DNA of 64,000 bases, from the sequence record PZ019085.1. The stretch is one strand, 5' to 3'. The DNA is from a phage. Position 1 is the stretch's first letter. The number at the start of each line of letters is the position of its first letter. The notes beneath the pieces were generated by a model. It had not been told where the DNA came from. It made no database searches and saw nothing but the letters and a program-made list of their open reading frames with translations. This document shows, piece by piece, positions 1 through 64,000 of the stretch. The position numbers and the translations under genes were made by a program.

Positions 1-504
<504 letters not shown>

Positions 505-1329
505 TTATTGTTTTCTAGGACCAGGAGGGGTTGGTGGAGTCGGGATTGGAATATCGTGAGTATAAGTTTGTTCAACTTCGCCATTCCAATCTTGTGCTTC
601 AACGTCTCTCGGTTTAATTTCTGTATCAACTGATTCAAAAACATTGGCGGCTGTTTGAAGGTCTCGTTCATTAGCATGAAAATCAAGATAAGTCGTTTTA
701 ATAAGACCTTCTGCTGCGCCTACCGGAGGATACATCCATCCATTTACTTCAAATGTTAATGACCACTCTAAACGTCGACGAGATAAATTATCACCGTCTA
801 TTTGTTCATCCATTGCTGCTGCCATCCATACGACTTTAATATCCCTTTCAAATGGAATATCCTGCCCGTATTGCTCAATCATAGTCGTATTAAAATGCGG
901 CTGAAAATATGGAATAATTTGCTCAACGATTTGGAACATATCATCTTCATAACGAGTAAAGATGCTCAGTTCAAAAATCATTTTAATTGGTGATGGGTTG
1001 TATTGGTCTACAATATCCTTAGTCGATTTACTCAAAAGAGAGTTATTCAATATATTCGTTTTAAACGTTGGGTTATAAACGAAATCTACCATTTGGAGAT
1101 TTATACGTGGTAGAATAGTTTCGACTTTAGCCACATCTTCTTGTGAGTTTATAGAGGTCCATTTATTAAGTTTCATCATAAAGTGCTCTTTAGATGCATA
1201 CGTAATAGGAACTCTAATTAATTTATTGCCTGTAGACAATTGACGGTTAACTTGGATATTTGAAAACAAATCGCCCATCATTGTGATATATCGCCTGAAC
1301 GACGAGTTGTAAAAATAGCCAAACATCAT
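505..1329 (-). CDS. 15: tail sheath stabiliser / tail completion protein (T4 gp15-like)
   Basis: 274-aa ORF MMFGYFYNSSFRRYI...; sequence recall and synteny between 16 and 14. Confidence 0.85.
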   Translation of the reverse strand: MMFGYFYNSSFRRYITMMGDLFSNIQVNRQLSTGNKLIRVPITYASKEHFMMKLNKWTSINSQEDVAKVETILPRINLQMVDFVYNPTFKTNILNNSLLSKSTKDIVDQYNPSPIKMIFELSIFTRYEDDMFQIVEQIIPYFQPHFNTTMIEQYGQDIPFERDIKVVWMAAAMDEQIDGDNLSRRRLEWSLTFEVNGWMYPPVGAAEGLIKTTYLDFHANERDLQTAANVFESVDTEIKPRDVEAQDWNGEVEQTYTHDIPIPTPPTPPGPRKQ

Positions 1330-1337
1330 TTCTCCTA

Positions 1338-1355
1338 ACCGGCCTTTCGACCGGT
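1338..1355 (-). promoter_or_regulatory. GNRA-tetraloop stem-loop in the 14-15 intergenic gap
   Basis: minus-strand ACCGGTC-GAAA-GGCCGGT directly upstream of the gene 15 SD; no U-run, so more likely an RNA stability/processing element than a terminator. Confidence 0.35.
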
Positions 1356-1378
1356 GTTTGCTTTATCTTATCTATTTA

Positions 1379-2143
1379 TTAATTCATAAACCCATCGTCA
1401 AATGGTGAATTTTGTCTACCACGGTTGTTAACTACTACATACGGCTCAACGTATTCACTTGCCTCTGAATTGATTTGCTCAACTTCAGAATATTCATCGA
1501 TATTAATGTCATGGATACCGTCAAGATTTCTAACAGGGTTAAGTTCCAAGTCACTAAATTCAGGTATATTGATACCTTCATTTTTCTGAAGCACCGGATT
1601 GATTTCTTCGCCAGAGTAAATAAACTTGCCTGCAGTAATTTTACGAATCGCATTTTTACCTACTTGATAGAATGGGTCATATGGTTCAACCCAGTTAATC
1701 TCAAACAAACTGTTGTCCATTGGGAAGTATATTAAATCACCTTCCTTAGGCTCCTGATTGTTGACCTGGTGTTTGAAAAGACCCGGGTTAATAGATAATG
1801 TAACTTCGTCTTGAACTTGCATTCCGAAGTTGCTGAAGAACGATTTCGCTCCTTCATAACCTTCAAAAGAGTTCAGATATGCAGCAAATTTCCATGCTTT
1901 AGTAAATTTATTTTTAAGGTCCTCACCAAAGATAAGGTCCACGGCAACATATTCACGTGGAACATAAAAACATTCAATACCGCGCATCTGTATGCTTTCT
2001 GCCACTAGAACATCGGCTAATGTCTGGCTATTCTCATAGTTATTAAAATTGACAAATGGATTGAGGATTTCGGTCTCATTTGTCTGAGAATACCCACCAC
2101 GATTTTCTAGTTTGGCGAAAAGATTTTTATCGTAAGTTGCCAT
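1379..2143 (-). CDS. 14: neck protein (T4 gp14-like)
   Basis: 254-aa [23 protein letters not shown]...; T4 gp14-like by recall and synteny. Confidence 0.85.
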
Positions 2144-2144
2144 A

Positions 2145-3071
2145 TTAACCTACCAAAATACCTGCAGGAGGGTCCAGTAAATATAACTCTTCTCGTAAAG
2201 CTTCTTTCTCTAAACGAGCTTCTTCAATTAATCGAACACCATCAACAGTGACGCCACCGGGTAACATCATACCTTGATGTTTAGCAAGAATTTGTCCATT
2301 AAGCTCTTTAGCTAATGCAGTTGCATAATCTTTAACCCAGCGGTTGTTATATGCGCCTTGTTTAGTTGCAGGATCTTCGCCAACTCGACGTCCGACCAAA
2401 TTATGGTCTGGATTATCATAACGTTCAGAAATAGACCATGAATCACGAGGACCTACTTGACCGTACCCTACTGTATTTCCTACCATCTTATGGGTCTCGA
2501 TATAAGAGCGAACATACGATTCAACGATAATGACATCTTTCTGTCTAAAGTTACCAATTACTTTTAATTGCTCGTTTGCAGAGTTAAACCAAAAATCTGG
2601 AAGAGGAGCAATCATATCTTGAAGCATACCCATATAAGATACTAATTGAGAATAATACCCGAGATCAGCGCCAAAAGCGTTCGGCCCGTAGAATTTACCG
2701 CAATTACTACCCATACCACCTGAAACACCGGCCATTCCTAAAAGGAAATCAGTGAACCATGGATAAGTTGCATTACCATCCATTGAAGTAATAGAGCCAA
2801 CGTTTGTTCTTATAATTCTTGTTACAGCAAATACGTTAGAACCACGCATATCAAATACGCCGTGACGGTATTTTTCTTCGTCATCAACAAAAAATACATG
2901 GAAACCTTTATTCAACCCGTCAAAATGGTATTCGCCATAAAGTTCTAACGCCCGTGAAATACAATCATAAATTTGATCTGTAGTTAATTCAACATTTACA
3001 ATAGGAGCGCCTAAACGACGTAATATTACGTCCTTTAATTCTTTAGGGTTTTGTGCATTATAACCTGACAT
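2145..3071 (-). CDS. 13: neck protein (T4 gp13-like)
   Basis: 308-aa ORF; size and position of T4 gp13; start ATG at 3069-3071. Confidence 0.85.
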
Positions 3072-3083
3072 ATAAATCCTTTA

Positions 3084-3097
3084 GGGCCCGAAGGCCC
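3084..3097 (-). promoter_or_regulatory. UUCG-tetraloop stem-loop between wac and 13
   Basis: minus-strand GGGCC-UUCG-GGCCC in the 32-nt wac-13 gap, followed by SD AAAGGA and the gene 13 ATG; no U-run. Confidence 0.35.
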
Positions 3098-3103
3098 TTT
3101 TCA

Positions 3104-4552
3104 TTAAGCTGTAGGAAGTTCAACCCATGCACCATCTTTGCGAACATAGAATTTACCATCTGAAGGAGCATCTTCAATATATCCAGCGTCCTTAAGAGTT
3201 TGGATTTCAGCTTCTGCAGCGGCCAAATCAGTTTCAAGAGTAGCAATTCTAGAAGTTAAACTATTAATTGTCGTATCATGACTTTTAACTGTAGGCAATA
3301 TACCACGTTCTTCAACAGTCGAACCGTTTGGGTTAGTGCCATTTATAAGAGTATTTAATGTGTTTACAGAACCCTTAATTCCTGTGGTATTAGTCCCAAC
3401 ATCAGTTTGAATGTTCTGAATGTCATTACTCATCCCACTGATAGTTCCTTCAAGCTCTCGAGTACGATAAAGCAAAGAGCCGTCTGGTTCCGGTTTCCCA
3501 CCTGAAGCGTCAACACCGACTACGTTATTTAACCATGACACATTAAAACGCAATCCTGACGAAGAATCAGAGCCGACAACAGTGTTCAATGCTCCGATAG
3601 CATCAGTATTGAGTTTAATACGTCCTTGGATTGTAGTAGGCAAATCATCAGCGCCAATGGCAGTTTCTACCGTAGTCAAACGAGGTTTAATACCACCTGA
3701 TTGATTGAGCTCAAGATTAATGTCGTTTATTGCTGAACTATTCGCATTAGTTTTAGTAATAATAGAAGTCGTATTAGGATACCCAATAGACTGTTTAATG
3801 CCATCCAAGTCAGCATTTTGACGCGACAAAGTTAAATCAATACCGGAAAGACGACTAAACACTGGAGTAGTGAAAGAAGTGCGAGGTCCCATTTCTTCGC
3901 GCAAGTGTTCGATTTCAATAGTTAAAGAGCCGACGTCAGAATCGGCAAATTTAGTTTCTAAATCAGTTAATCGAACACCATGGTCAACAATTACGGAGCT
4001 ATTGGTCATAATACGGCGTTTCATACCAGTGCTTTCATTTCCTGGAGTAGGAACCCCATTAATATCTTGACCGGTATATTGTCCTAATTCATTTTTAATC
4101 CAAAGCAGGTCGTTACGAACCGTTCTATAAACTGAATCTGTTTCCTGATTATAAACACCAATATCATCAGTATTCGCATCAATATGTTCATTCAAATCAT
4201 TCAATTCACTAGCATGGGTTTGAACTGTGACTTTAATGACATCGATATCTTGGGTGTTCCGGCCTATCTGTGCAAGAGCATCAACATCCCCAGAAACATC
4301 TAAAATACCTTGAATAGCTTTGATATCTTCATTGGCCGTATTCAAAGAAGATGCTATAGTTTTAATATTAGCATCTAACGCTTCTACGTTACGTTGAACT
4401 TCAACAATAGGACGGTTCATTACACCTTCAGAACCGTATTTTGTGTCAGCACCTGTTATTTCTTCATCGTTTTTAATCCATTCAATACGACTCTGACCCG
4501 CGTCTGGCGGGCCGTCAACATATGGTAAATCTACCAGAGTTATATCAGTCAT
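3104..4552 (-). CDS. wac: fibritin (whisker/neck fibre)
   Basis: 482-aa ORF; N-terminus [25 protein letters not shown] and C-terminal foldon GYIEDAPSDGKFYVRKDGAWVEL match T4 fibritin. Confidence 0.9.
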   Translation of the reverse strand: MTDITLVDLPYVDGPPDAGQSRIEWIKNDEEITGADTKYGSEGVMNRPIVEVQRNVEALDANIKTIASSLNTANEDIKAIQGILDVSGDVDALAQIGRNTQDIDVIKVTVQTHASELNDLNEHIDANTDDIGVYNQETDSVYRTVRNDLLWIKNELGQYTGQDINGVPTPGNESTGMKRRIMTNSSVIVDHGVRLTDLETKFADSDVGSLTIEIEHLREEMGPRTSFTTPVFSRLSGIDLTLSRQNADLDGIKQSIGYPNTTSIITKTNANSSAINDINLELNQSGGIKPRLTTVETAIGADDLPTTIQGRIKLNTDAIGALNTVVGSDSSSGLRFNVSWLNNVVGVDASGGKPEPDGSLLYRTRELEGTISGMSNDIQNIQTDVGTNTTGIKGSVNTLNTLINGTNPNGSTVEERGILPTVKSHDTTINSLTSRIATLETDLAAAEAEIQTLKDAGYIEDAPSDGKFYVRKDGAWVELPTA

Positions 4553-6135
4553 TATTTTACCTTAATGATATAGTTTAAAGAAATATTCCATGGGCGAGTT
4601 TCATTTCCAATTAATTCTGGACGATTCAGGGTATATTTAGAGTTACGCTGAGACGCTGGATCAATTTCATATCCATCGTTAGTAAAATACGAACGGTTAT
4701 CCCAGTCAAGTCCTTTACGAGTACCAACAAAGTTTGAACGACGAGTATTACCGAATGCTCCTGCATCGTCATGTTCACCAAAACCGCCAGCATGCTTATG
4801 ATATGACATTTGTTGTTTTTGCACTTCACCAACATATCCACCGGTACAACCGACCGCCAGACGAGGCTTACCGAATTGGTCATTACCATTAACATTAGGG
4901 TTAGTTAAATGGTTACCACGACCCGAGCCGCGAACAAATAATCCACGCATATCAGGCAAGCCTGGGTTAGAAGAGCTACCACCATATCGTGTCCCAATTC
5001 TGGAAGCATATACTGGGCATTCTGAAGCAGAAACGGTCCCACCGTGACAGAAGCGCCAGTCGGAACTCGGTAAACTATCCGCAGCCCACATTGTAATAGC
5101 GCCAACTGGAAGAATTCGGTCTAATTCATTTTGAGTCACAATACGATTGCCTTGAATATAACCACCGGACATATTGACATTACCAGTTATATTAGCGCCA
5201 CCAGAACCGACCGTCAACGTATTATTAATGCGAAGCGTGCCATTAATAGTTTGTCCGCCTCGTTGGTGGATAACATCGGCATTCCAAGCAAGGGCAGAAG
5301 AACCATCGCCACCTGATTGGCTACCCGCTTGTGTAGTTAAACGAACAACTCCACGTAAAGAAGTTGTAGCGCCACGCCCGTTTAATGTTGCACCGGTCAC
5401 TACAACTGAAGAGTTGTTACTATTTACTTCAGTCTGTGTCCCTAGTTTAACGACACCTTTATTAGTTTCTGATGCTACTGAATTCATAAAGGTATAAGGT
5501 GAAATTGCATAGCCTTCACGCAGGGTGCCTTGTTGTGCTTGAGCAACTGTAGCCAAACGAACAACACCTGTAATAGATTCGGTGGCGTCACTATTATTTG
5601 GAGCAATTTGCGAAATAAGTTTAATTGCTAATTGTTGCGTTTTTAACGGGGTCATTGCCGTTGTATCGTCAGAACCAGCTAATGCCGCGGCAGAAGTTGA
5701 AATTTTAATTACACCATTTGTTGCTTCTGTTGACACTTTTGTCTGAAATACATTGTCTATTTTTTGATTCAATTTAAGCGGAGTAATTGATGCATCGTCA
5801 ATAGCTCCGGTTACTGCTTCATCTTCAGTAGCATAACGAGTTAAGCCGTATTTGGTTTCGGTTGCATTAGGATATTGTAGACGAGCATTCAGTGATGCCG
5901 GAGTAACAGCTTTACTATTATCTAATCCATCAATAACTTCTTGTGGAGTAGCTATTTGAATAATTCCTGGTGTAGTAGTTGTTGCTTCCGGGACACCGTT
6001 AACACCTGAAGGAGAAATAGCAGCTAATGCGGCTTGGACATTAGTGATTGTATCTGGAAAATTCGACCCCGTAGGGTCGAATTCAACGTAAATTGATTCG
6101 TTTGAAACGTGTTGGTATGTATTGTTATTACTCAT
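4552..6135 (-). CDS. 12: short tail fibre (T4 gp12-like)
   Basis: 527-aa ORF; near-collinear with T4 gp12 incl. ...[24 protein letters not shown]... and C-terminal [24 protein letters not shown]. Confidence 0.9.
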
Positions 6136-6791
6136 GAGGCTCTCACAAAGTGGTAGAAAACGGTAGGAGTATCATGGTTATCAAGAGTAACCGTTTGGGC
6201 ACCCAATAAATTCCATGTTCCGTATCCGGATTTTGCTTCAGACAAAATTTCTTGCGAAATTGTTACACCAAACGAAGCATATGTTGGCAACACATGACGT
6301 TGGTTATCTAAATATGTCACCTGAAGTTTATTACCTTCGGTCGGATGGTCTTTATAAGAAGAAATAGCGATTTGATTAGCAATGGCTTCTTGTAAAGCTA
6401 TACGAACTTGTGCCGTTAATTCGTTATCAGTCATACCGATTGTTGCTTTAACAGCAAGTCCAAATACGTTAATAACGACCGGCGTTCCAGTGGTCAAAGT
6501 ATCGTCGAGAACATCACCAGAAAAAGTCCAATAATCAACTTGTGCTGCACCTTCAGGCGATACGCCTGAAGTGTTTGTGACAACAGTACCAATATCAGCT
6601 CGTGCCATATTATGGACATCATTTATTGCAGATTCTACGTTAGCATCATAAAAACCGCGAGCTAACTGAGAAATAGTCACGGAACCTACAGCTTGGTTGT
6701 TTAAAACATCAATTTGAGCTGGATTTTTTCTGTAATTCAAAAAATCAGCATGACGGGAAATAACTCCCGCCTTTGTATTAAGTACAGTCAT
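6132..6791 (-). CDS. 11: baseplate wedge protein (T4 gp11-like)
   Basis: start set at ATG overlapping the gene 10 stop (TAATG), giving 219 aa as in T4 gp11; an in-frame upstream ATG at 6809 is also possible. Confidence 0.85.
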
Positions 6792-8596
6792 TATGCAATC
6801 CTTACCCAACGGTATACAGTTATAGATGGCTGAATATTAGTTATAGAACGCGCTGGAACATGAGATCCATTAGTCTTTGCATGGTCTTCACGATATTTAG
6901 TGTAAATAGGTCCTTCTTCATCTGGGTCATATTGACAACCGCCTATAATTACTGTACCATTATCATCAGAAATAAGAACCTTTTCATCGGTTTGTGTAGC
7001 TGGTAAATCAGCATTTTCTAATGTGATGGTTGTTACACCAACGGTCCCACCTGCGGTATGAGTAGGGTTACCATTGATGTCAAGGTCATTATTATTTAAT
7101 GCAAAATTAGGATCTGACGCGTCATCATTCCAACCTGCTAATACTTTGCCTTGACCCCAAATTTTCCACGAACCAAAACCTAAATAAGTTGCCGGATTAT
7201 TAGGGTTAACCGCATTTTCGTAAATAGTCCCGACAGGATAAATTGTGTCAAATATTGCTGAGATAGTCGAGAATTCACGTTCATATGTAGGAACAGGTTC
7301 TACATTAGGCCAGCCAATTTTATCAAAATCGGTTAATGCAACATCGCCAGTAATTTCAATGTTAGACCCTTGAGAAACATATTTCTCGTCAGTGGCATCA
7401 AGGATTTCTTCCATTTCAAGAAGAGTTCCTAAATCGTTATTAAACCATGTGATGGTAATAATGTCTTGGTCTTCAAATTGACGGTCAAACAGAATTGCGC
7501 TAGGGATATTATCGGTATACTCAATCGCATAATCTGTATACGATTGAGTCCATGTCCCGCCGAGATTAGCGCATGACTCTTCAGAATCAGCATCTACACC
7601 TTCACAACGGAAAATAGGAGTTCCAACAGTACCAGCTAATTCTTGGAGAATACCGTTGAAGCGAACTTCTAATGAATTAGGGTTAGGTGGTTCTGTAGGA
7701 TTAATACCAAATGCTGTAAATGGAATAGACCGGAACGTACTCAAATCAGTGACGTAAATACTTCCATCAATAGACTTTTTAGCAGTCAATTTACTATCTA
7801 AAATGCGAACTTGGCGACGAGTATATGAACTACGCCACTGAGAAACACCATCTAGGAACGTCTCAATTTGTACGGTGTCGCCAACATTACATGGTTGGCG
7901 TAATCTAATATTAAATCCATCAAGTGCAACCAGTTCACCAGGATTAGCGCCTGGAGAACCAAAATCACTATTATCACTGAATACATCACCATAATACAAT
8001 TCGTTGCCACGATGTTTTACGCGAATGTTGTTAACGTTATAAGAGGTCCCGTTAAAAACATCCATGAAATCGGTCTGACCTTGGGTTTCAACCAGATATT
8101 CTCTACGAGCAACATTACTAATGTCAGAGCTAACTATTTTATCAATTTGTTTGTTCTTGATGTATTCCCAACGTCCAGGAGCACAATAAACTAATTCTAA
8201 ATCAGAGAACTGAACGTTAATTTCTACTGGAGATGAAGAACCTTTAATCGTGTCCCCGTTTGCCGGAATTAAAGTAACAGGGTTAATGTTCCAAGTTGCA
8301 AATACGTCACGAGCACGAATAACTTTATTATAGTCTGCAATCGTCCCTTTAGGAAGATTTACTGAAACTCGTCCAGAAGTAGTATTAATTGCATAAGATT
8401 TACCCCAAGCGGCCTTAAGATTAAGACCATCAGCCGCATCATAAGTCTTCCATGCGCCAGCGGCATAAGGAACTTCACCATCACCTAATTCATAATAGAG
8501 TTCGTCAAAGTTCTCGTTTATTTTTTCACCACCTCGACGAAGGTAATCGCCTTGTCCGTCATCAACGACGTTACCAATTTTAATATTTTGTTTCAT
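6791..8596 (-). CDS. 10: baseplate wedge / short tail fibre attachment protein (T4 gp10-like)
   Basis: 601-aa ORF; size and synteny of T4 gp10. Confidence 0.85.
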
Positions 8597-9468
8597 TATT
8601 GAGCGACCCCAATTTTCTGAGTTGAGATAATTTTAACTGCTGAACGTAATCCAATAATATCGGATGTAATCGTCATAGTAGCAAAGTTGTTAATAATACT
8701 AAAGCTAATATTAGCAATCTCGTCGGTTTCATCTACATTACCAACTCGCATTACTGCAAATTCGGTAGAAAGAACTTCTGAGTTAATTGTATCTATTAGA
8801 ATATTTATTTCACATGTTTTTATTTTTCTACCGTCAGCGGATTGGCATGTAACAAGCAATTTAGCCATGTTATAATCTGTGCGATAAAAGAGAGGAATAG
8901 AAACTGTGTTTCCTGTAAGACTCCAAGTCCCATCGACAGGAGATTCTTTCTGCCCAAACATGCTATCAGTAGAATAATTCCATACCGAAGTTGGCCCATT
9001 AATTTCAACACAACGAAGAACAACATGGGTATAAGGGGTGGAAATAACAAGATTATTAAGAACACCTTTAATCGAACCATCAGTTACTTGGATACTTAAA
9101 GGATTGTTAACAGAAATAGACCCATTAGAGTTTATGAATTCTACAGAGTCACCTAATTCAGGACGGTCAATAATAACAATCACACCGCCATCAGAAGCAT
9201 CAATATCATGCATCGTGCCGGGTTTAATAGGAGTTTGATAATCGACCGCCTTTCCTTTTTGATAATAGCCTGTGGCATGAATAGTTTGACCTGTGGGCCC
9301 GGTTCCATCTGCTACAGCCATTTTACGTTGATCGCCAAATGCATTGTAAATAGCGTTGATATCGTCATTTATTTTATTACCACCGTCGAATAAGATATCA
9401 CCTGTTGAGGCATTACCAATTTCGCCGGTATCGATTAATTGTTTAGGAGTTTGCTTAAAAAATGCCAT
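8596..9468 (-). CDS. 9: baseplate wedge / long tail fibre connector (T4 gp9-like)
   Basis: 290-aa ORF MAFFKQTPKQLIDTGEIGNAS...; synteny; start ATG at 9466-9468. Confidence 0.85.
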   Translation of the reverse strand: MAFFKQTPKQLIDTGEIGNASTGDILFDGGNKINDDINAIYNAFGDQRKMAVADGTGPTGQTIHATGYYQKGKAVDYQTPIKPGTMHDIDASDGGVIVIIDRPELGDSVEFINSNGSISVNNPLSIQVTDGSIKGVLNNLVISTPYTHVVLRCVEINGPTSVWNYSTDSMFGQKESPVDGTWSLTGNTVSIPLFYRTDYNMAKLLVTCQSADGRKIKTCEINILIDTINSEVLSTEFAVMRVGNVDETDEIANISFSIINNFATMTITSDIIGLRSAVKIISTQKIGVAQ

Positions 9469-9500
9469 AATTCTGCCTTTTGTTGTCCTATATTATATTC

Positions 9501-9508
9501 TATTTATA
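9501..9508 (-). promoter_or_regulatory. T4-type late promoter (TATAAATA) for gene 9
   Basis: minus-strand TATAAATA about 33 nt upstream of the gene 9 ATG; T4 late promoters are defined by this octamer. Confidence 0.6.
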
Positions 9509-9511
9509 GAT

Positions 9512-9537
9512 ACAAAAATGGGAGCCCGAAGGCTCCC
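9512..9537 (-). terminator. rho-independent terminator downstream of gene 8
   Basis: minus-strand GGGAGCC-UUCG-GGCUCCC hairpin followed by AUUUUUGU, immediately after the gene 8 stop. Confidence 0.6.
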
Positions 9538-9540
9538 TAA

Positions 9541-10545
9541 TTAAAACATAAACAAAATGTTAATTTCTTCTGTTTGGTCCATTGCCATAATAACAGGTGG
9601 TCGGTTTTCCATATAAATCATTTCACCAGAATGACGCTGCAGGTCTCTAGGGTCGTAATAATCCTTTTCTGCTTTAACATTAGGGTCATTTGGATTTTTC
9701 TTAGCTTCTAACGGGTTTGCGATAATTGATATCTGTCTAAAACCCTTGTTACCAGGCAAAGCTGCCTCAGGGAAATAAACAGAATCAAAATATGCTTTAA
9801 ACCGCATCGTATTGGCTTTAACACGGTAAATCAAGCCGTAGTCATCTTGTTGCCAAGTTAAGTTATTTTCATATCCCCAACGGGTGGGGTCTTCTTTAAT
9901 TTCTTCCGGCCATGGAACTACAAGATATTCATTAGTGCAACGGTTAATTGACACATCGGCAGGAATCTCATAAAGATATTCCCAAATATATCCATCACCG
10001 GTTTCGATAACCCCATTAGCATCGCCTCTGCCTTCAGGAGGAGACATAGAACGAACAGACGGAGTCCATTTACCACCTAATTTAAGACATTCATCTTTAT
10101 TATCTAAAGATTCTATTGAACAGAGCCCTACGTCAGGGACATCTAAACAACGGTAAATTAACCAACCAGCTCCAACTTCTGTCGCGTTGTAAGGAGCAGT
10201 ATTACATGCGACTATATCGTTAATTCTAAACGTGTAAGGGTCTGGATATCGCACATCTCCCCAATCACGTCTAGGAATAACAGAATCTAACATTGAAGGT
10301 AAAACTTTAACGGTGCCCATCATATGGGTCCACATATCAGTAACACCAAGAACAGAATCTGTAGGATAAGGTGGGGCGAAGCCCACCTCATTTTCATTTG
10401 ACGCCCAAGGCTCTGAACGTCCAAACGTAATATAAATGGAGTTCTTATCATCTCCATCCCCAACTGAATTATAAAAATTCAGCATTTTCTCTGTTCTAAA
10501 TTTTGATGTAACTATTGCACGATAGATAACACTTGAATCATTCAT
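9541..10545 (-). CDS. 8: baseplate wedge protein (T4 gp8-like)
   Basis: 334-aa ORF, same length as T4 gp8; synteny. Confidence 0.85.
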   Translation of the reverse strand: MNDSSVIYRAIVTSKFRTEKMLNFYNSVGDGDDKNSIYITFGRSEPWASNENEVGFAPPYPTDSVLGVTDMWTHMMGTVKVLPSMLDSVIPRRDWGDVRYPDPYTFRINDIVACNTAPYNATEVGAGWLIYRCLDVPDVGLCSIESLDNKDECLKLGGKWTPSVRSMSPPEGRGDANGVIETGDGYIWEYLYEIPADVSINRCTNEYLVVPWPEEIKEDPTRWGYENNLTWQQDDYGLIYRVKANTMRFKAYFDSVYFPEAALPGNKGFRQISIIANPLEAKKNPNDPNVKAEKDYYDPRDLQRHSGEMIYMENRPPVIMAMDQTEEINILFMF

Positions 10546-13500
10546 CTAATTTAACCTGTGGTGGATTCACGGGGTCTCTTGGATTTCCTACATTATCGAT
10601 TAACCGTTGTTCAACCAAATCTCTAAATCTAGAGAATGTTGTTCCGGACGCATCAAATAATGGGCTCATCAGTTTACGTCGTTCCGATGGAAGTTGACCT
10701 TGAAATATGGAGTTATTGTTTTCAGCGTTATAATCTTCAGGCAATGGATAATCTTGACCAGCCATAGGGCCTATTTCATATATCGCTTTACCTGTAATAG
10801 GGTCAAACTCAACATTTCCTTGTGGGTCTAATTTAGCCACTCGGTCTGCATATTTAGTCGGTAATCCAGAATCCCACTTATAGTTTTTGTATTTATTAAT
10901 AATGGTTTCAACATGTTTAAGTGTTAATCCGGTGTTAATAAACATTGTGAGAAGGGTAATTGCGATAAATCCAAATCCAACCGGATGAACAAAACGTAAT
11001 ACGTCTGATTTCCAACGAGACGATGGAAGTTTAGATTTAATCTTCATTACGTAGTATGCTCTACCACGATTTATGTAATCGATGTTGTTCTGAGAAAGCT
11101 CTTTACCTTTAATACCACGAACAATTTCACCTTCAAAACCAGGGAGTCTTTCAGCTTTAACTTCCTGTCCTTGGATTAAACGACCTAAGAGGTTGTGAAT
11201 TGTTACAGTCCATTGTAATTTACCTTTAGAGTAACTTCTCTCGATATACGTCACATTACAACGTCCTGTAGCGGTGTATATGGTTTGTCCGACCAAATCT
11301 TCTGTCAACGAATCAGATTCAATGATGATATCATATTCGGTCCCGGAACTAGATTCAATTTCAATTTCAACATCTTCGTTATAAAGCACTTTAAACAAGA
11401 ATTTATATGATGCTTCAGTTCCTTTAGTTGAATAGAAGTCATAACTTCTTGATTCAAAGAAACGAGACACTAAATCGCGTTTTTCGGCGTTTAAGTAAAT
11501 GTTTCGTTTATAAATCTCAGACCATAAATATTCCCACGCATGTTCTTCTCGCGGATATTTATTTTTAATAAGATTTAAAAGGTTGTTATAATGGGTCCCA
11601 TAGCCGTCAGAAAGATACTGAATATAAGCCTCACAGAATGCTTCGAAGTTTGTATTATCTAAAAGATAAGACTCCGGCATCATTGTAGTGAGCAATGGAC
11701 GTAAATCTGGGTCCGCGATACCATTCTCTTCCACAGGAGTCCATGTGGTATCTTTTTCTTGGTTTTGTAACGACGCTGTTAAGAATATATTAGTAGGCTT
11801 CCAAATTATAGAAACATTATCTCTAACACGGTAACTAAAATCATAATAAGAAATAATCTCACCTGATGCTTTATAGAAAATCATGCCAGATGCATATTTT
11901 TTAAATCCAGTGAAATCTACGTTAGGCATCACTATTGTACAGTCACCGTCCTTCCAATATTCGTGAACTTCACGGTCTGAAGAACTAAGTGGATGATTCT
12001 CAATAACCTTAGTGTAAAGTAAATCAGAATAAATTACAACGGCCTTGTCTGAGTTATTAATCCAGCAGCGAGTACCAGACTTTCTAGAATAACTAAAGAA
12101 TGGCTCAGCATAGTATTCCATCGGTTGAGGAGTGAACGATTCCCATTGAGAGTCTTCAGTTGAAATAAATGCCATCATATGATAATGTTTATCAGCCAAC
12201 CATTCGCGAGGATACTCATATTTAACAGCACCGATTAAACCGTACTTGACTTGTGTTTTTGGGTCATCAACAATATCCGATTCTAGAAATTTAAAATTAC
12301 TAGATGAAATAGATAACTCAACACCATCAGTAGACATACTGGTGTACCCAGGTTCAATACGACGGCGTTCTTCTTCAGTATTACCAAACACACGTTTAAA
12401 TGTGCCAGCATCATGGTCTAGAACGTAAATACCCTTATCAACAGAATCAACAATAGGAGTTGTCCTCGGGTCGTCATTAAGATTAACAACTTCACCAATA
12501 ATCAGTGCAAATATTTTACCACCGACAGAATCCATTTTATAGCAAACTGCCTTAGGGTTACCTGTGATGTTAAATGTTTCTTGTTCAAACAAACGTTCGG
12601 AATATGTCGGAGATAACGGGTCTGAATCAATAGGGGCATTACTAGTTTTAATAAAACGAACTTTATCTCGAGCAGCAACGTATACATAATCGTCATTGCA
12701 AACGATAGCTTCTGCAATACGTGATACGTTAGCAGGTAATGATGCATAGTTGCCAAATATTTCTACGTCAAATCCTAAATTTAACTGGTCGCCAATTTTA
12801 GCAAATGTTATATCTTGAGAACTAAATCTCACATCATCAGCAGACCAACGAACGTCTGTTGATTTACGGCCGTAAAATAATTTATCATACCCAAGAACAT
12901 ACGTGGTGTAATCTGTCTGGTAATACACTGTTCTTGATATAGGGTACCCTACACGGTCATTAAACAATTTAACCGATTTCCAGGTTTGTCCCTTATCATT
13001 AGAGACTTTAACAACAGGCTGATACCGTTCAAACAAATAAAGAATTCCTTCGGATTCCATCAAATAAACACGGTTTATATCATGACACACCTGTTGAATC
13101 GAACCTTGAATTTCATGATACTCATTTTCGCCAATAATGAAATTTTTAATAGATGAAATATCCGCATAAGCAGGGCTAAATTGGAACGATTCATTCATTA
13201 GAGCTGCCATTATAGTGTCGTTATTAAAATCGACATAAGCCATGTTGTTATTTGTAAATTTTTCTCTAATAAAAGTGTTAGCCAATTGCATTTCAATCAT
13301 ATGTTGAAATGTATACGCGTTAGTCTGAAACGATTCAAATATTTCAGTATATACCCAATCAGACCTCTCGAAGCCTTCAGCGGCAGTTGATACACGAATA
13401 ATATAAGAAGTTAATGGGTCTAAGCTATTTTCGAACCAGTTGCTATTAGGAGTATATCCTAAATTTATCCATCTGTAGCTGGCAGGGGGAATTATTTCCC

Positions 13501-13636
13501 CATCTGCCGTTTTAGTCTCAGCGATTTCTACGAAATAGTAGAAATTAGCACCAACGTCATCCCAGCGTATTTGAACTTGGTTAGCGGACAACTTGGATAT
13601 TCTGAGACTTGTGACTGCTGGCGCTTTTACTGTCAT
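10538..13636 (-). CDS. 7: baseplate wedge initiator (T4 gp7-like)
   Basis: 1032-aa ORF, same length as T4 gp7; synteny. Confidence 0.9.
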   Translation of the reverse strand: MTVKAPAVTSLRISKLSANQVQIRWDDVGANFYYFVEIAETKTADGEIIPPASYRWINLGYTPNSNWFENSLDPLTSYIIRVSTAAEGFERSDWVYTEIFESFQTNAYTFQHMIEMQLANTFIREKFTNNNMAYVDFNNDTIMAALMNESFQFSPAYADISSIKNFIIGENEYHEIQGSIQQVCHDINRVYLMESEGILYLFERYQPVVKVSNDKGQTWKSVKLFNDRVGYPISRTVYYQTDYTTYVLGYDKLFYGRKSTDVRWSADDVRFSSQDITFAKIGDQLNLGFDVEIFGNYASLPANVSRIAEAIVCNDDYVYVAARDKVRFIKTSNAPIDSDPLSPTYSERLFEQETFNITGNPKAVCYKMDSVGGKIFALIIGEVVNLNDDPRTTPIVDSVDKGIYVLDHDAGTFKRVFGNTEEERRRIEPGYTSMSTDGVELSISSSNFKFLESDIVDDPKTQVKYGLIGAVKYEYPREWLADKHYHMMAFISTEDSQWESFTPQPMEYYAEPFFSYSRKSGTRCWINNSDKAVVIYSDLLYTKVIENHPLSSSDREVHEYWKDGDCTIVMPNVDFTGFKKYASGMIFYKASGEIISYYDFSYRVRDNVSIIWKPTNIFLTASLQNQEKDTTWTPVEENGIADPDLRPLLTTMMPESYLLDNTNFEAFCEAYIQYLSDGYGTHYNNLLNLIKNKYPREEHAWEYLWSEIYKRNIYLNAEKRDLVSRFFESRSYDFYSTKGTEASYKFLFKVLYNEDVEIEIESSSGTEYDIIIESDSLTEDLVGQTIYTATGRCNVTYIERSYSKGKLQWTVTIHNLLGRLIQGQEVKAERLPGFEGEIVRGIKGKELSQNNIDYINRGRAYYVMKIKSKLPSSRWKSDVLRFVHPVGFGFIAITLLTMFINTGLTLKHVETIINKYKNYKWDSGLPTKYADRVAKLDPQGNVEFDPITGKAIYEIGPMAGQDYPLPEDYNAENNNSIFQGQLPSERRKLMSPLFDASGTTFSRFRDLVEQRLIDNVGNPRDPVNPPQVKLDE

Positions 13637-15606
13637 TGTGAAATAGGCTCCAAATCTATAGTTAAGTACTGAGGACGTAAGTCATTTTCGAATACGATTA
13701 AAGAACCATCCTTTGTAAAAATAATATCATCTGCAGGGTCTGAATAAAGTTCAATTGTTTGAACTTCAAAACGGTCTGAAGTGAGGTCAATTTTAGCAAT
13801 GTTCCAATAAATCGAATCGGCAGGATAATTCACTTCGCCAATTGAATAGTATTTGTTTCGTCCGTCAGTAACAGTAAGTTTATTAAAATCATTACCTGTA
13901 TAAGGTTGTATATTTTCGTTTTCAACAACATCACCGTCTGCAAATGGACCAATAATAACTTGACCTATGCCACGGTCATTACGGTCAGAAGATACTATGC
14001 GAACACCGTATTTAATAGTTTCGTTTGCATTTTCTGGATTAGGTCTGTGTGAATCAAACGAGAATATATTAGATTCCATCGATCTATCTTTAATCTGATT
14101 ATTGTATTTAATACCGGCCTCAGGCGTTTTATAGAAGTTTTGTACTTCGCGAACCATTTGAATAGTAGCTGAAGAACCAATAATAGAAATATCTGCATCA
14201 TCGACATAAGTTAGCATTTTAGATTTTGCAAACGATGAGTTAAAAATTTCTACATCTTCAATATAATATCGGTCAATTTTATTAATAATTTGCCCTTCAA
14301 GGTATTGCTCTGATTCTTGAAGCTTATTCAAAGCATATGTAACTTTGATATTCATTTTGATAAACAAATAATCAGGCGAAATAACAACAGGTGTAATAGT
14401 CCCTAAGTTATAATCATTCAAATAGTTTTTGATATCATCACGTTGGACAGAAGTCAAATACAATCCAGATTTAGGCTTAGCAGCAATATATGCGTACCCT
14501 GGTTTAGATGAATCTGTGAATGTTTGAACAGCTTGAATAATAGAACCAAACCGCTCAGAGACGAATGTATCATAATCTGAAGCGGTTACACAACGTTGTT
14601 GAGTTTCGCGTTTAATTGTGCCTAATTCGCGGATACGTTCAATATCTTCAGGGTCACCACCACCGTCTGCCCCAACAAAGTCTGGGTTATTGCTAGGGTT
14701 CTCGTTAATATCGATTACCGTGATATTAGCTAATGTATCAGCATAAGAAAATCCTACAGCACCGTTAGCATCTGCGCCATTAGTAGAAATATACTCAATT
14801 ACGATTTTAGAACCCTGAACAGGTTTAAGGCCACCAATATAGTTAGATGTTAACGCGCCTTCTGACGTGTTAATAGAGATTTCGCCTTCACCAAAATAAA
14901 ATTCGGTGTTCCCATCAACCGTTTCACGCATATAATAGATTGTTGATGTAGAATCAGCGTGAACCATCGACTTACGAGTCCAGTTAATCCATTCTGCTCC
15001 GTCAACATACAACTTAACCAAATTACGGTCAATATTCTTATCACGAATAATGATAGGTTTTAATTTATCAAATGTTAATTCAGTGCGAACAATACGTCCT
15101 TGAGCTAATCGAAGACGTGGAAAATATTGGTTATTTTTGTCTTTAACTACAATGACATCTTCAGTAGAAACAAAGTTATATGGGTTAACAGAAGTATCTT
15201 TAGCGTATGCTAAGAAACGAGTGCCACGTGGAATGGTGATATAGTTTCTATTTAACGCATCCGTACATGTGAGCATAATTTCTGTTTGTGCTGCTGATTT
15301 AGATGAAGGCAGATATCCATTATCTTGAGCCGCTTGTACAACAGAACTACGCAAGTTTGCAGTACGCATAAAACTTTCATACACTGCACTATTACTGAAC
15401 TGTTGGATGTAAAGAGTGTTATATGCTAAAAGGTCGCACAATACGTTTAAGCGTGAACCTTCAAAATCATAATCAAGAAATTCATTCTGTCCATGGAGCC
15501 ATTCAATAATGTTTTGTTTGATTTCGGCAAATGTGCCCCCGATAAAAATCTCGGGAATAGCATTCGCTGTTCGGGTTAATTGATAATTTACAGGAGTGTT
15601 TGCCAT
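13633..15606 (-). CDS. 6: baseplate wedge protein (T4 gp6-like)
   Basis: start set at internal ATG giving MANTPVNYQLTRTANAIPEIF..., matching the T4 gp6 N-terminus and avoiding overlap with 5.4; 657 aa. Confidence 0.9.
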   Translation of the reverse strand: MANTPVNYQLTRTANAIPEIFIGGTFAEIKQNIIEWLHGQNEFLDYDFEGSRLNVLCDLLAYNTLYIQQFSNSAVYESFMRTANLRSSVVQAAQDNGYLPSSKSAAQTEIMLTCTDALNRNYITIPRGTRFLAYAKDTSVNPYNFVSTEDVIVVKDKNNQYFPRLRLAQGRIVRTELTFDKLKPIIIRDKNIDRNLVKLYVDGAEWINWTRKSMVHADSTSTIYYMRETVDGNTEFYFGEGEISINTSEGALTSNYIGGLKPVQGSKIVIEYISTNGADANGAVGFSYADTLANITVIDINENPSNNPDFVGADGGGDPEDIERIRELGTIKRETQQRCVTASDYDTFVSERFGSIIQAVQTFTDSSKPGYAYIAAKPKSGLYLTSVQRDDIKNYLNDYNLGTITPVVISPDYLFIKMNIKVTYALNKLQESEQYLEGQIINKIDRYYIEDVEIFNSSFAKSKMLTYVDDADISIIGSSATIQMVREVQNFYKTPEAGIKYNNQIKDRSMESNIFSFDSHRPNPENANETIKYGVRIVSSDRNDRGIGQVIIGPFADGDVVENENIQPYTGNDFNKLTVTDGRNKYYSIGEVNYPADSIYWNIAKIDLTSDRFEVQTIELYSDPADDIIFTKDGSLIVFENDLRPQYLTIDLEPISQ

Positions 15607-15614
15607 TTTAATTC

Positions 15615-15908
15615 CTATTTTATAAAGACTTTTGACGAGGCCTGAGAAACAGTATCCCCGCATGAAATTGGGTCAGCCATTTGAACGGCTTTTTTACCGG
15701 TGACGTATACTTTAGATGTACGAGGTTCAGTAACACCTCCATGAGTCTCGTATGGTTTTTTAATTTCTGTATGAGGTGTTATTTGGTCTCCTGCCACAAG
15801 AACAGGAATACCGCCGGTGAACACTTTAGATTGGGAAGCATTTATTACAGTAGGAGGCCATGCTTCATGACCTGTTGTAACGCACTTGTCGTAACTTAAG
15901 CCAGACAT
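15615..15908 (-). CDS. 5.4: PAAR-like baseplate spike tip protein (T4 gp5.4-like)
   Basis: 97 aa from [19 protein letters not shown]...; length and sequence match T4 gp5.4 as recalled. Confidence 0.85.
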
Positions 15909-15910
15909 TT

Positions 15911-16426
15911 TCACGGCCTCACATAAACATAGTTTCGTAATTGATGAGCCCATTTGCTCCAATTTCCTACTATAGTTTTTGTATAAACCTTAGTAAGAGT
16001 TTTTTGTACTGGAGCCGGTGGAGGTTCTGTACCAGAGTCACTTCTAGAACCGCCTGATGAACTTTCTTCTTGGTAGTTATAAATCATTTCAACCGTATAA
16101 CTAAACACTTTACGAAGATTCTGAGGAGCTCTCCACAAATATAACTGTGTTGATTCATCTTTTGGTAAATCATCCCATGAAGATGCGGTTTCAAAATCAT
16201 CATTTAATCGGTATTTCAATGCATCCGAAGAAAAGCTAAACACACTTTCATATGTTCCATATAAACGATTACCATCTACCGTAATGCCTTGTGTCGGTTC
16301 ATAATCTGTTATATTTATTGACACTAAAGTTTCGGTTGTTTCTAACTGTGGAGTAAAAAGGACGTCAATAGACGCCCCTTCCATGTCTTCTCCTAAGTCG
16401 GTATTTAAAGGAAGTATTTGTGCCAT
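15911..16426 (-). CDS. 5.1: baseplate hub-region protein (T4 gp5.1 position)
   Basis: 171-aa ORF between gene 5 and 5.4; assignment by position only. Confidence 0.6.
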
Positions 16427-16429
16427 ATA

Positions 16430-18163
16430 TTACCCAATATCAATACGAGATCCGTCAACAGTGTATTGTCCTGAAGCTACTGAGCTCATTGTAGACATTG
16501 TTTCTGCCCAATCCCCTGCAACAGTCATATCAACATTACCATTAACAGTCCATTTAACGTTTCCGTTGACGGTGTAATCATGATTCCCTTCGACCTGAGT
16601 TTTAGCATCACCTTTAACAAGAATATCTGCATTTCCGTCAACAACTATTTTGATATTGCCCTTAACGTAAAGAGTTCCATCGCCTTCAACAGTTTTAGTT
16701 TGATTACCACGAATAAAGATTGTGTCATTGCCGTCTATTTGATGGAGGCGGTCTGCCATGTTATAATATATTTCATTAGCACCAACGTTAACAAGTTTAT
16801 CACCAGAAATCAAGAAGTTCCCATCGCCATTAGTAATGTCAAAAAGGTCTTCTACAGTTTTACGAGTACGACGTCCAGACGGAGAAACTTCCTCATATGA
16901 CCCTGTTGGATGAACTAAGCGATAACGTTCATTACCTGGAGTATCGTCAAATTCTTGGATATGACCACTTTCTGTTTCCATAGCATGAACGTATGGATAC
17001 TCACCACGATAACTTGATTCCGGTTCTTTAAAAAGGATACGTGAATCTAATGGAACAGGAGGACCAGCCGGGTCTTCTGGATCGGTATTTCTAGTAACTA
17101 AATCGGCACCAACTCCTGGTGAAGGAGGTGTTTTAACAGGAACACCGTATGATTCCATGTTACCGGTTAAAATAATTGTTGTTACACGTGAAGCGCGCCC
17201 TTTAGTCTGTTGGAACCATAATGAATCGCGTCCGGACTTGTATGCGGTTTTCCAATCACCTGTGGCCATTGCTTTAAGCATAGTATTGAATTTTGCTACA
17301 CCGCCAACGCCCATCTGGAAGCACATGTTTTCTAATGCCATTTGGCGAGATCTGTTCATTTTAGCGTAAACAGGACCTACTTTAGAATTAGAACGAATGT
17401 CTTTCTGCATCTTAGCAAGGTCTTTCTCAAATAACGCTGTTGCTTCTTCTAATGTAATAGTTCCCGGATTTCCTGTTACTTCACGTCCTACTTGATCAGA
17501 TAACAATTTATTAATTCGAGACATATCTCGGGTCTTTTCCATTACGATAAGGTGTCCAATACCTACTGTAGGATACCCGAGATGGTCCCAATACACTTTA
17601 TCACGAAGACCTTCGTCACGACGTAACATTTCTGTTATTGTAAAATTAGGGTCATCATCTTCTGGAATATTTGCTAAATCTGTGTCGTCTGGGTTTATAC
17701 CATAATCCAAGTTGTTATCTTGAATTACGTTAGAGTTCGAATAATAACCAGCTTCACCACCTTGGTTTAACACGTTCGTATCATTACCTAAACGACGCGG
17801 ATACTGACCTGTCGGGTCTGAAAAACCTTCAAGTCTATTAGGCTTTTCACGTACGATTCCGCCGTATGTACCAAGTACAATCCCGTTTGTTTTCCATTTG
17901 TCTAAGAAATGACCATATACTCGAGTTCCTTCAACAGGGCCTGTAACAGAACCACCAATACCTGACATTGACGCAGACGTAATAGGTTGAATAACAGTCA
18001 TCCATGGAAGTTTTTCTGTAGGAATACCTTGTACATCACCTTGTGCCCTCTGTGCCGGATGAAGACCAACGACTCGAACTCGAACTCGCCCTTGTTTTAA
18101 TGGGTCCATTCTGTCCTCGACAACACCCACGAACCAATTAAGGCTACTGCTAATCATTTCCAT
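16430..18163 (-). CDS. 5: baseplate hub subunit and tail lysozyme (T4 gp5-like)
   Basis: 577-aa ORF; lysozyme-like central domain and C-terminal repeats VKGNIKIVVDGNADILVKGDAKTQVEGNHD... typical of the gp5 beta-helix. Confidence 0.9.
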   Translation of the reverse strand: MEMISSSLNWFVGVVEDRMDPLKQGRVRVRVVGLHPAQRAQGDVQGIPTEKLPWMTVIQPITSASMSGIGGSVTGPVEGTRVYGHFLDKWKTNGIVLGTYGGIVREKPNRLEGFSDPTGQYPRRLGNDTNVLNQGGEAGYYSNSNVIQDNNLDYGINPDDTDLANIPEDDDPNFTITEMLRRDEGLRDKVYWDHLGYPTVGIGHLIVMEKTRDMSRINKLLSDQVGREVTGNPGTITLEEATALFEKDLAKMQKDIRSNSKVGPVYAKMNRSRQMALENMCFQMGVGGVAKFNTMLKAMATGDWKTAYKSGRDSLWFQQTKGRASRVTTIILTGNMESYGVPVKTPPSPGVGADLVTRNTDPEDPAGPPVPLDSRILFKEPESSYRGEYPYVHAMETESGHIQEFDDTPGNERYRLVHPTGSYEEVSPSGRRTRKTVEDLFDITNGDGNFLISGDKLVNVGANEIYYNMADRLHQIDGNDTIFIRGNQTKTVEGDGTLYVKGNIKIVVDGNADILVKGDAKTQVEGNHDYTVNGNVKWTVNGNVDMTVAGDWAETMSTMSSVASGQYTVDGSRIDIG

Positions 18164-18738
18164 TATGCAATCTCCATCTCACGAATCAAATCTGTGATAA
18201 ACGAGTTTATATCTTCTTTTGCAACAATTTTTATTTTACGAAGTTTTTCATTATCTAATACTGCCGCTTCATAAGTATCTACTGCAGCTAAAGGTCCTTT
18301 ATATTGCGGATACTTACGAGCTTCATCACCTTTATCGTACCACACTAAAGGCTCGTCCGGATATGAAACTAAATTGTAAAATTTCTCACGATTTTCATTA
18401 ATATGGTAAAGAACTTGGTCACCGCCGGCATTTGCATATTTCTGAATAGAAGCTTGATACGCTGCTTCCTGAGATGTAATCCAACCATAATACGGATCAT
18501 AGTTATCATTACACATCAAAAGAACCCAGTATAATTGTGGGTTTCCATAAATTATGTTTGCTAATTCTTCAGGACGCGGAGAGCCTTTAATATAATAAGA
18601 ACGTAATCTATAATTGGCAGCCACACGCTTAAAGTACTCTTTATAGTTACGAAATATGTCTGTCATAGGAATAGTAGGTGCATTCTTATCAACTGTTTTA
18701 GCACTATATCCTATTGGGTCGAAGAATGTAAATAACAA
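18163..18738 (-). CDS. 53: baseplate wedge protein (T4 gp53-like)
   Basis: 191 aa MLFTFFDPIGYSAKTV... as T4 gp53; initiation codon read from sequence is TTG preceded by SD AAGGAG. Confidence 0.85.
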   Translation of the reverse strand: MLFTFFDPIGYSAKTVDKNAPTIPMTDIFRNYKEYFKRVAANYRLRSYYIKGSPRPEELANIIYGNPQLYWVLLMCNDNYDPYYGWITSQEAAYQASIQKYANAGGDQVLYHINENREKFYNLVSYPDEPLVWYDKGDEARKYPQYKGPLAAVDTYEAAVLDNEKLRKIKIVAKEDINSFITDLIREMEIA

Positions 18739-18765
18739 GATAGTCTCCTTCCAATATGAAATTGG

Positions 18766-18773
18766 TATAAATA
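18766..18773 (+). promoter_or_regulatory. T4-type late promoter (TATAAATA) for gene 4
   Basis: plus-strand TATAAATA 27 nt upstream of the gene 4 ATG. Confidence 0.6.
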
Positions 18774-18780
18774 ATAATAC

Positions 18781-18788
18781 TATTTATA
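18781..18788 (-). promoter_or_regulatory. T4-type late promoter (TATAAATA) for gene 53
   Basis: minus-strand TATAAATA about 43 nt upstream of the gene 53 start; divergent from the gene 4 promoter. Confidence 0.55.
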
Positions 18789-18799
18789 AGGAGGACAAC

Positions 18800-19249
18800 A
18801 TGGCCTACTCTGGTAAATGGGTCCCAAAAAATTTAAAAAAATACCGTGGAGACCATACCAAAATAACGTATCGTTCAAACTGGGAAAAATTCTTTTTCGA
18901 ATGGTTGGATAAAAATCCAGAAATTATTGCATGGGGCAGCGAAACGGCAGTAATTCCATATTTCTGTAACGCAGAAGGTAAGAAACGTCGATACTATATG
19001 GACATATGGATGAAAGATGCATCAGGTCAAGAGTTCTTTGTAGAAATAAAACCAAAGAAAGAAACTCAACCGCCTATTAAGCCCGTAAATCTTACGACCG
19101 CAGCAAAGAAACGTTATATGAATGAAATCTACACGTGGTCTGTGAACTGTGATAAATGGAAAGCTGCCTCAGCTGTTGCTGAAAAGAGAAATATAAAATT
19201 TCGAGTTCTAACCGAAGACGGACTTAGGAAACTCGGATACAAGGGGTAA
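18800..19249 (+). CDS. 4: head completion protein (T4 gp4-like)
   Basis: 150 aa from ATG 18800 with SD GGAGGA; [19 protein letters not shown]...; the longer ORF-track start at 18656 would overlap gene 53. Confidence 0.85.
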
Positions 19250-19251
19250 TT

Positions 19252-20073
19252 ATGAGCATATTCCAAATTATATCTGAAGGCGTACAAGCCCCTAAGATTG
19301 CTCAGTCTATGAATGAAAGAAAATGGATTGAGATAGGATTAGAATATAAGAAAGCTAAAGAGAAAGGAATCACTGCAAAAGCATTTGCAGAATCAAAAGG
19401 AATAAAATACTCGTCGTTTACATCTGCAATGTCTAGATATGCATCATCTATTAAGACCGCACAGAAAATTGAAACGCTTGAATCTAAACCTAAAAATAAA
19501 CTCAATAAGCAAGAACGTCAACTTCTGATGATAAACTCGTTTCGCAGTTCAATACGAGAAAAGATTAGAAATGAAGGCGCAGCAGTAAACAACAAATCAT
19601 CTAAGTGGTTTGTTGAAACAATTAAGAAAAGTGTAAAAGGTCATAAAGTAGTCAAGCCTACGCCAGGCAAAATTTATACTTACGTGTATGATGCTAAACA
19701 TAAAGATACTCTGCCATACTGGGACAGATATCCTTTGATTATTTATTTAGGATTAGGTAAACATAATTTGATGTATGGGTTAAACTTGCACTATATCCCA
19801 CCTAAAGCACGTCAACAGTTTCTTGAAGAATTGCTGAAGCAATATGCTAGCACAACTACTATTACTAATAACACAAAGTTGAAGATAGACTGGAGCAAGG
19901 TGAAAGGATTTCAAGGTGCTGACAAAATGATTAAAGCATACCTGCCAGGCCACATTAGAGGAACAATAACAGAAATAGCTCCTAAAGACTGGGCTAACAT
20001 AATCATGTTACCTACTCAACAGTTTATGTCAAAAGGAAAACGTTTCTCTGCGAATACTGTTTGGAAATCTTAA
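19252..20073 (+). CDS. 2: DNA end protector protein (T4 gp2-like)
   Basis: 273-aa ORF; size and position (4-2-3-1 order) as T4 gp2. Confidence 0.8.
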
Positions 20074-20175
20074 TTCTATTCTCTTCCGTTCGTCTGATAT
20101 TCTGTTGAACCGGATTAATGGAAGAGACCTAAAACCATTATACTGCATTTTTATTAAAGCGTTTTTGAGGTGCTT

Positions 20176-20760
20176 ATGACTCGTCCAGCGAGACAGATTT
20201 TTAACCAAACAAATATAACAAACTTTGTTGTGGATATCCCAGATAGTACACGAACTTCAGGTTTTGTGCTCAATGCCCAAACGGCACCATTACCAGGTGT
20301 GAGAATTCCTGTTGTTGAAACTGTGACAGGCACAATGGGGTTAGGACGTGCAATGCGTGCAGGCACCACATTTGAATATGACCCTTTTATTGTACGATTT
20401 ATAGTTGATGAAGACATGACGTCCTGGATGAACATGTATAAATGGATGCTCAGCACTAATAACTATATAACTGGCCATAATACTGCACACTCTGATGGTC
20501 CTGAGTTTGTTACTTTGCACATTTTAAACAACAATAAGACCGAAGTAGTTTTGACGGCAAATTTCTATAAACCATGGATTTCTGATTTGAGTGAAATTGA
20601 ATTTAGTTACACTGAAGACTCTGACCCTGCCGTTACTTGCGTAGCAACTATTCATTACGCGTATATGACGATAGAAAAAGATGGCGAAGTCATTGTATCT
20701 CAACAACCACGTCAAGCGGTCGAATCTAAATCCATTTCTAGACACCCTTCCTTGCGTTAA
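20176..20760 (+). CDS. 3: tail completion / sheath stabiliser (T4 gp3-like)
   Basis: 194 aa from ATG 20176 (SD GAGG); position between 2 and 1 as in T4. Confidence 0.8.
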   Translation: MTRPARQIFNQTNITNFVVDIPDSTRTSGFVLNAQTAPLPGVRIPVVETVTGTMGLGRAMRAGTTFEYDPFIVRFIVDEDMTSWMNMYKWMLSTNNYITGHNTAHSDGPEFVTLHILNNNKTEVVLTANFYKPWISDLSEIEFSYTEDSDPAVTCVATIHYAYMTIEKDGEVIVSQQPRQAVESKSISRHPSLR

Positions 20761-20813
20761 TCGCTTCTAGCTCCGTATGTTATAATCACTCATAAATTAT
20801 ATGAGGAAAACCT

Positions 20814-21548
20814 ATGGAGCTAATCTTTTTAAGCGGCATCAAACGTAGTGGTAAAGACACCACCGCTGATTACATCAATTCAAACTTTAAATCCGTAAAA
20901 TATCAATTGGCATATCCGATTAAAGACGCTCTAGCAATAGCCTGGGGACGTAGGCATGCTGAAAATCCTGATGTATTCACAGAGTTGAAATACGAATACT
21001 TTGAAGGCATTGGATACGACCGTGAAACACCATTAAATCTCAATAAGTTGGATGTTATTGAATTATTGGAAGAAGCGCTAATTTATTTGCAAAGTCAATA
21101 TTTACCAATTAATAATGTTAAAGTATTATCATCGTTAGAAGGTGGATATTCGTATCTAGATATTAAACCATATGAAGCCCTGCGTGAAGCTATAAATAAT
21201 ATCAACGACACATGGTCAATCCGCCGTCTTATGCAAGCCCTCGGTACGGATGTTGTCGTTAATTTATTTGACCGTATGTATTGGGTTAAACTTTTTGCAT
21301 TAAACTATATGGATTATATTGGAAGCGATTTCGATTACTATGTTGTAACCGATACACGCCAAGTCCATGAAATGGAAACCGCTAGAGCGATGGGTGCTAC
21401 AGTTATTCATGTGGTTCGCTCTGGTACGGAATCCACCGATAAACATATTACAGAAGCTGGGTTGCCTATTGAAGAAGGCGATTTAGTTATTACAAACGAC
21501 GGCTCTTTAGAAGAGCTTTATTCTAAAATTGAAACAATCTTAAGGTAA
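20814..21548 (+). CDS. 1: deoxynucleoside monophosphate kinase
   Basis: 244 aa MELIFLSGIKRSGKDTTADYI... with P-loop; close match to T4 gp1 as recalled (..RMYWVKLFAL.., ..ARAMGATVIHVVR..). Confidence 0.9.
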   Translation: MELIFLSGIKRSGKDTTADYINSNFKSVKYQLAYPIKDALAIAWGRRHAENPDVFTELKYEYFEGIGYDRETPLNLNKLDVIELLEEALIYLQSQYLPINNVKVLSSLEGGYSYLDIKPYEALREAINNINDTWSIRRLMQALGTDVVVNLFDRMYWVKLFALNYMDYIGSDFDYYVVTDTRQVHEMETARAMGATVIHVVRSGTESTDKHITEAGLPIEEGDLVITNDGSLEELYSKIETILR

Positions 21549-21552
21549 TAAA

Positions 21553-22238
<686 letters not shown>

Positions 22239-22251
22239 TTTTCACAAAACG

Positions 22252-22290
22252 GTTTACATAAGGATGATGGTGTGTTACTATCATCCTATC
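22252..22290 (+). promoter_or_regulatory. early promoter with inverted repeat (PeSL-like cassette)
   Basis: GTTTAC -35-like hexamer then inverted repeat GGATGATGG...CTATCATCC around a -10-like TACTAT; upstream of the ipI-like gene. Confidence 0.5.
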
Positions 22291-22315
22291 AAATAAACAG
22301 CCTCAAGGAAATAAA

Positions 22316-22603
22316 ATGAAAACCTATAAAGAATTTATATCACCTGTTGCTAACGTTTCTACTCTGACCGAAGCAACCCTTACTTCTGAAGTTATTAAAA
22401 CAAATAAAGGACGTGAGGGTAAACCAATGATTAGTCTGGTTGACGGTGAAGAAGTAAAAGGTACTGTTTACTTAGGGGATGGATGGTCTGCTAAGAAAGA
22501 CGGCGCTACTATTGTTATCTCTCCGGCTGAAGAGACTGCATTGTTTAAAGCTAAGCATATTTCTGTAGCTCAGCTTAAAATTATTGCAAAAACTCTTCTG
22601 TAA
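22316..22603 (+). CDS. ipI: internal protein I-like (capsid targeting sequence protein)
   Basis: 95 aa starting MKTYKEFISPV, the T4 capsid-targeting-sequence motif (MKTYQEFIAE); ipI position next to 57B; length equals T4 IPI precursor. Confidence 0.7.
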   Translation: MKTYKEFISPVANVSTLTEATLTSEVIKTNKGREGKPMISLVDGEEVKGTVYLGDGWSAKKDGATIVISPAEETALFKAKHISVAQLKIIAKTLL

Positions 22604-22606
22604 GTA

Positions 22607-22645
22607 GTTTACAACACGATAGGACTATGTTATAGTAGTCCTATC
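22607..22645 (+). promoter_or_regulatory. early promoter with inverted repeat (PeSL-like cassette)
   Basis: GTTTAC then palindrome ATAGGACTAT-GTTA-TAGTAGTCCTAT then CAAATCAAATGAG; near-identical copies at 29368 and 30663. Confidence 0.55.
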
Positions 22646-22673
22646 AAATCAAATGAGTAAATGGAGAAATAAA

Positions 22674-22859
22674 ATGAAACGCGCTGAACTGATTCGTAAT
22701 GTTGCTGTAGTAATTGCTTCAATGGCTTTTAGTTTTTCGATGTTTGTAGGATTCATTTGTGGACTACTGACAACAACAGAAAATTCTATCTCATTGGTAG
22801 TAGCATTTCTAATCGGCTTAATCGCTATCGTTATGGATAAAATTGCAAAAGGTGAGTAA
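22674..22859 (+). CDS. small membrane protein, hypothetical
   Basis: 61 aa from ATG 22674 (SD GGAGAAA); hydrophobic core VAVVIASMAFSFSMFVGFICGLL; alternative start at 22653. Confidence 0.55.
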   Translation: MKRAELIRNVAVVIASMAFSFSMFVGFICGLLTTTENSISLVVAFLIGLIAIVMDKIAKGE

Positions 22860-22860
22860 A

Positions 22861-23223
22861 ATGAAATATCACGTATATGCTGATTTTGAAGCAAATCCTT
22901 CTAAAGACCCGGATTGTCGTTTATTCCGTAATCCGTTTGATTCAGCAGCTCAAGCATGGGCCTGGATTAAAACTTGTACTCCTTCTTACACTTTCTTTGA
23001 AGTGGTAGACGATAACGGAGTTCTGCATCCAGAACCTACAGAAACTATTAATTTCCTTCTGTTTGCTGGTTACGACTGTTATCCTCTTGGTGGTATTGAC
23101 GACCTTGTTGCTACAGGAAAAACTGTTGAGGTTCTTCGCGAAATTTATAAAAACGCAGAAGAAAATTTTGACTGGTATCATATTGTTGATGCTCATACCT
23201 TTGAAATGGTGGAACATTCATGA
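22861..23223 (+). CDS. hypothetical protein
   Basis: 120 aa from ATG 22861 (SD GGTGAG); no recognised family. Confidence 0.6.
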   Translation: MKYHVYADFEANPSKDPDCRLFRNPFDSAAQAWAWIKTCTPSYTFFEVVDDNGVLHPEPTETINFLLFAGYDCYPLGGIDDLVATGKTVEVLREIYKNAEENFDWYHIVDAHTFEMVEHS

Positions 23224-23510
23224 TTCTTTATGCTAAGGTAAAATCCGTTGAGAATGGATATGAAAGCGACCGAGCTGCAGCTAAAGCACTAGTCGATTAC
23301 CATGGTATTTTGACCCACTTTGAAGTTGAAAAGGTTTACGTCGACCGTTCATCTTCACAGGTTAAATTACTTTGGGAAGACCGCAAATTTAATAGTGTGA
23401 ACTTTGATTTCTTTATTGAAACAGAAAAAGGTCCTCTTGAATATGATATTTTCAAGAATCCTTTGAAATTACGTTGTATTGAATACAATTACATTAATAT
23501 GGTACGGTGA
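23220..23510 (+). CDS. hypothetical protein
   Basis: 96-aa ORF overlapping the upstream stop (ATGA); no recognised family. Confidence 0.6.
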   Translation: MILYAKVKSVENGYESDRAAAKALVDYHGILTHFEVEKVYVDRSSSQVKLLWEDRKFNSVNFDFFIETEKGPLEYDIFKNPLKLRCIEYNYINMVR

Positions 23511-23514
23511 GTAA

Positions 23515-24030
23515 ATGAATATTCGTTTAGGCAGTACAATTCCTAAGGGCTACGTAATTGATGTCACTACCTATGAAAATGATGGTGACAACTATAAAAC
23601 CAAAACATTGTTTGAAGTGGAAGAGCATGAGCTCCAACAGTTTAAATATCTCTTGAAGAAATTTAAGAGCCGTCATTCTAGCACCAAAGCCGAACGTTAT
23701 TGTGGTAATACACCATTCAGTGATTGCTCGCTTTTAATCTATGAATACTTGGTTGAAGGACTGTTCTCAGACCAGCTTTATCCAGAATTTATTAAAAAGG
23801 TCTTTGATATTGAAGTCGACCTCGGTAATAAATCTGAAGAAGATGAATCACGCGTATTCGACCTGTTCTTTGTGAAAGGCGATGAGATATCTCAAGGTCT
23901 TATTGATATTCTTGGCTACGCTTCTGAATACTATGATTACGATTTCTTGCGTGTAGTTGAACGTGTCGAATTTGCTTATATTGAAAAAGAAATTGTTTTG
24001 CCAACCGTTAAAATGGTTGATTTGCTTTAA
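23515..24030 (+). CDS. hypothetical protein
   Basis: 171-aa ORF, acidic; no recognised family. Confidence 0.6.
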   Translation: MNIRLGSTIPKGYVIDVTTYENDGDNYKTKTLFEVEEHELQQFKYLLKKFKSRHSSTKAERYCGNTPFSDCSLLIYEYLVEGLFSDQLYPEFIKKVFDIEVDLGNKSEEDESRVFDLFFVKGDEISQGLIDILGYASEYYDYDFLRVVERVEFAYIEKEIVLPTVKMVDLL

Positions 24031-24109
24031 GAATTATGTGTTATTATTAATTCATACCCTCTATTACCAAAGGTGCCCTAAAGTGCCTTTCATAATAGAA
24101 AGTTATTTA

Positions 24110-24184
24110 GGCCCTGTAGCTCAATGGGAGAGCTGTCAGCTCATAACTGATAGGTAGCTGGATCGAAACCAGCCAGGGTCACCA
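24110..24184 (+). tRNA. tRNA with CAU anticodon (Met or Ile2)
   Basis: hand-folded cloverleaf: acceptor GGCCCTG/CAGGGTC, D-arm GCTC-AATGGGA-GAGC, anticodon stem GTCAG/CTGAT with loop CTCATAA, T-arm GCTGG-ATCGAAA-CCAGC, encoded CCA. Confidence 0.75.
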
Positions 24185-24187
24185 ATC

Positions 24188-24264
<77 letters not shown>

Positions 24265-24282
24265 ACTTTAAGTGAGGAAAAT

Positions 24283-24627
24283 ATGAAAGGCAATGTTTAT
24301 CTGGTAGTTCATGATTTAACGTTTTATTTTAACGAACGTGAAACAGTTATTTCCGATAGGTTAATTAATTCGCTGTATCAGCATGCCGATTACATCTATG
24401 TTCAAAATGAATTTGGACATTGGAAGTTTCTTAAAAACCGTTCCGGGTTAACTAGTTTTGAATACTTTGACCGTAAAGACCTTTTAAACGAAATCCCATT
24501 GCAACATCGGTTCCAGAAACGCGAATCACTATACTATTGTCGTCATATACCAAATGCTGAATGTGCTAATGAAGCGATTAATCTATGGCGTCGGCGTCGA
24601 GAGCAAATTGATAATATGCCAAAATAA
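24283..24627 (+). CDS. hypothetical protein
   Basis: 114 aa from ATG 24283 (SD GAGGAAA), chosen because the longer ORF start lies inside tRNA-Arg. Confidence 0.55.
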   Translation: MKGNVYLVVHDLTFYFNERETVISDRLINSLYQHADYIYVQNEFGHWKFLKNRSGLTSFEYFDRKDLLNEIPLQHRFQKRESLYYCRHIPNAECANEAINLWRRRREQIDNMPK

Positions 24628-24931
24628 GAAGCCGGGTCGCTACCGGCAAGTCGTCGGACTGATGTTCCCTGAGTAAGGACTGGTCTTAATAAATCTTTAT
24701 GATTTGTTAATATCCCCTTACATCACAGCAGAAACGGCGCACAGAATTATCGATTCGAGGAAATATCTTTGCCGTAAGCCGAGTAGCGTTTTTGACGGAA
24801 CGTTCGGATATGGTCGAGATATGGCCTTTTAAAAATATTGAGTAGCGTCAACTGCTTAATAACCGGGTTCGAATCCCGGCGTTTCGTACAAACACTTGCC
24901 TTAGTAGGTGGAAACCCCGACAAGGTATATA
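24628..24931 (+). ncRNA. candidate structured non-coding RNA region
   Basis: about 300 nt with no ORF of 60 aa or more on either strand, downstream of the tRNAs; contains a tRNA T-arm-like CCGGG-TTCGAAT-CCCGG and a GCCGG hairpin; T4 encodes small stable RNAs next to its tRNA cluster. Confidence 0.3.
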
Positions 24932-24959
24932 GCCCCTTCCGAAAGGTTGGGGCTTTTTT
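24932..24959 (+). terminator. rho-independent terminator
   Basis: GCCCCTTCC-GAAA-GGTTGGGGC hairpin (two internal T:T mismatches) followed by TTTTTT. Confidence 0.65.
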
Positions 24960-24960
24960 G

Positions 24961-24968
24961 TATAAATA
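24961..24968 (+). promoter_or_regulatory. T4-type late promoter (TATAAATA)
   Basis: exact TATAAATA 35 nt upstream of the ATG at 25004, directly after the terminator. Confidence 0.6.
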
Positions 24969-25003
24969 TAGTAAACAATAAACCTACTTTCTAAGGACCA
25001 TCA

Positions 25004-25630
25004 ATGTATACTTTTAATGAATTTTTAGCCGAAACGGAAGTAATCACCGAAGCCGGTGTACGTATGACAAAAGAGAAATGGCAAGCTGCTTACGATGCTA
25101 TTTCTGGTACAAAAACTAGTACAGAGTTTTTCAAAAACGTTCAAGCCATGTATGGTATCGACACTTCCAGCCAAAAAGAATATTACAGAGCTTCTAAAGC
25201 ATTCAAAGATATTGTTAGTGGCGGTGTTTCTGCTAAATCGGGTTCGCCTAAAGTAAAACCTGCTCCTACCGTTCCTAAACCTGCGACCCCTAAAGCAATA
25301 GCAAAACCTGAGCCTAAGCCGGAAGTAAAAGCAACTCCTAAAGCTCCTGCTCTTAAGTTTGATACTTCTAGCCTGGAAAAAAAATATAAACAACTATCTT
25401 CGCTTGTTCGTGATATTGAATCCGATACATCTTCACTCGTTCGTGAATTCAACAGTCTTCGTAATGGCCAACATATCAACAACCTTGATACCCCAGACCT
25501 TTATCGTCTTTATTTGACTATCGAAGGTTTGAAGTATACTCAACCACTTCACGATGCGATTAAAGAAAAACTTCGTCAGGCAGGTCGTTTGGCTGCTGAC
25601 GCTGCTCAGTATGCAAAAACCCGTAAATAA
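25004..25630 (+). CDS. capsid-targeting-sequence protein with Lys/Pro-rich linker (candidate internal/injected protein)
   Basis: 208 aa; N-terminus MYTFNEFLAETE resembles the T4 CTS; central KPAPTVPKPATPKAIAKPEPKPEVKATPKAP linker; late promoter directly upstream. Confidence 0.6.
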   Translation: MYTFNEFLAETEVITEAGVRMTKEKWQAAYDAISGTKTSTEFFKNVQAMYGIDTSSQKEYYRASKAFKDIVSGGVSAKSGSPKVKPAPTVPKPATPKAIAKPEPKPEVKATPKAPALKFDTSSLEKKYKQLSSLVRDIESDTSSLVREFNSLRNGQHINNLDTPDLYRLYLTIEGLKYTQPLHDAIKEKLRQAGRLAADAAQYAKTRK

Positions 25631-25649
25631 TTAAGTTACAATCACTTAA

Positions 25650-25674
25650 GCCCCTTCCTATGGAAGGGGCTTTC
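25650..25674 (+). terminator. hairpin, possible terminator
   Basis: GCCCCTTCC...GGAAGGGGC perfect inverted repeat followed by TTTCGGG (weak U-run). Confidence 0.45.
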
Positions 25675-25708
25675 GGGCATCTAGGGCAGATAAATTTTTC
25701 ACAAAGTT

Positions 25709-25750
25709 GTTTACTTCTCCTTGAGGTATGATACTATAGACCTATCAAAA
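25709..25750 (+). promoter_or_regulatory. early promoter cassette (PeSL-like)
   Basis: GTTTAC...GATACTATAGACCTATCAAAACAAATGAGG upstream of the ATG at 25768. Confidence 0.5.
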
Positions 25751-25767
25751 CAAATGAGGAAAACATT

Positions 25768-26271
25768 ATGAGTCTTTATACTGAACTGAATAAAAAATCT
25801 GAAGAATCGCGTGACGTTGTTTTTAAAAATGTACAAAAGCGTATTTTGGAAAAGATGTATGATGCTGCATCTAAAGGTGAAAAATCATGCCGCTTTCCGA
25901 TGAGATGTTCTACAGATTTATGCTCAAATACTATTGAATGGTTAGAAAGCGAAGGTCTTACTGTAGAGAAAAACCCGGCGACTTCTATTGACGGTGAATC
26001 ATATATTAGTATTTCTTGGGATAAACCACAGGTTAATGAGAAAGACGGTGATTGGGTTGTGGATGTTAAGACTTCTGACGGTGGACGTTCTGTTGAAGTT
26101 TCAGCCGTAGTTAAAGGTACACATGGGCAAAATAGCTGGGGGTGTGGTGGTGAAGAAAAAGAAATTGTTCTTAGTGTGATTGCAAGGTCCACTAGCAATA
26201 AAATTGCCCAGAGCATCATCTATGCTGCGTGCATTGAAGCTGGAAAAATTTGCAAAATTAAAAATAAATGA
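25768..26271 (+). CDS. hypothetical protein
   Basis: 167-aa ORF; several Cys (CRFPMRCSTDLC, WGCGG); no recognised family. Confidence 0.6.
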   Translation: MSLYTELNKKSEESRDVVFKNVQKRILEKMYDAASKGEKSCRFPMRCSTDLCSNTIEWLESEGLTVEKNPATSIDGESYISISWDKPQVNEKDGDWVVDVKTSDGGRSVEVSAVVKGTHGQNSWGCGGEEKEIVLSVIARSTSNKIAQSIIYAACIEAGKICKIKNK

Positions 26272-26310
26272 TGTACAAACACCAAGGACGGTGTTACTAT
26301 AGACCTATCA
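26271..26310 (+). promoter_or_regulatory. early promoter cassette (PeSL-like)
   Basis: ATGTAC...GGTGTTACTATAGACCTATCAAATCAAATGAGAGG upstream of the ATG at 26333. Confidence 0.5.
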
Positions 26311-26332
26311 AATCAAATGAGAGGAAAATAAA

Positions 26333-26560
26333 ATGGCTAAAGTTAGTATTGATGTCGTTGATTATGAATACACCGAAGAAGTTATTCGCAACCGTCACCC
26401 TGAAGTTCGTATCGATTCAGTCCAAGATTCCAAGTTCTGGACAACTGAGCTTAATCTGAGTGGTCCTTATGAAGCCGTTAAGAAGTTCATGGTTGAAGAA
26501 TACTGTGAAGGCATGCACCCGGAAGACGCCGAGTTTTATGTCAATTTGATTAAAAAATAA
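26333..26560 (+). CDS. hypothetical protein
   Basis: 75-aa acidic ORF. Confidence 0.6.
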   Translation: MAKVSIDVVDYEYTEEVIRNRHPEVRIDSVQDSKFWTTELNLSGPYEAVKKFMVEEYCEGMHPEDAEFYVNLIKK

Positions 26561-26595
26561 TTTACAAACTCTTGAGAGCAGAGTATAATGCTCTC
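26561..26595 (+). promoter_or_regulatory. sigma70-like promoter inside an inverted repeat
   Basis: TTTACA, 17-bp spacer, TATAAT; palindrome GAGAGCAGAG-TATAAT-GCTCTC; near-identical copy at 56751-56792. Confidence 0.6.
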
Positions 26596-26606
26596 GTTGG
26601 ATAATA
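26565..26606 (+). repeat. 42-bp direct repeat, copy A
   Basis: CAAACTCTTGAGAGCAGAGTATAATGCTCTCGTTGGATAATAAA; 41/42 identical to 56751-56792. Confidence 0.8.
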
Positions 26607-26630
26607 AACCACCAATTGAAAGGTAATAAT

Positions 26631-27224
26631 ATGAACACACTGAAGAAACTTGTTGAATTCATCCGCACTAAACTGGGTACCGCTATGGCTAAAAATCTGA
26701 CTGTCGAAGAACAGTATAACGCAGCTGCAGATAAGTTGATTACCCAAATCAAAGAACTAAAAACGGCTTCTGTTAAATCTATTAATGAAGAAAAACGTAT
26801 TCGTGAACTTGTTAATGAAAAGAACAAACAAGCCGCTTCTAAGGAACGTGAAATTCGTAAGCTCCTGGCTGAAGGACAGGATGTTACCATGCATGCTAAG
26901 CTTGGTCTTCTGTATCGTCGAACTGCCGAACAACTTAATACAAAAGCTGACGGGTATGCCGCTATGCGAATTGAAATTGCTCGTAAGGTGGTTGAACTTG
27001 ACGATGCTCGTCAGAACCTGGCAATCAAACTCGAATACATTCGTGAAACTCGAGCAGCCAATGCCCTTGGTATCTCTACGGCTGATGATGTAATTGAAAT
27101 CGCTGCACTGACTAAGGTTGATATCGAAGACACTCTGACTCGTGTTGAAACGTTCAATGGCACTCCAGCTGGTGTCGAAACCACTTCTGCTGATGTACAA
27201 GAATATATTAACTCTTTGAAATAA
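26631..27224 (+). CDS. coiled-coil protein, hypothetical
   Basis: 197 aa from ATG 26631; largely helical, charged heptad-like sequence. Confidence 0.6.
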
Positions 27225-27232
27225 AATAATAC

Positions 27233-27254
27233 GGAGGACTCCGGTCCTCCTTTT
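27233..27254 (+). terminator. rho-independent terminator
   Basis: GGAGGAC-TCCG-GTCCTCC hairpin followed by TTTT. Confidence 0.6.
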
Positions 27255-27273
27255 GGATAATAAAGGAGTTAAC

Positions 27274-27870
27274 ATGCGAAACCAAAATAATGATATTGAC
27301 TCAATGTTCGAAGAGTTCCGAAATAAGGTAAATCCACCTACGTCTTTAGTTGATTCATTACGATATGTTGCAACTGGACGTAAATGGTACTGGTCGTCTT
27401 CTTATGAGACCACTGAATATGCAAATCGCCGAAAATCTTTATTAGCCCCAGGTATTATGATTCATGATATCGGAGCTATTGCTAAACTAGTTGCAGACCA
27501 TGATATTAGATTCACCGATTTCGTTGCTCCTACGTGGTCTGTTTGTTGTTTAAACACTGAATTGGAATATATCAGCGAACGCTCTGAAGATTATTATGGT
27601 TTTAGAGATAAGCTTCTGAGGTCTAATATGTTTTATATCGATACAGAAGTTCTAGTCGATAATAAAAAATATTACTTTACGTTAATCGTCGATTCTGAAA
27701 CTATGTATGAAGGCAAGCCCTTGCTTAAAAGAGTTGATGCTTTAAGTGCTATTGATGCGCTTTATGAAACCATGATTGTTAGTCCTAATTTCACTAACAA
27801 TTTAATCCTTGAGCAATTTATTATGGAATGTAGAGAATATGTCAAAGCCAACCCTGTACATGCCAATTAA
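27274..27870 (+). CDS. hypothetical protein
   Basis: 198 aa from ATG 27274 (SD AAAGGAG). Confidence 0.6.
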   Translation: MRNQNNDIDSMFEEFRNKVNPPTSLVDSLRYVATGRKWYWSSSYETTEYANRRKSLLAPGIMIHDIGAIAKLVADHDIRFTDFVAPTWSVCCLNTELEYISERSEDYYGFRDKLLRSNMFYIDTEVLVDNKKYYFTLIVDSETMYEGKPLLKRVDALSAIDALYETMIVSPNFTNNLILEQFIMECREYVKANPVHAN

Positions 27871-28234
27871 GCCCTGGGCATACGAATACAAACGTAAATT
27901 AATCCCAAACGAAGTACTATTTGGCCCTATTTTAGCTTTAGCATTTTTAATCTTTATGATTATAGGAGCTATTTTAGATTCCAATAAAGTTATATCGTCT
28001 GATGCAGCGTTTTCATTAATGTTCGTCGCACCACTTATTGTACCATTTTTATTAATGCCTATTAACTGGGTGGGATATTGGTACCAAGGCCGTCATCACA
28101 GAGCCCGATTAAGAGAATGGAAAGTTCAGTGCGCAAAAGCCCAAGCTCAGTATGATGAAGCTGTTAAAAAGTATGAATATGAAGAAGCTATGGAATTCGT
28201 TAAGGAAATAAGATGCAAAAGCCTCAGCTCTTAA
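27839..28234 (+). CDS. membrane protein, C-terminal EFVKEIRCK motif family
   Basis: 131 aa; two predicted TM helices; C-terminus EAMEFVKEIRCKSLSS related to the C-termini of ORFs 28213, 30721 and 31714; alternative start 27860. Confidence 0.55.
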   Translation: MSKPTLYMPIKPWAYEYKRKLIPNEVLFGPILALAFLIFMIIGAILDSNKVISSDAAFSLMFVAPLIVPFLLMPINWVGYWYQGRHHRARLREWKVQCAKAQAQYDEAVKKYEYEEAMEFVKEIRCKSLSS

Positions 28235-28572
28235 CCGTACGGCCTTCTCTTGGTGAGAACATTCTAATTTTTATTATGAGTATTGGCATGGGATTTGCCT
28301 TTGGATTAGTTGGATTTCTTATTGACGGCGTTGTGTTAGGATTTATAGGGAACACTGGTGGATTCACAGACCAATGGCAGGACTTACGGTATACCCAAGC
28401 CTTTGCATCCATCGCATCATTTTGTACTGTAGTCTATTTTTACTACGATTTTATAAACCATAACAAGAAAAATAAAAAGGTTTACGCTTCTCAAATGGTT
28501 AGTTATAATGAACTTCTAGCTAAACGTGAAAATGAAACAATCGAAAACTTTATTAAGGAATGTAGAAAATGA
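28213..28572 (+). CDS. membrane protein, C-terminal ENFIKECRK motif family
   Basis: 119 aa; TM helices FIMSIGMGFAFGLVGFLIDGVVLGFIG; C-terminus ...NETIENFIKECRK. Confidence 0.6.
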   Translation: MQKPQLLTVRPSLGENILIFIMSIGMGFAFGLVGFLIDGVVLGFIGNTGGFTDQWQDLRYTQAFASIASFCTVVYFYYDFINHNKKNKKVYASQMVSYNELLAKRENETIENFIKECRK

Positions 28573-28874
28573 GTAAGATTATTGAAATTAAAGTACCAGA
28601 GTTTAATGATGCCAAATCCGCTTCAGATGCAATTTATAAACTTCTGAATCAAGCTGAACGTATCGAAGAAGAAGCAACAAAGATCGCAGACCAATATGCC
28701 GTATCATTTTCTGTAGGTGATTATGGTAGCGGTCGTACTTATTATCCTAAGGGTGAAATCGTATCCCAGTGGATGAAAAATGAAATTGAAAATAATGGTG
28801 GCGATGTTAAGCGTGAAGGTAATGGTTACGTTATTACTGAAGGTGCTTGGGTTTCGTCTTCTGCGTTGTGCTAA
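28569..28874 (+). CDS. small protein, GWVSSSxxC paralog 1
   Basis: 101 aa ending ...EGAWVSSSALC; shares GDYGSGRTYYPKGE-like motif and C-terminus with the next two ORFs. Confidence 0.6.
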   Translation: MSKIIEIKVPEFNDAKSASDAIYKLLNQAERIEEEATKIADQYAVSFSVGDYGSGRTYYPKGEIVSQWMKNEIENNGGDVKREGNGYVITEGAWVSSSALC

Positions 28875-28883
28875 GGAATCATT

Positions 28884-29156
28884 ATGTCTAAAGAACAAAC
28901 CGAACTGGCCGAAGCTGTAGCAAAAATCTATGCAGCTATTGAGGCTGCCAAAGAAATTGCTGATAAACAAAACACAACATTCGATTTGTATCCAGCTTAT
29001 GGTATGGGTGGAACCTATCATTCACCCGGACAGCTTAAAGCCGATCTTGAACGTTGTACAAAAAACGGCTATGCTGAATGGGCCGACGTTTACCAATACG
29101 ACTACAACCTGAGCCTTGAAGATGGCGGTTGGGTTGCATCTTCTCACACTTGCTAA
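28884..29156 (+). CDS. small protein, GWVSSSxxC paralog 2
   Basis: 90 aa ending ...DGGWVASSHTC; internal YGMGGTYHSPGQ. Confidence 0.6.
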   Translation: MSKEQTELAEAVAKIYAAIEAAKEIADKQNTTFDLYPAYGMGGTYHSPGQLKADLERCTKNGYAEWADVYQYDYNLSLEDGGWVASSHTC

Positions 29157-29165
29157 GGAAACAAT

Positions 29166-29363
29166 ATGTCTCGTGAATTAGATTGTGCTGTACGTACCGC
29201 AGTAGCTGCCCTGGAAAACCTGTTCCAAATTGCAACAGAAGAACGCGAAGAAGTTACATTGTGGATTGAAGATAACGCAGGTCTGAATCTCCAGAACGCG
29301 ATCTCATTATCCAACAATAGTATCACTGTTCAAGGCTGGGTATCATCTAGTTATTCTTGCTAA
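29166..29363 (+). CDS. small protein, GWVSSSxxC paralog 3
   Basis: 65 aa ending ...VQGWVSSSYSC. Confidence 0.55.
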   Translation: MSRELDCAVRTAVAALENLFQIATEEREEVTLWIEDNAGLNLQNAISLSNNSITVQGWVSSSYSC

Positions 29364-29367
29364 AACA

Positions 29368-29406
29368 GTTTACAACAAGATAGGGCTATGTTATAGTAGT
29401 CCTATC
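29368..29406 (+). promoter_or_regulatory. early promoter with inverted repeat (PeSL-like cassette)
   Basis: GTTTACAACAAGATAGGGCTATGTTATAGTAGTCCTATC; about 90% identical to the copy at 22607. Confidence 0.55.
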
Positions 29407-29425
29407 AAATTAAACGGAGTCCACA

Positions 29426-29665
29426 ATGATTTATTACGAAAGTATTGGAACCGAAGTGGTTGCTAAAACCATTACTCGTGAAAAGTTTGCAAAGATATTC
29501 GATATGCGTTATAAAAAATCTGAACACAAAGGCATCCGATTTGAAGATGCACACTGCACAATTTGCCCTTATAATGAAGACATAAACGGTACAATCGTTC
29601 CATTGGTAGAGGCTTCACATGATGACCTCTGGGATGAATATGATATCGCATGTCGTGAAATTTAA
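29426..29665 (+). CDS. hypothetical protein
   Basis: 79-aa ORF; Cys/His pair ...HCTICPYNED... Confidence 0.55.
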   Translation: MIYYESIGTEVVAKTITREKFAKIFDMRYKKSEHKGIRFEDAHCTICPYNEDINGTIVPLVEASHDDLWDEYDIACREI

Positions 29666-29693
29666 GTTAATGAATTAATCCGAGGAAAATATT

Positions 29694-30650
29694 ATGATGT
29701 TAGTTATTGGTTCTCGTGCACTTCACTATCATGGTCTTATTGATTCTAGCGCTATCAAAAATAGCGATTGGGACTTTATTGCGGACCAAGGTTCTTGGAA
29801 TGCATTCAAAAATCAAATGATGGGTGTATATGTTCACCAAGATAACCCTGATGTCCAAGTTTTCAAATGCTTCCATAATGGACGCGAAACTCATTTTGAA
29901 GCATATATTGTTCCGGCAATCACTAATGTCCGTGAATTAGTCGGTGAACTCACTCCTGAAGATTTCACGTCTTCTTATGACCTTTTAAAATACGCCAAGA
30001 AAAATTTGACTAAAGATCGTTTGACCGGGTTTTACTGGGCAACTCCTGAGATATGTCTTGCAATTAAAATGTCTCATCGTTTCAAGAAAAATAATCCATT
30101 CTTTTTAAAGACTATGAACCATATTCAGTATCTTCGTGGTAAAGGTGTTACACTGAACGATGAACTTACTGAAATTATGCTGAAACGCCAGAAAGAAACC
30201 TTGAATTATGCTCACCCAGTTCTTGACACTTCTAAAAGTGCGTTCTTTAAAGATGACATCTATACATATGACCATGATACTATTCATGAAGCCATTGCAC
30301 TAACAGACCGCCCAGCGTATACATTTTATATGAAAGATGGTTCTGAAGTCATGACCTCACGCGAGAAGTTCGAATCATTACCGGAAATGGTCAAATTGGC
30401 CGGTGTATACGAAGAATCATGTGTACTAGCGTTAGAACGTTCTCAGATTCCTAATGACTTTAAAATTAACCCTGAAGCCAGTTTTATGATGGCATTGGAA
30501 AAAGTCTGTACAAGCATCACCTCTGGTTGGTTCCGTGAATACGCCTGGGAAAACTACAGCAAAGTAGTAAGTATGTACCAAAGCTTAGGACATGATGATT
30601 ACGTTAAACGTTTCAAACAAAATTTCCATATGGTAAAACCTTTCAAATAA
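29694..30650 (+). CDS. putative nucleotidyltransferase-fold protein
   Basis: 318 aa; N-terminal hhhGS...x14...SDWDF (MMLVIGSRALHYHG...NSDWDFIA) resembles the Pol-beta superfamily GS / DxD active-site pattern; remainder helical. Confidence 0.5.
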   Translation: MMLVIGSRALHYHGLIDSSAIKNSDWDFIADQGSWNAFKNQMMGVYVHQDNPDVQVFKCFHNGRETHFEAYIVPAITNVRELVGELTPEDFTSSYDLLKYAKKNLTKDRLTGFYWATPEICLAIKMSHRFKKNNPFFLKTMNHIQYLRGKGVTLNDELTEIMLKRQKETLNYAHPVLDTSKSAFFKDDIYTYDHDTIHEAIALTDRPAYTFYMKDGSEVMTSREKFESLPEMVKLAGVYEESCVLALERSQIPNDFKINPEASFMMALEKVCTSITSGWFREYAWENYSKVVSMYQSLGHDDYVKRFKQNFHMVKPFK

Positions 30651-30662
30651 TTTCGCAAAACT

Positions 30663-30700
30663 GTTTACACAATTATAGGACTATGTTATAGTAGTCCTAT
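30663..30700 (+). promoter_or_regulatory. early promoter with inverted repeat (PeSL-like cassette)
   Basis: GTTTACACAATTATAGGACTATGTTATAGTAGTCCTAT. Confidence 0.55.
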
Positions 30701-30720
30701 TAAAACATGAGGAGAATATT

Positions 30721-31026
30721 ATGAAATTAACAGAAACCAATCTAATCGGTCTTTTAACAATATTTGCATCACCTTTTTACGCAGCCCTTTCTGTTGCAGT
30801 ATTACAAAAGGCTTACGATATGGATGGTGTTCCTGGTTTTGTATTCTTATCACCATTTTTATTATTCGTCGGAGCATTGTTATTATATGCCACGACTAGT
30901 TTCGACCATAACGTCTGGGTCAATTATAAATGCAAATTGTCTGAAGAAGAACACGCAGAAGCTCGTAAAAAAGCTATTGAATCTACCAATCTAGAAAATT
31001 TCATTAAAGAATGTCGAGGAAAATAA
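30721..31026 (+). CDS. membrane protein, C-terminal ENFIKECRGK motif family
   Basis: 101 aa; two TM helices; C-terminus ...ESTNLENFIKECRGK. Confidence 0.6.
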   Translation: MKLTETNLIGLLTIFASPFYAALSVAVLQKAYDMDGVPGFVFLSPFLLFVGALLLYATTSFDHNVWVNYKCKLSEEEHAEARKKAIESTNLENFIKECRGK

Positions 31027-31027
31027 T

Positions 31028-31714
31028 ATGAATAGTTCTAAAGTGTTTAATAGCCAAGCTCGTGCAGTAGGTGGTTTTGCTGGTAAAATTTCTAATGATA
31101 AAATCAAAAACGAAACTATGTTCTTCAACAGCTCATTGGCTTTCGCTTTTGATAATGGTGGCCCAATTACTCGTAGCTTCATCATGAACTTGCCGGATGA
31201 TTGGAACACTGACCAGGTTGTATTTGATTCACGAGTCCACATGCTGATGCCTGGTTGGTATCCTGCTATTCCTGGATATCACCATGATGACGTACCACGT
31301 CCTGATATTCCAGTTGGTCAACACTTTATTACTGCAGGACAACCTGATTATGACAATCCTCGTTACCATTCTGAACATATTCTTGGTCTTGTTAACGCTG
31401 ATGTGTGTCCTACTCATTTTGCAACAGGAACTGCAGAGTTCAGTCAGATTCCTGATGGCGAACTTATCTATCGTCAGTGGCACAAAGAAGTCCTCGAAAA
31501 AATTGAAAAAGGTGAACTAGAGAAATGGGAAGCTCCAGATCGTACTCTTCTTCAGTTTGATTGGCAAACATGGCACACTGGTTCTCGTGCAATTAGTAAT
31601 GGATGGCGTTGGTTCGGACGTGTATCTCGTAATACAGACCGAGTTAAAAAGATTACCAATGAAATTCGTGTCAATGCCCAAGTTTATCTGGAATTCCCTA
31701 TGGAAGGCTGGTAA
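31028..31714 (+). CDS. hypothetical protein with His/Asp-rich motifs
   Basis: 228 aa; GWYPAIPGYHHDD and CPTHFATG motifs, Trp-rich C-terminus; no family recognised. Confidence 0.6.
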   Translation: MNSSKVFNSQARAVGGFAGKISNDKIKNETMFFNSSLAFAFDNGGPITRSFIMNLPDDWNTDQVVFDSRVHMLMPGWYPAIPGYHHDDVPRPDIPVGQHFITAGQPDYDNPRYHSEHILGLVNADVCPTHFATGTAEFSQIPDGELIYRQWHKEVLEKIEKGELEKWEAPDRTLLQFDWQTWHTGSRAISNGWRWFGRVSRNTDRVKKITNEIRVNAQVYLEFPMEGW

Positions 31715-32205
31715 TGATTAACAAAACATATTGGTCTAATATAGACGATGACAATGAAGGTATTTCATACTATTCAGTAGATTGGACAGGATGTCCATCC
31801 TACTTAGTGAAAAATATTTGCCAAGAATTTAAAATCGACCAGCCAGCAGGTATTATCGTGAACAGATACATTAATGGATATCAACCTATCGATGAAGTAA
31901 TACGAACAACTCAAGCTGAGCTTGAAAAGTTTTTCAATAAGTGCCAATGGATAACAGGATGGATTATATTTGTACCGTCTATATGGTTTTTCAGCACTAA
32001 GGTGAGTTCTTTCGGTTTTGTTGATATTATTGCTATCTTATTAGCATCTAGTATCATAAGTGTTGTTGGTGGCATCATTGGTGGCGGTACTGCAGCCATC
32101 ATTATTAATCTTGTTAAAAGTAGTTTACAGGAACGTAAAGACAAGATAAAGGCCAAGAATAATGAAGTTGAACGTTTTATTACCGAATGCAGGAATTTGA
32201 GATGA
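31714..32205 (+). CDS. membrane protein, C-terminal ERFITECR motif family
   Basis: 163 aa; TM segments WIIFVPSIWFF and IIAILLASSIISVVGGIIGGGTAAIII; C-terminus ...NNEVERFITECRNLR. Confidence 0.6.
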   Translation: MINKTYWSNIDDDNEGISYYSVDWTGCPSYLVKNICQEFKIDQPAGIIVNRYINGYQPIDEVIRTTQAELEKFFNKCQWITGWIIFVPSIWFFSTKVSSFGFVDIIAILLASSIISVVGGIIGGGTAAIIINLVKSSLQERKDKIKAKNNEVERFITECRNLR

Positions 32206-32438
32206 GTATAGCAATTTACATTAAATCAGAATCATGTGATTCTTATCTGTATTCCTATGATACCGGAACGTCAGAAGAGAAAATCAAAGAAGATTTAGAA
32301 AGCGACTTGGATATGTTCCGACCTATTTCTGATTATATGGTCCAAATATCTGATAGTGAAAGTCCGTCAACAGAAACATGTGTTGAACTTATTATACAAG
32401 ATATCTTTAAACAATCATGGGACCGAGATGATGAGTAA
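32202..32438 (+). CDS. hypothetical acidic protein
   Basis: 78 aa from ATG 32202 (SD AGGA); overlaps the nudE start; alternative start 32187. Confidence 0.5.
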   Translation: MSIAIYIKSESCDSYLYSYDTGTSEEKIKEDLESDLDMFRPISDYMVQISDSESPSTETCVELIIQDIFKQSWDRDDE

Positions 32439-32886
32439 GAAAAATAAAGTGAAAGAACTATCAGCCGGTATTATTTTCCTTACCGAAGATAAAGAATTAT
32501 TCATGGGGCGTGTAACTGGTTCTCGTCCTAAAGGTTCTTTAGCTCATCGGTGGGATATTCCTAAAGGTCGTGTCGAGCCCGGTGAATCTCCTATCGAAGC
32601 CGCTATTCGTGAATGCGAAGAAGAAACTGGGTTTACACAATATGACCCTGCCTTCCTGAAAGACCTAGGTGAACATCATTACTCAGACAATAAGAATATT
32701 CATCTGTTCCTATATACCATCCCTGTAGAGCACGAGCAATTCAGAAACAGTGTTTGTAATTCCTATCATACATTCCCAGACGGACGACAGATTCCTGAAT
32801 TTGATGCATTCGCTTTAATTAAACCTTCTCAATGGGAGTATGTAATGGGCAAATCATTATATAAGGTGCTCACTACCCTCCTATAA
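32428..32886 (+). CDS. nudE: Nudix hydrolase (T4 NudE / e.1-like)
   Basis: 152 aa from MMSKK; Nudix box GRVEPGESPIEAAIRECEEETGF; immediately upstream of e as in T4. Confidence 0.85.
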   Translation: MMSKKNKVKELSAGIIFLTEDKELFMGRVTGSRPKGSLAHRWDIPKGRVEPGESPIEAAIRECEEETGFTQYDPAFLKDLGEHHYSDNKNIHLFLYTIPVEHEQFRNSVCNSYHTFPDGRQIPEFDAFALIKPSQWEYVMGKSLYKVLTTLL

Positions 32887-32895
32887 GTAATAAAT

Positions 32896-32917
32896 ACCTC
32901 CTATAAACGTGGGAGGT
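32896..32917 (+). promoter_or_regulatory. SD-sequestering hairpin with late-promoter-like octamer in the loop, upstream of e
   Basis: ACCTCC-TATAAACGTG-GGAGGT: the 3' arm contains the lysozyme SD GGAGG; loop holds TATAAACG (6/8 match to TATAAATA); T4 gene e is known to be controlled this way. Confidence 0.45.
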
Positions 32918-32920
32918 ATT

Positions 32921-33409
32921 ATGAATATATTTGAAATGCTTCGTAATGACGAAGGTCTTAGACTGTCTTTATACAAAGACACTGAAGGCTTTTGGACGAT
33001 TGGCATAGGCCATTTAGTAACAAAGAACCCGTCTTTAGCCGTAGCTAAAGCTGAACTTGACAGAATGATCGGACGTAAATGCAACGGTACAATTACCCTT
33101 GATGAGGCTGAAAAGCTATTTAATGAAGACGTTGATAAAGCCGTTCGCGGAATCTTGGGTAATGCTAAACTTAAACCGGTATATGATTCTTTAGATGCGG
33201 TTCGTCGATGTGCATTGGTCAATATGGTCTTCCAAATGGGTGTAGCAGGCGTCGCTGGTTTTACTAATTCTCTTCGTATGCTTCAGCAGAAACGTTGGGA
33301 TGAAGCGGCAGTAAATCTAGCCCAATCTAAATGGTATCGTCAGACACCTAATCGCGCGAAACGCGTAATCTCAACATTTAAAACAGGAACTTGGAAAGCG
33401 TATATATGA
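32921..33409 (+). CDS. e: endolysin (T4 lysozyme)
   Basis: 162 aa [32 protein letters not shown]...; close match to T4 lysozyme incl. catalytic E11, D20, T26 context. Confidence 0.95.
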
Positions 33410-33687
33410 AAACATATAGTGAATTTTTATCAGAATCTATTCTTAACGAAGCTACTGACACATTTGCAACTAAGCTAGGTGCAGCTTTGGTTGAAGCTGA
33501 AAGTCTATTAGCACGTATTTCTGAACTTGCTAGTAAGATAGATACTCGCAAATTTGAACGTACCAGCGATATCGTTAAGCTTGAAGCATTGTTGCGTATG
33601 TGCGATAAACCGGAAGAAATCGCTAAGAATGGCTCGCTAATGAAACAACGTCTTGAAAAATATATTTCAGGCGCTTCAGAAAAATAG
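33406..33687 (+). CDS. internal protein-like (capsid targeting sequence protein)
   Basis: 93 aa [16 protein letters not shown]...; CTS-like N-terminus; ATGA overlap with e stop; position of ipIII/ipII in T4. Confidence 0.65.
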
Positions 33688-33688
33688 T

Positions 33689-33725
33689 GTTTACTTCCTC
33701 CAAGGACTTTGATACTATACATTCA
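33689..33725 (+). promoter_or_regulatory. early promoter cassette
   Basis: GTTTAC...GATACTATAC upstream of denV. Confidence 0.5.
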
Positions 33726-33745
33726 TCAACTACTTGGAGGAAATT

Positions 33746-34159
33746 ATGACCCGTATCAATTTAACACTTGTTTCTGAACTGACCGACCAACATCTTATGG
33801 CAGAGTATCGTGAATTACCACGCGTATTTGGTGCAGTCCGTAAACATGTTCAAAACGGTAAACGTGTAAAGGATTTTAAAATCTCTCCAACATTTATCTT
33901 AGGCACAGGTCACGTAACATTCTTTTACGACAAACTCGAATTTTTACGTTTACGTCAAATCGAGCTAATCGCTGAATGCTTGAAACGTGGTTTCAAAATC
34001 AAGGACACGACTGTCCAGGATATTTCCGACATCCCTGCCGAATTTCGTAATAATTATGTCCCGTCCGAAGCGTCCATTGCGATAAGTCAAGCTCGCTTAG
34101 ATGAAAAAATTGCTCAACGTCCTACTTGGTACAAATACTATGGTAAATCAATTTACTAA
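33746..34159 (+). CDS. denV: endonuclease V (pyrimidine dimer DNA glycosylase)
   Basis: 137 aa [35 protein letters not shown]...; near-collinear with T4 DenV as recalled. Confidence 0.95.
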
Positions 34160-34165
34160 GGAAAA

Positions 34166-34426
34166 ATGAAAATGTATCAAGAATTTATCGCTGAAGCAGA
34201 TGACAAAGGTCCTAAATTTAAAGTTAAAGCTTTCATTGGTGATGCGGAAGACTTTGGCTCATTAAAACGTAATGGGTATTTTTTCTTAGGTGGCGATGGT
34301 AAAGAAATCAACACCTATGCAAAACGTAGTGAAATTGCTTATGTTGTAGCAAGCCCTAAAGTAGATGTTGACGATATTGGATACGATTTTAACAACTTCG
34401 GAATTATTTCTGGCGGTAAAGCTTAA
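34166..34426 (+). CDS. internal protein-like (capsid targeting sequence protein)
   Basis: 86 aa MKMYQEFIAEADDKG...; CTS motif. Confidence 0.65.
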   Translation: MKMYQEFIAEADDKGPKFKVKAFIGDAEDFGSLKRNGYFFLGGDGKEINTYAKRSEIAYVVASPKVDVDDIGYDFNNFGIISGGKA

Positions 34427-34429
34427 ACG

Positions 34430-34459
34430 GTTTACGCTTAAGTATTAATATAGTATAAT
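34430..34459 (+). promoter_or_regulatory. sigma70-like early promoter
   Basis: GTTTAC, 18-bp spacer, TATAAT. Confidence 0.55.
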
Positions 34460-34489
34460 TACTCTATCAAAACAAACAAGGAAACAAAA

Positions 34490-34804
34490 ATGAAAACGTA
34501 TAAAGAATTTATTGCAGAATCCGCCAACCAACGCGTTGAAGGTGGTTATATTTGGATTGAACAAGTTGAGCCGCCGAGCCGCACTTCTACAGGTAAATGG
34601 AAAATTACTGTTGATGGTCCTGGCGGTAAACGTAGGACTCTTAAAGAAATTAACGGGTACTATGAAGAAGCTCTTTCGGATGCAGGAACTTACATGATGC
34701 AAATCATGATTAAAAACCCTGAAAACCGTTTTGCAGCTAAAGTCTTCCGCCGTATTGGTAATAAACTTTATGATGCATACTCTAAAAACTTCCCTAAAGA
34801 ATAA
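34490..34804 (+). CDS. internal protein-like (capsid targeting sequence protein)
   Basis: 104 aa MKTYKEFIAESANQRVEGG...; CTS motif. Confidence 0.65.
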   Translation: MKTYKEFIAESANQRVEGGYIWIEQVEPPSRTSTGKWKITVDGPGGKRRTLKEINGYYEEALSDAGTYMMQIMIKNPENRFAAKVFRRIGNKLYDAYSKNFPKE

Positions 34805-34829
34805 CATAAATTAAAACAATAGGAACAAA

Positions 34830-35159
34830 ATGAAAACATATCAAGAGTTTATCACTGAAGTTACATTATCTGCGGAACAGAAAGCTGCTATCGAAGAAGG
34901 TAAAAATCCCAAAGTAACATATAAAGTAAATAGTAAAGGCGTTTTTGATGACTTGGTTCAAGACCCTGAATTGAAAAAGGCTCTTTCTAAAACTAATGCG
35001 TACTTTGCTCCTAAATTTAACACAGCCGGTGTACTTATTGGATTGGATGTATTCAACTCTAAAGGTGTTCTATCTAATGCCTTTGGTTATGCCGCTAACA
35101 AAATTACCAAAGCCGCATGGGAATCCAATACTAAACAAGCTCAAAAGCCTAGAGTATAA
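34830..35159 (+). CDS. internal protein-like (capsid targeting sequence protein)
   Basis: 109 aa MKTYQEFITEVTLSAEQ...; CTS motif. Confidence 0.65.
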   Translation: MKTYQEFITEVTLSAEQKAAIEEGKNPKVTYKVNSKGVFDDLVQDPELKKALSKTNAYFAPKFNTAGVLIGLDVFNSKGVLSNAFGYAANKITKAAWESNTKQAQKPRV

Positions 35160-35331
35160 TTCTTGCCTAATAAAGGGAAACGCAACCTCTCCTTATGAAC
35201 GTCGAGTCCTCTGAGTGATGTACCTTTTCCAACCTGTAATAAGGTCGAGCGCAATGCGGTAATGGGTTTACATAGCGAGTCGAAGGACATAACATGTGCC
35301 ACGGAATGGCCCAAACCTTAAGAGAAATAAT

Positions 35332-35871
35332 ATGAGAACATTTTTAACTGGTCCTTATCTATCCCTGATGAATGCTTTTACACACCATTCTGATGCTAGA
35401 GTAGAAGAAATTTGTAAGAACGGTTATGCCCCACCATTTGAAGACGTACTCAAGCAGTACTGTACACTTCGTTTAGACGGCGGCAGACAATCAGGTAAAT
35501 CGACCGCAGTAACTAATTTTGCTGTTAATTGGCTGTATGACGGTGGAACAGTTATTGTTCTTTCTAATACTTCAGCTTATTCTAAAATTTCTGCTGGCAA
35601 TATTAAAAAAGAATTTTCTCGTTATTCTAGCGATGATATTCGATTCCGTTTATTTACTGATTCTGTCCGTAGTTTTATTGGCAATGAAGCTTCTAAATTC
35701 CGTGGATTAACGCTTTCTCGTATTCTGTATATAATTGACGAGCCTATTAAAGCTCCTGATATGGATAAGATTTACAACATACATATTAAAACAGTCCAAC
35801 ACTGTTGCAAAAGCAAATATTGCATCGGCGGTATTGCTCGTCCTCAATTTTTTGTGATTGGAATGCAATGA
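35332..35871 (+). CDS. P-loop NTPase, hypothetical
   Basis: 179 aa from ATG 35332; Walker A GGRQSGKST and Walker B-like ILYIIDEP. Confidence 0.6.
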   Translation: MRTFLTGPYLSLMNAFTHHSDARVEEICKNGYAPPFEDVLKQYCTLRLDGGRQSGKSTAVTNFAVNWLYDGGTVIVLSNTSAYSKISAGNIKKEFSRYSSDDIRFRLFTDSVRSFIGNEASKFRGLTLSRILYIIDEPIKAPDMDKIYNIHIKTVQHCCKSKYCIGGIARPQFFVIGMQ

Positions 35872-36176
35872 TGACCACTATTGAAGTTTTTGAATATTGT
35901 TATAATAGCCAAGTATGCAATAAAAGGGCCCTTGTAGAAAATTACGAGATTTACCATTTTAAACCTAAACGATATCGTTTGACTAAAGGTCCGTTCGCAG
36001 GGCAGCAGGTTCTTTGTACTGCTCCTAATGCACGGTTGATGACTAGTATTCCGCATTTCAAAATGGAATTTATTGATGGACCATTTAAGGGATTAATCAC
36101 TCAAAGTTTAATGGCGTTTAATTCCGACCCATTTTTGATTAAAGAAAAAACTTGGATAAATTTATTTTCTAATTGA
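35868..36176 (+). CDS. hypothetical protein
   Basis: 102 aa from ATG 35868 (ATGA overlap with upstream stop). Confidence 0.55.
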   Translation: MMTTIEVFEYCYNSQVCNKRALVENYEIYHFKPKRYRLTKGPFAGQQVLCTAPNARLMTSIPHFKMEFIDGPFKGLITQSLMAFNSDPFLIKEKTWINLFSN

Positions 36177-36182
36177 GGTTAT

Positions 36183-36545
36183 ATGAAAGCATATCAAATT
36201 CTTGAAGGTGCACATAAAGGCACTATTTATTTTGAAGACGGTACTCAAGCTCGGATTATCGTCTCTAAGACTTTTAAAGAAGACGCTATTGTAGACCCGG
36301 AAATTTTCTACGGTTTGAATGCCCGTGAAATTGAAATTGAACATCAACCTAAAGTTAAAATTGAAGGTGGTCAACATCTGAACGTTAACGTTCTGCGTCG
36401 CGAAACTCTGGAAGATGCAGTTAAGCATCCTGAAAAATATCCGCAGCTGACCATCCGCGTATCCGGTTATGCAGTTCGCTTTAACTCTCTGACTCCGGAA
36501 CAGCAGCGCGACGTTATCGCTCGTACCTTTACTGAGAGTCTATAA
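36183..36545 (+). CDS. autonomous glycyl radical cofactor (GrcA/YfiD-like; T4 Y06I equivalent)
   Basis: 120 aa; C-terminal 65 aa [59 protein letters not shown] carry the RVSGYAVRF glycyl-radical motif and match E. coli GrcA as recalled. Confidence 0.85.
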
Positions 36546-36769
36546 TGGCTAAATTGATTATAGAAGGGTCTGATGATGTTTTAAAATGTTTTGCCGCCTG
36601 GTTTAGTTGCTCAGGCGAGCAATCATTCGTTGAAGCATTTAGAACGGGTGATATTACTGGAAAATATCCGTCAACCGATATCACTGTACGCGGATATGGT
36701 ATTAATGAGCCTATCCAATTGGTCGAATATGACCTTGCCACCGATGAGGAAATTCCTTATGTCGATTGA
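36545..36769 (+). CDS. hypothetical protein
   Basis: 74-aa ORF. Confidence 0.55.
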   Translation: MAKLIIEGSDDVLKCFAAWFSCSGEQSFVEAFRTGDITGKYPSTDITVRGYGINEPIQLVEYDLATDEEIPYVD

Positions 36770-37025
36770 AGACATCAAAGGCTACAAGCCGCATACCGAT
36801 GATAAAATCAGTAAAGTGAACGCTATTAAAGATGCAGAAGTCCGTCTTGGATTGATGTTTGATGCTCTGATTGAAGAAGCATATATCTTGAAAGAAAACG
36901 AAACAGAGCAACAAACCAAAGAAGATATGGATGCAGTGCAGGCTCTTAAGTATGCTAAGCAACACCTAAAAGAAGCCAGCATGTGGGCATGTCGTGCAGT
37001 ATTTCGACCTGAGGAAAAATACTAA
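36759..37025 (+). CDS. hypothetical helical protein (T4 vs.4 / Acb2 position)
   Basis: 88 aa from ATG 36759; second ORF upstream of regB, the relative position of T4 vs.4 (Acb2); assignment positional only. Confidence 0.5.
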   Translation: MSIEDIKGYKPHTDDKISKVNAIKDAEVRLGLMFDALIEEAYILKENETEQQTKEDMDAVQALKYAKQHLKEASMWACRAVFRPEEKY

Positions 37026-37240
37026 TGGCCTCTACTATTACCGGGTTATTGGACTTTCAAGAAAAGGTCAACAAAATTTGTAGTGAATACTTAAAGTATC
37101 TTGAAGAAGACCTTGAAGATTGTAAGGAAGAAGGCGAAGAAGACTATGCTGACCAGCGTCGTCGCCAAATCGAAGAGATGAGGCATTTCGCCAATATGGT
37201 ATCTAAAGAATCTTGGGCTTTAACTCCATTTTATCAATAA
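37025..37240 (+). CDS. hypothetical acidic protein
   Basis: 71-aa ORF. Confidence 0.55.
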   Translation: MASTITGLLDFQEKVNKICSEYLKYLEEDLEDCKEEGEEDYADQRRRQIEEMRHFANMVSKESWALTPFYQ

Positions 37241-37244
37241 AGTA

Positions 37245-37285
37245 GTTTACTTCTCCTCTAGATGTGTTACTATAGACCTGTCAAC
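37245..37285 (+). promoter_or_regulatory. early promoter cassette (PeSL-like)
   Basis: GTTTAC...GTGTTACTATAGACCTGTCAAC upstream of regB. Confidence 0.5.
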
Positions 37286-37301
37286 TAGAGGAGAAATCAA
37301 A

Positions 37302-37760
37302 ATGACTATCAATTCAGACGTTTTTATCCGCCGTAATAAACTCCGTCGAATCTTTGAAACGGAGTTCCGCAAAATAAATGCCGGTATAAAAGATGCTGCA
37401 AAGTCTCTTGGACTACCAGGCTTTCATATCAAGTATTCTCAACATCTCTTAGATCGTGCCATCCAGAGAGAAATAGATGAGAACTACGTTTTTGAATTAT
37501 TTCGTAAAGTAAAAAATCATGTTAAAGAAGTTGCAGAATTTTTATCAATGCCGGCACGTCCAGATGTTGATGAAGATTTTGTCGAAGGCGTCGAATATCG
37601 CCCAGGCCGTTTAGAAATAACTGATGGAAATCTTTGGTTAGGACTTACAGTCTGTCGCGAAAATCCAGCATTCAAAATGAAGACTCTTCAATGCAGAATG
37701 GCTATTATTAACAGTAAACGACTACCAGGAAAAGCTTCTAAAGCAGTGATTAAAATCTAG
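37302..37760 (+). CDS. regB: RegB site-specific endoribonuclease
   Basis: 152 aa MTINSDVFIRRNKLRRIFETEFRKIN...; near-collinear with T4 RegB as recalled. Confidence 0.95.
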   Translation: MTINSDVFIRRNKLRRIFETEFRKINAGIKDAAKSLGLPGFHIKYSQHLLDRAIQREIDENYVFELFRKVKNHVKEVAEFLSMPARPDVDEDFVEGVEYRPGRLEITDGNLWLGLTVCRENPAFKMKTLQCRMAIINSKRLPGKASKAVIKI

Positions 37761-37768
37761 AGGTAAAC

Positions 37769-38311
37769 ATGAGAAAAGCACTACTCGCTGGTCTATTTGC
37801 TCTTTCGTTATCAGCACATAGCTCCGAGCATACTTTTAGTAATGTCCAACTCGATAACTTGAATTATGCTTATCAGTTTGGGGAACAGTTTTCTAAGGAT
37901 GGAAAATTTAAAACGCATGAAAATATGCATAAGAAAGGACTTGGATACATAATGGCCGCAATACTATGGCAGGAATCATCTGCCGGTATTAATCTTAAAG
38001 ATAAGAAAGGTCACCATGCGTATGGAATGTTCCAAAATTATCTACCAACAATGAGGGCAAGAATTAACCAGCTTGGTTATAATATGACTGACGCCCAAAT
38101 TAAGAAAATGCTATCTAAGCGGTCTAATTCAGCCAGATGGGCTTATATCGAATTTTCTTATTGGTTAAATATACATAATGGGGATATAAGAAAAGCTATA
38201 TCCTCATATAACGCGGGATGGAAGACAAGTGCTGGAAGTAAATATGCTTCTGAAGTCCTAGAAAAGGCCAATTACCTTAAATCAAATAAACTACTGGAAA
38301 TAAAAGAATGA
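37769..38311 (+). CDS. secreted lytic transglycosylase-like protein (SLT domain)
   Basis: 180 aa; signal peptide MRKALLAGLFALSLSAHS; SLT-like motifs WQESS, AYGMFQ, YNAG; position of T4 vs.1. Confidence 0.65.
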   Translation: MRKALLAGLFALSLSAHSSEHTFSNVQLDNLNYAYQFGEQFSKDGKFKTHENMHKKGLGYIMAAILWQESSAGINLKDKKGHHAYGMFQNYLPTMRARINQLGYNMTDAQIKKMLSKRSNSARWAYIEFSYWLNIHNGDIRKAISSYNAGWKTSAGSKYASEVLEKANYLKSNKLLEIKE

Positions 38312-38655
38312 CCAAAATGTTGGCTTTAATAGTTGGCTTGGTTTCATTTAACGCTCTTGCTAATACTACATATACTGATATAACGGAGTATACAAACAGA
38401 ACGGCGTCTGATTATTGTGGTCAAAGTCAAGAGTGTAAAGTAGATTTTTCACAAAAATTGTTATATGCGTATAAAGACGGAGAAAAAGATGGGGCGTCTA
38501 GTAGGTTCAAGGCGTCTACCTTAATTAAAAGATACTATAAAAAATGGCAAATATTAGAATGCTCGGTGGCGGAACCTAAAGATAAGGCAGCATGCAATTC
38601 TATGGTAGACCGTCTAGTTGACTCTTATAATAGAGGACTTGCAGCAAGTGATTAA
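38308..38655 (+). CDS. hypothetical secreted protein
   Basis: 115 aa; signal-peptide-like N-terminus MTKMLALIVGLVSFNALA; four Cys. Confidence 0.55.
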   Translation: MTKMLALIVGLVSFNALANTTYTDITEYTNRTASDYCGQSQECKVDFSQKLLYAYKDGEKDGASSRFKASTLIKRYYKKWQILECSVAEPKDKAACNSMVDRLVDSYNRGLAASD

Positions 38656-39115
38656 AAACTATATCAAGGGCGATATTGTCGCCCTGTTTTCTAAAGGTAA
38701 TAATATCGCTCATGGGTGTAATTGTTTTCATACAATGGGCGCCGGTGTGGCAGGACAATTAGCAAAGGCTTATCCAAAAATTCTGGAAGCTGATAAACTT
38801 CAAACCGAATTCGGAGACGAGTCTAAACTCGGGACTTATTCGGTTTATGAAAAATATTTTAAGACACATAAAGCTTATTGCTTTAATCTTTATACACAGT
38901 TTGAGCCGGGACCTAATTTTGAGTACTATGCTTTAATGAATTGTATAATAGAATTAAATGAATTCGGAAAAAATAAGATAACAAAGCCTGTAATTTATAT
39001 GCCAAGAATTGGTGCGGGTATTGGTGGCGGAAACTGGGATGTCATCGAAGAGATTTTAGATACGTATTCCACTAAACTAGAAATTGTGATTGTTGATTGG
39101 GAACCATTATTATGA
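38648..39115 (+). CDS. macrodomain protein (TARG1/DarG-like ADP-ribose hydrolase fold)
   Basis: 155 aa from GTG 38648 (SD AGAGGA; no in-frame ATG near the 5' end); motifs AHGCNCFHTMGAGVA and MPRIGAGIGGGNW parallel the TARG1 LAHCIS..MGAGIA and MPRIGCGLD motifs. Confidence 0.75.
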   Translation: MIKNYIKGDIVALFSKGNNIAHGCNCFHTMGAGVAGQLAKAYPKILEADKLQTEFGDESKLGTYSVYEKYFKTHKAYCFNLYTQFEPGPNFEYYALMNCIIELNEFGKNKITKPVIYMPRIGAGIGGGNWDVIEEILDTYSTKLEIVIVDWEPLL

Positions 39116-39324
39116 ATATACATTATCCACATCCATATGACCCAAAGAATAAGGCAGTAATTATTCGTCAATGGGAACGCATTTGTCGTACCAAATGTCC
39201 AATTAATAGTCCACATGATGTAGATAAAGACTACATCGGAACATTCGTTGAATATACCTTTATTGATAAGAAAGGCCATAAACAACATGTAGAAGAATAT
39301 TGCTTAAAGGTGACATGGCTATGA
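39112..39324 (+). CDS. hypothetical protein
   Basis: 70 aa from ATG 39112 overlapping the macrodomain stop. Confidence 0.5.
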   Translation: MNIHYPHPYDPKNKAVIIRQWERICRTKCPINSPHDVDKDYIGTFVEYTFIDKKGHKQHVEEYCLKVTWL

Positions 39325-39527
39325 GTCAAACAAAAATTCTTACAGGTGCTAAATGCGAAAAATGCGAATGGCCTGTAGTTTTTGCTTTATGCAATGACGA
39401 AATGGCTTGTGATTTTGATTATTGGTGTTACTGTTCGAACAAAGGTTGTAGCAATCATAAAGGTGAAGGGTTTTACTCAGGATTTTACCCTTACCCAGAT
39501 TTCGTTAAAGAAGGTGAACCTAAATGA
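39315..39527 (+). CDS. Cys-rich small protein (putative zinc-binding)
   Basis: 70 aa; CEKCEW...CNDEMACDFDYWCYCSNKGCSNH. Confidence 0.5.
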   Translation: MAMSQTKILTGAKCEKCEWPVVFALCNDEMACDFDYWCYCSNKGCSNHKGEGFYSGFYPYPDFVKEGEPK

Positions 39528-39706
39528 AATTAACTAAAGAAGAGAAAGCTAAACTGTTTGAACTTATTCATGACCTATTGGATGAGCAAGCAGCCACCAA
39601 TGCGTACGATGAATATGCTCCTTTAACAGATGAAGAATATCAAGCATTGATGGAATCATTTGACAGGAAAGAACAAGAACTCATTGACTACGTGAATTCA
39701 CTATAA
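39524..39706 (+). CDS. hypothetical acidic protein
   Basis: 60-aa ORF directly upstream of tk. Confidence 0.5.
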   Translation: MKLTKEEKAKLFELIHDLLDEQAATNAYDEYAPLTDEEYQALMESFDRKEQELIDYVNSL

Positions 39707-39715
39707 GGGACTCTT

Positions 39716-40297
39716 ATGGCTAGTTTAATTTTTACATATGCCGCTATGAACGCTGGTAAGTCTGCTTCATTACTTACTGCCGCACATAACTATAAAGAAC
39801 GTGGCATGGGTGTATTAGTTCTTAAACCGGCTATTGATACTCGCGATTCAAAAGGTGAAATAGTCTCTCGTATTGGTATTCGTCAGGACGCCAATATAAT
39901 TACAAAAGACATGGATATCTTTGAATTCTATAAATGGGCTGCGGCACAAAAGGATATTCATTGTGTATTTGTTGACGAAGCTCAGTTCTTAACTACTGAA
40001 AAGGTGTATCAACTTAGTCGTATTGTTGACGTATACAATGTGCCAGTAATGGCATATGGACTACGAACAGATTTTAAAGGTAATCTATTTGAAGGTTCTC
40101 AAGCATTAATGGCTATTGCCGATAAGCTTGTTGAACTTAAAGGTGTCTGTCATTGTGGTAAAAAGGCCACAATGGTAGCTAGAGTCACGGAAGACGGACT
40201 TCCAATTACGGATGGCAGTCAAATTGAAATTGGTGATACCGATAGATATGTGTCATTATGCCGGAAGCATTGGAATGATTTGACAGGGTTGTTATAA
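39716..40297 (+). CDS. tk: thymidine kinase
   Basis: 193 aa; P-loop NAGKSASL; C-terminal zinc site CHCGKKATMVARV...CRKHW; T4 Tk-like. Confidence 0.95.
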   Translation: MASLIFTYAAMNAGKSASLLTAAHNYKERGMGVLVLKPAIDTRDSKGEIVSRIGIRQDANIITKDMDIFEFYKWAAAQKDIHCVFVDEAQFLTTEKVYQLSRIVDVYNVPVMAYGLRTDFKGNLFEGSQALMAIADKLVELKGVCHCGKKATMVARVTEDGLPITDGSQIEIGDTDRYVSLCRKHWNDLTGLL

Positions 40298-40324
40298 ATA
40301 CTAATATCTAACCAAGAGGTATAT

Positions 40325-40537
40325 ATGCAGCAATTAAACGAAAGACAACTTCGTAATCTTACTGTAACCCAATTGGATGAAATCCGAAGAGAATTAGGAC
40401 ATTCTATTTCTCATTTAAACGAGGATATCCGTCAAACTGGTTCTAAAGCTGATTATACACGCAAGCGCAAGCTGGAAAAATACCTCACAGATGTTAAGGC
40501 CGTCCAAAGGCGAAAAATAAATACTGGCCAAAATTAA
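40325..40537 (+). CDS. hypothetical protein (T4 rI.-1 position)
   Basis: 70-aa ORF between tk and rI. Confidence 0.55.
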
Positions 40538-40549
40538 CAGGAGGCCTAT

Positions 40550-40852
40550 ATGGCCTTAAGAGCGATAGCTGTCATGGCGATGCTGGGGTTTTTTGCAGCA
40601 ACAACTCCTAACGTTGGTACTGCGTACACCGACCCATATTTTGATAACTTTATGGAATCAGGGATTAAAAACGTATATACTTTGTTTGAAATTCAAAATG
40701 TCGAGAATTCTGAAAAATTCTATAAGTATATGGCAAAGCATTACAAAAATAGCCCCTGTGACGATGCATTTGAATGTCATGAACAAGGCATAAAAACTGC
40801 CAGACAATTTGCCGAGTTCATGAAAATAAAATTAGAGCCTACATCTATCTAA
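40550..40852 (+). CDS. rI: lysis inhibition regulator RI (antiholin)
   Basis: 100 aa MALRAIAVMAMLGFF...DPYFDNFMESGIKNVYTLFE...; matches T4 RI as recalled, incl. N-terminal signal-anchor. Confidence 0.9.
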   Translation: MALRAIAVMAMLGFFAATTPNVGTAYTDPYFDNFMESGIKNVYTLFEIQNVENSEKFYKYMAKHYKNSPCDDAFECHEQGIKTARQFAEFMKIKLEPTSI

Positions 40853-40859
40853 TTTACTA

Positions 40860-40887
40860 GCCCCTTCCTTACGGTTGGGGCTTTTTT
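40860..40887 (+). terminator. rho-independent terminator
   Basis: GCCCCTTCC-TTAC-GGTTGGGGC hairpin followed by TTTTTT, just after the rI stop. Confidence 0.65.
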
Positions 40888-40897
40888 GCATTTAGCA

Positions 40898-40935
40898 GTT
40901 TACTTCTCCTCAGGTTGTGTTATAGTAGACCTTAC
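40898..40935 (+). promoter_or_regulatory. early promoter cassette (PeSL-like)
   Basis: GTTTAC...GTGTTATAGTAGACC. Confidence 0.5.
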
Positions 40936-40953
40936 TTACTAGAGGAGAACGTT

Positions 40954-41133
40954 ATGACACGTAAAGAAAAGATTTCTAAGTTGATGTTTTTGATTGAAGA
41001 GTACGCTAATGCGGTATCTGATTGGGAAAATGCTCATGGTTGCGAAGATGGAGACATCGACATTAACAGAGCTATGAAAAAGATGGCCGATGCCCACACC
41101 GAATTGCAAATGTATGTTAACGAGATTATGTGA
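40954..41133 (+). CDS. hypothetical protein
   Basis: 59 aa from ATG 40954 (SD GGAGAA). Confidence 0.5.
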   Translation: MTRKEKISKLMFLIEEYANAVSDWENAHGCEDGDIDINRAMKKMADAHTELQMYVNEIM

Positions 41134-41140
41134 GGATATT

Positions 41141-41305
41141 ATGCTTTACGATTATACTGGAAAATCTGAAGACGGTGTACTTGAACTTTTACCTGAAAGC
41201 GCTGAAGATGATATGGTAGTGATGTTTTGTGTCGGTTGTCAATCAATGCGTGATGAAATTTTTAAACGTGAACCAAGAAACTGTTGGCACAGGAGCATGA
41301 GATGA
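41141..41305 (+). CDS. small Cys-containing protein, MLYD paralog 1
   Basis: 54 aa MLYDYTGKSEDGVLELLPESAEDD..CVGC; SD GAGGA; paralog of 41397. Confidence 0.5.
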   Translation: MLYDYTGKSEDGVLELLPESAEDDMVVMFCVGCQSMRDEIFKREPRNCWHRSMR

Positions 41306-41397
41306 TTTACTATCTTGAACCTTGGGCTTGGTTAACAATGGCTATAGGGCCTGTTTTAATTGGTTTATTCTTTTCATGGTTAGCGAGGAAACTGTAA
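41302..41397 (+). CDS. 31-aa hydrophobic micro-protein
   Basis: MIYYLEPWAWLTMAIGPVLIGLFFSWLARKL; SD AGGAG; ATGA overlap with both neighbours; below ORF-track size cutoff. Confidence 0.4.
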   Translation: MIYYLEPWAWLTMAIGPVLIGLFFSWLARKL

Positions 41398-41612
41398 TGT
41401 TGTATGACCCAAGTGGTAATTTTGAAAATGGTGTGATTGTTCTGGAACCTGAGCATCCAGTTGGTGACGTATACCGCCCAGTTGAAGTATGCGAATGTAA
41501 TTTTGTTGCAGGTAATACTGGTGGGATTTCCATTGAGCAAGATGATGATGTTATTTACCTGGATGCAAGCCAAGTAGAAGCGCTTTATAGTATTTTAAAA
41601 CACAATCGGTAG
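41397..41612 (+). CDS. small Cys-containing protein, MLYD paralog 2
   Basis: 71 aa MLYDPSGNFENGVIVLEPEHPVGD..CEC; SD GAGGAAA. Confidence 0.5.
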   Translation: MLYDPSGNFENGVIVLEPEHPVGDVYRPVEVCECNFVAGNTGGISIEQDDDVIYLDASQVEALYSILKHNR

Positions 41613-41650
41613 TTTACGTCTTGGTAGGACTATGATATAGTAATCCTACC
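41612..41650 (+). promoter_or_regulatory. early promoter with inverted repeat (PeSL-like cassette)
   Basis: GTTTAC then GGTAGGACTATGATATAGTAATCCTACC palindrome. Confidence 0.55.
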
Positions 41651-41669
41651 AAAACAAATGGAGAACAAA

Positions 41670-41780
41670 ATGAAACTTTTGCTTATCGCTTATGTTGTAG
41701 TACAATACAATTATCCGATGTTTACTTATAACATGGTAAACGGCATAGTGAATCTTATTGAAACGAGTATGGTAAAATGA
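41670..41780 (+). CDS. 36-aa small ORF
   Basis: MKLLLIAYVVVQYNYPMFTYNMVNGIVNLIETSMVK; SD GGAGAA; first ORF after the promoter cassette. Confidence 0.35.
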   Translation: MKLLLIAYVVVQYNYPMFTYNMVNGIVNLIETSMVK

Positions 41781-41956
41781 CCCGTGAACAAGCTAATAAA
41801 TTGATGGACCTTATCCATGACTTACGTGAAGCCGATTCAGATTTGAATGATGTAGCTTATCATGCGGTAAATGATAACGTAGACTTTTATGAAAATCAGG
41901 TTGATGCTTGCCAGGATGCTTTGGTGAATTTTGTTGAAACTTTAATTGGTGAATAA
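41777..41956 (+). CDS. 59-aa acidic small protein
   Basis: MTREQANKLMDLIHDLREADSDLNDVAYHAV...; ATGA overlap with upstream ORF. Confidence 0.4.
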   Translation: MTREQANKLMDLIHDLREADSDLNDVAYHAVNDNVDFYENQVDACQDALVNFVETLIGE

Positions 41957-41957
41957 T

Positions 41958-42488
41958 ATGAAAACTGTAATTGAAACAACCGAGTTGTTTGGTGATTTAT
42001 GTATCGAAAAACGTGGTCATGTGTATGTTCTGACACAAGAAGATGATGCGGTCACTATTCTTCCTATGGAACTGGACAAGATTTTGAAACTCAATCCACC
42101 AGGCCATGCATCTGTAATTAACATTGACGAAGACCTTCAAGTTCGTTTTTATCATGGACTTTATAGTGGGGTTAATATCGAAACTGAAGACGAATGTTTT
42201 TCTATTAATAATTGGAAAACATTCGTCACTAAGGTGAAAGAATTCATGGAATCTGAAACAGCCAAAAAGGCCAAACTTCAATGGGCTAAATGCCGTAATG
42301 CTTTTATTACAAATCAGGACCGCCCTGACTATACAACAGTCCTAGGCGTTAATCCTTCGTATGAAGATGGTGACGTCGTAGTTATTCGCCAAATTGACGA
42401 CCTTCGTCAACATATCATTACATTAGACAAAGATGAAGCAGTTGCTCTTAAAGCTTATCTTGATTCTATTATCCCGACTTTGAAATAA
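41958..42488 (+). CDS. hypothetical protein
   Basis: 176 aa from ATG 41958. Confidence 0.6.
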   Translation: MKTVIETTELFGDLCIEKRGHVYVLTQEDDAVTILPMELDKILKLNPPGHASVINIDEDLQVRFYHGLYSGVNIETEDECFSINNWKTFVTKVKEFMESETAKKAKLQWAKCRNAFITNQDRPDYTTVLGVNPSYEDGDVVVIRQIDDLRQHIITLDKDEAVALKAYLDSIIPTLK

Positions 42489-42497
42489 GGAATTATT

Positions 42498-42971
42498 ATG
42501 ATTATCAATGAAAACTCTTGGCACTTTAAAATTTATGCCATGTTCAATAGTACATGGCATCGTCCGAAAACGTTGTGTGCTTATTTTTGGAAAACGTTAA
42601 TCCCAGTATTGGCTGTTTCAATTATTGGATTTGCTATTTTAGCAGCAGTCGTAATCATTGGCCAGGAATTTTTAACTAGATTCTTTGTTTTTAGCAGTCT
42701 ATGGACATTAGTTCCGGCCTCAATTGGCGTAGGCATTTTAATGGTAGCAGTCATGGCTTTTATTGCTACCGGGTTGGTAATTGGCCCGTCTTGGTTGTTA
42801 GACAAATATAACGACAGAAAATATTATAAAGAAATTGAGCTCATTGCACAAAACCAAGAACGAATTAAAAATGGACTTGAGCCTATTGAACGTAAGAAAT
42901 CATTAATAGGTGAATACCTTAAAGCTCGTAAAGAAAAAATCTGTCCTACTCTTGAATATAAGGCTAAATGA
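42498..42971 (+). CDS. integral membrane protein, hypothetical
   Basis: 157 aa with about three hydrophobic helices (LIPVLAVSIIGFAILAAVVII, VFSSLWTLVPASIGVGILMVAVMAFIATGLVI). Confidence 0.6.
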   Translation: MIINENSWHFKIYAMFNSTWHRPKTLCAYFWKTLIPVLAVSIIGFAILAAVVIIGQEFLTRFFVFSSLWTLVPASIGVGILMVAVMAFIATGLVIGPSWLLDKYNDRKYYKEIELIAQNQERIKNGLEPIERKKSLIGEYLKARKEKICPTLEYKAK

Positions 42972-43957
42972 TGAAAACAATTATGAAAGGCTACTTTGGT
43001 AGTCACCTTTATGGAATGTCTACTCCTGAATCCGACGTCGATTTTAAAGAAATTTATGTCCCTCATGCTCGTGATATTTTGACCGGTAACGTTAAAGAAC
43101 ATATGAGCAAGAACACGAATAACACATCTTCTAAGAACACAAAAGACGACGTGGACCACGAGTTGTATAGTCTCAAATATTTCTTTAAACTAGCTGCAGA
43201 TGGTGAAACCGTCGCATTAGATATGCTTCACACTCCACCAGGTTTAGTAGTTAAATCTGATTTGCCTGACGTGTGGAAGTATATTCAAGATAACAGGTCT
43301 CGTTTCTATACCACTAACATGAAATCTTATTTAGGGTATGTCCGTAAGCAAGCTTCTAAATATGGTGTCAAGGGTTCTCGACTGGCTGTTCTTCGTCAAG
43401 CCCTTAAACGTTCTAATGAATGGGGACAATACTTTGATAATGGTGCAGTAATTCGTTTATCACATATGAAGAATGTTCTGCCTGTAGGTGAATTTGCTTC
43501 ATGGGTTGAAACCGAAAACGAGAAAACAGGTAAGCAAACATTCTATAATCTGTTAGACCGTAAATTCCAAGACACATTAACCAATAAAGAGTTCAATGCC
43601 ATCCTTGTTAAACTAGAAGAGAACTATGGCGAACGTGCTCGTAAGGCAGAAGCTAACGAAGGTATTGACTGGAAAGCATTGAGTCATGCATGTCGTGGTG
43701 GACTTCAATTATTGGAAATTTACAAAACAGGCGACCTGGTTTACCCACTTCAGGATGCTCCGTTTATTCTCGATGTTAAGCTTGGTAAACATACGTTTAA
43801 AACTGTACAAGAATTCCTAGAAGATATCGTTGACCAAGTTGAACATGCGTCAGAACAAGCTGCCAAGAACGGTATGCAACAAAAAGTAGATATGAGTTTC
43901 TGGGATGACTTCCTTGAACAAGTCTATCTCGAAAATCATAATTCTTACTATAAATAA
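42968..43957 (+). CDS. putative nucleotidyltransferase (Pol-beta superfamily motif)
   Basis: 329 aa; N-terminal GSHLYGMSTPESDVDF fits the G[SG]x9-13Dx[DE] nucleotidyltransferase signature; ATGA overlap with the upstream membrane protein gene. Confidence 0.6.
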   Translation: MMKTIMKGYFGSHLYGMSTPESDVDFKEIYVPHARDILTGNVKEHMSKNTNNTSSKNTKDDVDHELYSLKYFFKLAADGETVALDMLHTPPGLVVKSDLPDVWKYIQDNRSRFYTTNMKSYLGYVRKQASKYGVKGSRLAVLRQALKRSNEWGQYFDNGAVIRLSHMKNVLPVGEFASWVETENEKTGKQTFYNLLDRKFQDTLTNKEFNAILVKLEENYGERARKAEANEGIDWKALSHACRGGLQLLEIYKTGDLVYPLQDAPFILDVKLGKHTFKTVQEFLEDIVDQVEHASEQAAKNGMQQKVDMSFWDDFLEQVYLENHNSYYK

Positions 43958-43988
43958 GTAGATAAATAACCCTTAACTTGAGGTAAAT

Positions 43989-44255
43989 ATGAAAAAACTA
44001 GTAATTGGTTTATTCGCAGTAATGATGGCGTTCTCTGTTGGTGCTACCATGGGTGCAGGAGCTGGTGGTAACCAGTCTTCTGGGCCTTCTAATGGTTCTG
44101 TAAATGCATCACATTCTCAGGGTATTGAGAACATTAAATCAAGCTATATTAATAGCACGGCTGGACAAGCAACTGAAGCATGGTCAAAGGGCCGAGTAGT
44201 TACTCACTCCGTATTCTGTGATATGCCTAATTATGTTGCTAAGTGCGATAAGTAA
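43989..44255 (+). CDS. secreted Gly/Ser-rich small protein
   Basis: 88 aa; signal peptide MKKLVIGLFAVMMAFSVGA then GAGAGGNQSSGPSNGS; two Cys near the C-terminus. Confidence 0.6.
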   Translation: MKKLVIGLFAVMMAFSVGATMGAGAGGNQSSGPSNGSVNASHSQGIENIKSSYINSTAGQATEAWSKGRVVTHSVFCDMPNYVAKCDK

Positions 44256-44260
44256 ATGTG

Positions 44261-44280
44261 GGGACCTTCGGGTCCCTTTA
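44261..44280 (+). terminator. hairpin, probable terminator
   Basis: GGGACC-TTCG-GGTCCC followed by TTTA. Confidence 0.5.
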
Positions 44281-44307
44281 GGGGGTTAAAATATTTTTAA
44301 AAAAGTA

Positions 44308-44345
44308 GTGTACATGCTTTTAGGATATGTTATTATAGACCTATC
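44308..44345 (+). promoter_or_regulatory. early promoter cassette (PeSL-like)
   Basis: GTGTAC...GGATATGTTATTATAGACCTATCGAAACGAAATGAG. Confidence 0.5.
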
Positions 44346-44374
44346 GAAACGAAATGAGTAAATTGGAGAATAAA

Positions 44375-45355
44375 ATGTTCAACGTTCAAATCAAAAAAGG
44401 TATCTATCGTAATAACGAAATCTCTGGTTCTTATGTTGCCACAAAGACATGGTTCCCGGCAAAGCTTAATCCTGAATGTTCCCACTTAGGTGATGGTAAA
44501 ATTTTCGTTATGATTGATGGTTCTGAACGTGGAGTATGGGTCTTCAAATCAGACATCGTAATGGAAGGAGTTGAGACATCACCAGTTGCAGTTGTTGAAA
44601 GCACTGAAGATATGAAAACTCGTATCAACAAACGCTTTAAAGTAATGAACATGATGACGAATGGCATTATCGATGGCAAAATTCGTTCACTCATTATTTC
44701 AGGTGCAGCTGGTATTGGTAAGACGTATTCTCTGGATAAAGCACTTAATAATGCTAATGATAATGGTTTCATCAAATACAAAAGCATTAATGGTAAAATC
44801 TCCGGTATTGGCCTTTACGAACAGCTTTGGCTCAACCGTGATGCAGACAGCGTTCTCTTAATCGACGACGTTGACGTATTCTCGGATATGGACATCTTGA
44901 ACCTTCTTAAAGCAGCATTAGATACCGGAGATAAACGCAAAGTTTGTTGGAGCACTGCGTCATCTTATCTCGATGATAAGGGTATTGATAAAGAATTTGA
45001 GTTTGAAGGTACTATCGTTTTCATTACAAACGTTGATATCGATAAAGAGTTAGAACGCGGTTCGAAACTTGCTCCACACCTTCAAGCTTTAGTATCTCGT
45101 TCAGTGTATCTCGACCTTGGAGTACACTCTAATGAAGAGATTATGGTTCGAGTTGAAGATGTAATATTATCTACTGACATGATGCAGAAACGTGGCTTGA
45201 CTGATGCTGAAACGTACAAAGCATTGTCCTGGATGAAGGCTAATGTATCTCGTCTTCGCAATGTATCATTACGTACCGCTCTTTATGTAGCAGATTTTAT
45301 TTCAACTGATAAAGATGGTTGGGAGGAAATCTCTGAAGTTACTTTACTGAAATAA
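44375..45355 (+). CDS. P-loop ATPase (AAA-like), hypothetical
   Basis: 326 aa from ATG 44375 (SD GGAGAA); Walker A GAAGIGKT, Walker B LLIDDVD. Confidence 0.65.
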   Translation: MFNVQIKKGIYRNNEISGSYVATKTWFPAKLNPECSHLGDGKIFVMIDGSERGVWVFKSDIVMEGVETSPVAVVESTEDMKTRINKRFKVMNMMTNGIIDGKIRSLIISGAAGIGKTYSLDKALNNANDNGFIKYKSINGKISGIGLYEQLWLNRDADSVLLIDDVDVFSDMDILNLLKAALDTGDKRKVCWSTASSYLDDKGIDKEFEFEGTIVFITNVDIDKELERGSKLAPHLQALVSRSVYLDLGVHSNEEIMVRVEDVILSTDMMQKRGLTDAETYKALSWMKANVSRLRNVSLRTALYVADFISTDKDGWEEISEVTLLK

Positions 45356-45493
45356 GCTTATAGGAAGTTCTGAGGTAACAAAAGCCATAAAGATGAATAA
45401 TCATATGGCTTACCTCAAAGAAGGACACCAGGAACCTACTGAGGGCATAGAAATATTTAAAAATAATGTTGTACAAATCAAAGAGGATATGAT

Positions 45494-45781
45494 ATGGATT
45501 TTATGCAAAAAATTAAAGCCGCAGTCGAACTGTATGCTCATCGTATGGTTAGTTCTACGATGCAATATAGCGAGGAGGTTCGCCAGGACTCTTCCTTGAA
45601 AGGAAAAACTAAAGCCTTAATTACCTTAGATCGTCTACAAAAGAATGCCCTAGAGTTGTTCCAGTACGACAAGGATGCATATAAGAAAGAACAGGAAGAG
45701 AAACTTAAATCCGAAAAATTACAGAAAATTCCGAAGTCGGTTTGGTTCAGTGGAAAAAATACCGAAAAAAGTTTCTTTTAG
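45494..45781 (+). CDS. hypothetical protein
   Basis: 95 aa from ATG 45494 (SD AAGAGGA); Lys/Glu-rich. Confidence 0.55.
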   Translation: MDFMQKIKAAVELYAHRMVSSTMQYSEEVRQDSSLKGKTKALITLDRLQKNALELFQYDKDAYKKEQEEKLKSEKLQKIPKSVWFSGKNTEKSFF

Positions 45782-45783
45782 TT

Positions 45784-45822
45784 GTTTACAAGGTCTATGG
45801 TTATGTTATTATAGACCTATCA
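45784..45822 (+). promoter_or_regulatory. early promoter with inverted repeat (PeSL-like cassette)
   Basis: GTTTAC then GGTCTATGGTTATGTTATTATAGACC palindrome. Confidence 0.55.
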
Positions 45823-45839
45823 ACTACTGGAGGTAAAAC

Positions 45840-46367
45840 ATGAACGCTAAAGATATTTTCAACCTGGTAAATTATAACGACGGTAAATTTAAATCTGAAG
45901 CACAAAGCAAGTTCTTTAATGACGTTGCTTATGGTAATCTCATTACCGTGGATGGAGGTCAGATTTTCAAATCTCGCTGGAATTGGATTGCTATCATCGA
46001 TTCAGTTGGAATTGTGGAAGTCTACAAAAACACTAACAAAAAACGTACATTATTCTGGTCTCGTGAAACTAACGAGCAGTACAAAAAGGATAAAGCATCT
46101 CGTTTATCCAAAGTAACCCAGGAAGATATCGAGTTTATCAAGAAAGATATCGAGATGTACGAAAATTTAATCGCTGAAGACCAGGCAGTACTCGATAAGT
46201 TTGATGAAATTAAAGCTTCTCGTGAAATCCCTGACTTCATGAAAGAATCAGTAAACGAACGATACGCTCTCACTTCAGAACGTATTGCAAACTATACAAA
46301 ACAGAAAGCAGAACGCATTAGTACTCTTCGGAAATTTGAAGAACGTTTAAAGACGGTTCACGCATAA
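45840..46367 (+). CDS. hypothetical protein
   Basis: 175-aa ORF; helical, charged C-terminal half. Confidence 0.6.
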   Translation: MNAKDIFNLVNYNDGKFKSEAQSKFFNDVAYGNLITVDGGQIFKSRWNWIAIIDSVGIVEVYKNTNKKRTLFWSRETNEQYKKDKASRLSKVTQEDIEFIKKDIEMYENLIAEDQAVLDKFDEIKASREIPDFMKESVNERYALTSERIANYTKQKAERISTLRKFEERLKTVHA

Positions 46368-46369
46368 AC

Positions 46370-46394
46370 GCTTTACCCAAGGACGGGTTATAAT
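46370..46394 (+). promoter_or_regulatory. middle-type promoter (MotA-box-like + TATAAT)
   Basis: CGCTTTA (one mismatch to the T4 MotA box TGCTTtA) then 13 nt then TATAAT. Confidence 0.45.
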
Positions 46395-46429
46395 GGTTTT
46401 GAGTTCCAATTCAATATGAGGAAATAGTT

Positions 46430-47425
46430 ATGAGCATTACATCTGATGCGGTAAAACATGAAATTAACGGTTTATGTGCTTCACAGATTAAAGTGTGGTT
46501 TAAAGACCATAATGATCGCAGAGCACTTAATTATGAGCAAATTGCTATCCAAGTTCATCAATTACTGACTAGTAAATTTGATTTTCATATGCCATCTGAA
46601 ATCTATACTAATCTGCCGCGAGCACTTATTAAAGCGTGTAAAGGTTATGGAAAATCAATGGCCGATGGAATCTTCAGCGCGCTGAATAAACTTAACGTTC
46701 TGTCGATGATTAACTCTAACAATATCCTGCGTAATCTAGGACGTACTGATTTGTTCGGTCGTGAACAGTGTAAAATGCCTTTGAAATGGATTGTTGCTCA
46801 TCTTAACGAGAACCAAACACGTTTTCTGGCCGTATCAGCACGCTTACAAATGGGCCTAGATCGTCAGATGAACTTTAAAACTCATCCACGTTATTCAGGT
46901 TCAACAGACTTTTATAAATGTGAGCTTCAAAAGGTTGCAGGTAAAACTGTCTTGGTAGTTCGTGTAACGTTTGAAGGACGACGTCAAGGATATTTTGACC
47001 TAATCGGCTCTGGTCTCAAACATTGTGGATTTATCGACGAAGTTGATATCAAGCGAGACGGCACTGGATACCGTATTGGATATGTTTGCACTCTTAAAGA
47101 AGAGATTTCGGGACCAGCACCAGGACTAAAAGATGTTAGATATAAAGACGAGCTCGTTGAAGAAATAAAAGAAGTTGAATATGATATCAACCAAGAAGAT
47201 GCTCTTAAAGACCTTATTGACGAACTAAACCAAGACGTTATTCCGGTTCAGAAATTTGAATCAAAACATGCTGAGCAAATCAAATACTTTGAAGCTTTGA
47301 TTAACGAACTTAATGTAACTATTCAACAGACTGATGATGAAATCTCACGATTAGCAGGCTTAAATGGTAAAAATAAAACGGAACGAGCTAATCTTATTCA
47401 AGTAGTAAAACTTCTTAAGGAATGA
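46430..47425 (+). CDS. hypothetical protein with C-terminal coiled coil
   Basis: 331-aa ORF; Cys-containing N-terminal domain; acidic C-terminal heptad region ...EEIKEVEYDINQEDALKDLIDELNQ... Confidence 0.6.
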   Translation: MSITSDAVKHEINGLCASQIKVWFKDHNDRRALNYEQIAIQVHQLLTSKFDFHMPSEIYTNLPRALIKACKGYGKSMADGIFSALNKLNVLSMINSNNILRNLGRTDLFGREQCKMPLKWIVAHLNENQTRFLAVSARLQMGLDRQMNFKTHPRYSGSTDFYKCELQKVAGKTVLVVRVTFEGRRQGYFDLIGSGLKHCGFIDEVDIKRDGTGYRIGYVCTLKEEISGPAPGLKDVRYKDELVEEIKEVEYDINQEDALKDLIDELNQDVIPVQKFESKHAEQIKYFEALINELNVTIQQTDDEISRLAGLNGKNKTERANLIQVVKLLKE

Positions 47426-47454
47426 TGTACAACCAGGGATGGTTGGAGTATAAT
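47425..47454 (+). promoter_or_regulatory. sigma70-like promoter
   Basis: ATGTAC, 18-bp spacer, TATAAT; spacer motif GGATGGTTGGAGTATAAT repeated at 48438-48456. Confidence 0.5.
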
Positions 47455-47480
47455 AAATTTTTCAACATGAGGAATATAAA

Positions 47481-48455
47481 ATGGCTTTTATTACACGTAG
47501 AGAACTTATCAAAGAATTTACCTCGAACGCATATACCCCAGGACCTAATCCTATCCGTATGCCTGTAAAGACTCCTGAAGAGATTGAGGAAATCTGTTCA
47601 TATTATGGGATTAATTCTCGTATGTTTACTCAATTTGAATGCATTACTAACACACCCGTTAAAGAGTTCATTAAAAATGGTGAGTTCAGCCGTTTATTAG
47701 CCAAACAGAAACTTCGTAATTTTTGTATCGGCGGTGAAGGACAATATTTCGCTAAACAGTTCCGAAATAACCTTAACAATCTGATGGCCATTGCTTCTCG
47801 TATTCGTCCTCAAGCAATTAACATGAAACATTTGAAATATACTTACGATAAGTTAGAAATCATGGTTATCAGTGAGAACGAGTTCACTCTTACATATAAT
47901 CCTAAGAATGATAACGTTGCTCGTGTATTCCACCAAGCACTAGAAGTTTTAGGCGATAATATCCACCAGATTAAAGCGATTTATTCTCGTGAGCTTAATA
48001 TTATTGACCCTATCAAGAATAAGGGCAATATCGCTATCCAGGCTCGTGTATCTATTGGTAAAAAGGTTCCTGCGCCATGGTGGCACAAAGACTCTGAATA
48101 CTATCAAAATCTTAAAAAGGAAAATGCATTGTTTGAAGCATCGCTTACTGGGACCCCAATTGAACAGGCCGAAGTCCTAAGTGCTTATTCTACTTCGGGT
48201 AAATCAATGTTTAAAGGTTTGCCAAATGTGTGCAAACTGTCTGCAGTAAAACTAAATGTTTCTAATGACCTTCTTCCGGCCGAAGATTACCATTACAATC
48301 AAATCAAGGCCACTATGGACCAACTGTCTGTTGAACTTGACAAAGCACAAGCTAAGCTTCGTGATGCTCAAAGTGTTGTAACGAATCTCCAGTTGCAGTA
48401 TTCTAAACTTTTTAACGCAATGAATGCATTAAAATCATGGATGGTTGGAGTATAA
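47481..48455 (+). CDS. hypothetical protein with C-terminal coiled coil
   Basis: 324-aa ORF; C-terminus ...QLSVELDKAQAKLRDAQSVVTNLQLQYSKLFNAMNALKSW. Confidence 0.6.
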   Translation: MAFITRRELIKEFTSNAYTPGPNPIRMPVKTPEEIEEICSYYGINSRMFTQFECITNTPVKEFIKNGEFSRLLAKQKLRNFCIGGEGQYFAKQFRNNLNNLMAIASRIRPQAINMKHLKYTYDKLEIMVISENEFTLTYNPKNDNVARVFHQALEVLGDNIHQIKAIYSRELNIIDPIKNKGNIAIQARVSIGKKVPAPWWHKDSEYYQNLKKENALFEASLTGTPIEQAEVLSAYSTSGKSMFKGLPNVCKLSAVKLNVSNDLLPAEDYHYNQIKATMDQLSVELDKAQAKLRDAQSVVTNLQLQYSKLFNAMNALKSWMVGV

Positions 48456-48456
48456 T
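48427..48456 (+). promoter_or_regulatory. possible promoter inside the 3' end of the upstream gene
   Basis: GGATGGTTGGAGTATAAT, same motif as 47438-47454, overlapping the last codons of ORF 47481-48455. Confidence 0.4.
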
Positions 48457-48484
48457 GAATCTATCTTAACGAGAGGAAAATATT

Positions 48485-49435
48485 ATGACACGTTCACATT
48501 ACATTGAATACTTTGCCGGTCTTATCGCTAACGTTCATGCCCAACGTGCTTCTGGTTCATTAGGATTTGATGTTCCACATCGAGTTGTAGTAAGTGGTAT
48601 TCTTCGAGATTTTGGTACATACACAGGCCAAGAAAATCATATCTGTAAAGATACTCAAAATGCGTATTCTCATTCATTAGGGACACTGCTTCAATGGTTC
48701 AAACGTTCTCGTTTATTATCTTCTACTGTGGCTCGTGATAACATTAAAAACTTTATGAAGCCCAGCTTTATTAAATCTGTGACATCTAAAACCGATTTAG
48801 TTGAATTTACTATTATTAACGATGTTAAAAAGACTCATTTGGCCGATTGGTTATCTACCATTCCTGAAACTAAATTTGCTGATAAATTTGCTTGTGAATT
48901 CAATAACCAAGTGAATATGCTTTTTAAACATTCTCGTAAATTATTCACAGGCGGCGATGATCGTACAAATAAAGTTCATGTTAAAGATTGGGTTACTGCA
49001 GTATTCAAACCAACCGGTAATGGTAACGCATCATTGTCAATTGATATCCAGGTTCCTTATTACTACTCACGTAATCTCGGCACCATGAAAGCTGAAGAAA
49101 TTAAGAAGCACAATAAAACCATTCGTTCGCTGTCTTATAAACTTCGCATGATGTTACAGACTATGGATGTTGTTGAAATGTTCGACGAAACCGAAGATAA
49201 TGGTTCAATGTTATTCAGTTCTCGAATTAAAATTAAACTGAAGAACCCTAACGAGTATAAGCCTAAGCCTATTAAAGAGCCTAAAGCAGAAAAAGTTGAT
49301 AACTTAAGAGAAGAACGCGAATATCTCAAATCCCGTCTGAAAGAAGTCGAAGCCCAGATTGCAGAACAAACTAAATCGTTAAAAGCTCTGAATGCGAAAG
49401 CGGACGGTTTAAGAAATGCCATTGAGGTTTTATAA
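48485..49435 (+). CDS. hypothetical protein with C-terminal coiled coil
   Basis: 316-aa ORF; C-terminus ...KVDNLREEREYLKSRLKEVEAQIAEQTKSLKALNAKADGLRNAIEVL. Confidence 0.6.
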   Translation: MTRSHYIEYFAGLIANVHAQRASGSLGFDVPHRVVVSGILRDFGTYTGQENHICKDTQNAYSHSLGTLLQWFKRSRLLSSTVARDNIKNFMKPSFIKSVTSKTDLVEFTIINDVKKTHLADWLSTIPETKFADKFACEFNNQVNMLFKHSRKLFTGGDDRTNKVHVKDWVTAVFKPTGNGNASLSIDIQVPYYYSRNLGTMKAEEIKKHNKTIRSLSYKLRMMLQTMDVVEMFDETEDNGSMLFSSRIKIKLKNPNEYKPKPIKEPKAEKVDNLREEREYLKSRLKEVEAQIAEQTKSLKALNAKADGLRNAIEVL

Positions 49436-49740
49436 TGAAACTACGTCTTTTAGAGGATATTGATATGAGCACTAATCACAGCTTGGTTAAGTTTATTGAC
49501 GATAGTTCAAAGATTGAATTTGTTCAGCGAGATAAAATCCACAGTGAAGAAGAGTTCGTTCCTCCGGCATGGAACGAAATAATGAAAATGGTTGAACGAC
49601 GTGAAAATGCTGCCAAATCGGCAGCAAAACATCCATGCCCGGAATGTGGAACTATCCAAGTCCAACTGGTTAACTGGACCACTGATAACTTGAAATTGAA
49701 ATGCCGTAAATGCTTCCACAAATTTGAGAGAACATTATAA
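49435..49740 (+). CDS. zinc-ribbon protein, hypothetical
   Basis: 101 aa; CPECG...(17)...CRKCFHKF four-Cys arrangement. Confidence 0.6.
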   Translation: MKLRLLEDIDMSTNHSLVKFIDDSSKIEFVQRDKIHSEEEFVPPAWNEIMKMVERRENAAKSAAKHPCPECGTIQVQLVNWTTDNLKLKCRKCFHKFERTL

Positions 49741-50153
49741 TGAGATATAGCCTTCGTTGTTTTATTGCAGCTTTAGTTTTTGCCATCATTCCATTCATTT
49801 GGAACAGCCAGAATACTTACATGGAAACTAAAGTAATTCCTGTGGAGGTAGTGGAATTAATCTCAGGCCAATCTACAGGAAAATATTCTAAATTAGAATT
49901 TATTGCCGTCTATAAAGATGAGCAAGGACGAGTTTTTGACAGGCATGTATCACCGTCGTTTTATACGCTTCTGAATAAAGGTGATACGATAGCTATAGAA
50001 ATTCGTGAGATGGATATCAAACAAACTACTAAAGATAACTTGATTTGGTTCTTTGGTACAGTGTTGTTGGTTTCTATCTGTATCACAGGTTTTATTACAT
50101 GTATTGTATTTGGCATTGCATATTTAATTGATGAAAGGAAAAATAATGTTTAA
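49740..50153 (+). CDS. membrane protein, hypothetical
   Basis: 137 aa; N-terminal TM LRCFIAALVFAIIPFIW and C-terminal TM LIWFFGTVLLVSICITGFITCIVFGIAYLI. Confidence 0.6.
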   Translation: MRYSLRCFIAALVFAIIPFIWNSQNTYMETKVIPVEVVELISGQSTGKYSKLEFIAVYKDEQGRVFDRHVSPSFYTLLNKGDTIAIEIREMDIKQTTKDNLIWFFGTVLLVSICITGFITCIVFGIAYLIDERKNNV

Positions 50154-50409
50154 AGTGTACGGGTATGACTCTACTATTCATAAATGCATTTATTGTGATA
50201 ATGCGAAACGATTGCTGACTGTTAAGAAACAGCCATTCGAATTCATTAATGTTATGCCAGAAAAAGGTGTGTTCGATGATGAGAAAATTGCTGAGCTTCT
50301 GGTTAAGCTTGGACGTGAATCACAAGTCGGATTGACTATGCCTCAAGTGTTTGCTCCTGATGGAAGTCACATTGGTGGATTTGACCAACTACGAGAATAT
50401 TTTAAATGA
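50146..50409 (+). CDS. nrdC: thioredoxin/glutaredoxin NrdC
   Basis: 87 aa MFKVYGYDSTIHKCIYCDNAKRLL...; near-identical to T4 NrdC as recalled; active-site CIYC. Confidence 0.95.
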   Translation: MFKVYGYDSTIHKCIYCDNAKRLLTVKKQPFEFINVMPEKGVFDDEKIAELLVKLGRESQVGLTMPQVFAPDGSHIGGFDQLREYFK

Positions 50410-50762
50410 CATATTCATTAAATCTTAAAGATTTCCAAGATGTATACGAAGTTTGTGCCAATGAACTTGGTCCTGATGCTCCAACTATTATTGAAGTTTT
50501 AAATGTGCTCCCTTCATCATTAGCTTACGAAGCCAAATCATGGGGTTGGAACGACACTGTCGTTCGTGATGACCTTTACGTCCTGATGAACGATATGATG
50601 GTTAAAAAGTCAGAACCGGTTGCACCAATGGTTACCATTACCGTTGAAGAATATAATCGCCTGCAAGCCATTGAAGAGCTTCTGTGGAACATTGAATGTG
50701 ACCTGCCGTCAGGGCTAGAATCCTGGATTGATTATGAAGAGCTCAATAAACTCCGGGGTTAA
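50406..50762 (+). CDS. hypothetical protein (nrdC.1 position)
   Basis: 118-aa acidic ORF. Confidence 0.6.
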   Translation: MTYSLNLKDFQDVYEVCANELGPDAPTIIEVLNVLPSSLAYEAKSWGWNDTVVRDDLYVLMNDMMVKKSEPVAPMVTITVEEYNRLQAIEELLWNIECDLPSGLESWIDYEELNKLRG

Positions 50763-50811
50763 ACCGTGGTATTCTGCTCGATGGGAGACTGTCGAGCCAG
50801 ACGTCGAAACA

Positions 50812-50840
50812 GTTTACAACGACGAAGAAACGTGTTATGA
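50812..50840 (+). promoter_or_regulatory. sigma70-like early promoter
   Basis: GTTTAC, 17-bp spacer, TATGAT. Confidence 0.5.
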
Positions 50841-50890
50841 TGAACCTACAGTAAACGATATGATTGATTTAGAAATGGGAAGAGATTATT

Positions 50891-51058
50891 ATGCAAGTTA
50901 AATTGTTATACCGTTTATTAAAAAGTGGCGAACATGATTGGTATGTGTTGATTAAAACTGAACCAAATTTTTTCTCCGGACAACCATTTACGGTTCGTCC
51001 TACTAAACGTCAGCTTCGCAAAGCTAAACGTTCTCATCGTAACTTTTATAGAGAATAA
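50891..51058 (+). CDS. 55-aa basic small protein
   Basis: MQVKLLYRLLKSGEHDWYVLIKTEPNFFSGQPFTVRPTKRQLRKAKRSHRNFYRE; SD GAGATTATT weak; below ORF-track cutoff. Confidence 0.4.
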   Translation: MQVKLLYRLLKSGEHDWYVLIKTEPNFFSGQPFTVRPTKRQLRKAKRSHRNFYRE

Positions 51059-51063
51059 TTGAT

Positions 51064-51489
51064 ATGAATATTTCTGAAACTCGCGGTAAATGGTTCAAGA
51101 TTGTTAAAGAAGATGAAGAACTACAAGACAAGTTTCCTGAATTAAAGAAAGATACGATCATCAAGGTAATTGGTACTACTACCGAAGATGGTTATGGCGA
51201 CCATGGCATTATCGAAGTGATGTTGAACACAGGTGAGAAACTTTGCATCTATGACCGTGATACTTCTCTTTGGTGCTTCTGGGAATCCCATTCAATAGAT
51301 GAACTCGAAGAAATTGATTCGGCTGATATTGCAGATGTGCTAGGTAGTAAACTTGGTGAATTCGAAGGTGAACGAATTTCTTATGCATTAGCTAAATTAG
51401 CCGGACAAGAAAATAACGACGGCTATGAAGGTAACCTGATGCAAGCAGCCGCAGAATACATTGAATATTTAGAAAGACGTTTAAGTTAA
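51064..51489 (+). CDS. hypothetical acidic protein (T4 pin position)
   Basis: 141-aa ORF immediately upstream of gene 49, where T4 carries pin; no sequence-level confirmation. Confidence 0.55.
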   Translation: MNISETRGKWFKIVKEDEELQDKFPELKKDTIIKVIGTTTEDGYGDHGIIEVMLNTGEKLCIYDRDTSLWCFWESHSIDELEEIDSADIADVLGSKLGEFEGERISYALAKLAGQENNDGYEGNLMQAAAEYIEYLERRLS

Positions 51490-51494
51490 TAAAT

Positions 51495-51519
51495 ACCCTT
51501 ATCTATTTAAGGTAAGGGT
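51495..51519 (+). promoter_or_regulatory. stem-loop upstream of gene 49
   Basis: ACCCTTA-(11 nt)-TAAGGGT inverted repeat 6 nt before the gene 49 ATG. Confidence 0.35.
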
Positions 51520-51524
51520 TTATC

Positions 51525-51998
51525 ATGTTATTATCAGGCGCAAAATATAAAGAAGAAAAACAAAAATTTTATGACGCACAGAACGGTAAGTGTCCTATTT
51601 GCCACCGCGAATTAGACCCTGATGTTCAAGGTAACCATCTTGACCACGACCATGAATTAAACGGGCCAAAAGCCGGTAGAGTTCGTGGATTACTCTGTAA
51701 TCTGTGCAACGCAGCAGAAGGTCAAATGAAGCATAAGTTCAACCGTTCTGGTCTTAAAGGCCGTGATGTCAACTACCTAGAATGGCTTGAATCTCTTCTT
51801 GATTATTTGAAACAAGATTATTCTGATAATAATATCCATCCTAATTTTGTTCCAGACAAAACTAAAGAGTTCTCAAGACTAGGTAAAGATGAAATGATGG
51901 CTGAGATGCTTCAAAGAGGATTTGAATATAATGAATCTGACACTAAAACACAGTTAATAGCTTCATTCAAAAAGCAGCTTAGAAAGAGTTTAAAATGA
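51525..51998 (+). CDS. 49: endonuclease VII (Holliday junction resolvase)
   Basis: 157 aa MLLSGAKYKEEKQKFYDAQNGKCPICHRELDP...; near-collinear with T4 endo VII as recalled. Confidence 0.95.
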   Translation: MLLSGAKYKEEKQKFYDAQNGKCPICHRELDPDVQGNHLDHDHELNGPKAGRVRGLLCNLCNAAEGQMKHKFNRSGLKGRDVNYLEWLESLLDYLKQDYSDNNIHPNFVPDKTKEFSRLGKDEMMAEMLQRGFEYNESDTKTQLIASFKKQLRKSLK

Positions 51999-53812
51999 AA
52001 ATTGAAAAAGAAATTGAAGGATTAATTCATAAAACTAATAAAGATCTTTTGAACGAGAATGCTAATAAAGATTCTCGTGTTTTTCCAACTCAACGGGACC
52101 TTATGGCTGGTATTGTGTCTAAACACATTGCCAAAAATATGGTCCCGTCTTTTATTATGAAAGCGCATGAAAGCGGAATTATCCATTTCCACGATATTGA
52201 TTATTCCCCTGCTCTTCCATTTACTAATTGCTGTTTAGTAGATTTAAAAGGGATGCTTGAGAATGGATTTAAGCTTGGTAATGCGCAGATTGAAACTCCT
52301 AAATCAATCGGTGTTGCTACTGCAATTATGGCACAAATTACTGCACAGGTTGCTTCTCATCAATATGGTGGAACGACTTTTGCGAATGTAGATAAAGTAC
52401 TTTCTCCTTATGTTAAACGCACCTATGCAAAACATATCGAGGATGCAGAAAAATGGCAAATCGCCGATGCACCGAATTATGCTCAATCTAAAACAGAAAA
52501 AGACGTATACGATGCATTCCAAGCTTATGAATATGAAGTAAATACTCTCTTTAGTTCAAACGGGCAAACGCCTTTTGTAACAATTACATTTGGCACGGGA
52601 ACTGACTGGACTGAACGAATGATTCAGAAAGCAATTCTGAAAAATCGTATTAAAGGTCTTGGTCGTGATGGAATAACTCCTATTTTCCCTAAGCTTGTTA
52701 TGTTCGTCGAAGAAGGTGTTAATCTTTACAAAGACGATCCGAACTATGATATTAAGCAGCTTGCTCTAGAGTGCGCAAGCAAAAGGATGTATCCTGACAT
52801 TATTTCGGTTAAGAATAATAAAGCTATTACTGGTTCTTCAATTCCAGTTTCTCCAATGGGTTGCCGTAGTTTCTTGGGCGTATGGAAAGATTCGACTGGT
52901 AATGAAATTCTTGATGGACGTAATAATCTTGGTGTTGTAACGCTGAATCTTCCTCGAATTGCGTTAGATTCTTATATTGGAACACAATTTAACGAACAGA
53001 AATTTATTGAATTATTCAATGAACGTATGGATTTGTGTTTTGAAGCTTTGATGTGTAGAATTAGTTCTTTAAAAGGAGTTAAAGCAACTGTTGCTCCTAT
53101 TCTTTACCAAGAAGGTGCATTCGGGGTTCGTCTTAAACCGGATGATGATATAATTGAGTTATTTAAAAACGGTAGAAGTTCAGTGTCTTTGGGATACATT
53201 GGTATTCACGAATTGAATATTCTTGTCGGTCGTGATATTGGACAAGAAATTTTAACTAAAATGAATGCTCGTCTTAAGCAGTGGACCGAAAGAACCGGTT
53301 TTGCTTTTAGCTTGTATTCTACTCCTGCTGAAAACCTTTGCTATCGCTTCTGTAAACTTGATACTGAAAAATATGGAAGTGTAAAAGATGTTACTGATAA
53401 AGGATGGTACACTAATAGTTTCCATGTTTCAGTAGAAGAAAATATTACTCCGTTTGAAAAGATTTCTCGCGAAGCGCCATATCATTTCATTGCGACAGGC
53501 GGTCACATTTCTTATGTTGAACTTCCTGATATGAAAAATAACCTAAAAGGTCTTGAGGCTGTCTGGGATTATGCTGCACAACATTTAGATTATTTTGGTG
53601 TTAATATGCCAGTAGATAAATGTTTTACGTGTGGAAGTACCCATGAAATGACTCCGACTGAAAACGGATTTGTTTGTTCAGTTTGTGGAGAAACTGATCC
53701 TAAAAAGATGAACACAATAAGAAGAACATGCGGCTATTTGGGAAATCCGAACGAACGCGGATTTAATCTCGGTAAAAATAAAGAAATAATGCATAGGGTT
53801 AAACACCAATGA
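51995..53812 (+). CDS. nrdD: anaerobic ribonucleoside-triphosphate reductase
   Basis: 605 aa; C-terminal glycyl-radical motif RRTCGYLG and Cys cluster CFTCGS...CSVCG; uninterrupted ORF. Confidence 0.95.
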   Translation: MKIEKEIEGLIHKTNKDLLNENANKDSRVFPTQRDLMAGIVSKHIAKNMVPSFIMKAHESGIIHFHDIDYSPALPFTNCCLVDLKGMLENGFKLGNAQIETPKSIGVATAIMAQITAQVASHQYGGTTFANVDKVLSPYVKRTYAKHIEDAEKWQIADAPNYAQSKTEKDVYDAFQAYEYEVNTLFSSNGQTPFVTITFGTGTDWTERMIQKAILKNRIKGLGRDGITPIFPKLVMFVEEGVNLYKDDPNYDIKQLALECASKRMYPDIISVKNNKAITGSSIPVSPMGCRSFLGVWKDSTGNEILDGRNNLGVVTLNLPRIALDSYIGTQFNEQKFIELFNERMDLCFEALMCRISSLKGVKATVAPILYQEGAFGVRLKPDDDIIELFKNGRSSVSLGYIGIHELNILVGRDIGQEILTKMNARLKQWTERTGFAFSLYSTPAENLCYRFCKLDTEKYGSVKDVTDKGWYTNSFHVSVEENITPFEKISREAPYHFIATGGHISYVELPDMKNNLKGLEAVWDYAAQHLDYFGVNMPVDKCFTCGSTHEMTPTENGFVCSVCGETDPKKMNTIRRTCGYLGNPNERGFNLGKNKEIMHRVKHQ

Positions 53813-54279
53813 ATTATGATAGATTTTATCCTTGCGATTTTGTGAATGGCCCTGGTTGCAGGGTCGTTCTTTTCGTTACAGGTTGTTTGCATAAATGCGA
53901 AGGGTGTTATAATAAATCAACATGGAATGCTAGAAATGGTATTCCATTCACTAGTGAAACACTAGAACAATTAATTGAATGTTTGAATAATGATTATATA
54001 GAAGGATTAACTATAACTGGAGGAGACCCTCTTTATCCTGATAACAGAGACGTTATTCACTCTGTGATTCAAACTATTAAAAATCTTTATCCCAATAAAA
54101 GCATTTGGTTGTGGACAGGATATAAGTTTGAAGATATTAAACAACTAGAAATGCTTAAATATGTTGATGTTATTATTGATGGTAAGTATGAGAAAAATCT
54201 TCCGACCAAAAAGTTGTGGCGAGGATCAGATAATCAGCGACTTTGGTCAAATACCGATGGGGTGTGGAAACATGATTAA
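53809..54279 (+). CDS. nrdG: anaerobic RNR activating enzyme (radical SAM)
   Basis: 156 aa; CxxxCxxC-type cluster GCLHKCEGCYN. Confidence 0.9.
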   Translation: MNYDRFYPCDFVNGPGCRVVLFVTGCLHKCEGCYNKSTWNARNGIPFTSETLEQLIECLNNDYIEGLTITGGDPLYPDNRDVIHSVIQTIKNLYPNKSIWLWTGYKFEDIKQLEMLKYVDVIIDGKYEKNLPTKKLWRGSDNQRLWSNTDGVWKHD

Positions 54280-54393
54280 ATTGAATTATATTATGGATAC
54301 TATAAATGATATGATTTTTCATTTTGGTCCAGAATTTTATTCACAGTGTAGTTTAGTGCTTATCAATGCTTGGTTAACCAATTAAGGGTAAAT

Positions 54394-54609
54394 ATGTATA
54401 AATTTCGTAAAGGTTTAGCTGATTTTCTTACAACTGTAACGTTCTTTTTGTTTATGGCAGTTGGAGCTATTTTTCTTATTCCTTTTACTGTTGTATTTTT
54501 CGTGATTAGTTTAATTTCTCCAGAAAAAGGACTATCTTCTAGCGAGTTTAATGAACGCCTGGATAAAATTACTAATAAGTTGAATGATGTTCTTGATAAA
54601 AAGGCTTAA
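54394..54609 (+). CDS. small membrane protein, hypothetical
   Basis: 71 aa from ATG 54394 (SD AAGGG); TM FFLFMAVGAIFLIPFTVVFFVISLI. Confidence 0.55.
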   Translation: MYKFRKGLADFLTTVTFFLFMAVGAIFLIPFTVVFFVISLISPEKGLSSSEFNERLDKITNKLNDVLDKKA

Positions 54610-54611
54610 TT

Positions 54612-54923
54612 ATGATTAGTTTTGAGCGGTATGTGGTAGAGAGTTGGAAGGGGTTTGATATGTTCGGTAATGACTATTATTTTTACGAATGTAGTCTAAA
54701 TCCTAGTTTTTGGGCTGGACGTGAACGAGATCTCGAAGAAATTAATGCTCGTGCCGAATTGTTAGGTGAACTGCCTACGGTTTATTTTACCTTTGACGCG
54801 TCTGGATTTGTTATCCAGGTTTATTTTCCTGAAGAAAACTCTGGTGAGGATTCTGTTAATCCTCCTTATTGGGCTTATCAAGGAATTATTTCTCGTGGAA
54901 CAAAACTCGAACTTAAAGAATAA
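54612..54923 (+). CDS. hypothetical protein
   Basis: 103-aa ORF. Confidence 0.6.
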   Translation: MISFERYVVESWKGFDMFGNDYYFYECSLNPSFWAGRERDLEEINARAELLGELPTVYFTFDASGFVIQVYFPEENSGEDSVNPPYWAYQGIISRGTKLELKE

Positions 54924-55218
54924 GATTGAAATTTATGGCATCCCTGAAGAAGTAGGACGTTGTCCAGGATGTTATACTGTTACAAAACTTTTAAAGGAAC
55001 TCAATGCTCCTTATACATTTTATAAAGTCCTCACTAATAATGGTAAGATTGAATATGACCGTCCTTTAATCGTATCTCTTGCTAAACGTGCAGGATTCAC
55101 TTCACTTAATATTCGTTATCCTGTCATATTTTTAAATGGTAAGAAACAAAAGAATATTGCAGAGTTTAAAAAGTCCTTGATTTCATTAGGATACGACTCT
55201 GATATCATAGAAGATTGA
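54895..55218 (+). CDS. nrdH: glutaredoxin-like protein (NrdH position)
   Basis: CPGC redox motif and thioredoxin-fold-like length; start uncertain: no in-frame ATG upstream of the CPGC, so GTG 54895 (SD AGGA) is assumed. Confidence 0.55.
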   Translation: MEQNSNLKNKIEIYGIPEEVGRCPGCYTVTKLLKELNAPYTFYKVLTNNGKIEYDRPLIVSLAKRAGFTSLNIRYPVIFLNGKKQKNIAEFKKSLISLGYDSDIIED

Positions 55219-55243
55219 CCAGGTGCCGCCTGGTCTTCTTTAT
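55217..55243 (+). terminator. rho-independent terminator
   Basis: GACCAGG-TGCCG-CCTGGTC hairpin followed by TTCTTTAT. Confidence 0.6.
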
Positions 55244-55326
55244 CTCATTTCTAATATAATCCATTGGAATCTTCACTTCACTATCTCCTTGTGCCCCTCT
55301 CAAATCAAAAATATTTTCATAAAACA

Positions 55327-55370
55327 GTTTACATCCTCAATAGATGTGTTAAGATTAAACCATCTACTAT
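55327..55370 (+). promoter_or_regulatory. early promoter with inverted repeat (PeSL-like cassette)
   Basis: GTTTAC then TAGATGTGTTAAGATTAAACCATCTACTATAG. Confidence 0.5.
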
Positions 55371-55383
55371 AGAGGAAAATAAA

Positions 55384-55566
55384 ATGACAATTGAAGATAA
55401 AGAAATTAAGGTCGACCAGTACTATTCTGTCAACGGTAATGCAGTACAGATAACCAGAGTTTCAAGCCTGGATGTTTGGTACCGTTCAATCAAATATCCA
55501 GAAATTGGTGAAATGCTTTGTGACCGTGGTATCTTCTGTTCAATTGCGAAGGAAATTAAGTCATGA
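55384..55566 (+). CDS. hypothetical protein
   Basis: 60 aa from ATG 55384 (SD AGAGGAAA). Confidence 0.5.
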   Translation: MTIEDKEIKVDQYYSVNGNAVQITRVSSLDVWYRSIKYPEIGEMLCDRGIFCSIAKEIKS

Positions 55567-55811
55567 TTAGTTTAGATTCAAAGAAAGTTGTTCTAACCCT
55601 TAAAGTTAATGACGAGCGACTGGTATTCATTACCATTTCCGATTTACATGTTGAAATTGCTAATGGCGTCCGTACTTATCAAACGACTAAAACACAATGG
55701 GATTATATCCCGATGTTGACGTTCACTCAGCGTTTAGAATCAATCGGTCTCAAAGACCTTTCAGTAAGTGAAGTGAATTTTATCAAACGTGTCGTATCAA
55801 TCAACCTCTGA
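55563..55811 (+). CDS. hypothetical protein
   Basis: 82-aa ORF. Confidence 0.55.
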   Translation: MISLDSKKVVLTLKVNDERLVFITISDLHVEIANGVRTYQTTKTQWDYIPMLTFTQRLESIGLKDLSVSEVNFIKRVVSINL

Positions 55812-55818
55812 GGTACTT

Positions 55819-56112
55819 ATGGGTAAAACATATCGTCGTAAAGATTTGAAAGTTCGCGATTACGACTATTTTGGTAAGCGTAAAGCTCCTGACGGTGTTA
55901 GCCACAAAGATATGGTTGAAAACATTTTCCGCTCAGATAAATGGAAACGTATGAAAGGCGTTGATTCTGAAGTCAAGAATGAAATGAATCGACAACTCCG
56001 CAAAGAAGTTCGTAAGTTGAAAAAAGATGTTTACAGTAAAGAAGATTATGATTATAATACTTCTCATATTGAAGCCAAACGTAAAGCTAACGAATGTTAT
56101 CGTTACAGTTGA
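55819..56112 (+). CDS. basic small protein, hypothetical
   Basis: 97 aa from ATG 55819 (SD GAGG); Lys/Arg-rich. Confidence 0.55.
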   Translation: MGKTYRRKDLKVRDYDYFGKRKAPDGVSHKDMVENIFRSDKWKRMKGVDSEVKNEMNRQLRKEVRKLKKDVYSKEDYDYNTSHIEAKRKANECYRYS

Positions 56113-56119
56113 GGAAATT

Positions 56120-56254
56120 ATGAATATCAAACGAATGCTTTTTAAGCAGGGATTATATACTTTAAATGTTAATCCAAAGGGTGATACAACTAAATGGTCT
56201 GTAAATGACTGGATTAAGTTCATCGATGAAAATGGGACGTGGAACACAAAATGA
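56120..56254 (+). CDS. 44-aa small protein
   Basis: MNIKRMLFKQGLYTLNVNPKGDTTKWSVNDWIKFIDENGTWNTK; SD GAGGAAA. Confidence 0.45.
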   Translation: MNIKRMLFKQGLYTLNVNPKGDTTKWSVNDWIKFIDENGTWNTK

Positions 56255-56451
56255 ATCCTGAAAATATTGTGTCATGGCAACTTCGTGAAGAACGTGCCGA
56301 ATTCTTTGCCAATATGAAACTCAACGGTGTTGAGGATGAAGACTTTTTACGCTGGTTCTGGATTTACAAATACAAAGAATGCCAACATGCTGTGCTATTG
56401 ACTTGCGCAATTATGTACGAAGGCTGGAAAGGCGCTAAAAAGTTCGGTTAA
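56251..56451 (+). CDS. hypothetical protein
   Basis: 66 aa from ATG 56251. Confidence 0.5.
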   Translation: MNPENIVSWQLREERAEFFANMKLNGVEDEDFLRWFWIYKYKECQHAVLLTCAIMYEGWKGAKKFG

Positions 56452-56453
56452 TA

Positions 56454-56490
56454 GTTTATGATGGTAGGAAGATAACACTTCTTCCTACCA
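56454..56490 (+). promoter_or_regulatory. early promoter with inverted repeat (PeSL-like cassette)
   Basis: GTTTAT then GGTAGGAAGATAACACTTCTTCCTACC palindrome. Confidence 0.5.
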
Positions 56491-56506
56491 ATTTGAGGAG
56501 AATACC

Positions 56507-56746
56507 ATGGAACAAGAATTAGACATTATTACATCGAAAAAACGTCTTGAAGTCGTAGTGAATGGCTCAACTATTAAGTTTGTATATGACACTTTAACTG
56601 ATGCTATTACTGTTAGTTGCGGTGGAAAGGCTTTTAGTCTAGATTCTACTGAAAACAAATACCCGTTCTATAAAGGTATCTTTGATATGGGTGTTGATAT
56701 CAGTGTTCGCCAAGCAAACTATTTACATTATCTTATCACGAAATAA
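56507..56746 (+). CDS. hypothetical protein
   Basis: 79-aa ORF (SD GAGGAG). Confidence 0.6.
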   Translation: MEQELDIITSKKRLEVVVNGSTIKFVYDTLTDAITVSCGGKAFSLDSTENKYPFYKGIFDMGVDISVRQANYLHYLITK

Positions 56747-56750
56747 CGCA

Positions 56751-56792
56751 CAAACTCTTGAGAGCAGAGTATAATGCTCTCATTGGATAATA
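56751..56792 (+). repeat. 42-bp direct repeat, copy B (promoter-in-palindrome)
   Basis: CAAACTCTTGAGAGCAGAGTATAATGCTCTCATTGGATAATAAA; 41/42 identical to 26565-26606; contains TATAAT at 56770-56775. Confidence 0.8.
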
Positions 56793-56812
56793 AAATAACC
56801 GAGGAAAATAAT

Positions 56813-57145
56813 ATGTCTACTAAAATAAAAAACGTAGTTAATTCTTTCGCTTTCGATAAAGTTGTTGCTCTTCTAGAAAAAGGCGGTATTGTTACTCCTC
56901 AAGTTCTTGACGCATGGGAATTCCGTCTTTATGAAATCATGCAAAAACACGACCAGAAAATTGGACGTAATTCTATTCGTGAAATTCTAGTACAATATAT
57001 TCTTTCCGAATTTGACGTTGCTGCATTTGGTGTTGAATCTAAAGCTTATCAGAAACATGAAATCTCTGAAAAAACTATCCGTCGTATGAAAAATCAACGT
57101 AAGAAAAAATTCGTTGACCTAAAAATTGTTAAGGCGGTAAAATGA
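56813..57145 (+). CDS. hypothetical protein
   Basis: 110 aa from ATG 56813 (SD GAGGAAA). Confidence 0.6.
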   Translation: MSTKIKNVVNSFAFDKVVALLEKGGIVTPQVLDAWEFRLYEIMQKHDQKIGRNSIREILVQYILSEFDVAAFGVESKAYQKHEISEKTIRRMKNQRKKKFVDLKIVKAVK

Positions 57146-57369
57146 GCGTATTAACAGAAACTTTGATTAATGATCTGCGTCTAGCTGGTTACGAAGTTGG
57201 TACAAATAGTCTAGGTCTTCCTCAGATTGAAGGTCCTGGATTTATTCTAGAATATGAATTTAAACAATGGTGGCTATATGCTACGGTTGACGATGCGTTG
57301 AATATTGATTTCGTTGACCAATTTGATTCGCTGGATGCTGCTCTTGAAGCAGCAAAGGAACTAGAATGA
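57142..57369 (+). CDS. hypothetical acidic protein
   Basis: 75-aa ORF. Confidence 0.55.
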   Translation: MSVLTETLINDLRLAGYEVGTNSLGLPQIEGPGFILEYEFKQWWLYATVDDALNIDFVDQFDSLDAALEAAKELE

Positions 57370-57635
57370 AACTATCTCGAATCGCTATAACTGAAGAAAA
57401 GCTGGGCGAATTTTACGTCGACAACTTTATGAAAGTCACGTATTTTCCATTCGTTAAAGGTGTTGGTTTTTGGGAAACTCATGTATCTCAATTAAACGAA
57501 GGCGACTATAACGAAACACATGAGAACTTTTTAGATTTTCTTTATAATGCCGGTCTTACTGAGCTTTATATCGATATCCATGAGTTCAAACGTTTAATGG
57601 AAAAAGTGTTTCAGGCTTATTGTTTGCTCCGATAG
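57366..57635 (+). CDS. hypothetical protein
   Basis: 89-aa ORF. Confidence 0.55.
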   Translation: MKLSRIAITEEKLGEFYVDNFMKVTYFPFVKGVGFWETHVSQLNEGDYNETHENFLDFLYNAGLTELYIDIHEFKRLMEKVFQAYCLLR

Positions 57636-57642
57636 TATCTCG

Positions 57643-57690
57643 TGCTTTAAGATAGGTCTCTAAATATTATGATATAATAGACCTATGAAT
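57643..57690 (+). promoter_or_regulatory. promoter region upstream of gene 55 (MotA-box-like + palindrome)
   Basis: TGCTTTA (exact MotA box core) then ATAGGTCTC...TATTAT..TATAAT..AGACCTAT palindrome. Confidence 0.45.
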
Positions 57691-57707
57691 TGAGCCAAGA
57701 GGTACTT

Positions 57708-58265
57708 ATGACTGAACAAAAACCTAAAAATAACTATGTGAATAATAAAGAGCTTCTCGCCGCTATAATCGAGTGGAAAAAGGAGCTCTTAAATAATAAA
57801 GACCCAAACAAAATTATTCGTCAGAATGATACCATCGGTTTAGCAATTATGCTTATTGCCGAAGGCCTGTCTAAACGTTTCAACTTTTCAGGATATACCC
57901 AGTCTTGGAAGCAGGAGATGATTGCAGATGGGATTGAAGCCTCTATTAAGGGACTTCATAATTTCGACGAAACTAAGTACAATAACCCACATGCATACAT
58001 AACTCGAGCTTGTTTTAATGCTTTTGTCCAACGTATCAAAAAAGAACGTAAGGAAGTTGCAAAGAAATATAGTTACTTCGTTCATAATGTCTACGACAGT
58101 CATGACGATGATATGGTAGCGTTAGTAGATGAAACGTTTATTCAAGACATCTACGATAAAATGACGCATTATGAAGAATCCGCTTATAAAGCTCCTGGGG
58201 CTGAAAAGAAGGAAGTTGTTAGCGATTCGCCTAGTTTGGATTTTTTATATGAGGATGACAATTGA
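57708..58265 (+). CDS. 55: late sigma factor gp55
   Basis: 185 aa from [27 protein letters not shown]...; near-collinear with T4 gp55 as recalled. Confidence 0.95.
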
Positions 58266-58464
58266 CATCTCTAACTACTTAGAAGAACCTTTTGACGAAG
58301 CAATCCCTTATTTGGTAAAACTGTTGGGTCGTGAATTTAAAATTAATTTTGACATCGACCCTTTGAACCCACATGACGTGTCATTTTCAATAAATGGGAC
58401 TCCAGTTGAGTACGAGTTCTGTATTGAAGAGGATGGACGTTTTTATTTTAATTTAATGAGATAA
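58255..58464 (+). CDS. hypothetical protein
   Basis: 69 aa from ATG 58255 (SD GAGGA) overlapping the gene 55 stop. Confidence 0.5.
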
Positions 58465-58465
58465 T

Positions 58466-58789
58466 ATGACTACCGAGATTATTGAAAATAAAGAAGCAGA
58501 AGATGCAGTAGCTAAAATGCTACAAGAAATCCAAAAGAAAAATGAAGCTGAAGCACGTAAAAAATCCGAAAAGATTCTTAAAAAGAATCGTTTTGAACTA
58601 AACCGTCTTTATGCCCACGCTCAAGAAGCAGCAATTCAAAACAACTTCGAAGCTTACGAATATGCTATTAAGAAATCTCGGGATATTCTACGACAACCAT
58701 ATAATGACAAGTTAATTAAAATCCAGTGGGTTACTACTCGTCAGGCTATTGAGGACATTATTAATGGCACTAGTTCAAACAAAGTTTAA
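58466..58789 (+). CDS. hypothetical protein
   Basis: 107-aa ORF; Lys/Glu-rich helical. Confidence 0.55.
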   Translation: MTTEIIENKEAEDAVAKMLQEIQKKNEAEARKKSEKILKKNRFELNRLYAHAQEAAIQNNFEAYEYAIKKSRDILRQPYNDKLIKIQWVTTRQAIEDIINGTSSNKV

Positions 58790-58970
58790 ACGTCTGAAGC
58801 TGAACGCGGGGTTCACCATTAAATTGGGAGGTCCTCTTTGTGTTAAAATTTCTGAAAAGGAATATCACGACGGTTCTATTACAGAAATTTGTCCGCCTAT
58901 TGTAAAGGCAGACCCAAAACAACTCGTGTGGGTCGATTCATTTCAAGTTAAGAAATGGTGGAAACGATGA
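58764..58970 (+). CDS. hypothetical protein
   Basis: 68 aa from ATG 58764. Confidence 0.45.
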   Translation: MALVQTKFKRLKLNAGFTIKLGGPLCVKISEKEYHDGSITEICPPIVKADPKQLVWVDSFQVKKWWKR

Positions 58971-59009
58971 GAGAAATTGATTTAGGCATTTTCTGAGAGG
59001 TGCTTATGC

Positions 59010-59183
59010 ATGACGAACATCCCGATTTCTGAAAATTTCGATAAAATCCGTAAAGGCAAAGCAGAAAGAATGAGACGTTTTAAAGAGTCTTATGATAAAG
59101 CTAAAGCCGAAGGAACTATTACATACAAGCCCATTCGATTTAAAAGTTCAAATGAGCCTCTGTACGGTGTACTATGTGGATAG
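59010..59183 (+). CDS. 57-aa basic small protein
   Basis: MTNIPISENFDKIRKGKAERMRRFKESYDKAKAEGTITYKPIRFKSSNEPLYGVLCG; SD GAGAGG; terminator immediately downstream. Confidence 0.4.
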   Translation: MTNIPISENFDKIRKGKAERMRRFKESYDKAKAEGTITYKPIRFKSSNEPLYGVLCG

Positions 59184-59207
59184 GAACTCTTCGGAGTTCC
59201 TTTTTTT
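59183..59207 (+). terminator. rho-independent terminator
   Basis: GGAACTC-TTCG-GAGTTCC hairpin followed by TTTTTTT. Confidence 0.7.
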
Positions 59208-59230
59208 GCTTTATAAACGGATGATAGAAT
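59207..59230 (+). promoter_or_regulatory. middle-type promoter (MotA box + -10) for 47/46
   Basis: TGCTTTA then 11 nt then TAGAAT, 24 nt upstream of the gene 47 ATG. Confidence 0.45.
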
Positions 59231-59253
59231 GAATTAACTAATGAGGAAATAAT

Positions 59254-60273
59254 ATGAAAATTTTAAATTTAGGTGATTGGCATTTAGGTGTTAAAGCCGA
59301 TGATGAGTGGGTTCAATCCATTCAGTTGGATGGAATTAAGCAGGCGATAGAATATTCTAAGAAAAATGGAATTACTACATGGATTCAATACGGCGATATT
59401 TTTGATGTGCGAAAAGCAATCACGCATAAAACTATGGAGTTCGCACGTGAAATAGTTCAAATGCTTGATGATGCTGGTATTACCCTACATACTGTTGTAG
59501 GAAACCATGATATGCACTTTAAAAATACTTTAACTCCAAACGCTTCTACTGAGCTTTTAGCTAAATATCCTAATGTTAAAGTATATGATAAGCCTACTAC
59601 AGTAGATTTTGACGGATGTTTGATTGATTTAATTCCTTGGATGTGCGAAGAAAATACTGGTGAAATCTTAGAGCACATCAAGACTTCTTCTGCTGCGTAT
59701 TGTGTTGGGCACTGGGAACTGAATGGCTTTTATTTCTATAAAGGAATGAAGTCTCATGGGCTTGAACCTGATTTCTTAAAGACCTATAAACAAGTCTGGT
59801 CTGGCCACTTCCACACAATCTCTGAAGCTGCTAACGTCAAATATATTGGGACACCATGGACCCTTACTGCAGGCGATGAGAACGACCCACGCGGATTCTG
59901 GGTATTTGACACTGATGTTGAACGTATGGAATTTATTCCTAATGAAACAACATGGCATCGACGAATCACTTATCCGTTTAAAGGCAAAATCAATTATTCT
60001 GATTATACTAATCTAGCCGTACGTGTTATAGTATCAGAAATTGATTCAGAGTTGACTAAGTTTGAATCTGAACTTGAAAAAGTAGTTCACTCTCTTCGTA
60101 TGGTTTCTAAAGTTGATAACAGTGTTGAATCTGATGACGACCAGGAAATCGAGATTAAATCACTTCAAGATATCATTAAAGAATATATTGACGCGATTCC
60201 AGATATCTCAGACGAAGACAGAGAAGCGCTGGTCAAATATTCCAACGAACTTTATATTGAGGCAACACAATGA
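59254..60273 (+). CDS. 47: recombination endonuclease subunit (Mre11-like, T4 gp47)
   Basis: 339 aa MKILNLGDWHLG...; phosphoesterase motifs (GDxHxG, GNHD); length equals T4 gp47. Confidence 0.95.
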   Translation: MKILNLGDWHLGVKADDEWVQSIQLDGIKQAIEYSKKNGITTWIQYGDIFDVRKAITHKTMEFAREIVQMLDDAGITLHTVVGNHDMHFKNTLTPNASTELLAKYPNVKVYDKPTTVDFDGCLIDLIPWMCEENTGEILEHIKTSSAAYCVGHWELNGFYFYKGMKSHGLEPDFLKTYKQVWSGHFHTISEAANVKYIGTPWTLTAGDENDPRGFWVFDTDVERMEFIPNETTWHRRITYPFKGKINYSDYTNLAVRVIVSEIDSELTKFESELEKVVHSLRMVSKVDNSVESDDDQEIEIKSLQDIIKEYIDAIPDISDEDREALVKYSNELYIEATQ

Positions 60274-60527
60274 CTTTAGATGAATTTAACAATGCTGGAC
60301 TCAGGCTTGAAGTTGAAATGGACGTTAAAGATGATGATGGATTCGAGAACACTATCAAGTATTGGATTGAGCCATTACGCGTTGAAGGCAATGAAGTTAA
60401 AGCAGTTCATGTCTGCACCGACTGGGCCATTGAATTTAGCTTTAATATAATGGACAACGATACTCCTGGCTCTATTCTTAAAATGGCCGAAGCGTGTATT
60501 GAGGATGCGTATAATGACGAAGACTGA
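60270..60527 (+). CDS. hypothetical acidic protein
   Basis: 85-aa ORF between 47 and 46. Confidence 0.55.
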   Translation: MTLDEFNNAGLRLEVEMDVKDDDGFENTIKYWIEPLRVEGNEVKAVHVCTDWAIEFSFNIMDNDTPGSILKMAEACIEDAYNDED

Positions 60528-60753
60528 CTATGAAATCCATCGTCATGAATTTAGTATTGGTGACGGTTATATTGGTATCGTTGAATGGACCGAGAATTAC
60601 GAGGAATCAACTCCTCGTTTCTTTGGAACAATGTATGTTACCTGTGAGTACGCACCAGGTGTTGTTATGTATGCAGAACTAGATGAATATTTTGCTGATA
60701 GAGATGACATGTTAAAATATGTAGAGGACTTCATTCGAAGAGAATACATATGA
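60514..60753 (+). CDS. hypothetical protein
   Basis: 79 aa from ATG 60514 (SD GAGG); alternative starts 60499 (TTG) or 60505. Confidence 0.5.
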   Translation: MTKTDYEIHRHEFSIGDGYIGIVEWTENYEESTPRFFGTMYVTCEYAPGVVMYAELDEYFADRDDMLKYVEDFIRREYI

Positions 60754-62438
60754 AATCATTTAAATTAAATCGTGTTCGTTATCAAAATATCATGTCGGTA
60801 GGCGGGAATCCTATTGATATCCAATTAGATAAAGTCCAAAAGACATTAATCACTGGTAAAAATGGTGGTGGTAAATCTACGATGTTAGAAGCCATTACTT
60901 TCGGACTTTTCGGTAAACCATTTCGTGATGTTAAGAAAGGGCAAATCATTAATAGCACGAACAAGAAAGAGCTCTTAGTTGAGCTTTGGATGGAATTCGA
61001 TGGTAAAAAATACTTCATTAAACGCGGCCAAAAACCCAATATTTTCGAAATCTCCGTTGACGGTGTTCGTCTTGATGAATCTGCCAGCAGTCGTGACTTC
61101 CAAGAAGAATTTGAACGTAGCATCGGAATGTCATACGCGTCTTTTAAACAAATCGTTGTGCTTGGGACGGCAGGGTATACCCCTTTCATGGCTCTTAGCA
61201 CCCCTGCTCGTAGAAAACTTGTCGAAGACCTTTTAGAAGTCGGCACACTCGCTGAAATGGATAAAATCAATAAGTCTCAAGTTCGAGAACTTAATTCCCA
61301 GGGACAAGTTCTCGATGCCAAGAAAGACGGTGTTATCCAACAAATTAAGATTTATAACGAGAATATCGAACGTCAAAAGAAATTATCAGGTGATAATGTA
61401 GCGCGTCTACAGAATATGTATGACGACCTAGCCAAAGAAGCTCGTTCATTAAAAGCAGAAATTGAAGAAGCTAACGAGCGACTACTTAATATAGTTCTTG
61501 ACGAAGACCCTACTGAGGCGTTCAACAAGATCGGACAAGAAGCATTCTTGATTAAATCTAAAATCGACTCATATAACAAAGTTATTAAGATGTATCATGA
61601 TGGTGGTACATGTCCTACTTGTGCATCACAGTTGCACCAGGGTGATCCTATTGTCTCTAAGATTACCGATAAGCTTCATGAATGTAATCACTCATTCGAG
61701 CAACTTACATGTCACAGAGATAATCTGAGTGTCCTAGTGGACGAATATAGAGCTAATGTTAAGACTAAACAGGACCTTGCATCTGATATTCGTACCAAGA
61801 AACAAGCATTGATTGCCACTATTGATAAAGCTAAGAAAGTTAAAGCTGCAATAGAACAAGCCTCGGCGGAATTTATCGACCATGCCGATGAGATAGCTTT
61901 GCTTCAAAAAGAACTTGATAAAATCATTAAAACAAAATCGGATATCGTTCTTGAAAAATACCATCGTGGTATTATCACAGATATGCTAAAAGATTCTGGT
62001 ATTAAAGGTGCTATCATTAAAAAATATGTGCCTCTGTTCAACAAGCAGATTAACCATTATCTTAAAATCATGGAAGCTGATTACGTGTTTTCTATTGATG
62101 AAGAATTCAATGAATCTATAAAATCACGTGGTCGTGAAGATTTTAGTTATGCTTCATTTAGTCAAGGTGAAAAGGCACGTATCGATATCGCATTGTTGTT
62201 TACATGGCGAGATATTGCAGAAAAGGTCTCTGGTGTTAAAATCAATACATTAATTATGGACGAAGTCATGGATTCCGCGACTGATTCTGAAGGTATTAAA
62301 GCTATTTCAACAATTCTTAACTCTCTAACCGATGCAAACGTGTTTATAATTAGTCACAGAGACCATGACCCACAAGCTTATGGACAACATCTTCAAATGA
62401 GCAAAGTTGGACGATTTACGGTAATGACTGTTTCATAA
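60750..62438 (+). CDS. 46: recombination endonuclease subunit (Rad50/SbcC-like, T4 gp46)
   Basis: 562 aa; Walker A GKNGGGKST, zinc hook CPTC, signature SQGEKARIDIA, Walker B LIMDE. Confidence 0.95.
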   Translation: MKSFKLNRVRYQNIMSVGGNPIDIQLDKVQKTLITGKNGGGKSTMLEAITFGLFGKPFRDVKKGQIINSTNKKELLVELWMEFDGKKYFIKRGQKPNIFEISVDGVRLDESASSRDFQEEFERSIGMSYASFKQIVVLGTAGYTPFMALSTPARRKLVEDLLEVGTLAEMDKINKSQVRELNSQGQVLDAKKDGVIQQIKIYNENIERQKKLSGDNVARLQNMYDDLAKEARSLKAEIEEANERLLNIVLDEDPTEAFNKIGQEAFLIKSKIDSYNKVIKMYHDGGTCPTCASQLHQGDPIVSKITDKLHECNHSFEQLTCHRDNLSVLVDEYRANVKTKQDLASDIRTKKQALIATIDKAKKVKAAIEQASAEFIDHADEIALLQKELDKIIKTKSDIVLEKYHRGIITDMLKDSGIKGAIIKKYVPLFNKQINHYLKIMEADYVFSIDEEFNESIKSRGREDFSYASFSQGEKARIDIALLFTWRDIAEKVSGVKINTLIMDEVMDSATDSEGIKAISTILNSLTDANVFIISHRDHDPQAYGQHLQMSKVGRFTVMTVS

Positions 62439-62440
62439 AC

Positions 62441-62464
62441 GCTTTAACACGATGTGGTTATAAT
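62441..62464 (+). promoter_or_regulatory. middle-type promoter (MotA-box-like + TATAAT)
   Basis: CGCTTTA then 12 nt then TATAAT; -10 sits inside palindrome ATGTGGTTATAATGACCACAT. Confidence 0.5.
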
Positions 62465-62492
62465 GACCACATCAAATTAAATGGAGAACAAC

Positions 62493-62681
62493 ATGGAGTA
62501 TTCAACTGGTCAACATCTTCTCGTTGTCCCTGAAATTAAAAAATATGTTTTGACCAATACGTTTTCAGGTGAAGAACATATTGTTACTGAACAAATGCTC
62601 AAATCTGCTTTTAAAGATGAGTATAATAAAATAATGTCTAATCGCAATTCCGCATGGACAGTTACCGACTTCTACGAATAA
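62493..62681 (+). CDS. hypothetical protein (T4 45.2 position)
   Basis: 62 aa from ATG 62493 (SD GGAGAA). Confidence 0.55.
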   Translation: MEYSTGQHLLVVPEIKKYVLTNTFSGEEHIVTEQMLKSAFKDEYNKIMSNRNSAWTVTDFYE

Positions 62682-62693
62682 GAGAGAAATAAT

Positions 62694-63110
62694 ATGTTTA
62701 CTACTGCTAAAGGTTTCACTGCTGCTGATCTGAAAGTTACTTCTATCCGTACTGACGCTAACCCACATAACCATAATCGTGTTCGTAAAGCATGGGTCCT
62801 GCATTGTGATGACGCAAGTGCTAAAAAACTCCAATCTTTGCCACAAGAAACTCGTTTTATGATTTATGGTTTTATTGATAATGATGTATCTGATATGTGG
62901 ATTCATCTGATGCGTAAGCACTATAAAGATTCTATTGAAGCCGGCGGAAAAATCGTTCTTGATAAAGATGGTTCTGAGCGTCTGGAAGATCTCTACTGTG
63001 TCGATGCCGACGAACAACTAATTGCAGCTGGCGAAATTGTTGCTTCTAAAATTCCAGAATATATTGAATCACTGCCTGAAGCTATTAAAAAGCAGATGGT
63101 TGCTGCATAA
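62694..63110 (+). CDS. rpbA: RNA polymerase-binding protein RpbA-like
   Basis: 138-aa ORF in the rpbA position between 46 and 45; assignment mainly positional. Confidence 0.65.
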   Translation: MFTTAKGFTAADLKVTSIRTDANPHNHNRVRKAWVLHCDDASAKKLQSLPQETRFMIYGFIDNDVSDMWIHLMRKHYKDSIEAGGKIVLDKDGSERLEDLYCVDADEQLIAAGEIVASKIPEYIESLPEAIKKQMVAA

Positions 63111-63152
63111 TAAATTTGTTATAAACTTTGAATTGTCTTGAAAGGAAATAAA

Positions 63153-63839
63153 ATGAAACTGTCTAAAGATACTATCGCTATTCTGAAAAACTTTGCCTCT
63201 ATTAACTCCGGCATTCTGCTGAGTCAAGGTAAATTTATTATGACTCGTGCTGTTAATGGCACCACTTATGCGGAAGCAAATATCTCTGATGAAATTGATT
63301 TTGACGTAGCACTTTATGATTTGAATAGCTTCTTAAGCATTTTGAGTCTAGTGTCTGATGATGCTGAAATTTCAATGCACACTGATGGCAATATTAAAAT
63401 TGCAGATACACGTTCCACAGTTTATTGGCCTGCCGCTGACAAGAGCACCATTGTTTTTCCTAATAAACCAATTCAATTCCCAGTGGCTTCTGTGATTACT
63501 GAAATTAAAGCTGAAGACCTTCAACAATTGCTTCGAGTTTCACGTGGTCTTCAGATTGATACAATTGCTATTACAAATAAAGATGGTAAAATTGTTATCA
63601 ATGGCTATAATAAAGTTGAAGATTCTGGACTAACTCGTCCTAAGTATTCTTTGACTCTTACCGATTATGATGGTTCTAACAACTTTAACTTCGTAATCAA
63701 TATGGCTAATATGAAAATCCAGCCAGGTAACTATAAAGTAATGTTGTGGGGAGCTGGTGATAAAGTTGCAGCCAAGTTTGAAAGCTCTCAAGTAAGTTAT
63801 GTTATTGCGATGGAAGCCGATTCTACTCACGACTTCTAA
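63153..63839 (+). CDS. 45: sliding clamp gp45
   Basis: 228 aa from MKLSKDTIAILKNFASINSGILL...; near-collinear with T4 gp45 as recalled. Confidence 0.95.
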   Translation: MKLSKDTIAILKNFASINSGILLSQGKFIMTRAVNGTTYAEANISDEIDFDVALYDLNSFLSILSLVSDDAEISMHTDGNIKIADTRSTVYWPAADKSTIVFPNKPIQFPVASVITEIKAEDLQQLLRVSRGLQIDTIAITNKDGKIVINGYNKVEDSGLTRPKYSLTLTDYDGSNNFNFVINMANMKIQPGNYKVMLWGAGDKVAAKFESSQVSYVIAMEADSTHDF

Positions 63840-63914
63840 GTCAAAGCTTTACGTTTATTGTGATACGATTATGGAGGAGAAATCCTCCAGTTTAATGATA
63901 ATGAGGAAAATTAC

Positions 63915-64000
63915 ATGATTACTATCAATTCCAAAGAACACATTCTAGAACAGAAATATCGTCCTTCTTCCATTGACGAATGTATTCTGCCTGCGTATGA
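63915..64000 (+). CDS. 44: clamp loader subunit gp44 (5' fragment, runs off the window)
   Basis: MITINSKEHILEQKYRPSSIDECILPAYD matches the T4 gp44 N-terminus; truncated by window end. Confidence 0.9.
   Translation, partial: MITINSKEHILEQKYRPSSIDECILPAY

Follow-up and report, generated by a model that had tools for sequence, protein, structure and literature searches.

The grcA-like gene of this T4-like phage has a mosaic structure. Its 5' half comes from an old phage lineage and is distantly homologous to GrcA, and its 3' half contains a tract of 175 nucleotides, encoding the glycyl-radical domain, that derives from Escherichia. Homology-limited gene conversion from the host chromosome into the phage gene, at least twice, is very probably the explanation.

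Identity of the gene

The window (the whole stretch of phage DNA analysed, 64 kb) contains an ORF at 36183-36545 on the plus strand. According to the ORF list it begins with ATG, encodes 120 residues and ends with TAA; the ATG of the next gene shares one base with this stop (TAATG). At the nucleotide level the gene is 98.6% identical to its counterpart in E. coli O157 typing phage 3, where the annotation is grcA, and 92.6% identical to vs.6 of T4T. The closest phage records are E. coli Mosigviruses. As in T4T and O157 typing phage 3, the gene is located between homologues of vs.7 and vs.5, and the protein matches phrog_1209 over its full length (residues 1-120, E = 9e-63). By family and position, the ORF is the Mosigvirus orthologue of T4 vs.6 (protein Y06I), a gene that is already known, as is its function. 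The T4 protein has the same length; it differs from that of the window at seven residues, all within residues 1-60. Table 1 gives the positions of the gene, of its parts and of related genes.

Table 1. Features discussed in the text, with their positions in the window
Feature	Position	Strand	Basis or remark
Complete ORF, T4 vs.6/Y06I orthologue, phage GrcA-type autonomous glycyl-radical cofactor	36183..36545	+	ORF list
Phage-lineage 5' part, residues 1-59/60	36183..36360	+	AT-rich; distant to host GrcA residues 1-66; conserved among T-even-type phages
Host-derived gene-conversion tract, encoding the glycyl-radical domain EGGQH...RTFTE	36361..36535	+	E. coli grcA nt 200-374
Gly95 codon in the RVSGY motif, predicted radical-bearing glycine	36465..36467	+	Codon table; alignment to 6OWR and PFL
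Last three codons and stop, GAG AGT CTA TAA, phage-type, beyond the tract	36534..36545	+	Same codons in Slopekvirus/Pseudotevenvirus tails
Upstream neighbour, vs.7-like	35868..36176	+	phrog_2049; ordinary phage divergence, 66.1% nt identity to T4
Downstream neighbour, vs.5-like	36545..36769	+	phrog_1986; ordinary phage divergence, 68.9% nt identity to T4
nrdD, anaerobic ribonucleotide reductase	51995..53812	+	Pfam NRDD E = 1.9e-171, Gly_radical E = 1.6e-25
nrdG, radical-SAM activase of NrdD	53809..54279	+	Pfam Fer4_12 E = 4.2e-49, Radical_SAM E = 2.9e-8

The Pfam domain Gly_radical (PF01228) covers residues 60-101 (E = 2e-18, 67.3 bits for a cut-off of 22.2). A small stand-alone protein of 120 residues with a C-terminal glycyl-radical domain has the architecture of GrcA/YfiD (about 120-130 residues). 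Residues 21-120 align with residues 27-127 of the GrcA structure PDB 6OWR (E = 2e-42). The NCBIfam equivalog model TIGR04365 (spare_glycyl) gives 159.1 bits, below its cut-off of 170 bits, and matches residues 18-120 only; E. coli GrcA scores 234. This shortfall comes from the divergence of the N-terminal half of the phage protein. Despite the score below cut-off, the RefSeq name of T4 vs.6 is 'GrcA'.

A localised break within the gene

The ORF was aligned codon by codon with grcA of E. coli BL21. Residues 61-120 are identical to those of E. coli GrcA (60/60), and 173 of the 180 nucleotides that encode them are also the same. Residues 1-60 are about 25-30% identical and four indels are needed to align them. 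The maximum chi-square breakpoint is located after gene nt 178, that is window position 36360, and none of 2000 permutations reached the statistic. Identity to E. coli grcA is 47.8% on the 5' side of the break (85 of 178 aligned columns) and 96.2% on the 3' side (175/182). A localised break with one segment closer to the host gene is the pattern of intragenic conversion of the cyanophage psbA type. The first-pass annotation had described a chimeric GrcA-like gene with a host-like 3' half starting at about 36365, and the alignment bears out both the chimera and its boundary. Its statement that the C-terminal ~65 residues are those of E. coli GrcA was slightly generous, with 62 identities in the last 65.

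Hereafter, head and tail designate codons 1-60 and 61-120. The two parts also differ in composition. GC content is 0.350 in the head and 0.494 in the tail, for 0.376 in the whole window, and GC3 is 0.233 and 0.417, respectively. Among 402 segments of sixty codons drawn from the long ORFs of the window, the tail ranks in the top 3% for GC3. CTG makes up five of the six leucine codons of the tail, compared with 8% in these long ORFs. At residues shared by the phage and host proteins, the same codon is used at 8 of 17 positions in the head and 53 of 60 in the tail (Fisher p = 0.0008). The AT-rich 5' half and GC-rich, E. coli-type codons that had been noticed at first are therefore real, and neither identity nor GC and GC3 is uniform along the gene.

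The tract (36361-36535) is identical to BL21 grcA at 171 of 175 nucleotides. When the whole 64-kb window is compared by megablast with 5,426 E. coli genomes, this tract is the only segment that matches. With blastn, gene nt 133-363 match all 5,426 of these genomes at 90% identity. At the 5' edge the phage sequence reads AAA AT/T GAA GGT, the slash marking the edge. The 3' edge precedes the phage-type codons GAG AGT CTA, where E. coli has GAA AGC CTG. The four mismatches to BL21 are at 36377, 36401, 36431 and 36458. The state at 36401 is a common E. coli allele, and grcA T240C, which the window has, is carried by about 24% of E. coli genomes. The origin of the four mismatches is ambiguous because their states recur in other phage lineages or as E. 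coli polymorphism. Among tract variants, a single coincidence with an E. coli allele, T240C, was seen.

The 5' half has its own phage history. An N-terminal motif of 26 letters is common to Jiaoda-, Slopek-, Karam- and Pseudotevenvirus, and comparison of the 5' part with T4 gives dN/dS of 0.055/0.438. This half is a distant GrcA homologue, so that the patch sits inside an existing phage gene and the gene is no fusion of unrelated parts.

Donor of the tract and direction of transfer

The tail shares 178 of 180 nucleotides with E. coli in T4 and 173 in the window. For the window the count is 171 with Escherichia sp. It decreases to 165 (T4) and 160 (window) with Citrobacter and to 149 and 146 with Salmonella. 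The median tail score over an 81-gene host panel is about 150. In a neighbour-joining tree, T-even tails nest within the Escherichia branch. The tails of other phage genera show only 70-89% nucleotide identity to any host. pflB and tdcE were considered as donors and rejected (74-80% identity). The host allele is vertically consistent across Enterobacteriaceae and the tail is host-like in composition, which, together with the nesting in the Escherichia branch, identifies the donor and gives a host-to-phage direction. The donor genus is Escherichia. The enterobacterial host proposed in the first-pass annotation is thus made more specific, in line with the E. coli Mosigviruses found as closest phage records.

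dS between E. coli and Salmonella is 1.02 in the tail and 0.80 in the head; host synonymous sites in the tail are not unusually constrained. Since dS reaches 1.02 in the same segment, slow evolution cannot account for the identity of the phage tail to E. coli.

Age of the tract

Between the window and T4, nucleotide identity is 66% in vs.7, 88.9% in the vs.6 head, 96.1% in the vs.6 tail and 68.9% in vs.5. We compared head and tract in 16 alleles, a small sample in which some alleles are partial. The heads form two clades, with the window allele in the Mosigvirus-type clade. Head sites include 12 fixed differences from the Tequatrovirus-type clade in 180 nt and 21 polymorphic sites, whereas the tract has 0 fixed and 16 polymorphic sites (Fisher p = 0.0046). 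The between-clade distance is 0.11 in the head and 0.022 in the tract, where it equals the within-clade distance (0.017-0.022). Clade-fixed differences are found directly outside the tract, at gene nt 170 and 360. Thus, the genealogy of the tract differs from that of the rest of the gene and, with zero fixed differences against 12 in the 5' half, the tract is younger than the split of the Tequatrovirus- and Mosigvirus-type clades. Zero fixed differences together with many singletons are also the textbook pattern of a tract under weak purifying selection, so that a single old event followed by constraint would, strictly, agree with this test taken alone. Within clades, tract diversity is 0.6-0.8 times that of the head.

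Other phages with or without a host tract

About 646 Tequatrovirus/Mosigvirus genomes, including T4, match E. coli grcA at 90% or more, and the match always starts at grcA nt 199-202. The recombination with host grcA that the first-pass annotation had suggested for this phage is supported by the place of the tail in the Escherichia branch and by the host dS of 1.02 in the same segment, but the event is shared well beyond this phage. Over 171 nt of the tract, the window has four mismatches to E. coli and T4 has none (171/171), so that the T4 copy is the more host-like. The tract is likewise identical to E. coli (171/171) in T4T, L096, L098 and L188, which represent both clades.

A second host is represented in Jiaodavirus, whose members infect Klebsiella. 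Their tails agree with Klebsiella grcA at 109/110 to 160/165 nucleotides, and with E. coli grcA at 144/165. Of 20 sites at which Klebsiella and E. coli differ, 16 have the Klebsiella state in Jiaodavirus, whereas 20 have the E. coli state in T4 and 19 in the window. In about 140 genomes of Klebsiella phages, a match to grcA of Klebsiella at 90-97% begins at the identical 5' edge. At least two independent host-to-phage events therefore took place, one giving the E. coli patch and one the Klebsiella patch.

Searching the phage collection with Salmonella and Enterobacter grcA retrieved no Salmonella-like or Enterobacter-like tails; the best matches were E. coli-type tails (84-86%). Cronobacter phages were rejected as host-patched, Pseudotevenvirus leB being 146/180 and Nanhuvirus LPCS28 136/180 identical to C. 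sakazakii grcA. Homologues from Slopekvirus, Karamvirus, Krischvirus, T5-like and jumbo phages are without a recent host patch. In JS98 (Dhakavirus), vs.6 is absent at the locus. A scan of metagenomes for the junction pattern gave 12 loci, four of which were discarded as chance VKIEGG matches in unrelated genes. One contig, L177 (OCHD01000040.1), was considered as a phage whose tract is longer and extends to the host terminator. This reading was rejected, since eamB and yfiE of E. coli follow on the same contig; an assembly chimera is most likely, and the contig was left out of the statistics.

Proposed mechanism and alternative explanations

According to the explanation that we favour, gene nt 1-178 descend from an old AT-rich lineage of phage grcA-like genes common to Straboviridae, and nt 179-353 (window 36361-36535) are a patch copied from the chromosomal grcA of E. 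coli. Copying would occur during infection, by homologous (homeologous) recombination between the diverged glycyl-radical domain of the phage and host DNA. The limits of the patch are the limits of phage-host homology. On the 5' side, this limit is the start of the conserved EGGQH domain. On the 3' side, it is three codons upstream of the stop; further on, the phage has vs.5 and the host its terminator, which are unrelated. The process is recurrent: Tequatrovirus- and Mosigvirus-type alleles have the E. coli patch in common, with no fixed difference, although their 5' halves and flanks are far older, and in the Jiaodaviruses of Klebsiella a Klebsiella-derived patch begins at the same edge. With a patch in place, perfect identity to the host gene over about 170 bp should ease re-conversion, and for this reason the patch would tend to stay host-like, without drifting to phage codon usage.

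A further proposal, which we put forward tentatively, is that T-even grcA evolves, in its glycyl-radical domain, in concert with the chromosomal gene. Fragments of host DNA set free in the course of infection would repeatedly reset the ~170-bp tract to the allele of the current host genus, E. coli for Tequatrovirus and Mosigvirus and Klebsiella for Jiaodavirus. Host DNA is degraded by T-even phages, and their own DNA has modified cytosines; both are usually held to limit exchange between phage and chromosome (PMC1524935, PMC2993671). Gene conversion between T-even DNA and the host chromosome is here deduced from sequences, and we counted this against the favoured explanation.

Among the alternatives, the one that survives best, although we consider it unlikely, is that a single conversion by E. 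coli DNA took place in one T-even lineage, and that recombination between co-infecting phages then carried the converted allele from one to the other of Tequatrovirus and Mosigvirus, without repeated host input. Such spreading of one allele could look like repeated conversion by the host. Recombination is frequent among T-even phages, the vs.6 head is closer between the window and T4 (88.9%) than the flanking genes (66-69%), which fits some inter-genus exchange here, and all ~646 genomes have one and the same 5' edge. However, the homogenised segment is bounded within ~10 nt by the clade-fixed differences at gene nt 170 and 360. These bounds coincide with the limits of E. coli grcA homology, which phage-phage exchange has no reason to respect. 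Moreover, the Klebsiella-derived tract of Jiaodavirus corresponds to an independent host-to-phage conversion at the same site.

Two other explanations dispense with recent transfer, and both are very improbable. One is a single ancient capture of the whole host grcA, after which the N-terminal half diverged fast and the C-terminal half was held by protein constraint. It would agree with the still detectable homology of the N-terminal half to GrcA in the 6OWR alignment and with the extreme conservation of the glycyl-radical domain as a protein in all hosts and phages. It is already contradicted by synonymous sites, which protein constraint does not preserve: T4 has 0/171 differences to E. coli in a segment where E. 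coli/Salmonella dS is 1.02. Other phage lineages with the same or nearly the same amino acids have only 70-85% nucleotide identity. The difference in same-codon use between head and tail also argues against this capture, as does the fact that the head is common to phage genera with non-E. coli-like tails.

The other supposes that selection on the nucleotide sequence itself, for host-optimal codons or an RNA-level element, holds the tract identical to the host. In the host, grcA is highly expressed and its codons are biased, and weak purifying selection would agree with the excess of singletons over fixed differences that the tract shows. But the phages copy the non-optimal AAG, CAT, TAT and TTT of the host codon for codon, and in T5 and Phi1/RB49, which also infect E. 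coli, the protein domain is kept but its codons are quite different, while Klebsiella phages have Klebsiella codons instead. Within-clade diversity of the tract, at 0.6-0.8 times that of the head, also speaks against it. Regarding an RNA element, Rfam gave no match in 35000-38000; pattern scans for promoters and terminators were at background level only.

An artefact, in which host contamination or chimeric assembly put E. coli sequence into the phage gene, has hardly any credibility: the L177 contig, which jumps through the shared tract into E. coli genes, illustrates that the tract can mislead assemblers, but the tract is in frame with phage-specific sequence on both sides in ~646 independently sequenced genomes, T4 references included, which have private mutations and the phage-type last three codons, and in the window too phage sequence goes on at both sides. 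Reverse transfer, from a T-even phage into the 3' end of E. coli grcA, has nothing specific in its favour apart from identity being without direction, and it is already contradicted by the expected place of the E. coli tail in the enterobacterial series (2 differences with Escherichia sp., 13-15 with Citrobacter, ~30 with Salmonella), by a tail dS comparable to that of the rest of the gene, by GC content and codon usage of the tract that are host-like and atypical for the phage, and by the presence of the tract in 5,426/5,426 E. coli genomes. Gene conversion from the host therefore remains our preferred explanation, in which the recombination mechanism and an ongoing re-conversion are inferred.

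Predicted function of the protein

The motif RVSGY corresponds to residues 92-96. Gly95 is equivalent to Gly102 of E. coli GrcA and to Gly734 of PflB, and its region aligns with 6OWR and with residues 696-759 of PFL (1CM5/1H16). That this glycine bears the radical follows PMC8683613, according to which GrcA repairs PFL damaged by oxygen. The T4 orthologue Y06I was validated in vitro as a PFL spare part: PflA activates it, and it restores activity to oxygen-cleaved PFL (Wagner et al. 2001, as described in PMC8683613). The C-terminal 60 residues of the phage protein are those of Y06I and of GrcA. By analogy with the T4 orthologue, the host activase PflA would put the radical on Gly95. The C-terminal domain would then stand in for the oxygen-cleaved C-terminus of the host pyruvate formate-lyase, and production of acetyl-CoA and formate would thereby be kept up during low-oxygen infection. 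The protein may thus serve as a PFL spare part in this phage.

nrdD encodes the other glycyl-radical protein of the phage; it shows no megablast similarity to E. coli genomes. The first-pass annotation had grouped GrcA with nrdD and nrdG as a set of functions for anaerobic growth. Both nrd genes are indeed in the window, but the role of GrcA is better placed in microaerobic conditions or oxygen transitions than in anaerobic growth in general (PMC8683613).

Comparison with known systems

The closest system is T4 vs.6 itself, which carries the same E. coli-derived tract in a cleaner form and in the same gene context; the window allele is distinguished by its Mosigvirus-type head and its four tract mismatches to BL21. 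The resemblance to E. coli GrcA (YfiD, 6OWR) lies in the small stand-alone form and in the glycyl-radical domain with its RVSGY motif, where the DNA is 96-100% identical. The same mode of action is presumed, as for T4 Y06I (PMC8683613). Unlike E. coli GrcA, the phage protein is seven residues shorter, has a divergent first half and falls short of the TIGR04365 cut-off. The phage copy also resides in a virulent phage and is without the host's own promoter. In the host, the grcA promoter is under FNR/ArcA control.

Other phage GrcA homologues (the T5 'pyruvate formate-lyase related protein' and those of Krischvirus, Karamvirus, Slopekvirus, Pseudotevenvirus and jumbo phages) share this architecture, and as a protein their glycyl-radical domain is nearly identical. 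Their tails, in contrast, are only 70-85% identical in nucleotides to any sampled host grcA, without a recent host patch.

The psbA and psbD genes of cyanophages (Zeidner 2005; Sullivan 2006, PMC1484495) offer a parallel: T4-like virulent phages with a host-derived metabolic gene, patchy intragenic G+C and exchange of segments between host and phage. Here, by contrast, there is one sharply bounded patch, coinciding with one protein domain and up to 100% identical to a present-day host species, and independent host-specific versions occur in phages of two host genera. The phage-to-host direction is not seen here.

Significance

What is new here is evolutionary; the role of the protein was known and is unchanged. 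T4 and its relatives are usually said to exchange little or no DNA with the host chromosome. About 175 bp of T4-like genomes are nevertheless up to 100% identical to present-day E. coli grcA, with a Klebsiella version at the same site in Klebsiella phages. A literature search on YfiD, Y06I, grcA and vs.6 with T4 retrieved functional papers and comparisons of T4-like genomes, but no account of this nucleotide-level host mosaic; an earlier mention in the T4 genome review PMC150520 is possible.

The locus is clean and experimentally tractable for the study of host-to-virulent-phage recombination in a model system. The shared tract can yield phage-host chimeric contigs in metagenome assemblies, as in the one found here. 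It may also serve as a marker of the recent host genus for uncultured T4-like phages. If the tract does evolve in concert with chromosomal grcA, it would provide, in the T4 model, a natural and measurable case of ongoing recombination from the chromosome into a virulent phage, together with a built-in marker of the recent host.

The gene and its neighbourhood

The grcA-like ORF is the orthologue of a characterised T4 gene, vs.6, which encodes protein Y06I. Gene order around it is of the T4 type (denV, internal-protein genes, vs.8-like, vs.7-like, the grcA-like ORF, vs.5-like, vs.4-like, regB, vs.1, vs and tk.4). Its nucleotide sequence is 92.6% identical to T4 vs.6 and 98.6% identical to the grcA-annotated gene of the Mosigvirus E. 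coli O157 typing phage 3. Pfam places a glycyl-radical domain at residues 60-101 of the 120-residue protein. Among solved structures, E. coli GrcA/YfiD (6OWR, E = 2e-42) ranks first, with the C-terminus of pyruvate formate-lyase (PFL) next. The protein (36183-36542) scores 159.1 bits with the NCBIfam GrcA equivalog TIGR04365; the curated 170-bit cut-off is narrowly missed because the N-terminal half is phage-type. The GrcA label already stands in GenBank and RefSeq records of the gene, and RefSeq names the T4 orthologue GrcA despite the sub-cut-off score of the window protein. By analogy, the protein would be GrcA-like in action, yet it is no strict sequence equivalog of GrcA. Its PHROGs family, phrog_1209, is listed as "unknown function".

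Features of the window discussed in the text
Feature	Position	Strand	Remarks
Three adjacent small ORFs (86, 104 and 109 aa)	34166-35159		Matches to phrog_2667 (internal head protein) and phrog_3966
vs.8-like gene	35296-35871
Segment of 60 nt in the vs.8-like gene	35348-35407		100% identical to T4
grcA-like ORF (120 aa)	36183-36545	+	GAGG ribosome-binding site upstream; TAA stop overlapping the ATG of the next ORF
Host-derived tract	36361-36535	+	Four mismatches to BL21 grcA: 36377, 36401, 36431, 36458
Predicted radical glycine, Gly95	36465-36467	+	RVSGY motif
nrdD/nrdG	51995-54279

The three small ORFs start with MKMYQEFIAE, MKTYKEFIAE and MKTYQEFITE, which we take to be the capsid-targeting type of N-terminus of T4 internal head proteins. 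As a set, they are unlike the T4 ipII/ipIII arrangement. Around the 60-nt segment shared with T4, the vs.8-like gene is only 72-90% identical. No E. coli genome gives a megablast match to this segment, which is therefore not another host patch. At the corresponding locus of Escherichia phage JS98 (Dhakavirus; L176, 2098-2605), vs.8 and vs.7 are directly followed by a vs.5-like ORF and vs.4. The absence of vs.6/grcA there means that the gene is not universal among Tevenvirinae infecting E. coli.

Function and anaerobic genes

Both T4 Y06I and E. coli YfiD are activated by PFL activase and restore the activity of PFL cleaved by oxygen (Wagner et al. 2001, as summarised in PMC8683613). The C-terminal 60 residues of the window protein are identical to those of Y06I. 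The 5' part of the gene (residues 1-60, hereafter the head) is under purifying selection (dN/dS 0.055/0.438 versus T4) and therefore is probably functional as well. NrdD and NrdG are both encoded in the window, as the first-pass annotation had pointed out, giving the phage two glycyl-radical proteins. Since an activase is encoded for NrdD only, the grcA-like protein presumably relies on host PflA. Though nrdD/nrdG have E. coli chromosomal homologues, neither is similar to any E. coli genome at the megablast level. Of the host-related anaerobic genes of the phage, only the grcA tail (codons 61-120) has been overwritten by host DNA.

A sharp break inside the gene

When the gene is aligned codon by codon with BL21 grcA of E. 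coli, the tail is identical to E. coli GrcA at 60 of 60 residues and 173 of 180 nucleotides, whereas the head needs four indels and is roughly a quarter identical in residues. A maximum chi-square scan against E. coli grcA places the breakpoint after gene nt 178 (window 36360), with 47.8% identity on the 5' side and 96.2% on the 3' side; none of 2000 permutations reached the observed value. Shared residues use the same codon in 8 of 17 cases upstream of the break and in 53 of 60 downstream. GC rises from 0.35 in the head to 0.49 in the tail and GC3 from 0.23 to 0.42, the latter within the top 3% of sixty-codon windows in genes of this phage. CTG encodes five of the six leucines in the tail, compared with 8% of leucine codons in the long ORFs of the window. 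This mosaic is far beyond chance. The alignment and the composition thus bear out the first-pass proposal, made from the sequence alone, of a C-terminal part matching E. coli GrcA, with GC-rich, E. coli-type codons following an AT-rich 5' half. The T4 gene has the same structure, its tract being identical to BL21 at 171 of 171 positions. When the whole 64-kb window was compared with 5,426 complete E. coli genomes by megablast, exactly one match per genome was obtained, at 36361-36553, and no other E. coli match was found anywhere in the window.

On the 5' side of the tract, phages have GTT AAA ATT where E. coli has GTT CGC GTT, and identity to E. coli starts at the next base. In T-even phages it runs to the codon before the final three, which are GAG AGT CTA in the window, as in Slopekvirus and Pseudotevenvirus, and GAA AGC CTG in E. 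coli. The tract is limited by the beginning of the conserved EGGQH domain on its 5' side and by the gene end on its 3' side. Given the 5' divergence and the phage-type last codons, both ends coincide with the limits of alignability between an ancestral phage tail and the host gene. Judging from these junctions, the tract ends as would be expected of homology-dependent gene conversion; illegitimate insertion would not be expected to produce them. At the 36401 mismatch, the window has the base of E. coli strain 504239 (grcA T240C), an allele apparently present in roughly a quarter of E. coli genomes.

Donor and direction

The donor genus is Escherichia. When the last 180 coding nucleotides of the window gene are compared with a panel of 81 host grcA genes from Enterobacterales and Pasteurellaceae, the numbers of identical positions are 173 for E. 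coli, 171 for another Escherichia species, 160 for Citrobacter and 146 for Salmonella (178, 176, 165 and 149, respectively, with the T4 gene), and in a neighbour-joining tree T-even tails are nested in the Escherichia branch. The tail DNA is not slow-evolving, as dS between E. coli and Salmonella grcA is 1.02 in the tail and 0.80 in the rest of the gene. The direction is from host to phage because the E. coli allele fits the vertical enteric series and has host-like codon usage. Recombination with host grcA and an enterobacterial host, both suggested earlier, are thus upheld, the latter narrowed to Escherichia. As donors, pflB and tdcE are out, with only 74-80% identity.

A parallel case in Klebsiella phages

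Klebsiella grcA alleles were retrieved by protein search and contig look-up. Jiaodavirus heads are only 73-76% identical to the window head. Their tails match Klebsiella grcA at 109/110 (vB_KpnM_311F), 123/125 (phage sequence L121) and 160/165 positions (KP1 and Nispero), the last two matching E. coli at 144/165. The tracts share the 5' edge AAA ATT | GAA with those of T-even phages. At the 20 sites that separate both Klebsiella alleles from E. coli, Jiaodavirus has 16 Klebsiella states, while T4 has 20 and the window 19 E. coli states. About 140 Klebsiella phage genomes are 90-97% identical to Klebsiella grcA; E. coli phages reach only 85-87%. Parallel substitutions cannot account for this pattern, so that at least two separate host-to-phage transfers must have affected one and the same segment of this phage gene.

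Such transfer is not general among phages. Searches of the phage collection with Salmonella and Enterobacter grcA gave no Salmonella-like or Enterobacter-like tails, Cronobacter phage tails are not Cronobacter-like when compared with Cronobacter grcA, and Slopek-, Karam-, Krisch-, T5-like and jumbo-phage homologues show no recent host patch, their tails being only 70-85% identical to any host. Seven IMG/VR contigs of about 150 kb (L113-L118, L124) encode GrcA homologues whose N-termini (…SIWLIE.NKARCLVAKE…) are more host-like. The NPDKYP variant of Pasteurellaceae type is present in their tails, which are nearest to Haemophilus/Pasteurellaceae grcA (141-150/180 nt group-wide, 145-150 for the four nearest Haemophilus). 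These sequences may represent an older, separate acquisition in Pasteurellaceae phages.

Two database records look like labelling or annotation errors. T2 record AP018813.1 has the locus annotated as tail sheath and tail tube. PV654520.1, labelled "Pseudomonas phage vB_PSGBLB0006" (host P. aeruginosa), has the T-even gene; its tail is 86.9% identical to Klebsiella grcA, the level usual for E. coli-type tails.

Spread and age of the tract

E. coli grcA nt 200-384 matches 646 phage genomes at ≥90% identity (4 at ≥99%, 635 at 95-99%, 7 at 90-95%), from Escherichia, Shigella, Yersinia and other phages of T4 and RB69 types, and the alignment starts at grcA nt 199-202 in every hit listed. In about half of the E. 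coli genomes sampled, grcA differs from T4 in this region only at the phage-type last codons. The recent host recombination initially proposed therefore stands as regards the host patch, but this patch is not peculiar to the window phage, hundreds of T-even genomes, T4 included, having the tract.

Between window and T4, the flanking genes vs.7 and vs.5 are 66% and 68.9% identical, the vs.6 head 88.9% and the vs.6 tail 96.1%. Sixteen T-even alleles (window, T4T, O157 typing phage 3, six IMG/VR contigs and seven metagenome contigs) form two head clades, Mosigvirus-type and Tequatrovirus-type. Between clades, the head (180 nt) has 12 fixed and 21 polymorphic sites, the tract (171 nt) 0 and 16 (Fisher p = 0.0046). 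The distance between clades is 0.11 in the head and 0.022 in the tract, the latter no greater than the tract distance within clades (0.017-0.022). Within clades, the variability of the tract is 0.6-0.8 times that of the head; the tract is therefore not frozen. Four alleles representing both clades (T4T, L098, L188 and L096) equal E. coli across the tract, and differences in the others are mostly private to single alleles. Differences fixed between the clades reappear at gene nt 170 and 360, no more than about ten bases away from the tract. The tract is thus relatively young: E. coli sequence was installed or re-installed after the allele clades separated, in a zone bounded by homology to the host gene.

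Mechanism

The diverged glycyl-radical domain of the phage would recombine with host DNA available in infection. Once a first event had left about 170 bp perfectly identical to the host gene, further rounds of conversion would be favoured and drift to phage codon usage counteracted. The data do not separate repeated host conversion within the E. coli phages from a single conversion followed by phage-phage spread. We nevertheless consider the latter improbable: the homogenised zone ends where homology to the host gene ends, and this, together with the Jiaodavirus case, favours host input.

Metagenome contig OCHD01000040.1 (L177, 170,927 bp) carries, at 7577-9670, a Mosigvirus-type vs.6 head with phage genes upstream and, past the shared tract, the terminator of E. 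coli grcA, eamB and a LysR-type gene, presumably yfiE; the 785 nt that align to the BL21 locus are 99.2% identical to E. coli. This junction most likely arose when the assembler crossed the phage-host repeat of about 171 nt; a real phage-host joint molecule is conceivable.

Relation to known systems

Intragenic host-phage recombination with patchy G+C was described for psbA/psbD of T4-like cyanophages (PMC1484495), and the window gene reflects the same known kind of evolutionary process. Comparisons of T4-like genomes say no more of vs.6 than that it is a conserved ORF and has a Gly_radical domain (PMC1524935; PMC2993671). No description of its nucleotide mosaic, its Escherichia specificity or the Klebsiella parallel was found in the papers searched, though the main review of the T4 genome may contain an earlier mention. 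Gene and function were already known and the interpretation of a host-derived tail is supported; what is added is a sharply defined, recurrent and host-specific conversion tract in the T4 model family.

Follow-up and report, generated by a model that had tools for sequence, protein, structure and literature searches.

A T4-like phage gene between vs and tk.3 encodes an ALC1-like macrodomain with a predicted lysine-independent pocket against DarT2

The window (the whole stretch of 64,000 nucleotides of phage DNA that was analysed) carries between vs and tk.3 a macrodomain gene which, as judged by sequence comparison, is the Mosigvirus ortholog of T4 tk.4 (adfM). Its product is likely to be an early-expressed stand-alone glycohydrolase, stripping the ADP-ribose installed by DarT2 from thymidines in phage single-stranded DNA by means of a pocket containing Asn25 and Gln84. 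A role against DarT was correctly proposed in the earlier note on this DNA, but it is already in the literature for the T4 ortholog. The lysine-less catalytic architecture, a collision in the naming of AdfM and an RNA hairpin embedded in the gene go beyond the known finding.

The macrodomain gene, its start codon and its relatives

The phage is T4-like and comes closest, with 98-99% identity, to sequenced members of Mosigvirus (JN02, APCEc01 and others). The genes regB, vs.1 and vs lie upstream of the macrodomain gene and tk.3, tk.2 and tk downstream, all on its strand, and the order vs-tk.4-tk.3...tk is held in T4, APCEc01, SA79RD and others. By these shared neighbours the macrodomain gene corresponds in position to T4 tk.4 (NC_000866 60922..61389, 155 aa), for which the annotation reads 'phosphatase; contains A1pp phosphatase motif'. 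The following features were assigned at its 5' end.

38308..38655 (+): vs (valyl-tRNA synthetase modifier), the upstream gene, from the ORF and the annotation in relatives
38633..38637 (+): Shine-Dalgarno-like GAGGA, 10 nt 5' of the GTG, read from the sequence
38648..39115 (+): macrodomain gene, ortholog of T4 tk.4/adfM, 155 aa, GTG start, TGA stop

The GTG at 38648 corresponds to the ATG of T4 tk.4 in a codon-for-codon alignment. The T4 start is directly preceded by an in-frame TAG and also has GAGGA upstream, and the N-terminus M-I-x-x-Y-(I/V) is kept in 12/12 phages (seven genera and two records without genus), all of which agrees with the GTG start that had been proposed from the letters alone. 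Of these 12 phages, those of the Mosigvirus group and Gelderlandvirus CGG4-1 start with GTG and the rest with ATG. The start at TTG 38618, giving the longest mechanical ORF (165 aa), was rejected on account of the T4 in-frame TAG and the common N-terminus of the relatives. The claim that the GTG lies inside the stop codon of the upstream gene did not hold, as the overlap of the two genes is 8 nt (GTGATTAA) and the GTG covers the last two sense codons of vs, 5' of its TAA at 38653-38655. In T4, the overlap is 4 nt (ATGA) with an ATG start. As the last 8 nt of vs overlap the macrodomain gene, translational coupling from vs to this gene is plausible.

The warning that automated callers may mis-start the gene is borne out by the GenBank record of JN02 (MT782071.1, 2936-3316), where the CDS begins at the internal ATG of 'MGAGVA' and 29 residues are lost, including the HGCN motif and the N-terminal strand. 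The full 155 aa are present in RefSeq APCEc01, which is annotated with the GTG start, and in T4. Shortened tk.4 homologs are found in the protein databases too, and the relatives are named phosphatase, macro domain protein, hypothetical protein or Poa1p-like. Many database records are labelled 'phosphatase' or 'hypothetical', or are cut back to the internal ATG because the start is GTG. That tk.4 contains a macro/A1pp domain was recognised already in 2006 (PMC1524935).

The protein shows 84% identity to T4 Tk.4 over 155/155 aa, with no gaps and 25 substitutions, and it agrees with T4 Tk.4 in lying between vs and tk.3, in its N-terminus and in every residue that is invariant in the family; the second loop reads GIGGGNW here and GIGKGNW in T4. 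At the nucleotide level the identity is 81%, with dS of 1.25 (near saturation), dN of 0.09 and dN/dS of 0.07. Hence, the gene is genuine and purifying selection on it is strong. In total, 354 homologs of the protein were found, and a recognisable copy of the gene is present at the DNA level in 1013 phage records.

Macrodomain fold and the architecture of the ADP-ribose pocket

The profile search against macrodomain families was significant. With the Pfam Macro model (PF01661) the score was 27.6 bits, the gathering cutoff being 22 bits, and the alignment spanned positions 2-117 of the 118 in the profile; PHROG 335 was matched with E=2e-66. An alignment of 110 family sequences (36-96% identity) served as input to AlphaFold2, and the resulting model is a confident macrodomain (pLDDT 96.3, pTM 0.91) with the three-layer alpha/beta fold. 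A Foldseek search of the PDB placed TARG1, Poa1p, DarG, BT1257 and SCO6735 in the first ranks, with TARG1 at the top (E=4.6e-10), and the family profile recognised the same set of structures by sequence with E values of 1e-17 to 1e-12 (TARG1 E=2.4e-16). Because the nearest structural and profile neighbours belong there, the protein is placed in the ALC1-like (TARG1/DarG/Poa1p/SCO6735) macrodomain class, and not in the MacroD, PARG or macroH2A types. The description of the protein as a TARG1/DarG-like macrodomain is therefore right as to the fold and the ALC1-like class, but the protein is not a member of either DarG or TARG1, the catalytic lysine being replaced by Gln84. The pocket was assigned as follows.

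38708..38752 (+): loop-1 motif AHGCNCFHTMGAGVA, residues 21-35, with the invariant Asn25 and the GxG phosphate-binding loop (family invariants; alignments with DarG, SCO6735, BT1257 and PhiKZ gp104)
38720-38722 (+): codon of Asn25, equivalent to DarG N22, SCO6735 N27 and PhiKZ AdfM N23
38885..38899 (+): N-L-Y-T-Q motif, residues 80-84 (HMM alignment with TARG1 and BT1257, hhalign with Mtb DarG and SCO6735, MAFFT)
38897-38899 (+): codon of Gln84, at the position of the catalytic lysine (TARG1 K84, DarG K80) and of Gln85 in SCO6735
38999..39037 (+): loop-2 motif MPRIGAGIGGGNW, residues 118-130, second ADP-ribose-binding loop, with Gly126 in place of TARG1 Asp125

The earlier note had read two motifs as parallels of the TARG1/DarG catalytic pocket. 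Both are indeed present and form the ADP-ribose-binding loops, but they are not the catalytic residues. The motifs nearest to loop 2 are LPRIGCGLAGGTW of SCO6735 and MPRIGCGLAGGKW of BT1257. Residues N25, N80, Y82, Q84, P119, G122 and G124 are invariant in 110/110 homologs, down to 36% identity. The residue equivalences were drawn from sequence and profile alignments, and in three independent ones (HMM, hhalign and a MAFFT alignment of nine sequences) the lysine of TARG1 and DarG faces Gln84. In the HMM alignment with TARG1, NlYtQ stands opposite YLITK, and in the hhalign alignment with Mycobacterium tuberculosis (Mtb) DarG (97.8%), NLYTQF stands opposite NFPTKK; the Mtb DarG sequence used was confirmed to be identical to PDB 5m3i.

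In case of human TARG1/OARD1 (4j5r), the loop motifs are similar to those of the phage protein, whereas K84 is replaced by Gln and D125 by Gly126, and the TARG1 residue facing Asn25 is Ser. In DarG (Mtb 5m3i, T. aquaticus 5m31/5m3e), Lys80 of the FPTK motif corresponds to Gln84. DarG further possesses a C-terminal toxin-binding domain and an adjacent darT gene, and the phage protein (155 aa, single domain) is without both. No DarT gene adjoins the macrodomain gene here, where the neighbours are vs and tk.3, and none was found beside three distant homologs. The NCBIfam DarG model (NF048014) gave 30.4 bits for the phage protein against a cutoff of 250, compared with 258 for the Mtb DarG macrodomain alone and 138 for PhiKZ gp104, and the PADLOC DarG model gave 31.8 bits for the phage protein. 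In Poa1p, Ser stands in place of Gln84. The non-catalytic ALC1 macrodomain shares the Gln but has Asp at the Asn25 position, and the retained Asn25 of the phage protein thus argues for catalytic activity.

The pocket resembles that of Streptomyces coelicolor SCO6735 (PDB 5e3b) and Bacteroides BT1257 (2afc/2fg1), which share the Gln at the position of the catalytic lysine; these are cellular proteins and not phage genes, with only about 25-30% identity to the phage protein. The Q85/N27 pair of SCO6735 corresponds to the Q84/N25 pair here, which is invariant in the 110 homologs. In hhalign, the family matched SCO6735 (98.5%, E=1.4e-15) better than DarG, pairing IAHGCNCF of the phage with IAHVCNDL and NLYTQ with NMIGQ. 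The SCO6735 sequence was taken from the PDB alignment with BT1257 as query, and when its chain numbers are offset by 20, V25, N27 and Q85 fall where they were published. Both TARG1 catalytic residues are missing in SCO6735, yet it cleaves ADP-ribosyl-thymidine and rescues E. coli from DarT (PMC9411070). The Q85A substitution inactivates SCO6735 and N27S nearly does so, and the mechanism put forward for it is water-mediated (PMC9411070). There are also differences. After Q84 the phage family has 5-6 residues fewer and is without the extended mobile loop of SCO6735, and it has the invariant Gly23 where SCO6735 has Val25 (Val/Ile25); both of these traits were described as SCO6735-specific. As the lysine of TARG1/DarG is an invariant Gln and TARG1 Asp125 is Gly in the phage family, the chemistry would be SCO6735-like rather than TARG1/DarG-like.

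PhiKZ gp104, which was independently named 'AdfM', is likewise a phage-encoded stand-alone macrodomain against DarTG2 with the conserved Asn (N23), and it removes DarT2-installed ADP-ribose in vitro (Cell Rep 2026, PMC13309987). When the published construct was translated, gp104 was seen to carry the lysine motif FPTK of the DarG type, whereas the T4-type protein is Gln-type. A BLASTP match between gp104 and the phage protein extends over 23 residues only, and hhalign gave 95.6%. Moreover, hydrolase activity has been shown in vitro for gp104, while the T4-type is known by genetics alone. The comparison indicates that T4-type Tk.4 and PhiKZ gp104 are different macrodomain lineages under the one name AdfM, and as the T4-type is without the catalytic lysine of DarG and TARG1, its chemistry should not be assumed.

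Probable counter-defence against DarTG2 and competing explanations

The function of the T4 ortholog has been addressed in a preprint of 20 November 2025 (bioRxiv 10.1101/2025.11.20.689424). In a transposon screen of T4 on DarTG2-expressing E. coli, tk.4 was the sole conditionally essential gene, and a clean tk.4 deletion made T4 sensitive to DarTG2. Similarity to Mtb DarG was noted there and tk.4 was named adfM (anti-DarT factor Macrodomain); enzymatic removal of ADP-ribose from DNA was said to be one that 'seems likely', on genetic evidence only (10.1101/2025.11.20.689424). The counter-defence against DarT suggested for the gene under study has thus been established genetically for an 84%-identical ortholog, the host-range phenotype having been measured in T4 itself and not in the present phage. 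It was known earlier that T4 without AdfA and AdfN still resists DarTG2, and a further factor had been predicted (PMC11825919). AdfN (T4 gp30.3, NADAR) and AdfA, the other anti-DarT factors of T-even phages, have folds unrelated to the macrodomain. AdfN, likewise an orphan enzyme of a type used as antitoxin, has guanosine-ADP-ribose (DarTG1) as its substrate and gives no protection from DarTG2 (PMC11825919). The gene belongs to the several layers of anti-DarT factors in T-even phages (AdfA, AdfN, AdfM), and it helps to foresee on which DarTG2-carrying E. coli a therapeutic T4-like phage will plate. In minimal medium, according to the same preprint, vs was the T4 gene with the strongest conditional essentiality, and the DarTG2 assays were also carried out in M9-glucose at 30 C (10.1101/2025.11.20.689424). 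Polar or coupled vs-tk.4 effects therefore deserve attention.

The host toxin DarT2 places ADP-ribose on thymidines of single-stranded phage DNA, and replication stalls. In the mechanism which we consider probable, the macrodomain, a single-domain protein produced ahead of replication from the operon-like block regB-vs.1-vs-tk.4-tk, would bind the ADP-ribose by two loops rich in glycine, at residues 21-35 and 118-130, and hydrolyse the bond between ribose and thymine, giving back normal DNA. Following the lysine-independent scheme of SCO6735, Asn25 would lock Gln84 in place at the distal ribose, and the reaction would be carried out by water where TARG1 and DarG use a lysine as nucleophile or base. 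Taken together with the genetics, the pocket leads us to infer that the protection is enzymatic and that catalysis proceeds by the SCO6735 scheme.

Protection without hydrolysis is conceivable, because the inactive variants SCO6735 Q85A, DarG K80A and TARG1 K84A retain their inhibition of DarT in vitro (PMC9411070). The protein would then act as a stoichiometric inhibitor that binds DarT2, or as a reader that binds ADP-ribosylated DNA. The missing catalytic lysine, the occurrence of Gln at this position in the non-catalytic ALC1 and the purely genetic nature of the T4 evidence are in line with such a role. However, Asn25 and Gln84, both needed for catalysis in SCO6735, are invariant, ALC1 has Asp at the Asn position, and the toxin-binding C-terminal domain of DarG is absent from the 155-aa protein. 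An early-made enzyme would also be the more economical answer to a catalytic toxin, and we regard a non-catalytic protection as unlikely.

The probability is smaller still that the true substrates are other ADP-ribose marks, such as those of Alt, ModA and ModB, protein Asp/Glu or RNA marks (e.g. of CmdT), with the effect on DarT2 being secondary. T-even phages do carry three ADP-ribosyltransferases, but the Alt and Mod enzymes target arginine, which is not known to serve macrodomains as a substrate. Nothing was found in support of the suggestion, made along with the counter-defence role, that the gene regulates the phage's own ADP-ribosyltransferases. TARG1 and SCO6735 act on proteins too (PMC9411070), and TARG1 is active on phosphate-linked RNA/DNA ADP-ribose (PMC11833690). 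On the same phosphate-linked substrates the Results and the Discussion of that paper disagree for SCO6735, while SCO6735 was inactive on a 2'-OH RNA substrate (PMC11833690). Against RNA marks of CmdT it also counts that CmdTAC strongly defends against wild-type T4, a tk.4 carrier (PMC11618068); Tk.4 is not mentioned in that paper or in the hydrolase-specificity papers. Moreover, tk.4 was the sole significant hit specifically on DarTG2 (10.1101/2025.11.20.689424), which implies that the reference T4 library did otherwise yield tk.4 mutants; explicit non-essentiality is given in the preprint for adfN and acb1 only (10.1101/2025.11.20.689424). It is highly improbable, finally, that the protein is a small-molecule enzyme clearing NAD-derived metabolites, either as a Poa1p-like ADP-ribose-1''-phosphate phosphatase or as an O-acetyl-ADP-ribose deacetylase. 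The legacy 'phosphatase' label, which would point that way, was carried over from the domain name, Poa1p differs at the Gln84 position as described above, and the sole known phenotype of an ortholog is DarTG2-specific. Such an activity would also not account for protection from a toxin that modifies DNA.

RNA hairpin, downstream junction and further observations in the window

A scan for terminator-like structures identified one RNA element within the 5' part of the macrodomain gene.

38667..38695 (+): hairpin AGGGCGAU-AUU-GUCGCCCU with the U-rich tail GUUUUCU, codons 7-16 (stem-loop in codons 7-13)

The hairpin begins 19 nt into the coding sequence and has an 8-bp stem and a 3-nt loop, with a folding energy of -13 kcal/mol and a z score of -3.2. 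The codons GGC, GTC and GCC used in it are each a minority choice in this window of 37.6% GC, and their joint frequency is 0.005. The stem is identical in T4 despite the gene-wide dS of 1.25. In the Erwinia phage Gravdalen, it is kept by two synonymous compensatory changes, one of which turns a G-C pair into A-U (AAG to AAA together with CTG to TTA) and the other a U.G pair into C-G. The hairpin is absent in relatives whose peptide departs from GD(I/L)VAL. Possible roles of this hairpin are those of a terminator or attenuator after vs, of a stabiliser of the mRNA end, or of an element of translational control.

On balance, we lean towards the view that two mechanistically different macrodomains have been recruited against DarT by chimalliviruses and by T-even phages, the PhiKZ AdfM being a lysine-type derivative of DarG and the T-even Tk.4 a lysine-less Asn/Gln-type, which would be a compact version of SCO6735/BT1257 without the mobile loop, water-mediated in its chemistry; its expression may also be gated by the embedded hairpin. 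Neither the mechanistic split of the two AdfM types nor the gating by the hairpin is stated in the literature found.

At the 3' end, the ATG of tk.3 is at 39112 and forms a 4-nt overlap (ATGA) with the TGA of the macrodomain gene, and the last 30 nt of this gene (39083-39115, +) are 100% identical to T4. This identity together with the overlap suggests a conserved coupling and ribosome-binding region at the junction with tk.3. Within the macrodomain gene, at about 38929-38954 (+), a site resembling the T4 middle promoters (MotA box TGCTTTA, 13 nt, TAGAAT) was observed; a MotA-type site is annotated at the equivalent place in SA79RD and is visible by eye in the window and in T4. This candidate middle promoter would drive tk.3-tk.2-tk independently of tk.4. 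The sigma-70 promoter scan returned 18 sites against 20 expected.

Upstream, at 36183-36545 (+), a 120-aa GrcA/YfiD-like autonomous glycyl-radical cofactor is encoded, which corresponds to T4 vs.6 and is annotated as GrcA in APCEc01. It shares the window with the region expected to carry the anaerobic ribonucleotide reductase genes nrdD/nrdG, which in APCEc01 are found some 15 kb further downstream than tk.4. T4 has eight tRNA genes, and in the present window only two, Met-CAT and Arg-TCT, were found by both ARAGORN and Rfam, at 24110-24264 (+).

Follow-up and report, generated by a model that had tools for sequence, protein, structure and literature searches.

Three small open reading frames (ORFs) overlap one another in the early region of a T4-like phage, and the first and third of them begin alike, which raises the question of whether they are a duplicated pair built around a tiny gene or were brought together in some other way. 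The ORFs lie on the + strand of the 64,000-nucleotide phage DNA analysed here (record PZ019085.1, called the window below), and we refer to them as ORF1, the micro-ORF and ORF3 (Table 1). A first-pass annotation had placed all three exactly where we find them and with exactly the same N-termini. It had read ORF1 and ORF3 as intragenomic paralogs encoding small Cys proteins, which would make up a co-translated functional unit together with the micro-ORF between them. Our analysis suggests a different origin for this arrangement.

Table 1. Features of the locus in window coordinates, and related genes of other phages in coordinates of the segments compared
Feature	Coordinates	Strand	Basis or remarks
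Terminator, a GC-rich hairpin with a T run after it	40859..40882	+	Fold -17.1 kcal/mol, z -3.55; 3' of the rI-like gene
T4 early-type promoter-like site, TTTACT N16 TATAGT with TG	40899..40926	+	Promoter scan
MobD.2a-like gene, 59 aa	40954..41133	+	Pfam DUF7438, E=1.4e-16; 97% nucleotide identity to GADS24
ORF1, 54 aa	41141..41305	+	ORF list
Left junction, 12-nt imperfect microhomology GTGATnTnTTGT	41219..41230	+	Three-way alignment of window, GADS24 and VR20
Putatively imported patch of Gaprivervirus type	41231..41593	+	Holds the 3' end of TraR, the micro-ORF and almost the whole donor DUF7189 gene
Micro-ORF, 31 codons	41302..41397	+	ORF list; PHROG 12165, E=8e-25
ORF3, 71 aa	41397..41612	+	Pfam PF23819, E=9.8e-30
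Right junction, homologous crossover in shared TTTAAAACA	41594..41602	+	Three-way alignment
Promoter-like site of T4 early type (41613-41641) with an interleaved stem-loop (41618-41655)	41613..41655	+	Resident backbone
TraR/YbiI-like gene, VR20	segment 2501-2758		
TraR/YbiI-like gene, UPEC01	segment 2501-2758		
TraR/YbiI-like gene, L021	segment 418-675		
TraR/YbiI-like gene, PEi20	segment 701-958		
Dhakavirus TraR deletion, QL01 and Bp7	segment 860-905		Compared with JS98 segment 640-905

The 801 bp around the locus are 95-99% identical to the phages JN02, HX01, JS09, ST0 and PhAPEC2, and by sequence identity we assign the window to Mosigvirus, as a T4-like coliphage of the JS09/HX01 kind. The locus belongs to a variable early region, bounded by the lysis-inhibition gene rI on one side and by mobD.1/nrdC.11 on the other. 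On its upstream side a stem-loop closes the preceding transcription unit, at a place whose homolog in phage SA79RD is annotated as a rho-independent terminator, and is followed by a promoter-like site whose SA79RD counterpart is annotated as a T4 early promoter. The unit opens with the MobD.2a-like gene, which belongs to the resident Mosigvirus backbone. Downstream of ORF3 a single element ends the unit and starts the next one: its stem-loop (fold -15.7 kcal/mol, z -2.05), at a place where a terminator is annotated in SA79RD, sits between the -35 and -10 hexamers of the site TTTACG N17 TATAGT found by the promoter scan. Both this element and a second pair at 40859-40926 are combined terminator/promoter elements of the PeSL kind. 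The MobD.2a-like gene and the three ORFs look like a single early transcription unit, which would be read as one early mRNA from the upstream promoter to the downstream stem-loop. An Rfam scan of 40500-42200 gave no match.

Other small genes are packed around the locus. True intragenomic paralogs occur nearby, namely the MobD.2a-like gene and a Tk.1-like gene (41777-41956), which encode 59 aa each and both match Pfam DUF7438 (E 1e-16 and 1e-15), and a 60-aa ORF at 39524-39706 has an N-terminal pattern resembling these two proteins and is a possible third paralog. Upstream of a Tk.2-like gene, an ORF at 39300-39527 with a TTG start encodes a Cys-rich protein of 75 aa (CEKCEW...CNDEMACDFDYWCYCSNKGCSNH), which corresponds to RB32ORF111c-like hypothetical proteins of relatives.

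The N-terminal likeness between ORF1 and ORF3 is real, with 12 of 25 residues identical and a BLASTP E-value of 4e-6, but it ends at residue ~30. On the DUF7189 profile ORF1 scores 35.7 bits (cut-off 27) over positions 1-33 of 68 only, and it is not matched at full length. BLASTP divides the protein into two parts: residues 1-30 match P0020, a 68-aa DUF7189 protein, and residues 27-54 match the last 28 residues of P0017, an 85-aa protein of the TraR/YbiI family (PF01258), the identity to the TraR-family C-terminus being 68% beyond residue ~30. The DNA divides in the same way. The codons for residues 1-30 are 97% identical to the Mosigvirus GADS24, in which the DUF7189 gene is intact with 68 aa, and those for residues 31-54 are 94-98% identical to the 3' end of the Gaprivervirus-type TraR/YbiI-family gene, corresponding in origin to P0017 residues 62-85. 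Judged from these alignments, ORF1 is a chimera, in which the first 30 codons of a resident DUF7189 gene are joined to zinc-finger codons of the TraR/YbiI family for the last 24 residues.

The mosaic extends over the whole locus. By BLAST, the identity of the window to GADS24, a standard Mosigvirus, is 97.2% at 40910-41230; at 41215-41602 it is 94.3% to the Gaprivervirus VR20, and at 41571-41720 again 96.0% to GADS24, with the segments overlapping at 41215-41230 on the left and at 41571-41602 on the right. The identity of the patch itself is 94.3% to VR20, 92.3% to UPEC01 and 98.1% to pEC-M719-6WT.2. The last of these carries the TraR gene, the micro-ORF and the DUF7189 gene intact, with a micro-ORF peptide equal to that of the window and a DUF7189 protein that differs by one residue.

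Both junctions could be placed by the three-way alignment. At the left junction the window agrees with the resident gene up to 41230 (...GTGATGTTTTGT) and with the TraR gene from 41231 on (GTCGGTTGTCAA). All that both parents have in common here is GTGATnTnTTGT, which places the crossover within the 4 nt TTGT at 41227-41230. The reading frame is preserved across this crossover by chance. On the right, the donor DUF7189 gene continues through ...TATAGTAT and the resident gene resumes from CACAATCGGTAG onward, the crossover lying in the conserved LKHNR codons of both DUF7189 genes. The boundaries differ somewhat between carriers: the left junction reads 'MF' in the window, JN02 and JS09 and the donor-type 'IY' in ST0, ZQ3, DCP548, AV110, PhAPEC2 and SA79RD, and in SA79RD the right crossover is earlier, with the resident sequence resuming sooner in ORF3. 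Such shifting boundaries are compatible with ongoing recombination with phages whose resident gene is intact, and also with more than a single event.

Both parental arrangements are found intact. In GADS24, as annotated, mobD.2a is followed by a single DUF7189 gene of 68 aa, and most Mosigviruses likewise have one intact 68-aa DUF7189 gene after a mobD.2a-like gene. At the equivalent place the Gapriverviruses and Dhakaviruses have a TraR/YbiI-family gene (85 aa), a 31-codon gene and a DUF7189 gene of their own; the order in VR20, UPEC01 and pEC-M719-6WT.2 is mobD.3, TraR, micro-ORF, DUF7189 and mobD.1, where the TraR gene and the micro-ORF overlap by ATGA and the micro-ORF and the DUF7189 gene by TAATG. 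The intact resident gene was counted in ~134 records and the chimeric arrangement in 21; scans of IMG/VR returned mostly the same isolates again. We infer the direction of transfer, into Mosigvirus, from these frequencies and from the intactness of both parental genes elsewhere, rather than from a rooted phylogeny.

We consider it very probable that the locus is a recombination mosaic in the hyperplastic early region between rI and mobD.1, and not a purpose-built unit of three genes. As the sequence shows, about 370 bp of a TraR-micro-DUF7189 arrangement replaced the interior of a resident DUF7189 gene in the lineage to which the window belongs. The left crossover used the 4-nt match within the 12-nt microhomology and, being in frame, created ORF1; the right one was homologous, in the last conserved DUF7189 codons. 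The outcome is one chimeric remnant gene and two intact imported genes, the micro-ORF and ORF3, which may have been the selected cargo. ORF1 and ORF3 thus begin alike as two versions of the same gene, one resident and one imported, that now stand next to each other.

What ORF1 might still do depends on which parts of its parents it has kept. F-plasmid TraR, lambda Orf73 and E. coli YbiI belong to the TraR/DksA C4 zinc-finger family (PF01258), which binds within RNA polymerase's secondary channel (PMC9239242, PMC6970531). Three elements are named as functional in TraR: an N-terminal helix, which carries DxxDxA and extends to the active site of RNA polymerase, a globular C4 domain, and a helix at the C-terminus (PMC9239242). 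P0017 matches E. coli YbiI (2KGO, 1e-9) and F-plasmid TraR (5W1S, 8e-5) and shows the CxxC-N17-CxxC pattern of a C4 finger (C40xxC43, C61xxC64). The homology of ORF1 residues 27-54 to the end of P0017 covers the second CxxC, seen as CVGC with C30 and C33, and the C-terminal segment; the first CxxC is absent, and in place of the acidic DxxDxA helix ORF1 has an N-terminus derived from DUF7189. ORF1 has no C4 site because both the N-terminal helix and the first CxxC are missing. In comparison with TraR it keeps only part of the C4 domain and the C-terminal helix, and is a fragment rather than a member of the family.

An alternative hypothesis is that the fusion produced a new functional gene, for example with a metal site made of C30, C33, C48 and H50, whose product acts on RNA polymerase or serves as a decoy. 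The Cys and His residues are present at these four positions, the frame is open in most carriers (in eight of the nine patch-carrying loci examined ORF1 is open, in frame and overlapping the micro-ORF), and the retained C-terminal segment is a helix which in TraR contacts Si1 of the RNA polymerase beta subunit (PMC9239242). However, codon 48 is changed to a stop in PhAPEC2 (TGT>TGA) while the other two genes are retained there, the protein databases hold ORF1 variants of 36 aa (a frameshift) and 49 aa and a C30Y variant, the elements that ORF1 lacks, the DxxDxA-type helix and the first CxxC, are critical for TraR function (PMC9239242), and PF01258 in Pfam does not match ORF1. We regard a new function of this kind as improbable. 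In the relatives compared, ORF1 appears to be dispensable or decaying, and we think that it is most likely a functionless remnant of the fusion since it is damaged in relatives and has lost most of the TraR elements as well as the C-terminal half of DUF7189. Its translation would merely deliver ribosomes to the micro-ORF.

A few further observations concern the parents of ORF1. At 41207-41212 there are two GAT (Asp) codons in the window, JS09, SA79RD, ZQ3 and PhAPEC2, and three at the same site in GADS24, ST0, AV110 and DCP548, a difference suggestive of slippage by a triplet within the acidic linker that the N-terminal part of DUF7189 contains. Two short metagenomic contigs encode other joined proteins: in P0022 the same DUF7189 N-terminus (MLYDYTGKSEDGVLELLPES) is followed by an unrelated acidic C-terminus, and in P0016 a different N-terminus is followed by the same 30 C-terminal residues of TraR. 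The 85-aa C4 protein of the TraR/YbiI family is encoded by strictly lytic T4-like phages of the genera Gaprivervirus, Dhakavirus and Kanagawavirus, and tblastn found relatives of it in 699 phage records. Its N-terminus reads FAKDGAEQ and not the DxxDxA of TraR. T4-like phages already remodel RNA polymerase.

ORF3, in contrast to ORF1, is a full-length member of its family, DUF7189 (PF23819) or PHROG 4844 of T4-like phages, which includes RB69 ORF107c, VR7 gp104 and SP18 gp102. Its profile match covers positions 1-68 of 68 with 103 bits against the cut-off of 27, an alignment with 11 family members runs over its whole length and has 22 invariant columns, and it is 94% identical in amino acids to VR7 gp104. 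By the junction alignment ORF3 is a donor-type DUF7189 gene, the last ~3 codons and the stop of which come from the resident gene. The protein is acidic (net charge -10) and its predicted fold has four strands and a helix, of which ORF1, sharing only the N-terminal ~30 residues, lacks the C-terminal half, i.e. strands three and four and the LDASQVEELYSILKHNR helix. Membership in DUF7189 says nothing about mechanism.

A DUF7189 profile search of 1.84 billion representatives gave only 14 matches, essentially all from T4-like phages, and no distant family. One protein of the representative library, P0028 with 2874 aa, contains eight stretches that match profile positions 2-54. We considered a relation of DUF7189 to the C-terminal domain of MobD.1/y05I; hhalign gave it a probability of 1.7%, hmmscan an E-value of 0.099 in two of 12 members, and Foldseek on BFVD listed y05I_C proteins at E 0.33-0.65, and we do not claim this weak lead. 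The annotation of the protein as DUF2283 in one GenBank record was rejected, as 12 members gave no DUF2283 match at E<=10.

With both proteins described, the reading of ORF1 and ORF3 as paralogs within a functional three-gene unit can be weighed. It draws on their N-terminal similarity, on the match of both to DUF7189, and on the overlapping stop and start codons and the Shine-Dalgarno sites of all three ORFs. The first-pass annotation had itself named a similarity limited to the first few codons as evidence against paralogy, and the alignment gives essentially this. The two halves of the ORF1 DNA come from different phage lineages, making ORF1 a DUF7189/TraR fusion instead of a duplicate arisen within the genome, and the donor-type phages have the TraR-micro-DUF7189 order with no second DUF7189 gene. 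The truncation of ORF1 in PhAPEC2, where the other two genes are kept, also argues against a unit of three. The Cys pairs that had been taken as a common trait are indeed present, CVGC in ORF1 and CEC in ORF3, but they have unrelated origins, and where ORF3 has C33 and C35, other members of the family have L/V/S/T/F and W/K. We consider the paralog reading very improbable, and it is already largely refuted by the mosaic.

The recombination mosaic leaves the micro-ORF as an imported gene in its own right. Its 31-aa peptide, for which the first-pass annotation had predicted a single TM helix, has one hydrophobic stretch, WLTMAIGPVLIGLFFSWLA, with a Kyte-Doolittle mean of 1.78 over 19 residues, followed by RK. 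It is probably a single-pass membrane peptide, and the positive-inside rule would put its C-terminus inside. In 104 phage records a match spans 80% or more of the micro-ORF, with 84-100% amino acid identity. In all of the 19 sequences examined from Mosigvirus, Gaprivervirus and Dhakavirus (11 of them unique) the gene is intact with 31 codons. The 11 unique sequences give pS 0.208 and pN 0.054, a pN/pS of ~0.26 that is rough for so small a sample; the synonymous changes are spread across the invariant N- and C-terminal parts, and the replacements, which are conservative, are limited to codons 11-18. This pattern of substitutions is that of a genuine gene under conservation.

The micro-ORF has a history apart from that of the TraR gene. 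Dhakaviruses such as QL01 and Bp7 have lost the TraR gene by a deletion between two 7-nt CTGTTGG repeats, which left a stub of seven codons (MADGTGA), and they retain the micro-ORF, its Shine-Dalgarno site and the DUF7189 gene. Judged from the sequences, this deletion is an event independent of the window patch. The Edwardsiella phage PEi20 lacks a micro-ORF and links its TraR-like gene straight to its DUF7189 gene through TAATG (segment 940-965), which indicates that the micro-ORF is a lineage-specific insertion of ~93 nt at that junction in the coliphage lineages. We rejected an origin of the micro-ORF from part of a DUF7189 gene by frameshift or duplication, an idea prompted by the likeness of 'QEHEMIYYLEP' to 'QDDDVIYLDAS' and by similar first codons; the upstream residues are the TraR C-terminus, and local nucleotide alignments to three DUF7189 genes were no better than shuffles, of which 785, 330 and 91 per 1000 reached the observed score. 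The micro-ORF and DUF7189 have together outlived the destruction of the TraR gene on two independent occasions, once by the Dhakavirus microhomology deletion and once by the patch transfer seen in the window, and horizontal transfer brought the patch into Mosigvirus at the expense of the resident DUF7189 allele. One could speculate that the 31-codon peptide and DUF7189 form a selected two-gene early module. We hold this only tentatively and think it rather unlikely; if it were so, it would point to a membrane-associated role in host takeover or anti-defence, the first role for this family, and would suggest that DUF7189 and a TraR-like, RNA polymerase-binding phage protein were ancestrally linked in function.

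The overlaps between the ORFs have a simple source as well. ATGA overlaps had been reported at both ends of the micro-ORF; the first is there at 41302-41305, but the second is TAATG at 41395-41399, where the stop (41395-41397) and the start (41397-41399) share 1 nt. Shine-Dalgarno sites (GAGG/GAGGA/AGGAG) lie 7-12 nt upstream of all three starts, that of the micro-ORF being AGGAG. Stop/start overlaps with a Shine-Dalgarno site inside the upstream ORF are what the sequence of a coupled operon has, and the locus shares them with the overlapping small genes of T4-type phages, which have the same ATGA and TAATG junctions. Compared with those genes nothing here is distinctive, since several neighbouring gene pairs of the window overlap in the same way, and 4-nt overlaps of the ATGA type are found at 39524-39527, 41777-41780 and 42968-42971. 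Tight packing is the normal style of this genome and not a special feature. The tight coupling of the locus is inherited from the donor order TraR-micro-DUF7189 and was not built around ORF1. The inherited overlaps would allow translational coupling, and every ORF also has a Shine-Dalgarno site of its own. The micro-ORF is kept where the upstream gene stops 18 nt earlier (PhAPEC2) or is reduced to the 7-codon stub (QL01/Bp7), which suggests that strict coupling of the micro-ORF to ORF1 may not be needed. Finally, a programmed -1 frameshift joining ORF1 and the micro-ORF into one membrane-anchored protein could make use of the six codons by which the micro-ORF frame is open upstream of its ATG, overlapping the end of ORF1, but we give this almost no credence, as there is no slippery heptamer, no stable structure downstream (41270-41320, fold z +0.11), and the micro-ORF's own AGGAG and ATG are conserved in all relatives, including the QL01/Bp7 stub and PhAPEC2.

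The locus is an instance of an exchange that is well described in T4-like phages, in which small-gene cassettes are replaced between lineages in hyperplastic regions (Arbiol et al. 2010, PMC2839356; Comeau et al. 2014, PMC4122927). The shared features are a place in a hyperplastic early region, flanks made of promoters and stem-loops, and a difference between close relatives that comes from the exchange of a small-gene cassette with another T4-like lineage. In contrast to PeSL-mediated exchange, both junctions are inside ORFs here and not in the flanking PeSL elements. As both junctions are within coding sequence, the result is a chimeric ORF and not a clean cassette swap. The process is known and ordinary mosaicism for such phage regions, and what is new is a cleanly resolved example, so that the locus leaves the current understanding unchanged.

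Annotation of these genes is uneven among the public records, and PHROGs assigns each of the three to a family of its own. The expectation that annotation would miss them holds in part: some records omit the micro-ORF, but several annotate all three genes. In several GenBank records they appear as hypothetical proteins (SA79RD_101-103, JS09_077-079, VR5_097, VR7ORF105c and UPEC01), with the micro-ORF being SA79RD_102, VR5_097 and VR7ORF105c.

The locus gives a base-resolved example of how a chimeric ORF is born in a T4-like phage, with microhomology at one junction and homology at the other. Its main message is a caution: when two small ORFs next to each other in a hyperplastic region of a phage genome begin with similar residues, they can stem from a patch exchanged between lineages and do not have to be a functional pair born of duplication. 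For work on the early genes of T4-like phages, it draws attention to a conserved gene for a 31-aa membrane peptide that is often left unannotated, and to a TraR/YbiI-like gene in strictly lytic phages that is recurrently adjacent to DUF7189.
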